Source: Euprymna scolopes
Lineage: Eukaryota
Assembly: GCA_053919585.1 (NCBI GenBank)
Contig: CM132785.1
DNA: 64,000 nucleotides
Reading direction: 5' to 3' (one strand)
The notes beneath the pieces are model-generated. The model saw only the letters and a program-made list of their open reading frames with translations. It had not been told where the DNA came from and ran no database searches. A program made the translations under genes and the position numbers. Numbering within the stretch: the stretch's first letter is position 1; each line of letters opens with the position of its first letter. This document shows positions 1 to 64,000 of the stretch, in pieces.

Positions 1-1044
1 CTTGAACACTACTATCCAGCTCCGCAATTCGCACCAGTAACCATTACAGAAAATCATCTTCGTTTGCAAACGTTTCCTCCAACCCCCTAACAAAATACAA
101 CCAAGCAAAGCCAAATCGTTACAAATAATGTGAATAGAAAATCAATAGTAATGATTATAAAGTGTGGCCTTCATCTGGTTTACTTGAGACTGATCTGAGG
201 AATTTTGCCAACGCATTTTACCATTGTTTTTGTTTTATTTTTAATGCCACTTTGGTATTTTTCTATTGATTATAGCATTCACTATAATTGTGATATTGAA
301 AAATAAAAACAAAGGAAAAATGAAAGCAAGCATTTGCTCATATCAATAATCATAATAATGTGAAGTTGATGGGAATTTTGAACAGACAATGGATTTAGAT
401 TTAATAGCCTTACATGGGTAGGACTTTTGTTTTTCAGAGTTCAACTTTTAGTGTGTGTGTATGTATATATATGTTCAAAGTTACCTTGATCATTCACACT
501 ACACAATCTATTTCTGTAAGTATATAAAACACTAAAAAAAATGGTCAAATCGTGCAGCTTTTTATACTTCATAGATTAGTGAGTTAAAAGAAAAATATCA
601 ATGGGTGAAAAAATGTAAAAGCTTATTGAAAAGCATACATGCAGATACAATATTCTGTTTTGCAGGAATAAAGCTCTTTTTTCTTTTTTTTCTTTTTTTT
701 TCTTTTATAGGTTTAGAAAAGCAAAAAGCATTTCCTTATTTATTACATATACTATGCAAGTTAGGTAGATACGACAGGCCCATCTTCTCCAATCCCTAAC
801 ATTTTGTTTTTAGATTATGAACGAAACAATTAAATTATAAACTTTAAAACGACTACATTTTTTTAGGGAGGTTTCAGGTTTGGTATTTATGCAAGTTAGT
901 AAAGTAGATGGTTCTTTCAGAATTTTGAGATTTTTGGATATTCAGACTAGTGTTCTCTTCATGGTGCAACGGATATAAGTGCTGAGTATAATCAGTTTTA
1001 TGTGACAGTCTTCTGGAGGTTGAAGATTCTATCCTCGGTGCGAG

Positions 1045-1641
1045 CAATACTACGAAGTAGTCCAGCAGGTTCGAGTCAGTGGAGAAAAGGGGCCAGTGAG
1101 AGAAGGGTACAAAGTCGTAGCACTCCTTCTGAAGCCAAGCCTGGGTCTCTTTGGACTTGTGGGTCGGCGCTGAGTCCTGTTGCCACACCCAGGTTCTGCC
1201 AGCGGCCACCTGATTGTACCAGAAGATCACCACACTCTTTATACATCCAGGTATACTTCAGGGTTTACTTTATAGCCAATTTCAAAGATGTGAGGTGGCA
1301 TTATGTGGCCCTCACTTGAAATCATGCCAAAGCCCATAACTGTGACCGGAAACTTCGTTGAACTGTGCCTTCAAATGTTGAATAGTTCAGATTTGCATTT
1401 TGACAAAGGTCCTGTTGTCACAAATTGGATTGGTAGAGAGCATGAGTTGTACAGCAGTGCATCTCTGATTTCGTTTGTTGAACATTGTGTCACTTTCAGA
1501 CATGATAAAAAAAAACTCTCTCTTGGGATTTGTACACAACTCGCCAACTAGTAGATGGTCTGCAACAAAAAAGAAAACCAGTTTTTGTTAAACGGAATTT
1601 GAATGTCTTTTCGAGGGCAACAATTTTATCATTCCACCCTG
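1045..1641 (-). mobile_element. Internally deleted Tc1/mariner-superfamily relic (transposase catalytic fragment plus 5' terminus)
   Basis: ORF 874-1233(-) contains WQQDSAPTHKSKETQAWL...WPLFSTDSNLLDY, a decayed form of the QQD(S/G)AP.H...WPPxSPDLNPLDY motifs. The terminus reads CAGGGTG on the minus strand (caccctg 1635-1641) next to TA (1642-1643). Left boundary approximate. Confidence 0.75.
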
Positions 1642-1946
1642 TAGTGATATAATTAAGAGTATAACCCAATCATGTCTAAACGGGAACAAGAATAAATTAA
1701 GGATTCCTTTTGAAATTCCGTACAGATATTCAAGTGTGACCAGACACATTTGAAGAAGGTTGCAGTTTACATCGGCCTAAATGTGAGAATTGTGAAGTAA
1801 ATTCTGAAACCTGTATAGCCAATGAAAAGTGCTTAGATCGGCATGGAATGTTGAATTGAACTATCTATTTAATCCACAGGGGCACCTTGCTCTTATTCTG
1901 TTAGCCATAGTCATAAAACCCAATGGTGTCATGAATATTAATAGTA

Positions 1947-2016
1947 TTAGGTTGGTGCAAAAATGTCGTTTTTTATGTTCAACTTGGTCAAAAACGATAT
2001 TTTGTCACCAACCTAA
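1947..2016. mobile_element. 70-bp mariner-derived MITE (MADE1-like architecture)
   Basis: TA|TTAGGTTGGTGCAAAAATGTCGTTTT...AAAACGATATTTTGTCACCAACCTAA|TA: two mariner-type TIRs, a short spacer and a TA duplication. Confidence 0.85.
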
Positions 2017-2620
2017 TACAAATGATTTCTAAGTGAGTCTTCTGGCGGTCCATGGTTCAATCCTCAGTATAGGCGATACTGCGAACACAATTGTGAATTA
2101 TTCAGAACCTTTATTCTATCATTGCTGATGGAACAAGAATTTACTACCTCTGGATTATATAAAGAGCTCTGATCTAAATTCGATATAGATTCTCAAGTTT
2201 GATAAGACCTAAATTGTGATCGGATGAAAGAATTCCCTAAAAATGTACAATGCCAAATAACTTGAACGAAATCAGTTTTAAATTAAAAAAAAAAACGATT
2301 AAATTTAATTAAATGTTTAAATCTTAAAATAAATTTATGAATGTTTAAATTTAATAGATTTTCTTCGTTTCGTAAAACAATGTTGAAGATGACTATCGTT
2401 AATTTATGTCCTAATTCTAGTTTTTTTGTTTTTTTTTTTTATGGATCTGATTGTTTCGCGACACTGGATAAAATCGAAATAAAATTTCAATGGTTTTTTT
2501 AGATTCTGTAAAAAAAAAAAAGGGAAAACTACACTTATTGTAACTTATTTAAATGTTTTAATATATTCTGTTTCTATAAAACACATTGACTTTATATTGA
2601 TATACATATGTTTTAAACGT

Positions 2621-3363
2621 GGGTTATTCCAACCCAATTCATCCAGCCCCGACACACCCCCTCTTGGATTTTTTTCATATTTACACCATACAAACTTTGG
2701 GTTAAAACTAAGAGAAATCTGCAATTTCAGCCCAGTTGGATTTGAGGAACATATTTTTTTTCACAGTCAGTTTCGGCCTGGAAATCAAAAATTGCTATCT
2801 CATGACGTAGAATTTTCGACCCCCAGCGTTTTACAAAATTTGCATTTTTGTTGCAAAGAATAAAGCTCTGGAGCTAAATATTCACACAGATAAGGTTTTG
2901 AGGGCAAGGAATCCAGAAATCATGGTTAGAAAGATGGCAAATGAGAGGAAGTACCTTATTTTTACCATTTTAGGTTATGCCGCAGCACTTTTTTAGAGCT
3001 TGTTTGGGGTGATATTTTGTTGAGAAAAAAACATAACTGTGGTGCTTTGCCAGACTTCTCCTTTGGATTTTTAAAGTGACTTTGGGTTGGAAATTACAAA
3101 AATCAAATAAAACCTTTCGGCATATTTGACATTTCCAGACACTAAAGCCTCAAAATTGGCATTTTTATAAAAAGTTAAGGACTTTTTGGTGAATTTGGCA
3201 ACAATCTAATCTTAAGCTATGATCAATATCTAGAGCTGAAAAAGGACTTGGATCGACCCATTAGAGCCCATTTTCATGATAGAATGTCAAATTACATCAT
3301 ATAAAAGGATATGGACTCCTACTTCACAGTCAAAATGGACAAAAAATAGTCGAAAATAAAAGA
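2621..3363 (+). repeat. Left terminal inverted repeat (743 bp)
   Basis: Reverse complement of 7657-8397. By eye, about 14 substitutions and one 2-bp indel (~98% identity). Confidence 0.95.
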
Positions 3364-3436
3364 CTGATGCATAATCTAGTTTATCGTAAGAAAAACTGTC
3401 AAACAAATATAAAACAGACATTTGTTATAACTCCAA

Positions 3437-6097
3437 CTATCGACTTAATCTGTCAAAATAGTCCTGAGTCTTATTTTTCTCCTCCTCGGTGATGAAATAT
3501 GTTCTACCATTCACTGAAATACTTGGGGTCTGCACTCTCATAACGACCTTGCTCAGTGGAATATAGCCTCGATCCCTATTAGTTGGCCAGTGGAATTTAT
3601 GTGATGGTCCATGTGGATGCAGGAAGTTGCAAGTAAGATCTTTCTCTTCCCTGTTGTCACTCTCAGTCAATGCTAACCACCAATATCCATCAAAAATGCA
3701 AGTAATGTAGTCATTGCATTTGAGCAACTCCAGAGTTTCATCTAATGGCACAGGCATGTCCAGGAAAGAATGGTCGATAAAGATCGTTGTGTCAGCACTC
3801 AATTGCTTGCCCTGAATATTAAACTGAGAAGCTGGTTTGAAATAGTGACAGCTCCTTGTACCAGGCACAGTATCTCCCAGTTTATATCTCATTTGAAGTT
3901 TCTCTCGAACTGAAACCATGTCTTCTTTGCCGATCTTTAGAAACATGATACCAGTGATCGATGATCTGCAAAAGTCTGCAACAGCATGAAAGGTGAGTAT
4001 TTGGTCTTTTATTGGCCTTTGCAAGCTGGCACGGAGAACTTTGCGTTTGACAGCCCCACCAATTCCATCACAGGGTGATTTGCCATGGCTAGTTGCAAAA
4101 AATGCCCAAGTTGCATCAATTCCAAAATCTGATGAGTGATGGCAAAGGTTAAGAAATGCTTTGAAGTTTTTATATTGGCCAGCGCAGCCATCGCTGAAGT
4201 ACTCTACACTCTTGATCCAGGGAAATTTCTCTTTGATGTACAACATCACCATTCTTTGCAGTTCATGCACAAAACAGGTGTCATGCTCAAGGTCATCTGA
4301 AATGATGCATAATGAGATCCGTTGAAGTTTTCTATTGTTATCTTTGTAATAAATTACCACTGGATGCATGGTACACTGGTCTTTGTTCTAGTGATATCTC
4401 TGGATCTCATCTTGCACCACGTAGTGATAATTTTCCGCAAAGTCCAGGAGAAGGATACATTCGGTCTCAGTTATTTCTTCTCTTTTTTAGATACTGAGCT
4501 TGGCACTTTGCTGTGAAGGAATGGGTCGTTAGATTATCAACATTGTATACCAATATCTCTATGAAGTCATCTACATCAGCCATCTGTGTCCATAGCATTG
4601 TCCTATCCACACTCTCCCACCGATTATATGACATCTCACTGTCAATTTCCAATTCAGTAAATTTATCTCTGATATACTTCTCTAGAGCAGGGAAACCTGG
4701 GCATTTAGGACAACGGTGGACCATACATTCAAGACTATCGGTGTCGCAAACGATCAAGGCCATCAAATCTTTGTAAGTGATATTAAAATTGTGACTTTCA
4801 GTTGGTACATTAGCAGCATTCTCATCTCTGGATTCTTCAGCTTTCCTTCTGAGCTGAGTCTTGACAGTTAAAACAAAGCAGTCAACAAGCAATTTGCTGT
4901 TTTGATGGTGGGTGCAAACACAAACTGAATGAGAACCTGATGTCAAGATGGTGACACACCATTTTAGACGGAGCTCACAGAACTTTGAAAGACCTATTTT
5001 GTGTTCAGGATAGCTTTCTTTGTAAGCTACATAAAGCTCCTTAAGATTGCATAATAGGAGCTGTTTCTGGACATGAACTTTGTTACCGATGCTCACAAAA
5101 TCTTTCCCTCGAGGCATTAACCATGAAAATTCATCGTCCTCATAGAAAGCCAAGACAGAATTGATAACCTCTTTTGAGAGACCTCTCCCCTTCTTCTGTG
5201 GCAATGAAAGAATACCTCGATCCTTTTTCAGTTGCCGTGCTTCACATACTATATATTCAGAGACATTGAAATATTCAGACACCTTTTTTCGAGACCAACT
5301 TTCCGGAGCTAAAGTCATCAACTGGATCCTCTCACTGGTTTTCATTTCTTTATTCTCAAGTTTGGCCTTCATTGCATCCAACGATCATCATCCTTTGCCT
5401 TTGCCACTAAATCCATTTGACTCGTTTGGCTGCTAATAGGGCTTCCTAATTCAGGGCTAGAGATGTTAAGGACTTTGGCAGCTTCCTCTACTTGCATTTC
5501 ATAGCTTCTTTCTAATTTCTCTCTGACAATATTGATTTTTGTGCGATTCTGCATTCTACCAGTCTTTATAGGAGATATATCAAACATCATTAGACTGTCA
5601 TTCAGTTTCTCTCTCTTTTGCTCAATTTGTGACTCATTTTCAAGGTCTTGATTGTCACTTTCTTCTGTTTCACTTGGATCTTCTAACTTCTTGGCAGCTG
5701 CTTCACAGTGACGGCAAAGCTTCCAGCCAGGAACAACATGGTAGCCCTTCTGCTTTAGCATCTCAGCCATGTCTAACTTGATAGCACGATCACCCTCTAT
5801 CTTCTTTTTGTGCTTCAAAAAGATGTTGCAGCACTTTGTATATTTTTTCTCAAAGTAATGCCCCAAATGAGGTTCGTGATACCTGCAAATGTTAGCAACA
5901 GTTTCATCAGTGAGTGTGACACCAGCTCTTAATTTGAGCACAGTTCCTACATCATGCTCTAATGCAGTTATTGGTGTTGAAGATGGCTTCAGATTGTGGT
6001 GACATGCACTCTTCATTAGTAATCCAAACGAACATTGAGGAGCACTTGTCATGGATGATGTATATCCTCCCTCTCGTTTCCTTGATTCAGAAGACAT
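3437..6097 (-). pseudogene. Sola2-type DDD transposase pseudogene (~880 codons, broken)
   Basis: Three collinear ORFs (5369-6097, 4467-5381, 3437-4369) plus a bridging frame ECILLLDFAENYHYVVQDEIQRYH*NKDQCT (DFAENY at 4427-4444). Lesions: frameshifts near 5385, 4480 and 4370, and a TAG at 4388-4390 where Trp is expected. Cys/His clusters are present (VCVCTHH, CMVHRCPKCPG). Confidence 0.9.
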
Positions 6098-7656
6098 TCT
6101 TAATTTATTGCTCTGGAATAATTATTACAATCTGATAATAAAAATTATAATAATTCACAATGAGCAGAATATGCAATACTCAACTGCAACATTAAGAGAT
6201 TTACAGACAGTATAATACACAAATGATGTAACAGTAGCACATTCTTGATCAGAAACAAAGGCACTGTAATCAAAGAAATGAAATTTGCAAAAAGTAATAT
6301 TTATCTTCTTAGTTGAATACATACAGTTGAATTTCACACTTTAGAAATTCTTTTTTCATTATCAAATTTGAATGGTCAGAAGACCATTTCTAAAGTGAAA
6401 TTCAACTGTATGTATTTCAAGGTGCTACAGAACTGCTATTCTGGTGTATAAGAAATTCTATTTTAACCATTATTATGCCTTGAGGTAATAATTTAGTAAG
6501 AAACCATAAAAAAGTGACAGGAAACAAACTTGGATTATTGACAAACTTAGAAGTTCACACCAAAGAATGCATTATTAGATCAATGCAACAAGTAAATAGC
6601 CTGAAAGAGAAGAAAATTAATCATAGCAGCGATGAAATATAACTATGAGACTATCATAACTAGCCAAAGAGACACACCCATTTATCAAAAAGGGTTTCAT
6701 GTGAAAGTGTTTCTATGCTGAAGATTACCCTTTACAAATATATATCATGTTTTTGAGAGCCACAAATGTTGACTTCCCTGTTTGTCTTTGACAGTATTTA
6801 ACATCATGCTCAGGTAATAACTCTGAACAAACTGTTGAAAATGTATCACCAGAAACAGAACAAAATTGATCAATAAAAACAACATAACAGCAAGAAATCA
6901 TAGCATGAATTCTCTACTTCACAACTAAAGTAATGTCATTTTGAGTGAAACTGATCAAGAAAAGGTATATCCATTTGAATCAACATGAAACAATCAGAAC
7001 TGAAGTCAATGTAGTGTCTTTTGAGTGAAACTGAACAAGAAAAAGAACATTTAAATCAACATTTGAAAAAAGAAGCATAGGACATTATTCAGGTATCATA
7101 TCATAGAGGAATTTGCTCTGACACTCAAACTTGATTACTCAGGTGGACATGATTCTGAACAGCTTAAATGCATTGATTGAAAGGATTTGCTGATTTAATG
7201 GTTTAGAAACCATGATCCAACTGTCCAAAAATTATGAACTGCATGGCACGATTGTATGATGTGTGCCTGAAGGTATAAATAAAAAACACAATATCTTATT
7301 CCCACTGACTTTTTGGTAAACTGAGTCGACTCTACACTACCCCTAGTCACAATTCATCAACACATACAAATTAAAGAATACTGTTATCATGATCAGTGCT
7401 ATTCTACTGCACATTTTTAATTAGATCATAAAAGAGAAGGAAAGAGAGGGTCAGCATGATAATGAGCAGAATGTTATGCTTCAAATGAAAATGTGACTTC
7501 ATTCATATCTGAATGTTACCTTACATCTTTCCTCTAAATTTTAAGCTGTTGCTATCTGCAAATCAAAAGATAATGGCCAAAAGTTGTTTTTTTGAAAAAC
7601 TCAAATGTCCAAAACTTGTACATAATTAAGATTGCTGTCCATATGTGTGTCAAAAA

Positions 7657-8397
7657 TCTTTTATTTTCGACTATTTTTTGTCCATTTTGACTGTGAAGTA
7701 GGGGTCCATATCCTTTTATATGATGTAATTCGACATTCTATCATGAAAATGGGCTCTAATGGATCGATCCAAGTCCTTTTTCAGCTTTAGATATTGATCA
7801 TAGCTTAAGATTAGATTGTTGCCAAATTCACCAAAAAGTCCTTAACTTTTTATAAAAATGCCAATTTTGAGGCTTTAGTGTCTGGAAATGTCAAATATGC
7901 CGAAAGGTTTTATTTGATTTTTGTAATTTCCAACCCAAAGTCACTTTAAAAATCCAAAGGAGAAGTCTGGCAAAGCACCACAGTTATGTTTTTTTTTCAA
8001 CAAAATATTGCCCCAAACAAGCTCTAAAAAAGTGCTGCAGTACCACCTAAAATGGTAAAAATAAGGTACTTCCTCATTTGCCATCTTTCTAACCATGATT
8101 TCTGGATTCCTTGCCCTCAAAACCTTACCTGTGTGAATATTTAGCTCCAGAGCTTTATTCTTTGCAACAAAAATGCAAATTTTGTAAAACGCTGGGGGTC
8201 GAAAATTCTACGTCATGAGATAGCAATTTTTGATTTCCAGGCCGAAACCGACTGTGAAAAAAAATATGTTCCTCAAATCCAACTGGGCTGAAATTGCAGA
8301 TTTCTCTTAGTTTTAACCCAAAGTTTGTATGGTGTAAATATGAAAAAAATCCAAGAGGGGGTGTGTCGGGGCTGGATGAATTGGGCTGGAATAACCC
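7657..8397 (-). repeat. Right terminal inverted repeat (741 bp)
   Basis: Partner of 2621-3363. It explains the near-identical spurious ORFs 2597-2863(+) and 8155-8433(-). Confidence 0.95.
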
Positions 8398-9848
8398 ACG
8401 TTTGATTTTAGTTAAATAACGGTCAGTCATCAAGACTATTAATATTTCTTAGCGAAGCAGAGTATGTTTTATCTATAGCTTACAATAGTTCAAGCTTCAT
8501 ATTCCTGAAAACTAAATTATGTTACCACTTAAAATATGTGCCTCATGACCTGCAGATCTACATTTGAACTTCAATCTACAATGCAAGCTGAACGTTATGC
8601 CAATGAAGATGTATTTATGGCTCCACTTATTATTTGTGAATGCCATCCATTGTTTGGAGGCCGGAAGCAAACCAAAATGAAGATGAGAAAGATAGATCCC
8701 TACTCTGACCCTAAACAATAATTTTCTATTGTCAGATTTAGTTGGAAGTATCTATAATTTCTTCCTGTAACATTGTTCAGATGAGGGGTCACGCTGTCTG
8801 CGTAAAATAATTTACTGTTTACTCTTTTAGTTCAAATATTGTTTTACTTTATTTTTACTTTTACTCAAACTAAAAAATAAAACAAATTGTCTTTTTTGGA
8901 GGGGGGATCTTTGTTTTTATTAACGATGGAAAAATAGCAAAATTGAAAAATGTGTACTATTTTTAGGCATTCGTAAATGGTAAATCGACTTGTATTAAGG
9001 AATTATTATAAATTACTGCTGGCGTCTTTATTGCTTAAACCTTTGTCTGCTCTAAGAATAAAAACTAGCAATAAATTAATTTACTGTCAATGTTTTAGCG
9101 CTGTGTGCATGTATCTATGAAAATCAAATATGTGCACATGTATTCAAAGTTCTGGAATATCTTTAGTGAATATGACATTAGTAGGGGCTATGATGCCAGT
9201 GATAATCACTGTCAGTTGTGTCTACAATACTAGAATAATATTTCACTATCAAAATGCTTAAAAAGAAAGTGGTGGTGTCGAAGTCGGATGCCAAATCCTT
9301 GTCTGTATACCTCAAGAACTAAAGTATAAATCCTAGTACTGAGAAATTATGGGAAAGAGGATAGTTTGAATATGATTGGGTGCCTTTCTCTCCAATTTGC
9401 TTGGCAAATAGCGTCCCTGTTGCCATAGCTTCTGAACATTCTTTAAGACACCCATGTGTATAGATCAATAGAAAAAAAAAACCCTGCGACTGCACAAGAC
9501 TTCTGGTATCTTCAGTGAACGTGGTTGGGACACTGATGCTAATCATGACCACTGTTTTTAATTTTAGTTGTCCATTTATAAACCAATACAAAACAGATTT
9601 TTTTAAAGAAATAAACAAATTTATTTGGTTAAAAGCAAAATTTTTTGACGTCATACACTTTCTTCAGGATATTTTTTTCTTCGTCGCATGGTTTTAAAAC
9701 GAATGAAAATAGCAGTAAAAATAGTCTGCGTGTTGTCTTCAAATATCCAGGTGATATCACGGGATTACAATCTAATTCACTTAACGCACGTCATACAAAA
9801 AAAAGATGTATTTTATTTAAATCCTTGTTGTATTGCCTTTTTAAATGT

Positions 9849-10184
9849 ATACTAATATATATATATGTGTGTGCCTGTGTACAATTTTCCGACAGCCCAC
9901 ATCACTGTACCGATCATGACTAAACCTGGCATGATGATAGTCCCTCACCTAGAGATAGTGCATTACTTTTTCCAAGGTAAAGGTCATAGTCTCTGTATAT
10001 ATATTCTCCTACAGCCGACACCACTGGAACGATCATGACCAAACCTGACATGATGACCATCTCCGACTTAGAGATGGCACACACCATTTTTCAAGGTTAA
10101 GGTCGGAACTCAGTTGCACGTTCGGGTACCTGCTTTGCGGGTACCCGAGCAAAGTTCTGTGCGAAGCATGGATATCTTTGCTAG
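9849..10184 (+). mobile_element. Non-autonomous Helitron-like element with two ~119-bp internal repeats
   Basis: GATCATGAC recurs at 9912 and 10031 within two diverged units. GC-rich 3' region ends in CTAG|T (10181-10185). 5' end approximate. Confidence 0.5.
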
Positions 10185-10224
<40 letters not shown>

Positions 10225-11013
10225 CTGGCTTTCTTGAAAAGCAATGGGTATCCTTTCATAAGATGCCATTTCGGAGTCCATTTATAGAACCAAAATAACG
10301 GTATTTCAAAATGTGTATTAGTCGGAGACTGAAGTGTCTTCTAATTATTACTGTCTTATGTATATTATGAAACACTTATGTCTAGGTTTTCAATATACTG
10401 TGAAAATCTAGAATGAACGGATACAGTTTCATCTATTATTAAATCAACCTTTTGAGCAAGTAGTCCTTAAAACCAACCACATTTACGTATAGTACAAATG
10501 AATGCTCTAACTATCCTACAAATTCAAGTCTTTGAAACTTATTTTGCGCAAATATAATACCGGTTTTCGAAATAAAATGAAAAATAAAACAATTAGATAC
10601 TAATAATAAAATAGAACATGTAAACTGTATTACGTTTATGAATATTTGATATGAAAATTGATTTGTATTTCGACCTGTGACGTAGTGGATAAAATACTTG
10701 GTAAAATTCAGTTGCAAGTTAGACGCTTTTGGATTTTCAAGGTTCAGTAGACACTCAAAATACAATTGCAAATTAAGAACTTTTACCCAGTCGTGTCTGA
10801 CGGAGCAACAGCATGTTACCGGCGTGGATTAAAAAGGGGTTCCATTCGAATTTCCGTGCAGCAGATTTCAGTTTGATAAGGTACATCGATCAAAACTTTG
10901 TTAAAATCACATTAAAGATATAGTGCGAAGAATTCAAATGATACTAAAATTGTAGTCCTCCAAGGATGAGAAGATACTTGTTTGGTGCAGTTTAACAATA
11001 TAAAAAAAATGTT

Positions 11014-11058
<45 letters not shown>

Positions 11059-11493
11059 CAGATCTCACACTGTCAATTTGAACTTTATTTTCATTTCATT
11101 TACTGTCGAAAGGAAACCTAATTCTTTGGCCGATTAGAAAGAGAAAGAAAACGCATAAAGTTGTTGAATCGTGAAGGCAAATAGGAGGTGATGTGTTTGT
11201 GACCAAACGAGGGTCTAAATGCATTAAAGATGTGTCTGGAGTAAACGAGAGCCACTTGTCTGTCTGAGGTTAATGTCTTTCCTTTTATGTCATCTTGGAT
11301 TTCCTGCTTCAGTACATTTAGCTAAAGGCAACTCTTTCTCTCTGCGCTATAAATGCTGAAACAATCATTTCATTGTTGGAAGGTGAATAGAATGTAAGTG
11401 GAGAAACCACATTCATCAAAACTTGCATGTCTTCGCGACCCATTTGTACATGCCAACCATATTCTGCTTTATAAATTATCGTTTAAGTATAGA

Positions 11494-11908
11494 CTAGCAG
11501 AAACATCGTGGAAATTCCACGGTGTTTTTCTACATCAGTCTGTATAATTTACATTGAAATGCCTGTCAGGGTCAATACTATTAAAAACTTTTTATTAAGG
11601 AAAAAATTTATTGAGGTAAATTTTAATAAGACTCTGGAAGTTGCTTGCTTGAATCTTGACTTAAACGTCCATCTTATAAAATAGCGATGACATATATATA
11701 TAAGGCGTGGCTCAGAGGGTAGAGTTGTACGTTTTGGTTTTGATTTTAGCTGCTAGCATCCAAGCCACACACACACTGGTTTTGATCTCGCTGCTATATA
11801 TTAGGTTTAATATAATCGATATAAAACTCTATAATATTTAATCTATATGAATTAAAATGATATTTAAGCATATTTTACAACCAGCCAACGCCGGGCGGCG
11901 TGATTAAT
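11494..11908. mobile_element. Two Helitron 3' ends in opposite orientation
   Basis: Left: A|CTAG followed by hairpin CGTGGAAATTCCACG (minus-strand 3' end, same type as 36256 and 41955). Right: caaccagccaacgccgggc (plus-strand 3' end, same type as 61959). Confidence 0.55.
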
Positions 11909-13740
11909 ATTTTGTGAATCTTATTTTAGAAATGTAGCAATTAAATTATATTTGATACATTTTTGTTTTCTCTATCAATGTAATTGTCAGCTAAATATTT
12001 AAATAAACATTAAAACGAATGTCACTTTTCGACACGCATATCAGATTGTACTATTTCCGTGACTGAGACAATTTGATATCAAAACAATTCATTTTAAAAT
12101 TGGTTAAGTCACTAATATCAGATTAATCCTCATCTTTGGGTGTTCGATATTTTTTTTTTTGTATAAAAGATAACGTACACCTGAACAAAAATTATATTGG
12201 CTTATATAGACGGGCGTAAAGAATACTTTTGTTCAAATTTCCCAACTGTATTCCCATTAAAATCTTATGTCACCCAGAGTAATGTTTACTATTAAATCTA
12301 TAATATGAAATTTGGCAGACTTCTGATGTGAATTTCAATATATGGTTACATTTAATGCTACTAAGGCAAAGCGCCTTTCCTTTGTGTAAGACTTCATATT
12401 TTTTATGAGTATAAAATGCTGCAAAAATACTTTTTGTTTTCTTTTTAACATAACTTTTTAAAATCTATCCATTTTTAACGTCTTTTTTTTGTTTGCTTTA
12501 CAGCATATCAGTCCTTTGACTTAATTTTTGAATCCTATTTGCTTCCACTTCAAGTACATTTATAATGAAAAATAGCACTGGGCGAAGAGAAGCGTTATTC
12601 ATGACGTTTTCGTTTATTACTTATGATGTAATTTTATGTATATAACGCCAGGTGGAATTACTAGAACTTTGCTTAGATCTAGTACTCTGAAAAGTAATAC
12701 CTCTCCAGGTCAAACTGAAGAGATTGTAAACCTCTTTAAAAGTTCCCAAATTTCAGTCTCACCACTGGATGTAGTTGAATGTGACACAGGAGATACCATT
12801 TTTTTTTTTTTTTTTTTTAACGGTAACTAATCTTATCAAAGATGTTGCTATCGTCCTTCCTCTACTCTATTATGTTCATGGTATTTGTTTGACTGAGCTC
12901 TAATTCATAGTAATAACTCGTCTAACTTAAACTTTTTCTCCTACTTTACCAAAACTCAAACGGAATTGCCAGGAACAGTGTTCCGGTGCAAATTTACTAT
13001 AGCGTTTCTTTGAAAAATGCATTTCTTAGATAAACATTTTCACACGTGGCATGTCATGTCAAAATTAGTATAAATTTCAAATTACGAAAAATGATCCAGT
13101 AAAAACAGTAATTTTGGAACTTGCGATTTTTTTACTATAAATAACTCTTTTGAAGACCGAAAACGGGGTGGGGAGATAACTGCGTTCTATCATTTAAGTT
13201 GCTTTGTACAGAATCTGCTGACATTCTTTCAGGTCGGCCATCTTCCTTCTTTTCAATAATATTGCACACATTTTTCTGAAAATCAGTGCTAACACATTTT
13301 ACACTGGACCATTTTTAGTAAGTTTTGGAATTTATACTAACTGCGACATGACATTTAAATAATGTTTTCCCCTAAAATGCCTTTGTTCGAAAATACACGA
13401 TTGGGTCGGAGGACACACTATAGTAAAGTTGCACCAATGTTTCTTTCCTGAAAAATCCCATCTGTAGAACACGATATTATGAACCGACAACATGGTCGTC
13501 TTCCAGTTTAATATAAACAAATACTCAAAAAAAAATTTTTTTTTTTTTTTTTTTTGTCATATTTTTCTAATTCTGCCCACCATTTCTAATTCTCATGTAG
13601 CAGTGATCACCGCCTAACCAATCATTCTTTTAAGCATTATCCTCAAGTAGACCCAAAACCTTGATAAGATGTGACCTATCAATAAGAGAAAAATATTTAA
13701 AATGATCTAGTCCGACTTTAAACTCTGATTCAAATTTAAT

Positions 13741-13765
13741 TAATTTTTTTTTTTTTCTTTTTCAG
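13741..13765 (+). other. Splice acceptor of the first coding exon
   Basis: Long poly-pyrimidine tract ending TTCAG at 13765. The ATG follows 30 nt later, which implies upstream non-coding exon(s). Confidence 0.85.
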
Positions 13766-13795
13766 GAAGAATACGACTTTGGCTGAGATTCTGTG

Positions 13796-15526
13796 ATGGA
13801 GAAATTTGCTGTATCCCCATTGAAATTCATCTGCTGCCTCGTGTTCTTCCTGTCCACGGCAGCTCATGGCAATCCTGAATTAACGTTGCTCCGAGTGCAG
13901 GAGAACCTGTCCAACAATACTCTTGTTGGGACATTCAGTACAAACCCAAGGAACATATACTGGACTGCTGCAAACAAAAATCTGCTGGAAAGAATGTTCA
14001 AAATTAACACCACTGCTGGCACAGTTCGAACCAGGGTTCCGCTTGACAGGGAAGAGCACAGTTCATATGAATTCACTGTCTTAGCAATTAACAAACAGTT
14101 CACTATAAAAATTGAGGTTCTAGATGTTAATGATAATGACCCTGTGTTTCATCCGAATTTCTTATCAAAACGACTCTCCGAGACAGCATCTGATATGAAG
14201 ATACCCTTAGGAAGCGTGTCCGACAGTGACATTGGGAAGAATAGTATAAGTGGATGTGAAATTGTCTCTGGCAATACAGACAACGTCTTTAGGCTCATAA
14301 CAAAGGTCACAAACCAAAGACTTCTGCTCGATCTGGCTGTCAATAGAAAGCTAGACTACGAACGCACCCCTTTCTACAGTTTGAAACTAAGAGCATTTGA
14401 TGGTGGGGATAAGCCACGCTCTTCATACTTGATGTTGAATATCAGCATAATTGACAGCAATGATAACTACCCCATGTTCCCAATGAGTCTCTACAATGCA
14501 ACGCTTATGGAGAATTCCACTGTTGGAACAAGCATCCTTCGCGTGTCGGCAACAGACTCTGATTCCGGAGAGAATGGAAAGATCCGTTTTTCAATTGACC
14601 ACAAATCTGACATGGAGGAGCACTTTGCCATTAATTCGGTCACTGGGGTCATCAGTTTGCAGAAACCAGTTGACTTTGAAACTCGGAAAATCTACGACTT
14701 GGTTGTCATAGCAACTGATAATGGCTCTGAACCTCTTGCATCCCAAGCCGCTGTCTCGATATCCATTTTGAACATTAACGAGCACCCACCCGATATCCAT
14801 CTGACTTTCCTTACTGGCAATGAGACTGTCGGCCGAATCTCAGAAGGAGCCAAACCTGGGGACTATGTAGCCCGAATATCTGTCAGTGATCCAGATGCTG
14901 CCCTCCAACCAGATGGCAACATCAATATAAACATCTCTCTTATTGGTGGAGATGGTCGTTTCAATCTAACGACTAAAGACAGCATTGTGTATTTGGTGTT
15001 AGTCCAGATGCCACTGGACCGTGAGCTTAAACCCTTTTACAACCTAACTGTGATCGCAAGAGACTCGGGTTCTCCCCCTTTAGAAAGCCGTCTATCCTTC
15101 TTGCTGAGGGTCGATGACATAAACGACAATAAGCCAAACTTCACGCGGACTGTCTATCATGCAGAAGTGCAGGAGGCTGTGCAAAAAGGTGTGTCCGTGA
15201 TCCAGGTTCATGCGGAGGACAAAGACGAAGGCAACAACTCTACCATAACCTATTCGATCATTCACACACCCGAAACCAATTCTAATTGGTTTACAATAAA
15301 TTCTCGCAATGGACTTATCACAACCAATGCCAAAGTTGACTGCGAGACAAATTCGCAGCCTCGGATTACCGTCCAAGCTATTGATGGCGGCGTTCCTCCA
15401 ATGTCTGCCACGGCATTAGTGATTGTTACCATTCGTGATATCAACGATAACCAACCCAGTTTCACGCATAGTTACTACAATGTTTCTATCCAGGAGAATA
15501 CGACAGTCAACACCTGCATTCTTACG
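13796..15526 (+). CDS. ds: Dachsous-type atypical cadherin, first coding exon (577 codons; signal peptide, EC1-EC5, start of EC6); gene is 3'-partial
   Basis: ATG at 13796 and a hydrophobic signal (FICCLVFFLSTAAHG). Five cadherin repeats with LDRE/LDYE/VDFE and DxNDN motifs. Dachsous-like segments ISEGAKPGDYVARISVSDPD and WFTINSRNGLITTNAKVDCETNSQPRITV...YNVSIQENTTVNTCIL. Ends at a canonical phase-0 donor, ACG|GTAAGT (15526/15527). Cadherin call is near certain; dachsous orthology rests on recalled motif similarity. Confidence 0.85.
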
Positions 15527-17083
15527 GTAAGTCTTTGGGTATTTGTTGTTTCTTTGTATGTTTTTTTTTATTTAATGTTTCTACTATCTGTAACAATTAA
15601 TTTGGTTTTCTTAGCAAGTTTGAACCTGATCTTGTCAGTTGTAATCAGTGTTTTCTTTTTAAAGGATTTTATTAGCCTCGTATGACATGGTGTGTGAATA
15701 GCAAACAAATAAATCAATTTAAACTTTGTATTGCCTCTTGCTGGGGAAATATTAAGCTTTTAGTGTGTGTGTGAGAGAGAGAGGTGTAAAATTTGCAGAA
15801 AAACATGAAAATTGCTGAGCTTTTTAATCACCAGCATGGATATCTGATGTTGCATGGTTGGCAACATTCAAAGAACATTAGTATTTGTGCAGGTTACAGA
15901 CCCTGCTAAAATGTTATTCAGACTACCATTAACATGAGGATATGAAGTTTTTTTTTGTTTTTTGTTTTTTTTTAACTATTCAGTAGTTTCATCTTTAACA
16001 ACCAAAATACTGTCAAAATAACAGGGTTTATAAACTGCATAAGCATCAGAACATGTATTATTTGGATTATTTTGAACTAGTATTCTCATCTTGAAAATTC
16101 TGAGGAATAATCCAGATTGTGGCTTTTCACTCTACAATTCAATGGTGAAGAGCGGATAGTTTTGCTATATCATTTTGTTTTGTGTAATGAAGTGTTTGAC
16201 GGTTCTAGCTGTTTAACAAACTGGGTATAGCCTAATGGATACTAATGCAGACTAAAATTGGTATTGCATTCACTTATGTAATATCACTATCATGAAAAGT
16301 GTGGGAGGATGAAGGAAAGTGATCTAATGGATGCTGGAATTGACTGAAATTGATTGTTGAAAACAGATGTTATTTAACTAGAATAGGTTTCTGTTAGGTT
16401 CGAGACAATGGATACCCACTGTAAGGATGCTTGTGCATGGAATCTATTTTGAAGCAAGGGTTATGCAGTCTGTACTATTTGAATATTTACACACTTTGAA
16501 TATTGTTTCTTGTTGAGAGAAATATCAAGCTCTTATTTAGTTTAAGGTGTATAAGGGATATTTTCTTAAGTTGAGATATGAGTGTGTATGTATGTATGTG
16601 TGTGCGTATATATATATATATATATATATAATGTTAGTGTGTGTGCTACTTTTCTCTTAATCTTTGTCTGCTAGTTTCACTTTTTCATTGAAATTACTGG
16701 ATCGATCCAGCTGAAATTTTGTGTTATAAGGTGTAGCAAATTAAGTATTATGGTACTTGTTTCATGCACAATTAAAGATTAATAGGATTAATATTTAATG
16801 CAAAAGTGAGCACACATTCATTTTATTTTTAAATGTATATATAATTACATTTCACAATAGCCTGAGCCCAGATTTCATTTTGATGGGAGGTTCATGGCAA
16901 ATATACTAAATGTAGGCTCAAGCATTTACCTTGTTAACAAATAGGATTTTGACTAAGTCTTGCCTTCATAGCTTGCAATAGGAAACGAATGCCAATCACC
17001 AAGTTTTTTTTTTTTCTTTCTCGAAAATTTATTTAAAATTCAACGGGCTCCATGTTTCTGAAGGAAAGTGTTAATTGTTGCAG

Positions 17084-17129
<46 letters not shown>

Positions 17130-18488
17130 AAAAAAAAATTTATTAGGTTGTATTAAAATATTGTCGTTTTATGTACTTGACTAAAAACTTAGAGCGGGTT
17201 CATAGCCTTAAACATTACCAACATGAACAAATATGTTCGCTATTATGAAAGGTATGGTCTTTAAATTCTCTCCTTAATAAAATAACATATTTAATGGATC
17301 AATTATAATATCAACTAAGTTGATTTGCCATAAATCAAAGTAAGTTATAAAGGGATTTCAGCTATTAGACTCTTTGGCTTGTTAGAAATGCTAAAGGTTA
17401 TATTCCATTGAATTATGAGTGCTTTGTCAAATGTCTGGAGTAAATGTGGTATTTTGGCAACTAATCCCTATTTATAATTAACTGTGCATCGAACGGATAC
17501 CATAATACTTAGTTCCCTGCACTTTATTACAAATGGCAATACAAAATTATATTTGATTAACAATGGTCATTGCAAGAAATGTTGCTTTTCAAAGTATATT
17601 GTCACATGAACATAAGGAGCTACTATTTGGAATCATGCCTACAGGGACAGTGAGGGGGAGTTGAGCAGTGAGGTATCTGTTCGTATTACATCTAAATTTC
17701 TACACAGTCGGTTAAGCAGGAAATGTGGCGGGAATTCCAAAGTGTAGAAATTCAAAGGAAGAAACTATTATAGTAGAAAGCTTTCCAGAATCTAGGAACC
17801 TCTGAAGGGGTGGGATTGTGCTGCTCTCGGGAAAGTATTTTCATTGAGGGTGCGGTGTACTATTGCTAAGAGTTTGTCAAAACACCTTCCATTAAAGTAC
17901 TTGTAAACTAAGCACAGCAATGGGACAGGGGTTGCAACTTTGACAATGCAGGACCTATTAGATTGGAGACTTTTTATCAATGAGAGAGACTAGTGGGAGA
18001 TGCATCAGCTCAGATGTGGTAACAATGCTCCTTGTAAGTAAAAGGCGTATCGAGAAACCCTGCAGATATGACTAATCATGACGTACTTAAAATATTTTAC
18101 GATATACAACATTCATAATTGAAGCTGCTCAGTCTTTATTCACTTGTCTTCCAACGAGGGTAGTTAGAAACAAGGTTGTTTTTTAATGTGAGCGAAATCT
18201 AGCTTCCTGGAAGAGGTACTGTTTTAAATTGACTTGGTCTAGAAGGATTTCTTCTCTACTGACCGTGGAGAGAAAAAAAATGAATAGATACTTCACTTTG
18301 TTCCAAGTCAAAAAGGCCAATCAATAATCTTCTTGACAGTGTCATTGAAAACTTTCGGCATGAAACCGCCAATTTCCTCTAAGTATAAGAATGAACACCA
18401 CCTCGCTTTTCTGATTAGTTTAATGTCAATCAATGCATATAGTATGCATCTAAAAGTGGGACGTTCATCAGGTTGGTGCGGGTGTGTA

Positions 18489-18517
<29 letters not shown>

Positions 18518-18520
<3 letters not shown>

Positions 18521-18910
18521 ACTGGTTGCCCGGTTATACAATATGCTTAAACATTTTAATTTTAATTTATGCAGATTGTGTATATATTATTACCAGGAAT
18601 AATTTGCCCGGTTGATTATCATTTTTATTTTTGAGAATTGGCTTAATTCTAAAAACATTTGTTCATCAAATTCCGTCTGTTTGTTTACAACTGATATTTA
18701 GGCTGGACGATGAATGCCCTGGAAAAGTCACTTCTGGTTAAGGTTTTAAAATATGCAAATAAAATTATTTGCGGCAATTTTAAATGATACCTCTGTTATT
18801 GTAAATTGAATTCATTAATAAGAAAAAATTTTCAAATGTTGAGGTACACCTGGGCTTAAAGAGGGATCATTCGATCTATATTAAAATGCTCTCACTGTGC
18901 TATATCTGTA
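18518..18910 (-). mobile_element. Decayed non-autonomous Helitron, same family as 61425-61959
   Basis: ggttgcccggttatacaatatgcttaaaca...ttatgcagattg...gaataatttgcccggttgatt is the reverse complement of about 61823-61945. Right boundary approximate. Confidence 0.6.
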
Positions 18911-19329
18911 GATGACAAGAATTGTTTTTAAGAAATGATTTGCTGAGATCTTATCTCCCTTGGCCGGTGTAAGGTAAAATATTCCCCTGTAAAAATTCTT
19001 TTCTCTTTAAGAAAGAAAAAATATTAGGATCGGATGTTTTCGCTATTTATCAGATGAATTTCTGTAAAACATATCTAAGAACACTGATAAACACAAATTA
19101 CCTTTGTGTGAAATTTGCAAAAGGTAGGTTCATCCGTTTCAGAACCTATGAGAAAGGGGCTCTTCCCCCCCCACACACACACACACATATATATATCATT
19201 ATTATATCTGACAATCTAATATACTCAGGAAAAATCATTTTAACTTTAAAATGCATTTACTTCAGTTTTAGCTAATTCAAAATTCTTACAGCAACTTGAT
19301 CTAATTTTCTATATCTTCTGCTGGGTTCC

Positions 19330-19610
19330 AAGATTGCTAGCCAGGCAACGTTGAGCCTGGTCAGTACTAAATCGTTGACTAGAATTGACTGTCTGTTTAA
19401 TACAATACTAGAGGTTGCTTCCCAACTGGCTATAACGTGGTTGTTTTCAAGTTTAATGGGAATGAGTCCGAGTCATTTCCTTAAATCAAATTATTTACAA
19501 TTTCCGCCACAATCGATCGTCATGGTGCTGTCTCAGCGTCCACCTAACTCCTTTAACTCTTATCCTCCAATGACCTTTGGGCCTTGATAAGTGGTGACTT
19601 TCTAGCAAAA
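19330..19610 (+). mobile_element. 3' end of CR1-group LINE (sense copy)
   Basis: ctttaactcttatcctccaatgacctttgggccttgataagtggtgac matches the 3' UTR of the 22771-23660 element. Confidence 0.65.
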
Positions 19611-20962
19611 GAAAACGACTGTATTATATATTAAGTATTTTTTTAAAATACAAATGAATTGGGCACCTGTTCAATTTTAGCATAAAATGGTCAACGATGC
19701 CATAAATATCCAACAATTACAGGGATAAAGCTTATTCTAAGTGAATCTTTTCCTCGTATTGTATCTGTCTTATCTACACCTAATTCCGAAAGAATATTGC
19801 CTTCAAGTAATATGCATCACATTGTGAACTGATGTATTTGTCCAACACTCTTGGAAGGTTAAAGGTTTCCCAGGTTTGTATTTGGTTTTAAGTTAAGCCA
19901 AAAACTAAGAGTTGAAAAAGGCAAATAAAACTTGTTTAAAGAATGCGAATAATGAAAATGTTAAGAGCAGTTATTAAATTATATCAAGGTTGTAATTTTT
20001 GTCTTTAAATTGATTTGTTATGAAAGCAGGGCCGTCACCACGGCAGAATGTGCAATAATTTTTGGAAAAGCCACAAACAAATCTTAGCCATTTTAATCTT
20101 AAACAATGACTAAGGTATATTTTTTACCCCCCCCCTCCTTTTTTTAATCAGCTTGTTCAAGCTGAGGAGGGAGCATTCTACCGAATGTCAAATATTCGCC
20201 TGCTAACTCAGGTCTTCCAATCAAGAGATCTTAAAATTTTGACTGTCCCTTTAAATGCAACTGTTTGAATCTCTCTTGCACTTGGTTCACCAGGTATATT
20301 TGCCAAATAATTTTCTTAACTGCAAGATTAAATGCACAACAAACTGTTTTTATCGTGTGTGTTTATTCATTTGTTTTCCCCACATACTGCCGAGTAGAAT
20401 CTAGCATCTGTGTCCAAGATCTGGTTCTTCAGATGTCATATCAGGCGATGTTTGCCTTAACACTATTCTGGCAAGCTGTGAGGCTGACTTGAACCATCTG
20501 ACCCTTTGTCAGAATACAGTATCATTTGGGTCAGTCCTAGGCGTGTTCTTTCAGGCATTACCTCCACCTATTTTACGATGGTGGCTAAATTTTTTGCTGT
20601 TCCCCTAATTGTACTCCAATTCAAAAAAAAAAAAAAAAAGTAATTTTACTGAAAGTTTACATGTCAGAAAATAAATAAAATCGGTAACTTTTATTTGTGA
20701 TGTCGGCGCCAGAGAGTTTAAGTTCTTTGGTCATTTAATGCAGGCGTGCAGCTTGGAAAAAGCTTGATACAAGAAAATATCACAACAAAACAGCAGAGGA
20801 AGACAAGGTTCACTGACAGTCTCAACAGGGTCATTTGAAATACGACTATAGATCTCACCAGAAAGAACGAATGCAAAAGGGAATGGCGAGCCATGATCAT
20901 TGGTGTATGCAATAACAGACCTGATACCTGAAAAAGAACCTTTTTTTTTTTTTTTATTTTAT

Positions 20963-21215
20963 TATAAAGGAGTCACCACTTATCAAGGGCCGGAGGCCAC
21001 TCAACGATAAGGGTTAATGAGTACACGGTAGTCAATGGGGAAATATATTAGTAACTGTTAGTGGAAATTTGGTAAATGTATAAGGATTGCTTTTGTCATT
21101 GGATCTTTCAAGTTTTGATAGGAAAATGAAAAAAGTTCTTTATTATTTGCAGTACCCAGGTTGAATCTTTCACTTTTCAGAAAGAATTCTGTCAAGCAAT
21201 TTACCGAGTTGGCAA
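20963..21215 (-). mobile_element. 3' end of CR1-group LINE
   Basis: poly-T then aaaggagtcaccacttatcaagggccggaggccactcaacgataagggttaatgagt, the same 3' UTR as at 22771 and 39321. Confidence 0.75.
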
Positions 21216-22770
21216 TTTAAATTGCCCGTTGTTAGCACAAATAAAATGGTGATGATGGCGGCGTTAACGCTGTTAATTCTTGTGAGCTTTTCTTAGTTGT
21301 GTGCATGATTTTGTATTTCTTTCTCTTTTCCGCAAAAGAAGCCAAGTGTTCACTGTACACTGCACACATTAAAACTTCGCTGTGTGTGGTCTGACCAATG
21401 GCATTCTGGCTTGTAACTCCTTTGCAAGGCCTTGACACAAATTAAATGAAAAGCAATTTCTCAACTGGAAGAAATGCAGCTTGGTGCTTTAGATTTGAGC
21501 TTACACGATTAAAATGATAATATTGTTGTTTGAATGGTTAAACTTATAAAAATAAGAGAACAATTCTTTCCCTCTTAACATATGCGAGTGTGGGTGTGAC
21601 TCTATTATTCTTTCCTCTGCCAATACTTTTTTTCATTATTTTCGTTATTATCTTAACTTCCCGCGAGCTTATCGGCTTAACAGTCGGTTAAATCTAATCA
21701 TAATTTAATTATTTTTCCGAAAACACTATTTTTAATGTTATCTATTCATCGTTTTTGTGTGGAATTTTATACAGGAAATTATATAAGAAATAAGGTTAAT
21801 ATTTTTTCTTTTCGATCTAACTTTCTTATCCGACATGTCATTTTGAAGCCCAGGAGGTTAACATTTTTTACTAGGCCTCATATAACACTCAGCAGTATTT
21901 TTAATCTTCTGTCTTCGTATAAAACAATGTTTACAAGATAGCCTATTTTTTTTTTTTACTTAAAAGCAAAAAAAGCATTTTATATTTATAAAACTAGCAA
22001 ATATGTTCTACCTGGTTGCCTTTATTGCTACGTTAGAAATATTAAATAAGAACTACATGCAAGTAATTAAAGTAAATGATTAAAATTTCTACTGCTATTA
22101 ATGTTTACCCATTCATTTTTTCTTTTATAGTCTATGCATAAACTAATTCAAACTAATAAAAAATCTGACTCCACACCAAAGCTATAATTATTTTAAGGTA
22201 ATGTTTTAAGGTTGATTTATAAATAGTTCAAATAAAAAAACTAAAAAAACGTGTATATAATATATATATATATATATGAAAACCCTGATATAAAACCTGC
22301 GGCAACTGCTGCTTCCAATGATGTTGACTTGCTCTTTTTGGTTCAATGTGGCAGTTGTTTACAGAGTGGGATTGTCTCTGTGCAAAGTCTTTCCTCACTA
22401 CAAAAAGCTTCGAGCACAGGCATTACTTGATATGCAATGGAATACACACTTTTCAATCAGTGTGTCTCGATAATAAAGAGGCTGGCTGTAGCCTGAAACG
22501 GCAAACAGACATTAGGACTGATGCAGATATGGGCGTGAATGGCAATAAAGGCTCTGGAACTTCCAGGGTCTGGCCTGGTAGGTGGCCAGGGCACCACAGC
22601 TTGAACCAGGTCATCAGTGGATGTGCTGGACTATAGAAGGTTCATAAAGGTGACCATCTGGCACGTGCTGCGAGTTGTGCTCATGTTTTGCGTCATTTGA
22701 GCCAGAGATATAAGTAATGGCAATACTCAGGAACGAGTTTTTTTGTTTTTTCTTTGTCTTTTTTTTTTTT

Positions 22771-23660
22771 ACACAGGCATCACCACATTATCAAGGCCCA
22801 GAGGTCACTCGAGGATAAGGGTTAAAGAGTGTACAGTAGAAATTTGACAATATAGTAATCATTAGTAATGAAAATTCGGTAAATTTGTTAACTTATATGG
22901 AACGGCTCATCAAGAACTTATTTACGTTAGACTTGAAGACAACCATATTGTAGTCAGCAAGAAAGTAGGAAAACGGAAGACAATTCCACAGGCTTGCAAT
23001 TCTAAGAAAGAAGCTTTGTTCATGGAATCTACGTTTAGGTTTAGGCACAGATAAAGAGTGGGGGAATTATTGATAGTGCTAGACGAGTGTTTCTTGTGAA
23101 AGTTTGGCGAGGGGGGACCATAGACGGAAGCTCAGTCGAACACTTTCCATGAAAATAACGATACGTCAGAGACAAACTCGCAACATCTCTTCTGTGAGAT
23201 AGAGGTTGCAGGGAAGAGAAAAGGACATCTCCTACAAGGCTACGAAGTCTATTTTGAACTCTATCAAGGCAGGATAAGTCCTTTCTAGCAGCTCCTGCCC
23301 AGATGTGGCAACAGTATTCCATCCTTGGACGTACCTGGCTCTTATATAGATAGAGAATGGCATCAGTAGTGATCGATCTACTGGATCGATAGAAAGATCC
23401 CACCATTTTTCCAGTGGCCTTGGCAACAGATTTGATGTAAGTGTTCCATTTAAGATCAGGAGTAACGGTCAAGCCCAGAAGCTTGTCAAAACTTGCGTCC
23501 TCCTGAAGACGAGAGCCATTCATTTCAATTGATGCCAGATGTGGATCAGAATGTTGATGATGTAAAGAGAGAAGCTTGGTTTTAGATGCATTAAAAATAA
23601 CTAGCCACTCCTTTCCCCATTGTACCACATGCTCAAGATCAGAGGAGAGAGAATCTGCCA
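22771..23660 (-). mobile_element. 5'-truncated CR1-group LINE (RT C-terminus and 3' UTR)
   Basis: ORF 23041-23760: LSSDLEHVVQWGKEWLVIFNASKT...LLGLTVTPDLKWNTYI...LYKSQVRPRMEYCCHIWAGA...LSHRRDVASLSLTYRYFHGKCS. T-rich tail at 22738-22770; the 5' junction abuts (TA)n. Confidence 0.9.
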
Positions 23661-24009
23661 TATATATATATATATATATATTAGTATCATCGTGAGTTGA
23701 TAGAACCTTAAACTGATTTCCAATCATGCCATCTGTTTTATTTGTTCGGAATTTATACAATATTTACCATTTCTAAAAGTAGTTAAAATCTCTTTCAGAA
23801 TAAGAAAAATTCTGCAATCCTATTATAAATTTCTGTACTGTCTGTGTGTGTATGACGCAGTTTAAGTCAGCCTACAGGCAACCTACCCAGGCAGTTAAGG
23901 TACCAAAATGAAGCTTATGACCCAGCGGATGTTTTAGTGGTATTTATATTCATGTTTGGTGTATGTAAATGTAAAATAAATGCAGAAAAATGCAAAGCAG
24001 TAGTGGTGA

Positions 24010-24460
24010 TAGGAGTTAAATCGGTGGGAGTAGTAGCAGACAAAAATAGTAGTGGTCATAGGAGGTAAATTGGTGGGAGTAGCAACAGCAGCCGTTAGGC
24101 AAAGTGGTGGTGAGAAGCATTAAATCGGTGGGAGTAGCAACAGCAGTCAGCGATTAATATCGATTGAAAAATACAAGATTTTTGTTTATTTTTAAAAATT
24201 ACTTCCATTTTCTTCGTCTGATTAAACCCATGTATCTCTTTTTTTCGTTAATATTGGTTGAAAAAATACAAGAGTTTTTTTTTGTTTGTTTACTTTTAAA
24301 AAATAAATACATTTTCTCCGTCTGATTACAAAAAAAGAGTGGACTTTCTCTGATTTGCCCAGGGTGGTCAGTTCAGACCACCGATCATTAAAATAATACT
24401 TTTACCTACGTGTATTTTTTTTTTTTTTGCGTTAATATTGGTTGAAAATATATATTTTTT
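24010..24460 (+). repeat. Two adjacent degenerate tandem repeat sets, probably internal to a non-autonomous element
   Basis: taaatcggtgggagtagcaacagcag-like unit x3 (24017-24146), followed by ttaatattggttgaaaa-like units x3. Confidence 0.6.
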
Positions 24461-24761
24461 AGTAATTCAAGGAAACATCTACAGAAGAACCGACAAAAAA
24501 AAAAGTAATTGCTAACTTTAGTTTCATAAATATTGGTTGTGTAAATACACTGTACTTATTCGCTTTTCTTTTACAATATGCACCCATCTGGCTGCAACGG
24601 GGCTACTTGTTATTTAAATATTGTGACAGACTGACAAAATTTATTTTATATATAAGGACGAAATCGAACCTTTGTAAAATGGCATTTAATTTTCTGATTT
24701 GTAAATATGTTTGGTTTCGATTTCTTTTTTTTCTTTTGGATTTACTGTTGACTAAACATTT

Positions 24762-26050
24762 ATGAAGGCCAGAAGCTACTCGAAGATAAAGGTTAATGAA
24801 ATGTGAATATTGTCAGCTGAAATTTGCTAATCAATGAACAAAATTTTCCTAGTGGAATAATTCATAAGTACTTTTTGACATTGGTTTTGAAGACAATTTG
24901 GTTGTAGACTGCATGGAAACAATTCTGTTGTAATGTTTCACAAACGATAATTCCCCACAAAATCTTCATGGAAATTCCTAATGCTAGGGACATGGGGGGA
25001 AAATGGCAATGTCCTTTCGCAATTTGATAGGAAGAGATCCTGTTAATACCTTACAAAGAGGACCAGAGATTGGAATTCGGTCAAGCAGCTTCGTTAAAAA
25101 TAACGAGAGGCTAGTAACGTCTTTTTCTGTGAGTAGTTTACTAGTATACACGGATGTCAACCAACCTTGTAAACTGGAACATCTTATTTTTACTTTCCTA
25201 ATGATTATATAAAGCAAGTTTCTATCCATAACAAATTCAGCCCATAACAAATTCGGTAACCGTGTGATGTTTATCTTAACGCAGTTCCTCTTCTAAGTTT
25301 TGAAATAGATGAATCAGAAGGCCAGCTTTACTTTCTCGTGCTTTGACCTATTAATGGCAGATCGATACTGATTAGAGTATTGGGATCTTTCGTTTTATCT
25401 CAGATTGGCATTGATTGATTTCTAAGTAGGATGATGTTGATTGTGAGGTTGGTAACACTGAAAACCTTGCCAACAGTTTTAACACTGTTAGTCCCAATTT
25501 TAGATTAAGTTGCTTTGTTTCTTTTTATTTTTGTATATCTTCCTCCGCCGTCTCGAGTTTATTTCTTGCGGGTTTCTTTAAACTGCTTTTCATATTTAGT
25601 GCTTCAAGTCTCTGATTCGATGTTACAATCTAAAGAGTTGCTACCAGGTTGAATCCTGTAATATCGCTTGTGTATTCGAACCAGATCTAACTAGATCTAC
25701 CACACTCTAGTGCCCAGAATATCCTGGCTAGTGATATGTTTCCAATATTTGTCTCTGTTCTGATATTACGGATTCCGATTCTTATTGAAACCTTTATTTA
25801 TGTTCTTAAATTACCGTAAATAAAAAAAAACGATGTAATATCTACATATATATTTGCAAACGCAACATACTGTCGGAGTAATGTAGTTTTTAGTTTCCTG
25901 AAAGTTCCATTTGACAAAGGTTTTTGTAGTGTTCTTGCTAAGATTTCATGAAGGGAAACCCCGATATTGGAACTGTCAAGCACATAGTATAGAAATTCTG
26001 ATACAACCATTGTCTGTCTTAAATCGGATAACCTCTCCCTATGATCAAGT
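24762..26050 (-). mobile_element. Old, internally deleted copy of the CR1-group LINE
   Basis: 3' UTR motif gaaggccagaagctactcgaagataaaggttaatga at about 24764. More distal decayed coding-like sequence includes an SNIG(R)-like endonuclease start near 25955-25975. Boundaries approximate. Confidence 0.4.
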
Positions 26051-26279
26051 GAGTGTGAATTAAGGTTACTTTTGATCTGTCACATCCATTCATAGAAGTT
26101 GCAACAAAATCTTTTGAATATTTTTTTAGGGAAAATAGCAAAAGATTTATTTACAATTTGCTTAAATTATTTTCCAATTAACTGTAGATGCTCCTCTTTT
26201 TATTACTTGGTCTGTAACAACGGAAATTTATGATTCCCCATTAACTGGTTATAAGTGGTATATATTCATGAAGATGAAA

Positions 26280-26744
26280 NNNNNNNNNNNNNNNNNNNNN
26301 NNNNNNNNNNNNNNNNNNNNNNNNNNNNNNNNNNNNNNNNNNNNNNNNNNNNNNNNNNNNNNNNNNNNNNNNNNNNNNNNNNNNNNNNNNNNNNNNNNNN
26401 NNNNNNNNNNNNNNNNNNNNNNNNNNNNNNNNNNNNNNNNNNNNNNNNNNNNNNNNNNNNNNNNNNNNNNNNNNNNNNNNNNNNNNNNNNNNNNNNNNNN
26501 NNNNNNNNNNNNNNNNNNNNNNNNNNNNNNNNNNNNNNNNNNNNNNNNNNNNNNNNNNNNNNNNNNNNNNNNNNNNNNNNNNNNNNNNNNNNNNNNNNNN
26601 NNNNNNNNNNNNNNNNNNNNNNNNNNNNNNNNNNNNNNNNNNNNNNNNNNNNNNNNNNNNNNNNNNNNNNNNNNNNNNNNNNNNNNNNNNNNNNNNNNNN
26701 NNNNNNNNNNNNNNNNNNNNNNNNNNNNNNNNNNNNNNNNNNNN
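26280..26744. other. Assembly gap (465 N)
   Basis: Run of n. Confidence 1.
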
Positions 26745-26855
26745 TCTGTCTTTCTATGCGTGTCTGTCTTTCTATGCGTGTCTGTCTTTCTATGCGTGTC
26801 TGTCTTTCTATGCGTGTCTGTCTTTCTATGCGTGTCTGTCTTTCTATGCGTGTCT
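26745..26855 (+). repeat. 18-bp minisatellite (TCTGTCTTTCTATGCGTG) x6, abutting the gap
   Basis: Six perfect visible copies; the array probably continues into the gap. Confidence 0.95.
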
Positions 26856-27244
26856 CTCTGTGCTTGCGTGTGTATGTGCATGCCTGTCTTTATATATTTC
26901 TCTCTGTGTATAGAGGCCATGGGAGTGAAATTCCAGCAAGTAGTTTGAACACCTGAAATATGCTTTGTTGACAAGTCTTAAATGGAGGGTGGCCTTGTTT
27001 TCTATTTTGTTTTTCATCTGTTCTTTTTTTTCTTTTTTCTTTAACATTTAAACAATGTTATGAGTCAAGACTGAAGGGGAAATTTTCTTTTGGTATTCAT
27101 TAAATTGTGTGGTAAAGCAATGTTTATGTAAAAATGAGGACAACTGTTGAAAGATAAAAAAAACACAACTTTCCATTTGTTCATGTAAAGTTTTTTTTTT
27201 TTCCCACTATAACTTGCAGGGGCTATTTGTCATAATGATTATTG

Positions 27245-27445
27245 TTCACTAATGGTCAGACCGGGGTTCAATCCTCGTTAGAGACCAACCAAATATCCGA
27301 GAAATAGTACCTTGATAACACTTTGCGAAACACTCGGCGTTATAAGGTGATGATCAATAAAGTAGTGTCCATCCTTACATCTCGATGTAGTAGTAAATGA
27401 AAAAGGAGCCTTCAGGTTGCCCCCGACAGTAGCAGATCGCTTAAT
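27245..27445 (+). mobile_element. Decayed tRNA-derived SINE
   Basis: B-box-like GGTTCAATCC at 27266-27275, body ...ctcgatgtagtagtaaatgaaaaaggagccttcaggttgccc. It resembles a SINE recalled from octopus genomes. Confidence 0.55.
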
Positions 27446-30427
27446 TTTTTTTTTTTTTTTACTATAATTTGAGATCTTTAAAGAAACGTTTCTATTAAGA
27501 AAGTGTTTAGAACACCGTAATTTAATATTACTGCTATTATGATTCATAGAAAATAGAGTATCGATAAGTGAAATTAAAAAAATAGGAAAACGTCTCGAGT
27601 TAGAAAGTTAAAAAACGTATCAATCGGTATAGAAGAGAGAAAAAGAATAACAAATCATCTCAAGACTGCAAAAAATGTAATATATCATGAACAAAAAAGT
27701 TATAAAGTTTTGCAAATAGAATTTACAATATTTATTGTATAACAAAGGACACAAACTAAAAGTATTTATTTCCTTATTCCATAGTTTCCAAAATGGCTCT
27801 TTTTCTCAGGACAAAAGTTAGCAAAATAACTTAGTGTGGCTATAATTTTGCTAGTTAGTACAAAAATTGACATCTTTAAATCTTTTTAGAAAATTAATTT
27901 TCTAAAGAATTTAACCTAAAAGTTCATATATAGAAATGCGTTAGAGTAATGCGATAATACATGCACTTTATTATAGAGGGGAGGATTATTTACTTAGTTT
28001 TAATTTATCTCCCATCTATCCTTTAGTTGATGTGTAACATTTCTATATCTTACAAAGGACCAATGGAAGGTGGCATTATATAAGTATAACGTGTGCCAAG
28101 TTTGAATTCTCTCATCCATAGTATCTGGATGTTGGCAATCTTCAGTTGGTACCGTCTATAATTATCTGATTCGAGAACTGAGGAAAGCACTACCAACAAT
28201 AGAATGAAAAGGTCATCTTCTGTTGATTAATGCAAATCTACGTTTATTGACAGATATACAAATACACTTTAAACGTGTCATATATTTTTATTTAAATATG
28301 ACCAAAATAAATGTTATTTAGCCACCGTCTTAGCTGAAAAGCTTCCTTTTGGTATTTTCACCTTAATTTTTTTTGTTCTCTCTCCAGAGACTTTTTCCTC
28401 TATTGTAACTTAATGCATGAAATGACATTTGGGGTAGGGGAAGGAACCGGTATAGTTCTGAAATTTGGGGGAGGGGAGATAAAGAGGCTCCCATATCCCT
28501 TGCTAAAAAATGCTTGAAAGACAAACTGTTGATTCCTTTTTTTACCTTCAAGATTTTTTTCAAAAGTAGGATGTTAGTATCAGTTGAACAAGATACTTTA
28601 ACTCTGAACGAAGTCATGAGCTCACATTTTTATTTTTTATTTTTTTGCATTAGAAGCAGGTGTAAAAAGATCTTTGCCTATCATAAACATAACGTTGATG
28701 ACAGTTTTCGTTACCTGATCATCAATCTGTGACCTTGCTCATCCGCAACATCCGAGGATAAAATAAACTGTTCTTTTCTTAGAGGATATCGATAACTATT
28801 TTTTTTAATTGTATTTGAGAATATATATTTTTATGAAGTGCTATTATTTTGTATACAGCTTTTGTTTTCTACTCTTAAATCAGTTTTTTCCTCCCTCGGT
28901 TACTGAAACTTCAGTCCCTGTATCTAGGGTTTCATTTTACCTTTACTGGTTGACAAGATGTGAATATTATTTTTCTTATTTCTCTAATGATCTCATGCCA
29001 TAAAATTGACAGCACACGTTTTCCATTGCTTCTAAACTGAAGTTCTCTCTCATATATCTATGAAATTGTGTGTACATTTCCCTACCAAACTATTGTCAAT
29101 TTTTAGTCTACACACTCTAGATTTGACATAAGAGGTATTGAGATTTGGGAAAATCTTTTTAATCGGTTTTCGACCAGAAATTTGGCTGTCAAGGGGGTCA
29201 AAGTTCAATGATTTGACCTTTTGAAAACTCTACCAAGCTCCTCCGCCAATATTTTAAATTATAGATCTATTATATTTTAGAATATCTTGTCCTTTTCTTT
29301 TCCATGTTAAAGCTTAACCGTATTACTTTTCATGCTCGCATTTTTCTATTGTAATTCGTACAAATATGGAGAATTTCTTTCTACAAAAGATTTTTTTTTT
29401 TTACTTACAGTTGAAATATTGGGAGTGGTGCTGTTTTTTGTTTTTTTTAAGGATGGTTTATCTCTAAACATAATCTTTAAAATAAATAACATTTCTCTAC
29501 AGAAATCCAACATGTTTCTGGCATACACTGTAGCATATTAAAGTGTTTGCTAACAGATATTTGATTTTATTTTCAATATTTCCTTTTTATTTGGTTTTGA
29601 CAAATGGAAATTAAGTTGGTTTTTGAATTGATTCTAACTCTCCTTTCATTCCAATATGTCTATTTTAAGTTGTTGCAGCCTGCACTTGAAGTATTCATTA
29701 ATTTTAACAAATCTAAAATTGATTTGATAAATTAATCACTTCAAGAATTTCATTTATCAATTTAAAAAAGAAATCCTGTTAAAGATTATTTAATTGGCAA
29801 AGCTTTCAGAATTCGGATCCATTCATTTTATTTGAACCACCTACGTGCATTTTTTATCCTGCTAATTAATCTGACAGCCAGTAAAATGTAATTATTTATC
29901 ATAAAAATAAATTTTATTGTATTTTTATTTAATTTTTTTTAACCAATTTAAAACGTTCGTATTCAGGAATATTTAAGTTTAAATAAGTTTCGGGATACGT
30001 TTAAAATTTTGTTTGCATAAACGATTACATGAAAATATGAAATTATTTTTGTATAAAAATTCAATATAGCTGTCATATTATGCAACGAAACTATGAATAA
30101 TTCCTTAATGTCTTGCAGATTCAATCTTTAAATTCTATAAGATGTAAAAAAAAAAAAAAAAGAAAAATGATCTCTCTTCGTTTAAACACTGCATAATTTA
30201 AGTTAATCACAAAAATGTCAATTATAGCAAAATAAATTTGTTTTTACTGAAACCATTTTCAGAAACTATATATTCATGATAATCATTCGGTGTTACTTGC
30301 TGCAAGTGACATGGTCCCTGGAGTGGGCAATAGCTTATGCTTATTCTCAATGTGGTCCGATCGGAAGGATTGCTATCAGTTAAATCATATATGCCCGCGA
30401 ACCAGGTCTTCTCGGTTCATCAGATCT

Positions 30428-30667
30428 TGACCGAAAATGTAACGAACATCGATGCTATAGTTTTTTCTAATGATAGTGACCGAAAATGTAACGAACATCG
30501 ATGCTATCATTTTTTTCTAATGATAATGACCGAAAATGTAGCGAACATCGATGCTATAGTTTTTCTAATGATAATGACCGAAAATGTAGCGAACATCCAT
30601 GCTATAGTTTTTTCTAATGATAATGACCGAAAATGTAACGAACATCGAGGCTATAGTTTTTTTTCTT
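30428..30667 (+). repeat. ~49-bp minisatellite, 5 copies
   Basis: GACCGAAAATGTA at 30429, 30478, 30528, 30576 and 30625 (periods 49, 50, 48, 49). Confidence 0.95.
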
Positions 30668-30949
30668 TCACTTTGCAAAACTCTTATGTTTTGCAAAATA
30701 AAAAAAATAAAAAATGTTCCCCTAAAAAAAAACAAGCAAACTAAAACACTGACTAAATGTTTTATATAAACAATTGAAGCATGAAACCTTTTCCAAAATT
30801 ATTGAATTCAACACTAAATCAGAAAAGGGTTGATATAGTGTAAAACGACCAACCTCTGTCTACCATGTCCTATACTAGCTGGGATAGCGAGGCAAGTTTT
30901 CAGGTGATACAAGAAGTTGACCTGTTCACATGGCCACAATATCTGAAAT

Positions 30950-31230
30950 ATGAAGCATGTAAGACATAATCCCATCAATACCAAGCTAATAATGAAACCC
31001 GGTTAAAGGGATCCTTGCTTCTAGTTGGCTGCTGCACCTGAACATAATATCATCTATACACCGAAGCTGTTGCAGATTAAAAGTGTTTGAGGCCCATGTC
31101 TCAGTCTCATGCAAGATGGCAGAGCGAACATGGACAAAAGACTTTGACCTGGAAGATGTACCTAAACGTAAAAATTGGTAACAGCTTTCAGAGTGTTCGC
31201 TAAAGAACAGAACATCGAGTAATGACACAT
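30950..31230 (-). mobile_element. RTE-clade LINE relic
   Basis: VRSAILHETETW...LQQLRCIDDIMFR resembles the RTE motif VRSAMLHGSETW...LxRLxRND..MxR. Confidence 0.6.
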
Positions 31231-31682
31231 ATTTTCATCAGATTATTAACATCGGGCTTACAGGAGTGGTTTAATGGATACAATTGCAGACTATGGAATT
31301 GGTTATGTTAGATTTAAATCAATTATGGAGTAATATCTATCTTGTATAGCAACTTATTTTAACTAATTGCATACAACGAATCGTTTATATCATTCCAGTA
31401 TTAATCCTAAGTGTTGATATGTCAAAAAATTAAAGAAATGGAGTTGTTGATGAGATCAAACTATCATCCAACAAAGATACCAGTGTTTTTAATGACTAAA
31501 AATATAGGGACCCGTTCAGTCTTTAGACAATAGATCCTCTCTATAAGGCTATTGTGCACGTGATTTTATAGCAAAGGTTGCACAATCACTAACCACACCT
31601 ACACCTATCCAGAATCGCTGCTGTTCGATTCTTGTAGCAAAAAGTCTCTGAAGTTTATACAAACAGATAAATGGAGAGCATA

Positions 31683-31790
31683 TACAGCACCTGGTATTCT
31701 TAAATGGTCACCCAAATTAGTACTGGCGAGACTCAACGTTGCTTAACTCCGGTGATCTCACAAGAACTGGTGTTACGTGATTATGCTGTA
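31683..31790 (-). pseudogene. 5S rRNA-derived pseudogene or SINE3-type head
   Basis: tacagcacctggtattc...ggtcaccca...agtact...tgcttaact.cggtgatc...tatgctgta aligns over ~108 nt with the reverse complement of metazoan 5S rRNA, with many substitutions. Confidence 0.75.
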
Positions 31791-34700
31791 TATTAAGGTA
31801 AATAACTCGGTTTATATTAATATTTTACCAACTGAATATTTGTGGGAACGATCTAAATTAGTATTTAAATAAATTCCTTGCTATCTTTCCTTGTCTGTAT
31901 CTACTTTCCTTTCCTCCTTTTTTGTATTATAGAATTTAATTTTCATAAAATTACATATGCATTACAAAAAAATAATACCGGCAGCTACAGAAATCGTAAA
32001 ATATAAGACATTGTCTTCATATTCGACATAATCCAGTAACTCTGCAGAGATTGTCATCCAATTCTATTGTTCAGCACATTCGACATGTCTGAGGAATAAC
32101 ACTATTCTGCTTGATATTGGTCTAGATTTTCCTTGTGAAGGCTCTCCAAAAAACTTTAGATCGAGTATTTATGTTCTGCACAGAATTCTATGAAACCAAT
32201 TCTAAGATCTTAATTGTTTTAATAAAAATCGCTCCAGACAAGACATAAAGTCACTTAATGTAAGCTGTAAACTAGTACTTCAATGTCAAAACAATAATTT
32301 ATTAACAGTATGTAGATAAAGAAAATAGCAATTTTCTACCTTTTCTCAGAAAAATCGTTCTTGGAATGTAAATATTAAGACAAATGAAGGAAAGTGAGTT
32401 AAGGTTGTCGAAAATAAACACTACATCCACTTTTTATATCACCCAGTTTCAGAATAGTTGGCTTTGTTAGTGAATTTGTGTCTTAAAAAATTGATAGAAA
32501 ATAATTTTAATAGAATGTATGCACGAATAAGAATTCATATTCTATTTAAATTTGGTTTTTAATTTTCTTAAACGTCTTGCAGAAGTAAAATTGGTGTGAA
32601 TTTCTAAAAGCCAGTGTAGCAATTAGTGCTACTTCTGATGCCATTAGTCAAATTTTGAGGGATTTTTTTTATTTTTTTATTTTTTATAAAAAAGTAAAAT
32701 TCCAAATGGGGAAAAATCTTCATGACTTTCTGAAAATTGCAAAGAATATTCTTAATGATTTTATTTAAATAAACAAATTAATCGAAAATATTTGATTCCA
32801 AAAACTAAATCCGTTTTTTGTTTTCTTTTCCTTCTCTTACCTTGTAGCCATTCTAATTTACTGCCACACATTGCAACACCTTTTCGTGTGTTAAACTGTT
32901 CAATTTTGCTTCTCGTTATGAAAGAAAGGAAATAAAGAGCTTTGCTATTTCAGCTCCTTTGTGAATCTGCTAATTGACTGAATTTGACCATTTGCTTGGA
33001 GTGAGACTGAAAATTGGAAACAAAACTATTTTACTAAAATAAAGGAAAATAGTGTGTGGGGGATTATTAATCTCACTCCCACTGTGCGATAGTGTGACAC
33101 AAGGGTCGAAAAGTGGGATTTTTAAGCCAATGCTCAAGAGAAAGATCACTCTGGCCTGCAAAAAAATCTGACCAGCCCAATCGGCATCCCCAAATAAGCG
33201 ATTAGCAATAAACTAACCCTCTGTAAAGCTAAACGTCAATGCATGCGAGGGTGGAGCTCCTAAAAGTGTACAAGACTAGCAATATACTGCAGTCAACCGG
33301 GGAAAAGGCAATTTCAATAATGGCTCATAATTTGTTGGCTTTGGTGCCAACAGAAAATCTCAGGAATTTTATCAAGTTACTCGTTACTAGTCTGAGATTA
33401 AAAGATTACGGTTTAAATTTGAACATTACTCGGTTTTCAATATGCGATTGCACATAGATATGGGCATAGAGTAACATTATCGGAATATTTTATATTGTAT
33501 TTTTGTTGAGAGACTTTGGCACAGAGCTCACAAAAATCATGACTCTGGTGTGCACAAAGTCTTACTCCTTAGTCACAGCTATTATTTAGCCTGCAAGGTT
33601 GCAAATGTTACTCCCAATACAGAAGCAACAGTGGTTACACGCGAAGTCTGGGAAGGTTTGCTGCAGAATCTACGTTGCCACTTTTGATTCATTTTTTTCC
33701 CCCCTTGTTGCACAAAAACATGGCGACAGATAATGAAAAGTAAAACAAGGTTAGTAAGAGTTGAAGACGTCCGCTGCATGGGGAGAAATGATATAAGAAT
33801 GATAGGATGGATATGTAATGTAAGTCTTTAAAAGAAAAAAAAATTAGATTTGATGACCTCAAAGGAAGATAAAAGCTGGACAGTATAGAGATATGCTGAT
33901 CAAGATTTTCATAGTAAGGCCGCATTGAATGAATCGAGAATTCTTGAATTAGACATAGAACAGTTAATATAGCAAGGTCAGTTCATTGGAAGGGCATTGA
34001 AGACCAGAGGTGAATTTGATTGTAGGAGGGATAAAGAATTGGCCAGTGATAAGTTTTTAAGTCAATTTTTTAAAGCAACACATGCCGAAAATATAAAAAG
34101 GATTTAAAATTCATTTTCGATATTGTTTTTAGTTTAAATAACACAAGAGGGTTGATATGCCATAAGATAACCGAACTTGATCATTAACGTGAACGATTTT
34201 AAAGACATCGTTAATTTTATCAATTTTTTATGAATACTGTAAGTGAAGAAATTGTCACTAATTCTAGAACTTAATTTCTTCTAAATAATTGTCATCTCCC
34301 AATTTTTGTGTCAATATCAGGTTCTGTAATGTCTCTTAATTATGAGTGATGCAACTTCAAAGTTCTAATCTATAGTGGGAGAGTCGCAAACAGTTCACAG
34401 GAAGAATAGGACACAGGGTTCATGCTGCTTTTTTTTCTTTTTTTTTTTTATCCTGTTCTCAGTTTGATGCTTTGACGTGTTCTCCATTTGACAGTTTGTT
34501 CCAATGAGGACGGGTCTACTGTTGGTTAAGGCCAGGGTGTCTTTAGCTGGTCTTTATAGCCCATTTTCGTGACTTTGGGGAGTTTAGATAGATCCATTCT
34601 GTGTTTGCCCAGTAGAGAAAGTGATGGATGATGGTGGCATTGATGTTGGATACCAAGGTTTGATGCAAAATTTCTGTGTTCAATATGTGGCTCTCCAAAG

Positions 34701-35765
34701 CGATTTTTATTTTCAAGACAAATTCTTAAAAAATAATATACCATGCATTGCACCGGTTGGTAGAACGAGTCAGCATTGTTTTCCTTGTACCCAAATATTC
34801 AGATTCTTTAAGACTGACTTACTACTTGTTTGGTAGTCAGTCAGTGATGAGCTATCTTTCTGCCTGTCAGAATTTAATGATCAAAATCAGATTTTATTTT
34901 TCAACTGATTCCATTTTGGATAGGGAGTCTGGAAAAAGATTTATCTCAATTTTTATATTATAATTGATTAAAGTAGGAAATTGGCTATTTTCAGCAGCCT
35001 CGAGAGCACTGTATAATGTTGCAACTGAATGTAAATTGGTAAATGAACTAAACGATGTTTGTTTTTTTATTAGTTTTTTTTCTTTCATTGCTTACATCAC
35101 TAAAACCAGCAAGTTTTAAAACGCGTCTTTCACAAAAGACGTGTAAAACTCGTTCCTTGATTTATGTGCATAATTAATAATTTGAAAGCTTTTTCTCTCC
35201 TAATGGTATTTTTCCATTTCACTATTAATGCGATTTGTGTAAATGTCTCGGGGGGGGGGGGAATAGCTTCACAAATATTTTGAATTGTAGGTGAATGAAT
35301 AGGCTGAAGAAAATGGAAAATTATTCTAGATTGATTTTTTTTTTCCGTTTTTGTTTATCTGTAATCAGCATGTCTTTCATATTCTTGTAAAGAAATGCTA
35401 AACTCCTCAGAATCAACTGCAAAATAGTTTCCGAATGCACACTTGATCGTTTGCATGGATTTTGTTGCATCTACTGAATTGAGAAACTCGAGGATTAAAC
35501 TGAGGATTTGTGTAGAATGTCATTTTCAGTAAAGAAAGAAAAACCTGCTTAGTACACGATACACACATACACGCTACACACAGCACGTACATACACGTGT
35601 GTGTATATACTACAAATATATATATTCCTATATTTTTTGTGTGTATGGATATTCAATATTAAGCTTTTTCTGTTTATTTAAAGAGAAAATACAACTTTGT
35701 TATATATGGGTTGTTGAATTACATTCACTCCCAAAAGATCTAGCTAATTTGCTTATTTTTTAGCA

Positions 35766-36256
35766 TCTATATATTAATACGATAGCGTGTGTTCTGTGTG
35801 TCACGCTTACATCCGGGTCGTTTATGTTTATTTCTTGTCATAAATAAATTTACCAAGAGTTCTTCATAAGTTTTAGTTTCAGTTTCGATTATGGCTGAAG
35901 GAACTCGGGTTATGAAAAAATATTAGTTTTTATTTTGGTTTCGATTCAAGCTAATGCACCCAAATCATAAATATTTTTTTTTATTTTTGAAATTGTAACT
36001 TTATAACATAAAAATTGATAGAACATTAATTCTATAATATATTCGAAATCTGCAAGAATTAAAATATATTTAAGCGTACTTTGCAACCGGGTTTACCGAT
36101 CGTTCATGCTAGCTTAGATAAATACTTTTGCAGTATTAACAAAAAGCCTACAATAATATCAGAGCCTCTCCATTCACATTGAACATCTACAGAATGCCAA
36201 CCTAAATATATTACATATGAATGAGTCCCCTGTGGAATTTCCACAGGTCCCACTAG
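35766..36256 (+). mobile_element. Composite non-autonomous Helitron with two 3' ends
   Basis: A|TCTATATATTAA start; first hairpin and CTAG at 36109-36112; second hairpin (CCTGTGGAATTTCCACAGG) and CTAG|T at 36253-36257. Confidence 0.75.
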
Positions 36257-36425
36257 TTTTAATTCCTATTAGTTTTTTTTTTTTCAGTTTTATGGGATGA
36301 TCATCTTTAGTTTACAATTACGTGTAATTATATTCATGCAGATATTTTACATGCTTAATATTTTAATATTTTACTTGCGTAATATTTGTAAAAAGGTTAT
36401 AGTAAACACACACCTCTTTATTATT

Positions 36426-36459
<34 letters not shown>

Positions 36460-36460
<1 letters not shown>

Positions 36461-36841
36461 GTGTATATATTTAAAAAGAAAATTTGCCTGCTAAACTGTC
36501 AGTTTTTGGTTTACAGACATGAAACTTAGGATATTCGAACTCATACTTTTATATTTGGGGAAAATCGGCGTGAAAATGAAAAAAATGGAATTTGCCATGT
36601 GAAAGTCGAACGATAGCATTACGAATAAGCATGCGTAACGTAATAGCTATTAGTTCATGTTTTAATTTTGAGCCTTGCTGCAAACATGTCTTCATAGCTC
36701 GGGCATTAACGTCAAAGGCAAAAGTAGATTTTTCTTAACTTTTTTAAATAATTACTATGTATTGGGTCCAATATAATATTCTGCATTCATCAAACTATCA
36801 TATTTAAGTTTACAACCGGGCGATTTCGGGCAGCCTGCTAG
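36460..36841 (+). mobile_element. Non-autonomous Helitron
   Basis: 3' end caaccgggcgatttcgggcagcctgCTAG; 5' end degenerate and approximate. Confidence 0.55.
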
Positions 36842-36878
<37 letters not shown>

Positions 36879-36879
<1 letters not shown>

Positions 36880-37521
36880 CATAAGGAATACCCGAAAAGA
36901 CTAAAACGAAAAATCACAATACTAAAATCCAAGAATCCAAAAAATATCAAAATAGAATGAAAGCACCCCTACCCTTATTTCAGAAGAGCCAGCCCCCCCT
37001 CCCCACACATACACATTAGTAATGACCTCGGACCACAGCCGCCTTCCTAAGGAAGCAAATAACCCCCAAATACTATAAAACAATATACACATTCCCAAAC
37101 CAATAAAAGCAAACACGCATGCACGCACACACACCCTACCCCACCCTAAAGGAAAAGAAAAAAACATTAGCAGAAAGAGATAGCGACTACAGCCAGGTCA
37201 ACGTCTCCCTGGACAAGCCCAATAAAAGAGCAATAAAAATTGAGCATACCAATGAATAATAAACACTTACAAGCCTCCACCCCTTGGAAAAACTTAAAAT
37301 TAACTACGAAAATCGCCATTTTTACATCTCCAACACATTTGAAAATAATTACTGACGAGGACGCATCACAGACCGTCTGAAACGCGCGTAACAACGATTT
37401 CAATGACTTAAAAACATTATTACAATGATCCAAACATAATTCTCAATGAAAAACCAAGACACGGAATAATAAAATAATGTTAAAAAATACACATTGTTGG
37501 TGACTAGTCCCTTATTTAAAG
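36879..37521 (+). mobile_element. Probable Penelope-like element remnant (pLTR region) between two (TA)n tracts
   Basis: A/C-rich, strand-skewed block bounded by (TA)n at 36849-36878 and 37522-37535; contains a hammerhead core. Confidence 0.5.
37339..37403 (+). ncRNA. Minimal type I hammerhead ribozyme motif (stem I decayed)
   Basis: CUGACGA-GGACG(catcacagac)CGUCU-GAAAC-GCGC-GUA: complete catalytic core, 5-bp stem II and 2-bp stem III with a palindromic GCGC loop. Confidence 0.75.
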
Positions 37522-38923
37522 ATATATATATATATGACCCTGAAAATTATAACATTTTAAGAGCATGTTTCTATGAAATCGGAAGTTTAGGTTAACCAAT
37601 GACTGTCATCATTTGACCAAAACTGTAGGTTTATTTTCGTAAACAAGTCGCTAATAGTCGTGGGCGATATCACTTGCTGCTGTTATCCAGATACCGTTTC
37701 ACTGTGTCGCTGCTCTTGAGTGCAGCTAGACTAGTATCCACCCAAGCTAGGTTGGAAATAAAGAAATTAAATTGAACTCAGCAGGGTAAATAGAATGTCT
37801 AATTTATGATTTTAAAAATGTAGTTTTAACTGATTGTTACTTGAATTTCTAATTTTCTCATAACTTCTTGTATACATTATTATATAGCTGTTTTTATATA
37901 TAAGTAAAATATTAAATATTTACACCTGTAAAATACACGTACATGCTAGTTTGTATGAATAAAACTATTCTAGTTTTTCATTAGATTATGTAAAAGATCA
38001 TAGTCGGTTTTATATTATCGTTTTACTGCTGTTTATCATAGCCTTGTAGCAAACGTGCTCTAGCTAAAAATTTAATATAGAACTTGCAAAATTTTGTGGT
38101 AAGTTTTATTTATTTATTTTTTTCTAATCTATTTTAAAACTTGATTTTAATTACTGCGCAAGGCTGACAAGCTCTGACAGTTTAAGCCTGAGATGAGGGG
38201 AAGGAGGTCAGAAGAGGCTGTGGTTATGTCCTGCTCCCCCCCCCCCGCGCATGCTGTCTGTCCATGTATGGGGGTGGGGGGAAGGAAGTAGTATAAACAA
38301 AAGACATCCAGGTGAATCTCTCTTCTCCCCTCCCACCCCCATAGCTGCTGCTGTTGCTCTAATCACTTCCTTCATCTGCTTCCTTTATCTTCATCGAAAC
38401 TGGTTGACAAGATGAATACTTCTGTGATGTGATAATTGGATTGAAGAGAAAACGACTCTAATGATTGGTGAATTGTATTTGATTGCTGAAGAGACACTGA
38501 ACTTTTCTTGGGAGAATAATATTAAAGTGCATGCTGGCTAACAGTTCAAAGTAAAGTATACTGGAATTGCATTGACTCTGTTATACAGGTGAACTATGGA
38601 AATAAAATTGGTAAAAGTACATAATAGTTTACATGAGTATTCGTACCACCCACAAAAAATAACTTCTATAAAACTCAATAGAATGAATGTCTCTACCGAA
38701 CCCAAGCAGTTTGAAAATTTGGACAGTATTTCTAAGGTGTTTATAAATTATAGAAGTACGAAATATTTAACTCTTTTAAACACGTAAAACAAAACTGGAA
38801 CTGTAGTCTTCATTGTCAAAGACAGATTTCATAAAAAAACAACAAAAAACTATTCTTACAAATAATTTTTTATATTTAAGAACTATGAGGCTTTGGTATA
38901 GAATTACATTGCTTTTATATAAA

Positions 38924-40128
38924 CTAGCGGGGCCTGCCGAAATTCTACAGCGGTATCTTTCATATGTAATGTATTGCTGCTTGGCATTTTGTGGATGTTC
39001 ATAATTAATGGAGACCCTGCGATATTATTGTAGCCCTTTTTATTAAAACTGTAAAATTATTTATCGAAGTAATCTGGTTATTAGTTTCTCCAATATCCTT
39101 ATAGGAGTCTGACATATTTCCATTGTATGAACGGCTGGCACGAACAGAAACTCCACGATATCATACCATCTTTAGACAGAACAGATACTACCCTTGTCTT
39201 TTAAAGACCAAGGTGTATTTTAGTTTCACGGCTCAAAAACATCATTTATTTTTATTTATAGTGTTGCGTCTTCAGTGATCGGGAGATTCTATTTATTGAA
39301 AAAAATTTTTTTTTTAATATATAGAAAGGAGTCACTACTTATTAAGGTCCGGAGGCCACTCGAAGATAAGGGTTAATGAGTGTACAATGGTCAAAAGGAA
39401 CCTGTTGTAGTAATCGTTAGTAGAAATTTGGTAAATTGGATTACTTAAGGGGATGGCTCATTAAGAATTTGTACACACTGGACTTGAAAACCATATTATA
39501 GTCAGTTGGAAAGCAGGAAAACGGATTTCACAGGCGCGCAATTCTAAGGGAGAAGCTTTGTTCCTGGAAACTACGTTTAGGTTTAGGCATAGATAAAGAG
39601 TGGGCGAAATTATTGAAAATGGTTTCAGCTAAACAAGTGTTTATCATGAAAGTCAGGACAGGAGGGACCATAGATTGAAGCTCAGACGAGCACTTGCCAT
39701 GAAAATAGTGATAAAGCAGACATGCTTGTAACGTTTTTTTTCTGTGGGGAAAGAGGTGCAGGGAAGAGAAAAGGCCATTCCTCACTAGGCTGCAAAGTCT
39801 ATTTTGTACTCTGTCAAAGCAGGATAAGCTGTTTCTAGCAGCTCCTACCTAGATATGGCAACAGTACCCCATCCTTGGACATACTTGATATATAGGTATA
39901 TATATAGGTAGATAATTGCATCAACAGTGAGATATTTACTAAAGCGGTGGAACAATTACAAACATTAAATTAGCGCATATATACACACACACACACAAAT
40001 TTAATATTTGTAGTATGTTATCACCTTTTATCCTCCTTTTTAATAGATCTCCTGATCGAATAATTTATAATCTGGAGACCGTGACACATGTACGTATGTA
40101 CTTTAAAGGTACTCAATTAATATATAGA
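38924..40128 (-). mobile_element. Non-autonomous Helitron interrupted by a LINE fragment
   Basis: On the minus strand, A|TCTATATATTAA at 40128 and hairpin plus CTAG|T at 38924. Homologous to 41351-41955. Confidence 0.8.
39321..39953 (-). mobile_element. 5'-truncated CR1-group LINE, same family as 22771-23660
   Basis: Collinear similarity to 22771-23400 (YHYFHGKCSSELQSMVPP; shared 3' UTR). Confidence 0.9.
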
Positions 40129-41350
40129 TTGTTTAGTTTACAAATTCTAGAATTTTTAACACTAATATCACAACAGCTAATGTGTGATGGGAAGTTGCCA
40201 ATTAAGTAGATATGACAAGTTATTGGTGATGAATGCTCTCTTCACGGATATGAACCAGCAGTTTGATCACAAAAGTAAAAAAGCTTCCTCAGTTATGTCG
40301 AATCCCTAACAGCATCTCGGGAAGGAGGGACTAACTACAGCTGTGAAACCAGAAGGCTCGAGAATGTTTCCCCTTCTACTGACACGGGTATCTTCTCTTC
40401 TGATGTCCTTCTTCCCGATTCAGAAGCGTCTTGTCTCCAGTGGAAAACTCTTAACAGATCTAAACTTTACACAACAATCTCATTAGCTGCATCAACATCT
40501 TATGCCCTTCTCTCCATAAGGATTTTTTCTCCTTTGCATGTTATACAATTTTCCTACTTTTTCTGTAGTTCTTGGCATAATAATGCATCATTATTGTACT
40601 CAAGATCCTTCGAGCTGCACTGGTGGCGCAGTAGAAGGTAGACGAAGCAGTGTTCTATCGTATGGCGATTCTCTTCATTTTCACACATGGTTTTGTAGCC
40701 GCATCTGATCATATCAACTTTTGATCGCCCCTTTTCCTGTTCTCAGTTGAGTTAGTGTTTCTAAACCGGGAAAGAGCTTAAGAGAAGAATATTCTCATCA
40801 GTAAGGGGGGGAGGGGGTGTATTCATTAGCTGTTTGGTCCATAATACTGAAAACTTCCGATTTCACATCTGAAGGGACGATGCCAGTAAAAAAGGTTTAG
40901 TTTAGTAGGTTTCACCCAATGATCAAATTTATTTCGATAAAGTGTATATTTGCTTTTTTGTGTCTCATAGAAAAGTATTTTGCACAATTCTTTATAGTTT
41001 TGGTTACTCGATATCTAATTGTTTCTGTAGGCATCATAACAAGTGTTTAACGATTTGTTTGTTTGTTTTTTTGTTTTCTGTGCGTGTGCAAAGAACAAAT
41101 GTTTTAGAATTCTAGTGTGAAGCCAAAATTATAAAAAAATTATCACCGGAGTCATTTTCTTACAAAAGACATTCACTTGTTGACATAGGTTTTTAAAATG
41201 ACATTCTCTAATTAAATTAAGAATATGCATTGTTTTCTATTCGTTTAGTCTTTGAGACGTTCTGATAACAAAACCCAAAATAGAATTCCAAGATCAAACA
41301 TGCTTAAATTAAAACAAATATCTTGCAGGAAAATTTGCAACTGACACGAA

Positions 41351-41955
41351 TCTATATATTAATACCGTCGTACCTATTAACACACGTATGTTACGATTTC
41401 CAGATCATAAATTATTCGATCAGGAAATTCTATTCATTACAAAGGAGGATAGGTGATAATATACTAGGAACATTAAATAAATATATAAATAATTTAATAT
41501 TCGTAGTATTTTATCACCTATCCTCCTTTTTAATAAATAGGATCTCCCGACCACCAAACACTCAATGTAAAAAAATAAATAAAAAATAAAAAATTTTTAA
41601 ATGTCGCTTTTGAGCCTAATGTGAGACTAAAATATACCTTCTTGATCTCCTGGCTAGAATCCAAGGGTAGTATCTGTTCTGTATATAGATGATATAATGA
41701 TATAAGGTTTCTGTTCGTGTTAGGCGTTCATACAATGGAAATATGTTACATCCTTTTATAAGGATATTGAAGATAAACTGTAATCAGATATAGTTTGACG
41801 CTACCTTAACCAGATTAGTGAAATACTTTTACAGTTTTAACAAAACGGCTATAATATCGTGAGGTCTCCATTCACATTGAACGTCCACTGAATGCCAAGC
41901 AGCAATTTATTATATATAAAAGATGCCGCTGTGAAATTTCCATAGGTTTCGCTAG
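41351..41955 (+). mobile_element. Complete 605-bp non-autonomous Helitron
   Basis: A|TC...hairpin...CTAG|T with no TSD; internal inverted repeat at 41418-41552. Confidence 0.85.
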
Positions 41956-42447
41956 TTCATATGATTGTTGGCGACTGCGACTTGTTGTAATCAAGTTCAT
42001 ATGAAGCTAGGTACAAACTGAAAAACTTTTTTTTTTCATCAAAGTAAAAATTGAAAAATATTATGTAATCAAGTTGTAAAAGAAAATGGTATTTTTTGTG
42101 TTCATTTTTGAGGTTCCTTGTTGAATTTTTGTGATATTTCTCCCATTTTTTTAAACTCCATTTAAACATGAGAAACTAGAGTTTTAAAAAAATATTTGTT
42201 TGATAAATTATTTTAATTAAAAACATTTTTCTCGACTTTTAGTTTAAATATTTCACCATTTTATGAGTAAATATTTTTAACCTCACAAACTAAACAAATA
42301 AAATATTTAGATGAGAATTGGTGTCTTCACATCCTACCTCGTACCTCAGTACACTCGCGTCTAGCTCACTACATAAATTTTCCTTCAATGAATTTTGGAA
42401 GATGGTGTAAGCACTTAAGTTTTTTTTTTTATTTCATAACAAAACTT

Positions 42448-42480
<33 letters not shown>

Positions 42481-44043
42481 TTAAAGAATTTTTCCATTTC
42501 CAATATTATGTAACATGTTTTTAAATTCATGAAACATGCCTATTTCTCTTTCGATATTATATTTTGTCTATTCTCATCTTTGATATTCTTCACAACTTTT
42601 CAGGCGAGATAATCTGACTTTCGTCTGCACTCTTCATTTAATCCATGCATGTAGATTGTTCTAGTTCCGCCAGCCATGATTAGGTAGAACTAAGTTTTAT
42701 TCGATTAGTTTGTATCGACTGCAGTGAAGATTAAGCACTCCATCCCCAAAATACCGTAGCACCACCTGTCCATTCTGTATAAATCCCAGACTTGGATATG
42801 ATGCATTTGAAGAAGTTCGAAGGTTATATCGGCTAACATATTGCAAAAAATAACATCCAAGATGAGAATACCAGTCCAAAAAGCACAAAGTATCAATCCT
42901 CATCTCAAATTCTGAAACGAAAATAGCATGCTGAACATTATATGGACAATTTGCACTAATATTGACCCTGTTATTCCTTTCGGCATTTATGGGATAATGA
43001 GCACCGACGGGCAACAAGATTAACAAATCTATCTATTAATTTAAAGCAAATTAGAAGGGACCATTAAATATGCGAAAAATGACAGACCATGCTCGACTAT
43101 CCACATATGTTATAATTGACTATCTCTGATTATGTCATGTCCACTTTAAGTGGACAGGATAAGAAGAAATGGTCTTACAGGATGTAAGGAGGGTCGCTGT
43201 CCAACCTTACAACTCAGGTAGCTGTCCACTAGTTTTTCTGTCTGTTGCAATTATATTTCCCACCACGGGCACTTTTATGATTGGACTTGAAAGAACCTGT
43301 TGCCAGTGGAAATGATGTCTGCTTAGTTGCATATAAATAACTGGACCAGTCCGGGCAGTCCACTTCTATAGGTTTTTATCGGTCGGTGGAGGGTTGGTCG
43401 ACAAGTGCATGGGTGGGAGGGGGGATTGAATTGTGCAGCTGATTGCTGGCCGCGGATTCTTTTAAAGATTGGCTAGTTAAATAAAAATGAATTGAGGTGA
43501 GCTCGGGTGAATGGTAAGGTTGGGAAACATTGATTGATAGGAGGTAGAAGTTTGAAGGTTGCTTGGCACAGGAGGAGAGGAGATGTTAGAGAACGACTCT
43601 AAAAGTATGAAGGTTACTTGAACAGTAATGGATATTTGAGAAATTACGTTTGGCCAGATACGCACAGAAGGAATAGTGACAGGTTTTTTAAGACCGGAAT
43701 AAATGAGATAGATTAAGGGGGAAATTGTAACAGTTTGCAAGTTTAATTGAGAACTTCCAATAGAAAAGTAATTCAATCTGTAATTGCTATTTTCTGCTAA
43801 GTTAGCTTTAACCGTGAACGGTGAACTTGCTTTAATTGTATTTTCATCACCCAAATTGAAGATTTTATCTTAGTGCAGGGGTCACTAAACTACTGACGAA
43901 GGCTAAATCCGGCCTACCAAAGTTTTTAATCTGACCCACTGAGCTCTTTTGGAAAACAAAATATTCAGATAATTTTTTTTAAATAAGAATGTGTGAAAAT
44001 ATTGTGATTGTTTTCCTTCAGAAAATGATTTTAAAAAATGAAG

Positions 44044-44679
44044 TTTTTAGTCGCATGCAAGCGACTCTATAAGTCACTCGGTCGGTCGGTCGGTCGGTCC
44101 GTAACACTTTTGTGCTTGGCTTTTTTGGTTAATATCAAAGGCTTGTTGTTAATAGATGCTGTTCTTAGCTTTTTAGGCTTTTTTTGGCTTTTTGGCCAAG
44201 ATCAAAGTGTAGGGCCTTGTGCCTAATTTTGTTGTTTAAGAATCTTTTGTTTTTTACTTAATTGTATTTTCAAAATTTTTAAAAGCAATAAAATATATAA
44301 ACAAGATCAAAGTGTAGTATCTGTTCTTACTACATGCTGTACTTGTTTGACTTTGTGGTGTAAAGTGGGGGATCAGTTTTCTGTATTAATTTAATGTAAA
44401 ATGATCACCCACTTTACAACCAGTCAGTCTCAAAGCCATTCAAGTCATTCTCCAGATCATTCAAGTTGTTTTTGAAGGATTCCAGTTATTTTTTAAGCAT
44501 TCAAGTCCTTCAATTCATCCTTATGTTCATTAAAGTCATTCTAAGTCATTTACTTACTTAAGTCATTTCAGCCCATTTTTCGGTCATTTTAGTTTATCTT
44601 TAAGAATTTCATGTCAATCCTACATTCACGCATTCATTCATTACACAAGAGCATGCGACTAATGGCTATCGGTCTTGTT
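44044..44679 (+). mobile_element. Helentron-associated non-autonomous element (DINE-1/HINE-like)
   Basis: Subterminal inverted repeats TAGTCGCATGC (44048-44058) and GCATGCGACTA (44651-44661), a partial IR (gcgact) after the 5' one, a (GGTC)n microsatellite, a central degenerate aagtcatt array, and T-run termini. Confidence 0.8.
44177..44329 (+). pseudogene. U2 snRNA 5' fragment interrupted by an 89-bp insertion
   Basis: ggctttttggccaagatcaaagtgtag [insert] caagatcaaagtgtagtatctgttctta matches the U2 5' end (GGCCUUUUGGCUAAGAUCAAAGUGUAGUAUCUGUUCUUA), including the branch-point recognition sequence GUAGUA. Confidence 0.85.
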
Positions 44680-45086
44680 AAGAACAAGTTTCACTACAAA
44701 GCAAAGCTAATGAACAAAACTGTATAAAACCCGCATAAGTTATTTATTTTATTTTGGCTCACATAGCTCTAAAATGTCAGCAATATGCACGCCCTCCTTC
44801 AAAAACTTTGGCCATCTGTCCTAGTGTATTCTTTGCCTACTCTCACCCATTTTGTTTGCTGCTCTGTTTTAACCCGTTTTATGGTTTTTCGATCTGACCA
44901 AAGGAGTTAAAGGTGATATTGCATATGTTAAGATTGTCTACCATTAATTTGATTATTTCTTCCACTTTTAATAAGGAGTAAGAAATGTCTCTAGAGCAAA
45001 TTACACAACTATAAAATAAAACATCCAGAAAGAAATCTACCAACAAACTGTTGCTTCACGATGGAAGAGAGGCAAAAGAAAAATAT

Positions 45087-45477
45087 TGTTACCAAACGCA
45101 GCAGCACAGTTCTGAACAATTTCGTCAATGCAACCCGCCACGATCCTGAACAATTCCATCAATTTGAACCTGAACGTTAATTTGACATGACACGATCATG
45201 AACACCTCTGTCGATTCAAACCCGGACACCTCCGAGGATTCAACATGACACAATCACCAACAACTCCGATTCGAACCTGAATATCTTTGATCTGGCAAGG
45301 TACGATTCTGAACAAAATGACTCGACATGAGATGTTAGAGAAACCTTGGTAGTTATTCGCTGAATAACTCTGGTATCGGCTTTTTATAGCTCTTAAATGA
45401 ACTCATTTTAGCCGTAGTTGGGCCCGATTAAAACCTTGGCATACAATTCTTGAGCGCTTCCACAAATGCTCGTCACA
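45087..45477 (-). mobile_element. Possible solo LTR with internal ~55-bp degenerate repeats
   Basis: TGTTAC...GTCACA termini, a minus-strand TATAAAAA near 45380-45387, and cacgatcctgaaca-like units x5. No TSD visible. Confidence 0.35.
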
Positions 45478-45667
45478 CAAACAAAACCAGATGCTTTTAC
45501 AAACTATATTAGAAGAGAAGCAACATTCGCCTTAGCCAGGTTGAAGCAATTTCCTCTAAAATAGAAAGTATCTAGGGAATATCAAATTAAAAGTAGTCCC
45601 CAGCCGCATGTAGAGTTTGGTCAGAGATGTTTTTATAGTCTGTGCAGGCTGGTGTCTACGTCCAACA

Positions 45668-45776
45668 TACAGCACCTAGTACTTCCAAACAGTTATTTAT
45701 CTTGTACTGACCAGGTACAATGCTGCTTAACATCGGTAATCTAATGGAGACTGGTATGTCAATATGATTATGTTGA
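45668..45776 (-). pseudogene. Second 5S rRNA-derived pseudogene
   Basis: tacagcacctagtacttcc...gtactgaccagg...tgcttaacatcggtaatc...tgattatg aligns with reverse-complement 5S and with 31683-31790. Confidence 0.7.
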
Positions 45777-46815
45777 ATCTATAAACTATATAGCTAGAAA
45801 ATTAAATTGTGTAACTATATACAGATTTGACCTGAAATTACCTACCAAATGGTTGATATGCTGTAAAACCCAATCATAGCTTCAGTTTTAAACTTACTGC
45901 AGAGTTATATTTGTTTAAGGTGTTTTGTTTTTTTTGTTTTCTTTTTTCACTTCTATTGTAGAAATGTGGAAGTTGGAGAGGAAAAATTTTTGCAGTTGTT
46001 AGTCAAGTTTATAATCACTCCCATACCACCACCTCCCAACTAAAAATATCTCCTTTTAAATAGACTTACTTGGTAAGAGATGTATATTTTTATTTTTCCT
46101 GTTTTGGCCTCTCTCCCCTTCGTCCCCTTTTTGTTCACCCAAAACAGCATATTGTCAATGAACCTTAAGCAGATGCTGAGATAGGAACAACCTTAGTGGG
46201 GAGTTCGGCAGCAAAATCTTTTTATATTACATTTAAATTCATGCAAGTTGACATGGTCGGGCTTGCATGGAGTAAATTCCAATTGCAAGCAGTCAGAGGA
46301 AAACGGCTATTAAAGTAAATAGAAATCTTTAGGCGTCTAGAGATTTCTACAGTGAAGGGGTGAGATTTTGATGCTAACCAGGTTGGTTGAGACTTACTTT
46401 ACGTTGATGGCTGGGGATGCAAACGCAAGTTCATCAGTGCTTGGGCTAGAGCTTGGCAAACATTGCAAGACCTTTGCATAACACTAGAAATCTTTGATTC
46501 CGAAAAAGTGTACCAAGACATGATTCAATTTTTGAGTTACAATCTGAACCCGACACCTTATAAATGACTGATGTCGAACTGACTGAATTATATACAGTAA
46601 AGCAAATACTTAGTTTTTTTTTTTTTTTTTTTTCAATTACAGTTTGTGTTGGCTTTTTCTGATTTGGACTTTGTTTTTCTTTTATTAATTAGATTTCTTC
46701 TGGTCTTTGGCAAAATGAAAAGTGGGAGAAAATAAAGAAAGGCAGAAATAGTAATCGGAAAAGTGAACAATTTGAAGTATGATTGAAAAGAACGATTTCT
46801 TAGGCATGTTATTCG

Positions 46816-46874
<59 letters not shown>

Positions 46875-46969
46875 ATGTGTGTGTGTGTGTGATCAAGTAT
46901 ATTAAGATGAACTAAATACCAATTTTTTTTTTTTTTTTTTTCCAAAATGCTCAATACGTGCAACGAACT

Positions 46970-47133
46970 TATAAATTATATGAAACATTGTAGGGAGTTT
47001 ATATGGATCGACGAACATTTCAGTATTTTTATATCGTCGTCAGGACTAAAAATTTTGGGGGTCCAAACAACATGGAAATGTCGAAACGTCGAGCTATCAG
47101 CATAGACTCCTTACAATGTTTATAAAATTTATA
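46970..47133. repeat. Degenerate 164-bp fold-back with hammerhead-like cores
   Basis: Arms tataaattatatgaaacattgtagggagtttat / atagactccttacaatgtttataaaatttata. Minus-strand CUGACGA...GAAAUGUUCGUC at 47010-47043. Confidence 0.6.
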
Positions 47134-47843
47134 CTGTGTGTGTGTGTGTGTGTGCAAAGTACTCGAGATGATCTTTTGTATAGTAAAAAAAAAAAGACTA
47201 TTTGAAAAGTCATCATAGCATTGTTATACATGTATGTGTAAAGGGTAATTTATGAACGGATTATGAATTTTCGAATAAGTAACACGGTAACATGGGTAGT
47301 TATTTTGTAACGTGCGTCACCTAAACCAAAAAAACTCTAAATAAATTAGATAAAATTTTCAATAGAAAAGGATTGTTCTATGTCAAATTTTGAGTTATGA
47401 AAAGCAATATATTAAACGATCGATATGCACACCCAAGCGTCAAAAACTGTTTGGTTGAACTTTACCATTCTAAGAGATGTTATTAAAATTATAGCATGAC
47501 CGTTTAAAGAGAAAAACATTAAAATGTCAAACTAATACTTTTACTAGTTCTGGGACAGATATTCTATGAGTGACTGTATTTTTATGCTCTTCTATGAGTA
47601 GAGAAATCTTGATGAAAAGGTTTCCATTAGGTGTTAAAACGACACTTATCTGTTTAAAGGATAGTACTTTAGTTTTTTGTCAAAAAAAAAAAAATGTGTA
47701 TATATAAAATAAATAAATTAATCTAGTCCCAATTGAAAATGACATTTCTCCCAGTATAGATTGCCTATTTGATGTCAGTCGGGGCATTGGCAGCTAATCA
47801 CTGGGTTCCAAGTTTCGAATCCCGCTGCACTTAGCTGAACTGA

Positions 47844-47890
<47 letters not shown>

Positions 47891-48726
47891 TAGCATGTGT
47901 TGCGCGATCATAAGGTACGCTTAAATGATATTTTAATTAATGCAGATTACATATTTATTATAGAGACGATTCTGTACCTATTATTATATTGAACCTAATA
48001 CATAGTGAGGTTAAAACTTGCATATATATGACTAGGGTGCCATCAGCTAAACTCGAAATCTAAACATATTACTCTCCACCCTCATTCCTTAGCCTTTGAG
48101 TCATGTCCATACAAAAACACGTGTGTGTGATATATATAATTTCAATTGTCACCCCTTTTTTAAAAGATGGAATTGCCCGATCGATGAAGACGGATGCAAG
48201 AATGTATATCAGTATCTTAAAAATGAAAATATATGCTTTTTCAAATACAATACAAGTTTTCCCACTATAAGTAGCAGATTCGGTTGCTCAGTGTCTTGAG
48301 CACCAGACGTCAACGACAAACATCCAGTTTCAAATTTCACTGTCTAGCCACACAGATGAATTGTAGAAATAGCTCGATGGGCGACTATATTTTATATAAA
48401 TAAATTACTCTTACGTGCATATAAAATATGAGTGCGAGTGTTCCTGTTGCAGTTACCGTATTTAGGGGGAGTAAAACTTATGTAATGCCCGCTCTTCTAA
48501 TAAGAATCCAGATTTCAAGTATCTGCTTACCTTGAACCCATTGGTGATGTTGGTGAGTCACTGGTTTTGTGCAAGCTACACATGACTGTAATTTAGCACG
48601 AGATTTGCTGTCATTCACTATCATTATTTTAACAAAGATGGCCATACTTGTCTTACAAGTTGGTAGCCATTTTGCATAACGCATCCCCCTACACACACAA
48701 ACACACACACACATATATATATATAT

Positions 48727-48754
48727 ATCTTACACGCCTGAAGTTTTTAATAAT

Positions 48755-48812
<58 letters not shown>

Positions 48813-48838
48813 TATTAAAAACTTCAGGCGTGTAAGAT
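48727..48838. repeat. Perfect 30-bp inverted repeat around (CA)n(TA)n
   Basis: ATCTTACACGCCTGAAGTTTTTAATAATCA (48727-48756) and its exact reverse complement (48809-48838). Confidence 0.95.
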
Positions 48839-50049
48839 GAGGCATTAGGGAAAGAATGGCGACCTAGTGGGGAGGGAGCAAGGAGATGGATCAAGGTAGG
48901 AGTTGGGGTACAGATGAGCTACTTGTCTCACATTGGAGATTTATGCAGAAAGTTGCAGTTCTCACTGTTATAGAAAAATGAAACAATTTTTCAGAAAAAT
49001 ATGAAAATTTATCTAAAATATGCCTTACTATTTACAGGCAGTAAATATGTCCTGCTTATATTGCTCATGATATTATAAACGGATCATTTGATTCAAATAA
49101 CCTTTTTCTGAACTGATAAAACTGGTCAATATGTAACATAATCTACAACTATGTAGTGTGTTAGCGTGTCTCGTCCACAGAAATGTATTTCGCCTTTCAA
49201 GACATCTCCGTGCAACTAGATGTAACAGACGTATAAATCTCATTACTAGCTACCTAATTATTATCTCGGTTAACTTGCTTGCGGCTACAGGAACAAATAT
49301 CTTTTAAAGGAATTTTTGTATTTGTTTGCTTTGCAATATTGTTAGCCCGGAGGATTCAGTTACTTATTTGGAAGAATCTTGCTTTACGCTCAAGTAGAAG
49401 AATTTCTTCTACTAGTGCTCCATCCAAAGAGGAGCAAATATATTGAGTGTGAGTTGGACGGGCAATGCATAAAAAGGAAAAACTAAAACTATTGAATTTT
49501 TTTGTTTGCTTCGGTATCATATCACCACCTCACTTACATATTGATGCATTTCTATCTCTGCACCATCTCCTCCCAAATACATGCATATAAATATGCATGC
49601 GTACAAGTATTATGTGCACTTGCACACACATACATACGCATACGTACATATGCACGAACATGCACTCACAGGTATGAAAGTTAGAAACGCCACTGTGATC
49701 AATATTTTTGTAATCTATTCAAGCGAGTAAATATAGGTAATTTCTGAGATTTCTTTCTTTCATTCTCTTGCAAAATTTGTCTCTGGACAACACAACCTTC
49801 AATTATTTTCTAAACATCAGTTTTTCGTTTTTTTTTTTTTTCTGTTAACTTTAATTCTTTGTTTCTTAGATTTAATTTATTTCTATCTTGAATTGAAGCC
49901 AACAATTCACCCCAGTTCTCCAGACAGAAATATGTGTTTACGCTCCAAATGTTTTTCGATTCCTGGTCAAGATACGGTGTGAAATGACAAGAATAGCATT
50001 TAATCGACTGGCTGCTTTCCAATAGAACACTTGTACAGAGTAAAGAAGG

Positions 50050-50105
<56 letters not shown>

Positions 50106-51511
50106 GTTTTTTCTTATATTTTATCTATTGCTTTAAGTCTCTTGTCTTTTGGCAATATAGGAATGCTCAAATGCTGTCAAACTTATTTTTTTTTATCTTT
50201 TCTATATTTTTCAATTTTTCCCAGCATTTCCCAATATTCCTGAAACTATTTCTAATACATTTGCTGTCACAAGTGTCAGACATCTTTTATTGATATGTGA
50301 TATACATACATATTAAATGTGTTTTTATAGGCCCTAAGTAATAACTGCTTCCTCTTGCAAGATTTTATATATCAAAACATTAGATCTAAGTTTATTTTAT
50401 TTTCCGTTTACAACAGGCTACATAAAATTGAATAAAAAAAAAAATAAAATCTAGTAATACAAAAATCTATTGGTTCTAAAATACCGAGCAATAATGAAAT
50501 CAGAATATTATAGATAATGCAAACATGAAATTCTGTTTGCCTCCTTTAATTAGCACGACCGTGACATTGCCAATGGATAGACTAAATCAAAGGGACATAA
50601 TTCATATCTACTTGATGCATTAGTAATAAAACTTTCACTGTACGTAAAAAAAGAAAAATAAATAAATAAAAATAAGCAGGCCAATAATACATCCAAACTA
50701 ATTACACTTGTTTCATCAAGTTAATTTATATTTTTACTTAATTCGCCTTCCGTTAATACAACCATAGCACTGCTAATGTGCATGCAGGCATTCACTCGAA
50801 CAATTCAGCGAAACTGGATACATTAATATTAATATAGTTTTATTTGTACAGGTAAACAAGTAGATTATAATTGATTTTTAAGTTAATGATATTTGTTTTT
50901 AGCTAAGAAAATCATAAAGTTTATAGAAAAAACAGACGACTCTAAAAAAAATTAAATTGTTGAAATAGAATACATTTTTAATTAAATTAAAACTTTATAG
51001 AAATTTTAGTCTTTTTTCTTTTTTTAACTCTAAAATGATACAATCATCTCATTCTTGTGACTTGGCCTAAACACCTGATTACTATTCCAGTATAAAATGG
51101 ATGAAACTGGAGTTTAAGCTGCGAGTTGAAATGTGAACACTTAGCAGTATACTTGTCAACTTGCTTACCAGTTATTGCTATCCAACACGGACGTCTATTA
51201 TTGTACCTAACTGAATAAATCTTTTCTATATTTTAAATATGTATTGTTTTCCACTCTTATTTCATAGTATTTAAAACTTTAAAAAAATCTGCATACATTG
51301 AAGAAAGCAAGTGCGGAATTTCAAGTCCCACGGGTGTGAATGACTAGCATTAAATTGGTTAGATTATTTTGTCGATGCTAAAATGTAAGCCGATTAAAGT
51401 TATTCGATTTGAGTGATAGCAATTACCACTCAGACATGATTCAACAGACGATGTACAGTAAATATGTAGAAAATGATAACGTCTCCAAAGTTTTAAGATT
51501 TTGAATATTAA

Positions 51512-51548
<37 letters not shown>

Positions 51549-51844
51549 GACTATTGAAAAACGATGCATTAGCTGTAAGATATTAATTCTTATAGAAAAT
51601 ATTTCCATTGTGAACTGAACACTATGGTGATTTTTTTTATTATAGTCGTTTAGGTTTTTTTTTGTTTTGTTTTTTTTTCTTTTTTTTACTTTCTTGTACA
51701 CAGGTCATTAATCTTTGGTCTAAAATCTTTAGATTTCGTTGATTTTATATTTACTGGAAATATGCCAAGTATTTTTTTTTTTTTTTTGAATGAATATTTC
51801 TGGCTCAGATAGAATGAGCTGAATACGGTATAAATTAGAAAAAC

Positions 51845-51883
<39 letters not shown>

Positions 51884-51924
51884 GTGGTATTGCAGTAAAA
51901 TTCGACTCTTGATAAAAACTAAAC

Positions 51925-52658
51925 TAATACGAGGAGGTATCCAAGAGTGTGGTCAAGTTCTAGATGGACGAGATCACTGCCGGACGCACTTATGTCTTCC
52001 AACAGGACTCTGTTCAGGATATGACCTTAAACTATATCCAGTGGTGAGGCCCCAGCTTGCGGGCTTTGGGGAGTGTGGAGCCACTCTTTAATTGGCATTG
52101 CTTCCAGGTCCACTCTGACCCGGAGTGGTAGTACCTGTTAGGGTCCCTACTATGGGTTAAATAGAAACCGACTTGAAAACAACAAATATATTCTATTAAA
52201 AAAGTTTTCTTCAAAATCTTTGGATTCGGCATTAAATAACCTGAAAAGGGTTGATATGCCGTTAAAAAAAAACAACCAACCATCCAACAGGATTCTGTTT
52301 CTGCAGAGCAAAACCTATTTTGGCAGTTTTTCAACGATGTTTCTTACCACTGTTCACTGAACTTGTAACAGTGCCGTGCACCAGATAGGAACCCACCCTA
52401 TTCGTTCTTATTGGGGCATGATCGAGGGTAAGACCAACAAGTATGCCCACAACCCGGTTGACTTTGGAGGCTGCTATCATTGAGGGGTTTGTCACTATAG
52501 TCAAGGATATGGTCACCAAAGCGTGTGACTCATTTCACCACAGCAAGCGTCATTGAAAATTAATGTAACTAACTCTTGCTAAATAAACTGCCTGGTTTCT
52601 GCGTATATAACCTGCCGATTTTTTTTTATCATCAGGTATTGGATTTTCTGCAACACAG
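51925..52658 (+). mobile_element. Tc1/mariner relic (3' half) split by a SINE
   Basis: MDEITAGRTYVFQQDS before the SINE and WGMIEGKTNKYAHN after it; ends ...caacacag|TA. Related to 1045-1641 (AGRTWVWQQDS). Confidence 0.65.
52015..52282 (+). mobile_element. 5'-truncated SINE with 17-bp TSD
   Basis: TSD TCCAACAGGACTCTGTT (51998-52014) / TCCAACAGGATTCTGTT (52283-52299); tail gggttgatatgccgttaaaaaaaaacaaccaacca. Confidence 0.85.
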
Positions 52659-53092
52659 TATAATATATGGGAGGACGGCTTAAAAAGTATTTAACATGGA
52701 ACTTGAAGACTACATTAGTTTGCAAGAAGCAGTCCTGTAGCAATGCGTTCCAAAGAAAAAGATCTTGGAAATTCCGTTGTTTTAGATATACAGAAAGAAA
52801 GGCGAATTCCTAACAGTGATGTTTCAAGATAAGATTAGAAAAAATAACTTTAAAACCATATTCTCTTCAAAAATTGAATGACTATATTTTAATCTTAAAA
52901 CAATTTATAAAGTAATGTTTGTACTTGTTTAGCGAAAACAAGTTGTAATAGCATCTTCCTACACAAACAAGGCGGCCATTTTATCTCTTTTTAGAATGTC
53001 TGCAGGCATAAATCTGCCATGATGAGAATCAGTTATGGCAATAAATCAAAGACGTTACTTGTCTACTGAAATTCTGTGTAACAAGGAAAGAT

Positions 53093-53129
<37 letters not shown>

Positions 53130-53533
53130 AACTTTGTGTTCGAACAAAAAAAATGGCAATAAAATCTAACCCTAACCCACACAAGGTAGGAGGCCACATC
53201 TGTCATGTCCTATACCAGGGTTTCTCTTACCCATTCGACCTCTTTCCGTTTGGAGACCATTAACAAGTAAAATAACAGATTGGTATATGCATACGGTACT
53301 CAGGAGGATTACTATACAGGTGTAGATGAGGTTCCTCAGCCCGGCTAAAAGCGATACTTCTAGGAAAGAGAGGCGTAAAAAAAAAAACGAATAAACTGTC
53401 GACCCTGTATGTCTATCTTCTAATGATTGTCAAAATCTCCATTTATCATGAGTCAGCACAGAAGTAGTTAGGTTCAGAAAACTGTCATCGTTCCTACAAA
53501 ATGTAATCTAACAGACAAAACAAAATGCAAGTT

Positions 53534-53566
<33 letters not shown>

Positions 53567-55996
53567 GACAAAATATCGGCCAATAAAAATATCCTCATGC
53601 TCTGTGAACGTTCGCTTGTGTCCATTCACTGCACAGGCCATGATCGTCCACTCGTTGTGCAAGTCTCAATATCGTGCTCGATTCCGACCCTATGGTTTTG
53701 CCAATTTTTATATTTTTTATTTTTACATTGTTCCAACAAGTATTCTCCTTCAAAAATAAGGCAACTTTAGTTTAAAACACTAGTTTTATTTTTAAACTAG
53801 TTAAAACGATACTAGTTCCTTCTACTGAACAATAATGCACAGCAAAACAAACCTTACTTTCAGCCAAATATAAATAGTCTGTCCATTTTGAAGTATTAAT
53901 CTAGTATAGATTGGTTTTAATATCATAATTCAAATTTTTTATCATTTCTAATTATATTGCTTAGATCACGTACTATTTGCAATTCTGTGAGCTATGTGGT
54001 TTCAATGGCATTTCGGCTGCATCATCTTCTGTAAATGTGTGCAAATATTTGGCTAAGATATTTTCATCAGAAATGCATTGGTCGGTTAAATAGCTCTCAA
54101 AATTTCTAGATTTGAGTCCTTTTTCTTTTAAAAAAGACTTAAATTAGTTTCAATTTACAAAACCGTAGAATTTACAAACGATAGGATAGCTTCACACAAA
54201 TTAGAATCTTTTTAAAATAAATAGATGTACATAAGAAATTGCAACTTTTAGCTTGAAAAGCTTCACAGCTCATGTCTCCCGAGTAAGAAATATTTAGAAA
54301 AAAAAGTGAATATCAATTCGAACACTTATTGTATTTTATATATTAAATCCTTTATTAATTCAGACTTAGGCAAAAACTTATATATATTAGTAAACACACA
54401 CACACACACATATATATTTCAATTAATAGAAGCTTACTAGAGGCATGTAAGTTTCAGTGTAATATATGTATTAATGTTTATATTTATCCCAACCAAATAA
54501 AATCAGCAAATCTTTTAGCTCCGCTTATTGATATGATTTGCTAACGAGTTTTTTTTTTTCTCTGAAAAGAATCTTATATTCTTTGATCCTCTAGAATAAG
54601 GATATTTTATTGCTTTTCTCTATTGGAGGTATTCTGTCGAAAAATAATTCTTTAGGTGTAAATTTCCGGATTACAGTTTTTATTTATGCTTATGGTGTGC
54701 GTGTAAAATCTGCTTTCAGTACTTACATCAAGTGTTCAATACATAGAGCTAGATAGTAAGTTTTGTAAGTGTGTGTGTGTATGTATGTATATGTATGTAT
54801 ATATATATATATATATATATAAGCTACAGAATTTTCTGTTTCATCCTCGTGAGGGTCTATCATGTAAAGATAGCCGCACGGACGTAGGCCACTTTGGTTT
54901 TTGTCAACTAAGTTACATTTCCTTATTTCATTGACTATAGTTTTTCTTCTACTGTTACCACTGCCTAAACACACACACGCGCACTCTTTAGTCCACCGAT
55001 GTAGACCAAAGGAACAGTCAGAAGTTTTTTCTTTCAGAAAAGTGTATGACCTTCTGTGTGTCTATACGTCAGCAAATAGGGAAAGTATAACTATTCATAT
55101 TTTCGTATTAATTTTGTGTAATTTTTGTATTAATATAAAATGTCTCATTTACTAACGATCATCAGTGTGGCTCGTGTGTGTGAGTGAACTGTACAGCGAT
55201 CCAACGATTTGGATTCTAAGCGACTGTCGTGATAGCTATGTTAAAAAGAACTAAACCAATATTCATTTCTGAATATAGGAAGTCTGAAGTATTTAATCTC
55301 TCAAAGAGAGAGAGAGAACTTCTAATGTTGCATTATTTTTTTTTAGTGTTCATATATTTCAAAAGAAAGTTGGAAACTCACGTACACTTATATTTGTAGA
55401 TATCACTTCTGTTATATCCGATTTTATAGTTTGAAAAAGCTGTAATCTTTGTTCACTCGGGATTGTTAGTAATTTTGATGAATTTATTGCATGTAGCCAA
55501 GAGGTATTAAGTGACATGGTAAAGAATAAAAGCATTTTAGCTCCTTGAATGCTTCACATTTGAAAGACGTTCTTTTTTTCTCTCTTAATGCTAGGCTGGG
55601 GTGCCGGGTGTCTCCGCCCATTTCATTCCGGTGAGTAAGAGTTAGAACTTATTTTATCAGCTCTTCCTTCTGAAGCAAACAAGATACTTTCACATGCCTT
55701 TTAAGTGCTTGACTCTGATACTCTTCAAAGCTTTTTTTTTCTGTCTTGTTTAATTTCTTTTTATTAAGATATTTTAGTAAGTTATGAAAGAAAAATATAG
55801 CAGTTTTCTGCATTTCATTGCCCTAAGGACACGTTAGGATAAAATACATGGAACTCATGTTACCGAGTTTCGTATTGGTTTGAAAAAGGGGCATATTTTA
55901 AAATTATCTTCTTTTTTTTTTTTTTAATATTCATTCGACAATGAAAACATTAATCCATGAGCAGGAATAAGGAATCTTGTCGATCGGATAGCTAAC

Positions 55997-56137
55997 NNNN
56001 NNNNNNNNNNNNNNNNNNNNNNNNNNNNNNNNNNNNNNNNNNNNNNNNNNNNNNNNNNNNNNNNNNNNNNNNNNNNNNNNNNNNNNNNNNNNNNNNNNNN
56101 NNNNNNNNNNNNNNNNNNNNNNNNNNNNNNNNNNNNN
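55997..56137. other. Assembly gap (141 N)
   Basis: Run of n. Confidence 1.
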
Positions 56138-56799
56138 AAAGCAATATGAAACTTAGTTAACCTAGCGACTGATATCACTAATATATAAGTAGTATATAAA
56201 AAAATGTCGCTTATGTAAAATGGAATTAACTTTAAATATGGAGTTATAACTATACTTTTGGTGCGAGAAATATTCCCAACATTCACATGTATTCATTTCG
56301 ACTATGTTTGAAACTTATTTCTGAAAGAAAAAAGTTTTAAGGAAAGCTATTAATACGAGCTAAACAAATTCTCGACATATGTTTCATATAAAACATGTTA
56401 AATTAAAAAATAAAAACAATCGTCTTTATGCACAAGACGTTATGGAATCTAATTTTGTTCCATAAAAATTTTTAAAAATATAAAGTAAAATATTTTTAAT
56501 TAAAAACAAATAAGAAACTCTTTTGCAATTCAGCCAAAAACTGAACATTTTATTTTTTTCCATCTTTAATAAGCTCATCAGAGTTGGGCAGTAGGAAGAA
56601 TTAACATCAATAATTAAATGCAAATTTTCAATTTGAACAACAAAACGCTAATGTGTTAGATTTGCTAATGTCTATCACAATGTAAATTAAGTTAGCACCC
56701 AAGTTGATTGGCACAGATGCTCTTCAAATATTTAATTAGATGCATATTTCCTCATCTCTTTGGTCTAAAACTGCAGGTGTATATATACGTGTGTCTGTA

Positions 56800-56846
<47 letters not shown>

Positions 56847-58185
56847 CACATTGAATTTTATAAATTTGTTCATCACTGCAATATTTATGGCCTCCATTTA
56901 GTTTGGATACGATGGATATCCTTGTGGAAGTAGTTGCATGTATAATTGTAAAGTAAGAGTTGCGCAATCTCAACCACAGCTCAGTCGGCACTGGTTAATT
57001 CCAGTGGCAAGGAGAAGTCGGTATCGATTCCAAACAATGTCTAACTATAACATATGAAGGCGTAAGTATAGAATAAAAATTTCAAATAAATTAGGAAATG
57101 GTTTATTTTGATTAAGCTTACTTGGTCTATTGTTAGTGAATTTCACTGGGAAGAAAAGTAAAATTTAAAATGTTCTTTATAATTTTTTTTTTTTTTAATA
57201 TAATCCATCTATATATTACTATGCTTATTCCTTCCTTGGTCCATACGTTACTCTTTAAAAAAAGGCTAAATTGCTTCGAAAAAGCTAAATCTGCAAAATT
57301 TGTTTTTAAAAAGCCAATTTGGCAACTCTGGACAAGAATGAATAACCTCGCTTTGATGTAGCTTCGTTTTCGAATATCATATATTGTAATGGTGTGAGAA
57401 AGGAACGCCTAATATTGGTGCACAGATTCTTTACCACCGAAAAGGAATTGGTGAAACCTTATGTAAAAAAAGAAACTGGACAAGAAAAGAAAATTCTTCC
57501 AAGAGGTGCTGGACTGAAAGTGTTAAAGATTGTCTCTTGCAGTGTGATTTAATTATTTGTATATGTAGCTAAGTAGCACAATATTACTTTCCGAATAGTT
57601 ATTAGTATTTATTGATTTATCTTATTTTGATCAGTTTTATATTTAAAGCACAATAGACATTATTTTCATAGAAATATTAAACTCATTTGCTGCGTTATTA
57701 GTTTTTCTGTCTAAAAAAAAAAAAAAACTTGAGTTACAGAAAAATAGATTAATATTTCTCATTTTATGGAATTTCCACATGTCCTGCTAGTAAGGAATAT
57801 CTTGCTTGCTTTGTTTTGTTGGCTGCTACAAATCCAGAGACTTAAACAAAAATCAGTTTAAGATTTAGGTTGACTAGAATGAATGCTTACATGAATATCA
57901 TTCTGGTTGGATCTGTCATGCGTGCTTTATGCTTAAAACAATTTTAATACAAAAAAAAAGGTTTATTTTATAATAGCAAATGTTACCTTTTTAATGCAAA
58001 AAAGGTTTTATTTCTTTATAGCATATGTTACCTGGATTTCACTCTTGCTTTATTGGTTTTTGGTTTACTCATCAAATATTTCTTTGATTCAACACATTTT
58101 AAGTGGATTTATTTTCATGAATTTCATTGGAAGAAAGATGTTCTTTAAACAATTTTAAAATAACACAAGACAATTTTTTTTTTAT

Positions 58186-58400
58186 TAGGGAGTTACCACT
58201 TTTCAAGGGACAAAGGTTACTCGAGGATAAGGTTTAATGAATGTAGGATGGTAGTGTAGTAATCACTAATGATGTAATTTGATTACAAAATTAAAAAATT
58301 AAAAAAAGAATTTGATTATTTATCGGGACGGCTCAGCAAGAACTTGTTTACATTGGATTTGAAAACTACCACATTGTATTCAACCGAGAAATGGGCCAGC
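58186..58400 (-). mobile_element. 3' end of CR1-group LINE
   Basis: poly-T then ggagttaccacttttcaagggacaaaggttactcgaggataaggtttaatga, the same 3' UTR family. Confidence 0.7.
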
Positions 58401-59688
58401 GGAACAGTTAATTGATACAAGAACTGTATTTTTCATCTCTTGTATCTGCATTGCTTGATATTAATAGGTAGTTTCTGATGACTAGAAATGATGCCTAGAT
58501 ATTAAGAACTCTCTCAACATACAGCAACAGGTATTCCCAGTTCTGAATGTGTTTTCTTGACTCTGAATGATGAAACTGTCATAATTGCTTTTTATCTAAG
58601 TACTTAGATTTGTTCAGCAAGATGCATATTTACAGATGCGGTTATCAAAGATGTTTGGATTTTTTTTTCATCCCAACCCCCTTCTAGGAAGTTACCTATG
58701 TTACTTTAAAAGGCATTGAAGAATATTATAGCTATTATTAAAATTTATTATATGACTTTTAGCCCGTTAAAAACTGGCAAGTTATTGCCCGTTAACTTAA
58801 AATTATTGATTTATTCCAAACTGATAGTTGATTAAATTTGTTCTCATTTTAGCTTTAAATACTAATCCATATTAATTTGTAACTGTGCATCGGATAACAA
58901 TACTAAGTTCGCTGCACTTTATAACAAAGGTCCATACAAAATGTCCGCAAGATCGATCCAGTAGTTTCGACTAAAAATGAAATGGAGGGACTAAGAAATA
59001 TAATATAGGAATTTATTCAATTAGTAGTGGTTCTTGTATATGAAGTTTGCTTATGTTCGATAATAGTTGTCTACTAAAAATTTTCGAAATTGGGAATGGA
59101 GACTAGAATGTTGGTTAGTAAGAGGTTCTGCAAGACTTGCACCACTTAACACTGTACTTTTAAGAAATCCCATTGACAGAACTAACGGCTATATGACACA
59201 TTTAAGACGTACCATTTGGAATATTCTTTTTCTATTCAAATATGTACAAGCTGTCTGTTATTTCATGTAATCTTTAATACACACGCACTAAAAAGTATGC
59301 ATATCATGTGCTAGTTGATGGATGGTTCACTCATGATCCTGGATGATAAGTTAAATTTCTTTCCTCCACATTTTATGATGTTCTGCAGGTGACCTATGCC
59401 AATAAACGCTTCGTGATCATGAACATAAATTTTACATTTGTGAAAACAGCTGTGTCACTTAAAAAGTAACGGTTAAATAATTGTTTCCAAAGTCCAGATG
59501 ATGCAGAATTGATAAGATGCAGAGAAGAAATTGATGCTGAATTATGTAAACGAGTTGAAATTCCATGGTGCTTTCTACATGTCTGTTTTAATTTGATGCT
59601 AATGATTTGGAAATGTCTGCCAAGATCAATATTAAAAACGAAATTTTTTTTGTAAAAAAAAAAGCCATTGTTAACTACTTATTTACAA

Positions 59689-60373
59689 CTAGCGGGGGTA
59701 CCCGGCGTTGCCCGAGTGTTTGTTTCCGGGACGGGGGGGGGGAGTTTTAAAAAATGTTATGGTAGGTAAGTAGGAAGGATCAAACCCGGAGTCATGAGTA
59801 AAGGTAGGAAAATAAAGTGTGAAAAAAAAACAAAAAAAACATCTGCAACGTTAACAGTTCGGCCACCAAGAAAAGTCCATTCCAGTTGTTTAGGAAAAAA
59901 AAAAAAAAAAAAAAAAAAAACGACTACGGTAGGTCGGCGCGAACGTGAAAATATAATGTAAATTGTCCAGCACGCTAACCACTACGCCACAGAGCACTGC
60001 AGCTTAGTTTAGTGATTTTAAATAACTTCACATGAAAGAACTACGAAGCCAAACCGGTGTTCTCTTCTCAACTGTTCCTTGTGAACGATCCCCAAACGGT
60101 GTTAAGTGGTGGCAGGGGGAGGAGGAATTTATTAGAGAGAAAATATTTTACCACTTCCATTGATCTTAACCGATTTTGGCCGTGACTTCTCAGCAGAAAA
60201 AGTATAGAAATCTAAGATTATCGAGGAATTTGAGAAATAATAAGCCTATAACACACCTCAGATATTGTTCTGCCGTTTGTGCATATTATATTTGCATGAA
60301 ATATCTTGATTTTTAATCCTATTAATGTCAAAATCAGACTGGAAAAAATGAGTTCATTTTATTTATATAGAGA
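59689..60373 (-). mobile_element. Complete 685-bp non-autonomous Helitron
   Basis: On the minus strand, A|TCTCTATATAAAT start at 60373 and CTCGGGCAACGCCGGG hairpin plus CTAG|T at 59689. Confidence 0.85.
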
Positions 60374-61424
60374 TAGCAACTGAAGTTGTCTAATCATGTC
60401 CCTGTTTGAAGCATATTGCTGATATCTGCTACATACAACAAAGCTGTTGAAAGGTTGACATCGGGTTATAAAGATACAGAAAGTGTATATGTATTTGGAA
60501 TGAGCAAATAAGGATGTATTCAATAAAATTGCGCTTACTTTCGAATCTAATGGCACCTTGCACCCAAAGAAATTAGTTCCTGAAAAATAAAACTGGGAAA
60601 TAATTTCCTTTCGTTTCTTTTCTCTTAAGGGAGAATATAAAAACTTGGAAGAATCCTTTTTTAAAAAAAAATATTTCCATTCCTGTTAAGTTTTTGAAGA
60701 TGCTAGCATCATTTTCATCTCTTTGAGAATAAAAGACTGGGGGGAACGGTTGAAAAGGACCAACATTGGAATGCGATAGAAGTAAATATAGATTTCCTAG
60801 GGAAGGGAGGTTGAAAAATACCATTTTATGAGTGGATAAAAATGATTTATATGGTGAAAACGGAACTTATTTAATTTAAAAAAAGTAATCGATTTTTTCC
60901 CCTGATAATACCATTTTTGCCAATAGAATTCACGGCGAACAGGTGCACTTTTTTGTCTATTGCGTATGTTTTTTTTTTTTTTGTTTTTTTGTTTTTTCGT
61001 GGATGTTTTGTTTCTAGATCTGTTTATGGCTTTGCTACTGTTTTTATTTTCCATTATTTTTATTCCATCTAAAGTATCATTCGTCTACGCTGAACTATAA
61101 TTTTGCAAATTATACCTTTCATTCCTTCGCTAGGTGTATTTACCGGCGTTGCCCGGGAGTCTTACTTTCATTTTCTTTTCACTAGCTTACCTCTCCTCCA
61201 TCCATACATACACAAACACCCATTTTACCTAATTTATTGTAAGAAAATATTTACACTTTTGGAGATATAATTCAATGAAGACATGCATTATTAAGGAAAA
61301 TCGGCTTTGCAATGAAATCGATAGAATGTTTTACGAAATGTGGAAATTTAAGCAGCATAACTATAGTTTTGAGTTTCTTTTTCCGCCGACAAAACTGTAC
61401 GAAATATAACAATTGTTGGTTATT

Positions 61425-61959
61425 TCTATTATATAAGTCACTTTGTGTGTGTTCCTTCCCCAAGATTCCGAAACGGCTGAACCAATCTTTTGCAAATTTC
61501 ACACAAAGGTATATTATATTTCTGGCAGTGTTCTTGGGTATGTTTTGTACAGAAATTCATCCGGTAAGTATCGAAAATCGAAAAAGTCCGATCCTTAGTC
61601 TTTGTTCTCTTATTAAAAAAAAAAATCTTTATTGGGAAATATTTTACGTCGCACCGGTGTAACGTTGGCCAGTGTAACGTACAATATTTTCCTGTTCAAT
61701 TTTTTTTATATCAAAAGAGAAGACGCTTAAGATCGTCAAGCTCAAATATAATTGACGTAATATTTTAAACAGAGGCGGAATTTGATGAACATTATCTTTA
61801 TTTTATTTTTATTTGTGCGATTTAATCAACCGGGCAAATTATTCTTCGTAAAATATTATGTTCAGTATAAGATTGGTTTTATAATACATACGCAATCTGC
61901 ATAAATTAAAATGTGTTTAAGCGTACTGTACGACCAGGCAACGCCGGGCATCCAGCTAA
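61425..61959 (+). mobile_element. Non-autonomous Helitron, back-to-back with an opposite 3' end at 61130
   Basis: TCTATTATATAA start and CCAGGCAACGCCGGGCATCCAGCTAA|T end. The opposing end is CTAG...ACCGGCGTTGCCCGG at 61130-61157. Confidence 0.7.
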
Positions 61960-62390
61960 TATAAAATAGAGCAGTTGTTCACACGCATTTCTAGGACGAC
62001 CCTAATCATGCACCTTAATACACGAATGACTTAATTGTATTGGTAAAGGTTTTTATTGTCCTGGGTAGAAAGAAAATATCCTTTCATGCAGTTTGACAGC
62101 TACTGCTTTGACCTGATTGATCAGCGCGAAGACTAACGCGGAGATATAAAATTGTGCTTATGTCTGCCACGTACAACCAAGCTGCTGAAAGGTTGACGTC
62201 CAGTTATCTTAGAAGTGCCAAGCTGTAATGGGGAAAAATAGACAATTCTTTGTAAACAATTTTTAATTAAAAAAATAAATAAACAAAAAGGTTCGGATTA
62301 TCTAATAAAATTCCCCGCAGTAAATAGATTTTAGAAATGTAATTAAATTTAGCATACAAGTTTTTATGAATGAAAATTTGGAATTGAACT

Positions 62391-62423
<33 letters not shown>

Positions 62424-63659
62424 CTGCTAAATCGCGCCACACCGAATCTCGACATCCTATAAAAACTCAACACACAGACTGCACACAAACTGGTTTGTCC
62501 TAATTTTTAACCACACGCATCATAATTGGTCTCATAGTCCATTATCCATTCTGGGCGTCTTCGTTCACGATGCGACCGTCATATCTGTTCTTCGTGCAGA
62601 ATTTCAACTTCGTCTGCTGGTAAGGAAACTCTCTGTATGTCTAACATGTGACGTGGCATTCAAAAAATGTTAACACACTGCTGCCAAAAACCGCACTACT
62701 TTGAATCGCGACATCTCTGCTGTCAAAACTTTGCACATAAACAGGTTGGTTCTAATTTTTAATCACGTGAACTTTATGCCAATTGTAACGTATACCAAGA
62801 AACGTATTTTAAAAGTATTACTCCATAATAGAATAAATTATAGAATAATTATATGACCAATTACATGTACAGACATAACCTAATGCTAAAGCCTGTGATG
62901 CTACTGAAACTGACATGACGCACACCCTTCTCAGCAGGTTTAGTTCCGGCCCACTCAAGTTGGTAGGTAATGATCGACCCTACTTGCAACCTTTTCAAGA
63001 TTCTGCAACTTAACGAAATCATTTCCAATCAACTAAACAATATTAACTAAAAAAAAAATTCCAAGCGCGTAAACGACATAGCTCGCATACCGGTTATTCA
63101 TAATGGGATGTCCGCTGTTAAATAAAATTCACTCACTTCATTGAAGTCGATGTGTGAGGTTCTTTTTGACTTGATAAGACACAGGTGGAGGGTTAGGGTT
63201 AGTGACAGGAAAAATAAGAAAAAGATGGCAATGCCATATGTCTCGCTTCCTCTTTTTCCTGTTGCTTATTAGGTTAAGTGTGGCCTCTTTAAACCACATC
63301 ACACAGCTGAAACCTAAACTCACTTATACCAGGCGGTGTGTGTGTGTGTGACGAAAAGAGATGAATGTTGGTAGATTCTAGGGTCTGATTAGCTAGACCC
63401 TTTTGTCTGACCGAGATATGGTTCGGTCATAGGCCGCCATCATCTTAGACACACACGTGTTTATTACAGATCATGCAGCATCGATACCATTCGTTTCTAA
63501 TCCATACAAGAGACCTATAGTTCCCTTCAACATCTGTTTACGTTTGTCTCTTCCATGGCGACATTAACAAAGACTGAAGATAGTGCAGCATAGGAGACCA
63601 ACAGTAGATTCGCTTTTGCTTGCAGTTGAAACTGGCGATGCTGATGTTCTGCTTTTCTG

Positions 63660-63705
<46 letters not shown>

Positions 63706-64000
63706 CGCTTTTAATTTTCTAGGATTCTCCCACTACCCCCCCTCTCACACACATTTTAGTAATTCGCCTATTTTTAATGTATGTTATTTTATTTGGATAT
63801 TTAAGCAGAATACGGCTGTGCTTAAATAACGTTATTTGGAAAACCATTCGTAACATGGGAAAATGAGCTTTTCGTTATAATCAATCCCGTACTTTTACCA
63901 AACTATCTAATAGACAAGATAGCGTGAAAATTGAATTGAACCCTTAATGAATTATGATGTAGATGATTAAAAAAAAATTAATTTTAGAGGGCGGCGTACT

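What the first reader, a model, noticed from the sequence alone, without database searches (positions are those of the whole stretch)
44112..44329. Rolling-circle element carrying tandem U2 snRNA 5' ends
Seen: just after the (GGTC)n tract are two U2-like units, a degenerate one (ggcttttttggttaatatcaaag...ctgttctta, about 44112-44167) and a well-preserved one (44177-44329). Both stop at the same point (ctgttctta) and span stem-loop I and the branch-point recognition region. Known: Helentron/DINE-1-like elements capture and tandemly amplify sequence at this position. Inference: a family dispersing ~50-nt U2 modules through the genome, creating landing pads for U2-targeting retroelements and placing U2-like sequence in pre-mRNA.
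Basis: partly seen in the sequence, partly recalled or inferred. Interest (0 to 1): 0.7.

Follow-up and report, generated by a model that had tools for sequence, protein, structure and literature searches.

The report
Transposon family carrying U2 landing pads
This 636-base stretch is one of about 6,000 copies of a small non-coding, rolling-circle-type DNA transposon that carries a duplicated piece of the animal's own U2 splicing RNA, and jumping genes that home to U2 have landed in that piece, leaving an 89-base tail in this copy.

Summary
The U2-like sequence is real and belongs to the whole family. Window 44044-44679 is one copy of a non-coding element with Helentron/HINE hallmarks. These are an 11-bp subterminal inverted repeat, a nearby complementary repeat, a (GTCK)n tract, T-rich ends and no target duplication. 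Pattern counts in the 5.9-Gb genome give 6,157 left ends, 5,910 U2-to-body junctions and 6,768 right ends.

Unit 2 matches this genome's own U2 gene at 37 of 39 bases, including a lineage-specific extra A. Uninterrupted family copies reach the Rfam U2 threshold.

- The "well-preserved unit" is one U2 module split by an 89-bp, 5'-truncated tail of a very abundant L1/Tx1-type LINE, flanked by a perfect 16-bp target duplication.
- The final "ctgttctta" of unit 1 aligns with an 18-nt post-U2 box of unit 2. The two units are therefore tandem copies of one roughly 70-nt unit.

The landing-pad idea holds. Other copies carry LINE fragments of 95 to more than 1,581 bp at the same base. Extra DNA occurs only in the 5' 150 bp that hold the U2 modules.

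The autonomous Helentron partner, expression and any splicing effect were not tested. This scan had already reached the same reading on other DNA of this genome.

The parts
44044..44679 (+). One complete copy of the non-autonomous Helentron-type (HINE-like) element. The compact family form is about 520 bp. This copy is 636 bp because of the insert.
   Evidence: The family ends were defined on 17-29 copies. The own-genome search gave 4,313 first-look candidates.
44044..44047 (+). 5' terminal T run, 2-6 T across copies.
   Evidence: It matches the 'string of Ts on the boundaries' described for Helentrons (PMC4067079).
44048..44058 (+). 5' subterminal inverted repeat TAGTCGCATGC. The family consensus is TAGTCGCGTGC.
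   Evidence: The left-end pattern occurs 6,157 times with 0 in the control.
44061..44066 (+). Short inverted repeat GCGACT, complementary to AGTCGC inside the subTIR. Together they form a 6-bp hairpin.
   Evidence: The DNA fold gives -5.7 kcal/mol with z = -3.0.
44078..44099 (+). Tetranucleotide tract (TCGG/GGTC)5.5. Across copies it is a variable (GTCK)n tract.
   Evidence: TRF. Its length varies between copies. The same GTCY/GTCK motif is reported in oyster Cg_HINE left flanks (PMC7492417).
44118..44167 (+). U2-derived unit 1, degenerate. It has U2 stem-loop I and GATCAAAG, then a roughly 7-nt deletion that removes GUAGUA, then the post-U2 box.
   Evidence: Alignment A1. Anchored alignment with unit 2 (z about 6).
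44168..44212 (+). U2-derived unit 2, 5' half, corresponding to U2 nt about 4-37. The family consensus has a perfect 7-bp stem-loop I palindrome, CTTGGCC..GGCCAAG.
44197..44212 (+). Target-site duplication, copy 1 (CAAGATCAAAGTGTAG).
44213..44301 (+). 89-bp 5'-truncated 3' tail of an L1/Tx1-type LINE, the 'type A' tail ending AATAAAATATATAAA.
   Evidence: It matches the last 95 nt of the full-length LINE in L046. By eye it differs at only 2 of 89 positions from the tail in L034. The LINE encodes an ORF2 with Exo_endo_phos, RVT_1 and zf-RVT domains.
44302..44317 (+). Target-site duplication, copy 2.
44302..44329 (+). U2-derived unit 2, 3' half, ending at U2 nt about 48 (CTGTTCTTA).
   Evidence: The junction of this half with the element body occurs 5,910 times.
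44330..44347 (+). Post-U2 'box' (CTACATGCTGTACTT..). It is shared with unit 1 and, more weakly, with the U2-headed SINE families. It is absent from the U2 gene.
44356..44422 (+). Strong internal hairpin with arms of about 20 bp, conserved in the family.
   Evidence: The DNA fold gives -18.3 kcal/mol with z = -6.3. An inverted self-match is seen in every copy.
44422..44506 (+). Degenerate 20-21-bp tandem repeats of the TTCAAGTCATT type within the element body.
   Evidence: TRF.
44651..44661 (+). 3' subterminal inverted repeat GCATGCGACTA.
44662..44679 (+). 3' terminus ..ATGGCTATCGGYCTTGTT.
   Evidence: The right-end pattern occurs 6,768 times with 0 in the control.

Best explanation
Window 44044-44679 is one copy of a non-coding DNA transposon family of about 6,000 copies with the anatomy of Helentron-associated interspersed elements (HINE/DINE-1-like). 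Such elements are presumed to be moved in trans by a Helentron Rep-helicase-endonuclease through rolling-circle transposition into T-rich sites, without target duplication.

Between the left-flank microsatellite and the right-hand body, the family consensus carries two tandem copies of a roughly 70-nt unit. Each unit is the 5' domain of this lineage's own U2 snRNA (nt about 4-48: stem-loop I and the branch-point-binding region) plus about 18 further nt. Unit 1 has decayed. Unit 2 is nearly identical to U2.

Unit 2 keeps the sequence that U2-homing L1/Tx1-type LINEs, and the short elements that depend on them, recognise and nick. Each HINE copy is therefore an extra target for them. In the window copy one such LINE started target-primed reverse transcription at the nick before CAAGATC. 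It copied only its last 89 nt and left a 16-bp target duplication.

Shown: family membership and copy number, the U2 origin of the module, the identity of the insert, repeated independent hits at the same base, and confinement of insertions to the U2-bearing part.

Inferred: mobilisation by a Helentron, how the U2 unit first entered the element, and that the pads helped the LINE and SINE families expand.
For: HINE anatomy:
- Left end: T run, TAGTCGCRTGC, complementary GCGACT, then (GTCK)n. Right end: GCAYGCGACTA plus 18 nt ending GTT.
- None of 17 complete copies has a target duplication.
- The features match the definitions in PMC4067079 and PMC7492417.

Family size and U2 content:
- 6,157 left ends, 5,910 U2-to-body junctions and 6,768 right ends, with all reversed-pattern controls at 0.

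U2 origin:
- The true U2 array has 1,187 pattern hits at a 764-bp period and carries GATCAAAGTGTAG with the same extra A.
- Alignment A1 supports the match. Rfam gives 50.2, 46.7 and 46.1 bits on compact copies.

The insert is a LINE tail:
- The 89 bp match the 3' end of a LINE with at least 14,714 first-look candidates and intact ORFs. ORF2 is 1,145 aa with Exo_endo_phos, RVT_1 and zf-RVT domains. ORF1 is 868 aa with a zf-CCHC domain.
- ORF2 aligns to human L1 ORF2p over residues 5-860 with E = 8e-72.

Same-site, independent hits:
- Type-A LINE fragments of 95, 135, 294, 500, 1137, 1142 and more than 1581 bp all end at CAAGATCAAAGTGTAG. Two or more other LINE subfamilies and SINE units sit there too.
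- The type-A tail joined to the HINE body occurs 85 times, 30 of them perfect over 43 nt.

Insertions are confined to the pad, on contig C1:
- The distance from the U2-to-body junction to the right end is 301-403 bp in 17 of 17 pairs.
- The distance from the left end to the junction is compact in only 2 of 8 pairs.
- The distance from the left end to the right end is compact in 3 of 12 pairs and one pair is shorter. The remaining pairs are expanded by 0.25-3.7 kb, with one 10.3-kb pairing that may join two separate elements.

The LINE also sits in real U2 genes and in its own U2-like 5' head:
- Gaps of 7.8-8.3 kb interrupt the U2 array, and an ORF2 hit lies in one of them.
- Tandem LINE arrays have a 7.6-kb period and the junction was read in L046.
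Against:
- The short 3' palindrome expected of HINEs is not convincing (z = -1.7 and -0.6).
- No empty site was recovered.
- Only two units are present, so this is not the long central array seen in oyster HINEs.
- The U2 part is no better conserved than the other well-aligned, gap-free parts of the body (0.97 against 0.96-0.99; the overall mean for the rest is 0.94), so there is no sign of selection on it after insertion.
- LINE insertion into the real U2 array rests on coordinates only. The junction there was not read.
Confidence: 0.8

Rival explanations
1. This rival accepts the same element and the same landing-pad role but proposes a different origin. The U2 units were not captured from the U2 gene by the rolling-circle machinery. 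They are heads of U2-headed short retroposons (SINEU-like) that inserted into, or were picked up by, the ancestral HINE. They were duplicated before the family amplified.
For: - The 5' limit of unit 2 lies within about 3 nt of the U2 transcript start. Its 3' limit (nt about 46-48) is the same as in the heads of the SINE families and of the LINE.
- Both HINE units continue beyond the U2 homology with a shared box (z about 6). That box resembles the one following the SINE1 and SINE3 heads (p about 0.005 and 0.03) and does not resemble the U2 gene (p 0.76).
- U2 heads matching the GGCCAAG-type probe within one mismatch occur 16,031 times, far more than the HINE copies, although real U2 genes and GGCTAAG-type heads are included in that count.
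- Many HINE copies carry whole SINE units stacked at the module.
- Earlier notes of this scan read the middle of the element as a retroposon stack.
Against: - The consensus has no SINE body or A-rich tail next to either unit.
- The HINE body is not significantly similar to SINE bodies, to the LINE 5' UTR or to the rest of U2 (z at most 1.8).
- The box similarity to the SINEs is short and only modestly significant.
- The direction could be the reverse, with SINE heads derived from a HINE copy.
Confidence: 0.45
2. The element is not Helentron-derived. It would be a MITE of a cut-and-paste superfamily, or a SINE-like retroposon that merely has inverted repeats near its ends.
For: - No Rep-helicase partner was linked to it here.
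- The 3' palindrome is weak.
- The element is short and non-coding.
Against: - None of 17 complete copies has a target duplication.
- The inverted repeats are subterminal, with 4-5 nt before the 5' repeat and 18 nt after the 3' repeat.
- The combination of a complementary short repeat and a (GTCK)n tract directly after the 5' repeat is the specific signature of mollusc HINEs and DINE-1-like elements.
- There is no A-rich or LINE-like 3' tail, and the ends are sharply defined in thousands of copies.
Confidence: 0.12
3. A one-off event. A U2 retrocopy landed once in this particular copy and the rest of the family lacks U2.
For: None was found.
Against: - There are 5,910 U2-to-body junctions against 6,157 left ends and 6,768 right ends.
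- All 30 fetched copies carry the module.
Confidence: 0.01
4. The U2 modules have a host-level function. Examples would be intronic sense copies that mimic the U2 5' end, antisense copies that pair with U2 snRNA, or small RNAs made from them. The modules would be kept for that reason.
For: - About 6,000 copies lie on both strands (3,010 forward and 2,900 reverse).
- The window copy lies 28 kb downstream of a large cadherin exon on the same strand, so it may be intronic and in sense orientation.
Against: - The U2 part is no better conserved than the well-aligned neutral body.
- Unit 1 has lost GUAGUA.
- Most copies are disrupted by insertions.
- No U2 promoter elements are carried.
Confidence: 0.05

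Closest known systems
HINE / DINE-1-like non-autonomous Helentrons (Thomas et al. 2014, PMC4067079) and oyster Cg_HINE (Vojvoda Zeljko et al. 2020, PMC7492417)
   Same: - Subterminal inverted repeats of 11-13 bp.
- A short complementary repeat next to the 5' one.
- A GTCY/GTCK-type tetranucleotide tract at the end of the left flank.
- Repeats embedded between the left and right modules.
- T-rich boundaries, no target duplication, no coding capacity, and thousands of copies.
   Different: - The embedded repeat is derived from a spliceosomal RNA and is present in only two copies. Oyster elements carry anonymous 150-180-bp satellite monomers in arrays.
- The 3' palindrome is weak.
- No partner Helentron has been tied to it.
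Keno (Tx1-clade, AP-endonuclease LINEs specific for U2 snRNA genes; Kojima and Fujiwara 2004, as cited in PMC4494074 and PMC4640811)
   Same: - An AP-endonuclease plus RT LINE of the L1/Tx1 type that inserts at a fixed place in the conserved 5' region of U2.
- It is also found in the real U2 array, by coordinates.
   Different: - The 3' junction of the LINE seen in the window lies before (C)AAGATC, at U2 nt about 22, with a 16-bp duplication. Keno and Utopia leave U2 from nt 39 downstream.
- In this genome the nt-39 position is used by the SINE units.
- Clade membership by RT phylogeny was not tested.
- The copy number is very much higher, with at least 14,714 candidates.
Tx1L in Tx1D (Xenopus), and Tx1-Mar plus SINEU in Mariner-N4_AMi (crocodilians; Kojima 2015, PMC4494074)
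   Same: - Site-specific Tx1-type LINEs and their short partners use a high-copy DNA transposon as their landing site.
- Some of those LINEs and SINEs carry U1 or U2 heads.
- Tandem stacking of insertions occurs.
   Different: - In those systems the target inside the DNA transposon is not U2-like. The LINE specificity had moved to a transposon sequence.
- Here the DNA transposon carries a real U2 fragment, so the LINE keeps its U2 specificity.
- The carrier here is a Helentron-type element, not a piggyBac or mariner element.
YURE elements in the U2-derived satellite U2_sat of Ciona (PMC4640811)
   Same: A U2-related retrotransposon uses U2-derived repeats other than functional genes as targets.
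   Different: - YURE is a restriction-like-endonuclease element of the NeSL/Utopia lineage.
- Its target is a tandem satellite, not a module dispersed by a mobile DNA element.
SINEU (snRNA-headed SINEs; PMC4494074)
   Same: A U2 5' fragment is reused as a module of a mobile element. The U2-headed short retroposons of this genome are of that kind and sit in many HINE copies.
   Different: The window element itself is not a retroposon. It has no 3' tail, it has subterminal inverted repeats, and the U2 units are internal.

Membership tests
HINE (Helentron-associated interspersed element) | Subterminal inverted repeats of 11-15 bp, a few nt from the 5' terminus and tens of nt from the 3' terminus | tested here: met
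   TAGTCGCATGC lies at 44048-58, after 4 T. GCATGCGACTA lies at 44651-61, 18 nt before the end. Both are conserved across copies.
HINE (Helentron-associated interspersed element) | A short inverted repeat complementary to the 5' subTIR, 1-12 bp (oyster Cg_HINE) or 3-22 bp (DINE-1) away | tested here: met
   AGTCGC (44049-54) pairs with GCGACT (44061-66). The hairpin has z = -3.0.
HINE (Helentron-associated interspersed element) | A microsatellite at the end of the left flank (GTCY/GTCK type in molluscs), variable in length | tested here: met
   (GGTC)5 is present in the window. Length and GTCG/GTCT/GTCA composition vary between copies.
HINE (Helentron-associated interspersed element) | Tandem repeats embedded between the left and right modules | tested here: met
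   Two tandem units of about 70 nt (U2 part plus box) are present. One to two units are seen per compact copy: L016 has one and the others have two. This is only a minimal array.
HINE (Helentron-associated interspersed element) | A short palindrome (5-10 bp stem) between the 3' subTIR and the 3' end | tested here: inconclusive
   Only weak pairings are present (ACAAG..CTTGT, GGC..GCC), with z = -1.7 and -0.6.
HINE (Helentron-associated interspersed element) | Insertion into T-rich or TT sites without target-site duplication | tested here: met
   17 complete copies have a T run at the 5' boundary, a ..GTT 3' end and no shared flanking duplication. No empty site was recovered to fix the exact dinucleotide.
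HINE (Helentron-associated interspersed element) | An autonomous Helentron (Rep, helicase, AP endonuclease) in the same genome sharing the subTIRs and the last 60 bp | not tested
An earlier scan note (s1-250432) reports a Rep-helicase followed by an AP-endonuclease module in this genome, but its ends were not compared here.
U2 snRNA gene (Rfam RF00004) | Full-length RNA of about 190 nt with stem-loops I-IV and an Sm site, reaching the family threshold | tested here: not met
   Only U2 nt about 4-48 are present. The window copy scores 20.7 bits. Compact copies reach 46-50 bits on the 5' part alone, and the rest of the model is unaligned. Real genes read differently from nt 49 on.
Keno / Tx1-clade U2-specific LINE (for the 89-bp insert and its source element) | ORF2 with an N-terminal AP endonuclease and an L1-type RT | tested here: met
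   Pfam finds Exo_endo_phos, RVT_1 and zf-RVT. ORF2 aligns to L1 ORF2p with E = 8e-72.
Keno / Tx1-clade U2-specific LINE (for the 89-bp insert and its source element) | Specific insertion into U2 snRNA sequence | tested here: met
   Every LINE 3' end that was read is followed by (C)AAGATCAAAGTGTAGTATCTGTTC, whether in a HINE, a SINE head or a LINE head. Presence in the U2 array rests on coordinates.
Keno / Tx1-clade U2-specific LINE (for the 89-bp insert and its source element) | The same insertion point as Keno and Utopia, with the 3' flank starting at U2 nt 39 | tested here: not met
   The 3' flank of the type-A LINE starts at about nt 22, with a 16-bp duplication ending at nt 37. The nt-39 junction is seen only for the SINE units.
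Keno / Tx1-clade U2-specific LINE (for the 89-bp insert and its source element) | RT phylogeny placing it inside the Tx1 clade next to Keno | not tested
   No reference Tx1 or Keno sequences were available in the tools used.

The most novel reading that the evidence does not exclude
The Helentron-type family and the U2-homing retroelements form a self-reinforcing system. By spreading about 6,000 copies of a still-cleavable U2 target, roughly five times the number of real U2 genes, the DNA transposon freed a gene-specific LINE lineage from its small genomic niche. This let the LINE and its SINEs reach tens of thousands of copies in a 5.9-Gb genome. The intronic U2-like or anti-U2 modules might additionally influence U2 snRNP recruitment or splicing.
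Probability: 0.15. Interest if true: 0.8.

Novelty: new variant of a known kind. Interest (0 to 1): 0.5.

Why it matters
Site-specific retrotransposons are usually thought to be limited by the number of their target genes. Here a DNA transposon of a different class multiplies the target itself.

The window copy shows the whole chain in 636 bases: the carrier, the borrowed U2 piece and the retroelement that landed in it.

If it holds, the system offers a natural experiment on several questions:
- how target specificity shapes the copy number of LINEs
- how nested transposons inflate large mollusc-type genomes
- which bases of U2 the endonuclease needs, because unit 1, which lacks GUAGUA, carried no insert in the copies whose junctions were read

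No paper in the searchable library joins Helentron or Helitron elements with U2 landing pads. The nearest precedents are Tx1L in Tx1D and Tx1-Mar with SINEU in a mariner element.

Tried and rejected
- The Rfam U2 family search on the whole genome failed twice. It was replaced by short-pattern searches.
- A canonical U2 pattern found only 2 sites, because this lineage's U2 has an extra A (explained).
After that, only short motifs of the element were used for counts in the window's own genome.
No further loci could be read, which blocked the search for the autonomous partner, the LINE junction in the real U2 array, and a larger unbiased sample.
- An empty-site search with flanks against the loci held gave only simple-repeat noise.
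- The oyster HINE substructure table in the supplement was illegible.
- The idea that the HINE body is a SINE body was tested and not supported.
- The idea that the U2 part is under constraint was not supported.
- The 3' palindrome was not significant.
- The count was meant to give intact unit-2 copies. It is confounded by real U2 genes and SINE heads, so I used it only for cross-matching on C1. There, 13 of 51 perfect junctions had a perfect upstream half.
- The one-off retrocopy reading was rejected by the counts.
- No stretch was taken for human, and no N was filled.
Full report
**What is at the coordinates**

The sequence reads as follows:
- a T run (44044-47)
- TAGTCGCATGC (44048-58)
- its partial complement GCGACT (44061-66)
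- (GGTC)5 (44080-99)
- a spacer
- a first U2-like stretch (44118-67)
- a second U2-like stretch that starts near 44168 and ends with tatctgttctta at 44329
- a body of about 320 bp with a strong hairpin (44356-44422; z = -6.3) and degenerate 20-bp repeats
- GCATGCGACTA (44651-61)
- 18 more bases ending GTT (44679)

Rfam sees only a weak U2 match in the window (20.7 bits, E 0.77).

**It is a family, and the family carries the U2 piece**

A search of the window's own 5.9-Gb genome with 44040-44670 gave 4,313 first-look candidates. In most scored copies, query positions 5-173 are joined directly to positions 263-631. The 89 bp at window 44213-44301 are therefore an insert peculiar to a minority of copies.

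Compact copies score 50.2, 46.7 and 46.1 bits on Rfam U2, whose gathering score is 46. The match covers U2 positions of about 1-50 only.

Pattern counts, each with a reversed-pattern control of 0:

| Feature counted | Matches |
|---|---|
| Left ends | 6,157 |
| Junctions of the U2 3' half with the element body | 5,910 |
| Right ends | 6,768 |

**The U2 piece comes from this lineage's own U2**

The genuine genes form a tandem array with a 764-bp period on contig C9, plus scattered copies, for 1,187 pattern hits. Read in L051, the gene has GATCAAAGTGTAG, one A more than the usual metazoan sequence. The HINE module has the same A.

Over GGCC..CTGTTCTTA the family consensus matches the gene at 38 of 39 positions and the window copy at 37 of 39. 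Homology starts about 3-4 nt after the U2 transcript start and stops at about nt 48. From there the gene continues with stem-loop IIa and the element does not.

**Two corrections to the observation**

First, the "well-preserved unit" 44177-44329 is one module cut in two. CAAGATCAAAGTGTAG occurs at 44197-212 and again at 44302-317, and 89 foreign bases lie between the two copies.

Second, an alignment anchored on the U2 part shows that unit 1 has lost about 7 nt, including GUAGUA. Its final ctgttctta corresponds to ctgtactt in the 18 nt that follow the U2 part of unit 2. The two post-U2 segments are clearly homologous to each other (z about 6, none of 2,000 shuffles as good). The two units are thus tandem copies of one unit of about 70 nt, not two U2 fragments that end at the same U2 base.

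**What the 89 bp are**

In other copies the same tail extends upstream for 135, 294, 500, 1137, 1142 and more than 1581 bp and runs into an open reading frame. That frame belongs to a very abundant, young LINE with at least 14,714 first-look candidates at 94-98% protein identity.

Many copies have intact ORFs:
- ORF2 is 1,145 aa with AP-endonuclease, reverse-transcriptase and zf-RVT domains.
- ORF1 is 868 aa with a CCHC knuckle.
- ORF2 aligns to human L1 ORF2p over residues 5-860 (E = 8e-72), which places it in the L1/Tx1 type.

The full-length copy in L046 ends in the same GGCCTTGTGCCTAATTTTG.. tail, followed by AGATCAAAGTGTAGTATCTGTTC. It also begins right after a U2-like head. This explains the 7.6-kb tandem LINE arrays seen.

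Every LINE tail read in 15 further loci is followed by the same U2 bases. Downstream of those bases lies the HINE body, one of three U2-headed SINE families, or another LINE.

Gaps of 7.8-8.3 kb in the real U2 array, one of which holds an ORF2 hit about 865 bp from the next U2 copy, indicate full-length LINEs in real genes too. This rests on coordinates only.

**The landing-pad claim**

At least three or four different tail types precede GATCAAAGTGTAG in HINE copies. The type-A inserts have different truncation points, so these are independent events at one base.

The type-A tail joined to the HINE body occurs 85 times, 30 of them without a mismatch in 43 nt.

On contig C1 I paired the perfect hits of the three end and junction patterns:
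- The 3' body is constant in length, 301-403 bp in 17 of 17 pairs.
- The 150 bp between the left end and the U2-to-body junction are compact in only 2 of 8 pairs.
- The whole element is compact in 3 of 12 pairs. The rest are expanded by about 0.25 to 3.7 kb, apart from one shorter pair and one 10.3-kb pairing that may not be a single element.

The extra DNA therefore goes into the part that holds the U2 modules. In the copies read it sits in unit 2. By eye the 89-bp tail of the window differs at only 2 positions from the tail in L034. Its duplication is perfect, and the HINE copies lie 1-6% from their consensus. The LINE hit is therefore probably more recent than the HINE insertion.

**Is it a Helentron derivative?**

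Thomas et al. (PMC4067079) and Vojvoda Zeljko et al. (PMC7492417) define HINEs by these features:
- subterminal inverted repeats
- a nearby complementary short repeat
- a left-flank microsatellite (GTCY/GTCK in oysters)
- embedded tandem repeats
- a 3' palindrome
- T-rich boundaries
- no target duplication

All are met here except the palindrome, which is inconclusive. The link to an autonomous partner could not be tested, because no more genome DNA could be fetched. I therefore file the element as HINE-like with about 0.75-0.8 confidence.

**Where the U2 unit came from**

Direct capture from the gene and descent from a U2-headed retroposon are both possible.

For the retroposon route:
- The unit begins near the RNA's 5' end.
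- It ends where the SINE and LINE heads end.
- Its post-U2 box resembles that of SINE1 and SINE3 (p about 0.005 and 0.03) but not the gene (p 0.76).

Against it:
- No SINE body or tail is adjacent in the consensus.
- The HINE body shows no significant similarity to SINE bodies.

I leave this open at roughly even odds.

**What was not shown**

- Expression and any effect on pre-mRNA were not tested.
- A five-domain cadherin exon lies at 13793-15685 on the same strand. The copy may therefore be intronic and in sense orientation, but the gene model was not built.
- The U2 part is no better conserved than the other well-aligned stretches of the element, which argues against a host function.

**Comparison and novelty**

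U2-specific LINEs (Keno, Utopia), Tx1-type LINEs that live in DNA transposons (Tx1L in Tx1D; Tx1-Mar with SINEU in Mariner-N4_AMi) and U2-derived satellites used as targets (YURE in U2_sat) are all published.

What is different here:
- A Helentron-type element carries a real U2 fragment and thereby multiplies the LINE's natural target.
- The LINE's junction lies about 17 nt upstream of the Keno/Utopia point.

No paper in the library links Helentron or Helitron elements with U2 in this way.

The same system had already been described by this scan on other stretches of this genome. My counts and reading agree with those notes and were obtained independently from the window outward.

Noticed in passing
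G000 contig C9, about 168.87-168.97 Mb and beyond (loci L051-L059): The real U2 snRNA genes form a very large tandem array with a 764-bp period (1,187 pattern hits genome-wide). The U2 of this lineage has an extra A (GATCAAAGUGUAG). Gaps of 7.8-8.3 kb interrupt the array, and one of them holds a LINE ORF2 hit.
   Followed up: partly
L035, L043, L044, L046:412-640, L036-L042 (downstream of LINE tails): At least three families of U2-headed short retroposons are present. SINE1 and SINE2 share the tail ..GGCCTTGTGCCTAATTTGCTCAGTGGGGGAGCAAATAAATACC. They stack head to tail with junctions before ATCTGTTC, the Keno/Utopia position. SINE3 ends ..GGCATTGTAAATAGGTAC and lies in unique DNA.
   Followed up: partly
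L010, L013, L019, L020, L021, L024, L027, L029: A discrete class of HINE copies has a roughly 245-bp SINE2 unit between two copies of the U2 head, with the recurrent junction ..AAATACC|CTTTTCTTGGCC. This could be a HINE subfamily that kept transposing after the SINE hit, or a long (35-43 bp) target duplication. I did not resolve which.
   Followed up: partly
window 45664-45780 (-); L004:640-757, L025:1890-2007, L030:687-806: 5S rRNA-like sequences score 29-41.7 bits on Rfam RF00001 (gathering score 38) and recur next to unrelated loci. They are probably a 5S-derived SINE family.
   Followed up: no
L026:587-631: A type I hammerhead ribozyme motif scores above the Rfam threshold (37.9 bits against 34).
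   Followed up: no
window 41421-41549: A near-perfect AT-rich foldback of about 125 bp is picked up as several plant and animal miRNA precursor families. It is most likely a small inverted-repeat element.
   Followed up: no
window 41634-41771 (+) and about 18303 (-): Two older, degenerate U2-head-like sequences lie elsewhere in the window (23.8 bits for the first). They are probably decayed U2-headed retroposons.
   Followed up: no
window 13793-15685 (+): A large open exon encodes five or more cadherin repeats (Pfam Cadherin, E = 5e-85), in protocadherin style. The HINE copy lies 28 kb downstream on the same strand.
   Followed up: partly
G000 C1:6987238-7018010, C7:54519-77877, C5:159317577-159325485, C14:62617593-62625513: Head-to-tail arrays of full-length LINE copies have a period of 7.6-7.7 kb. 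They are explained by each copy landing in the U2-like 5' head of the previous one.
   Followed up: partly
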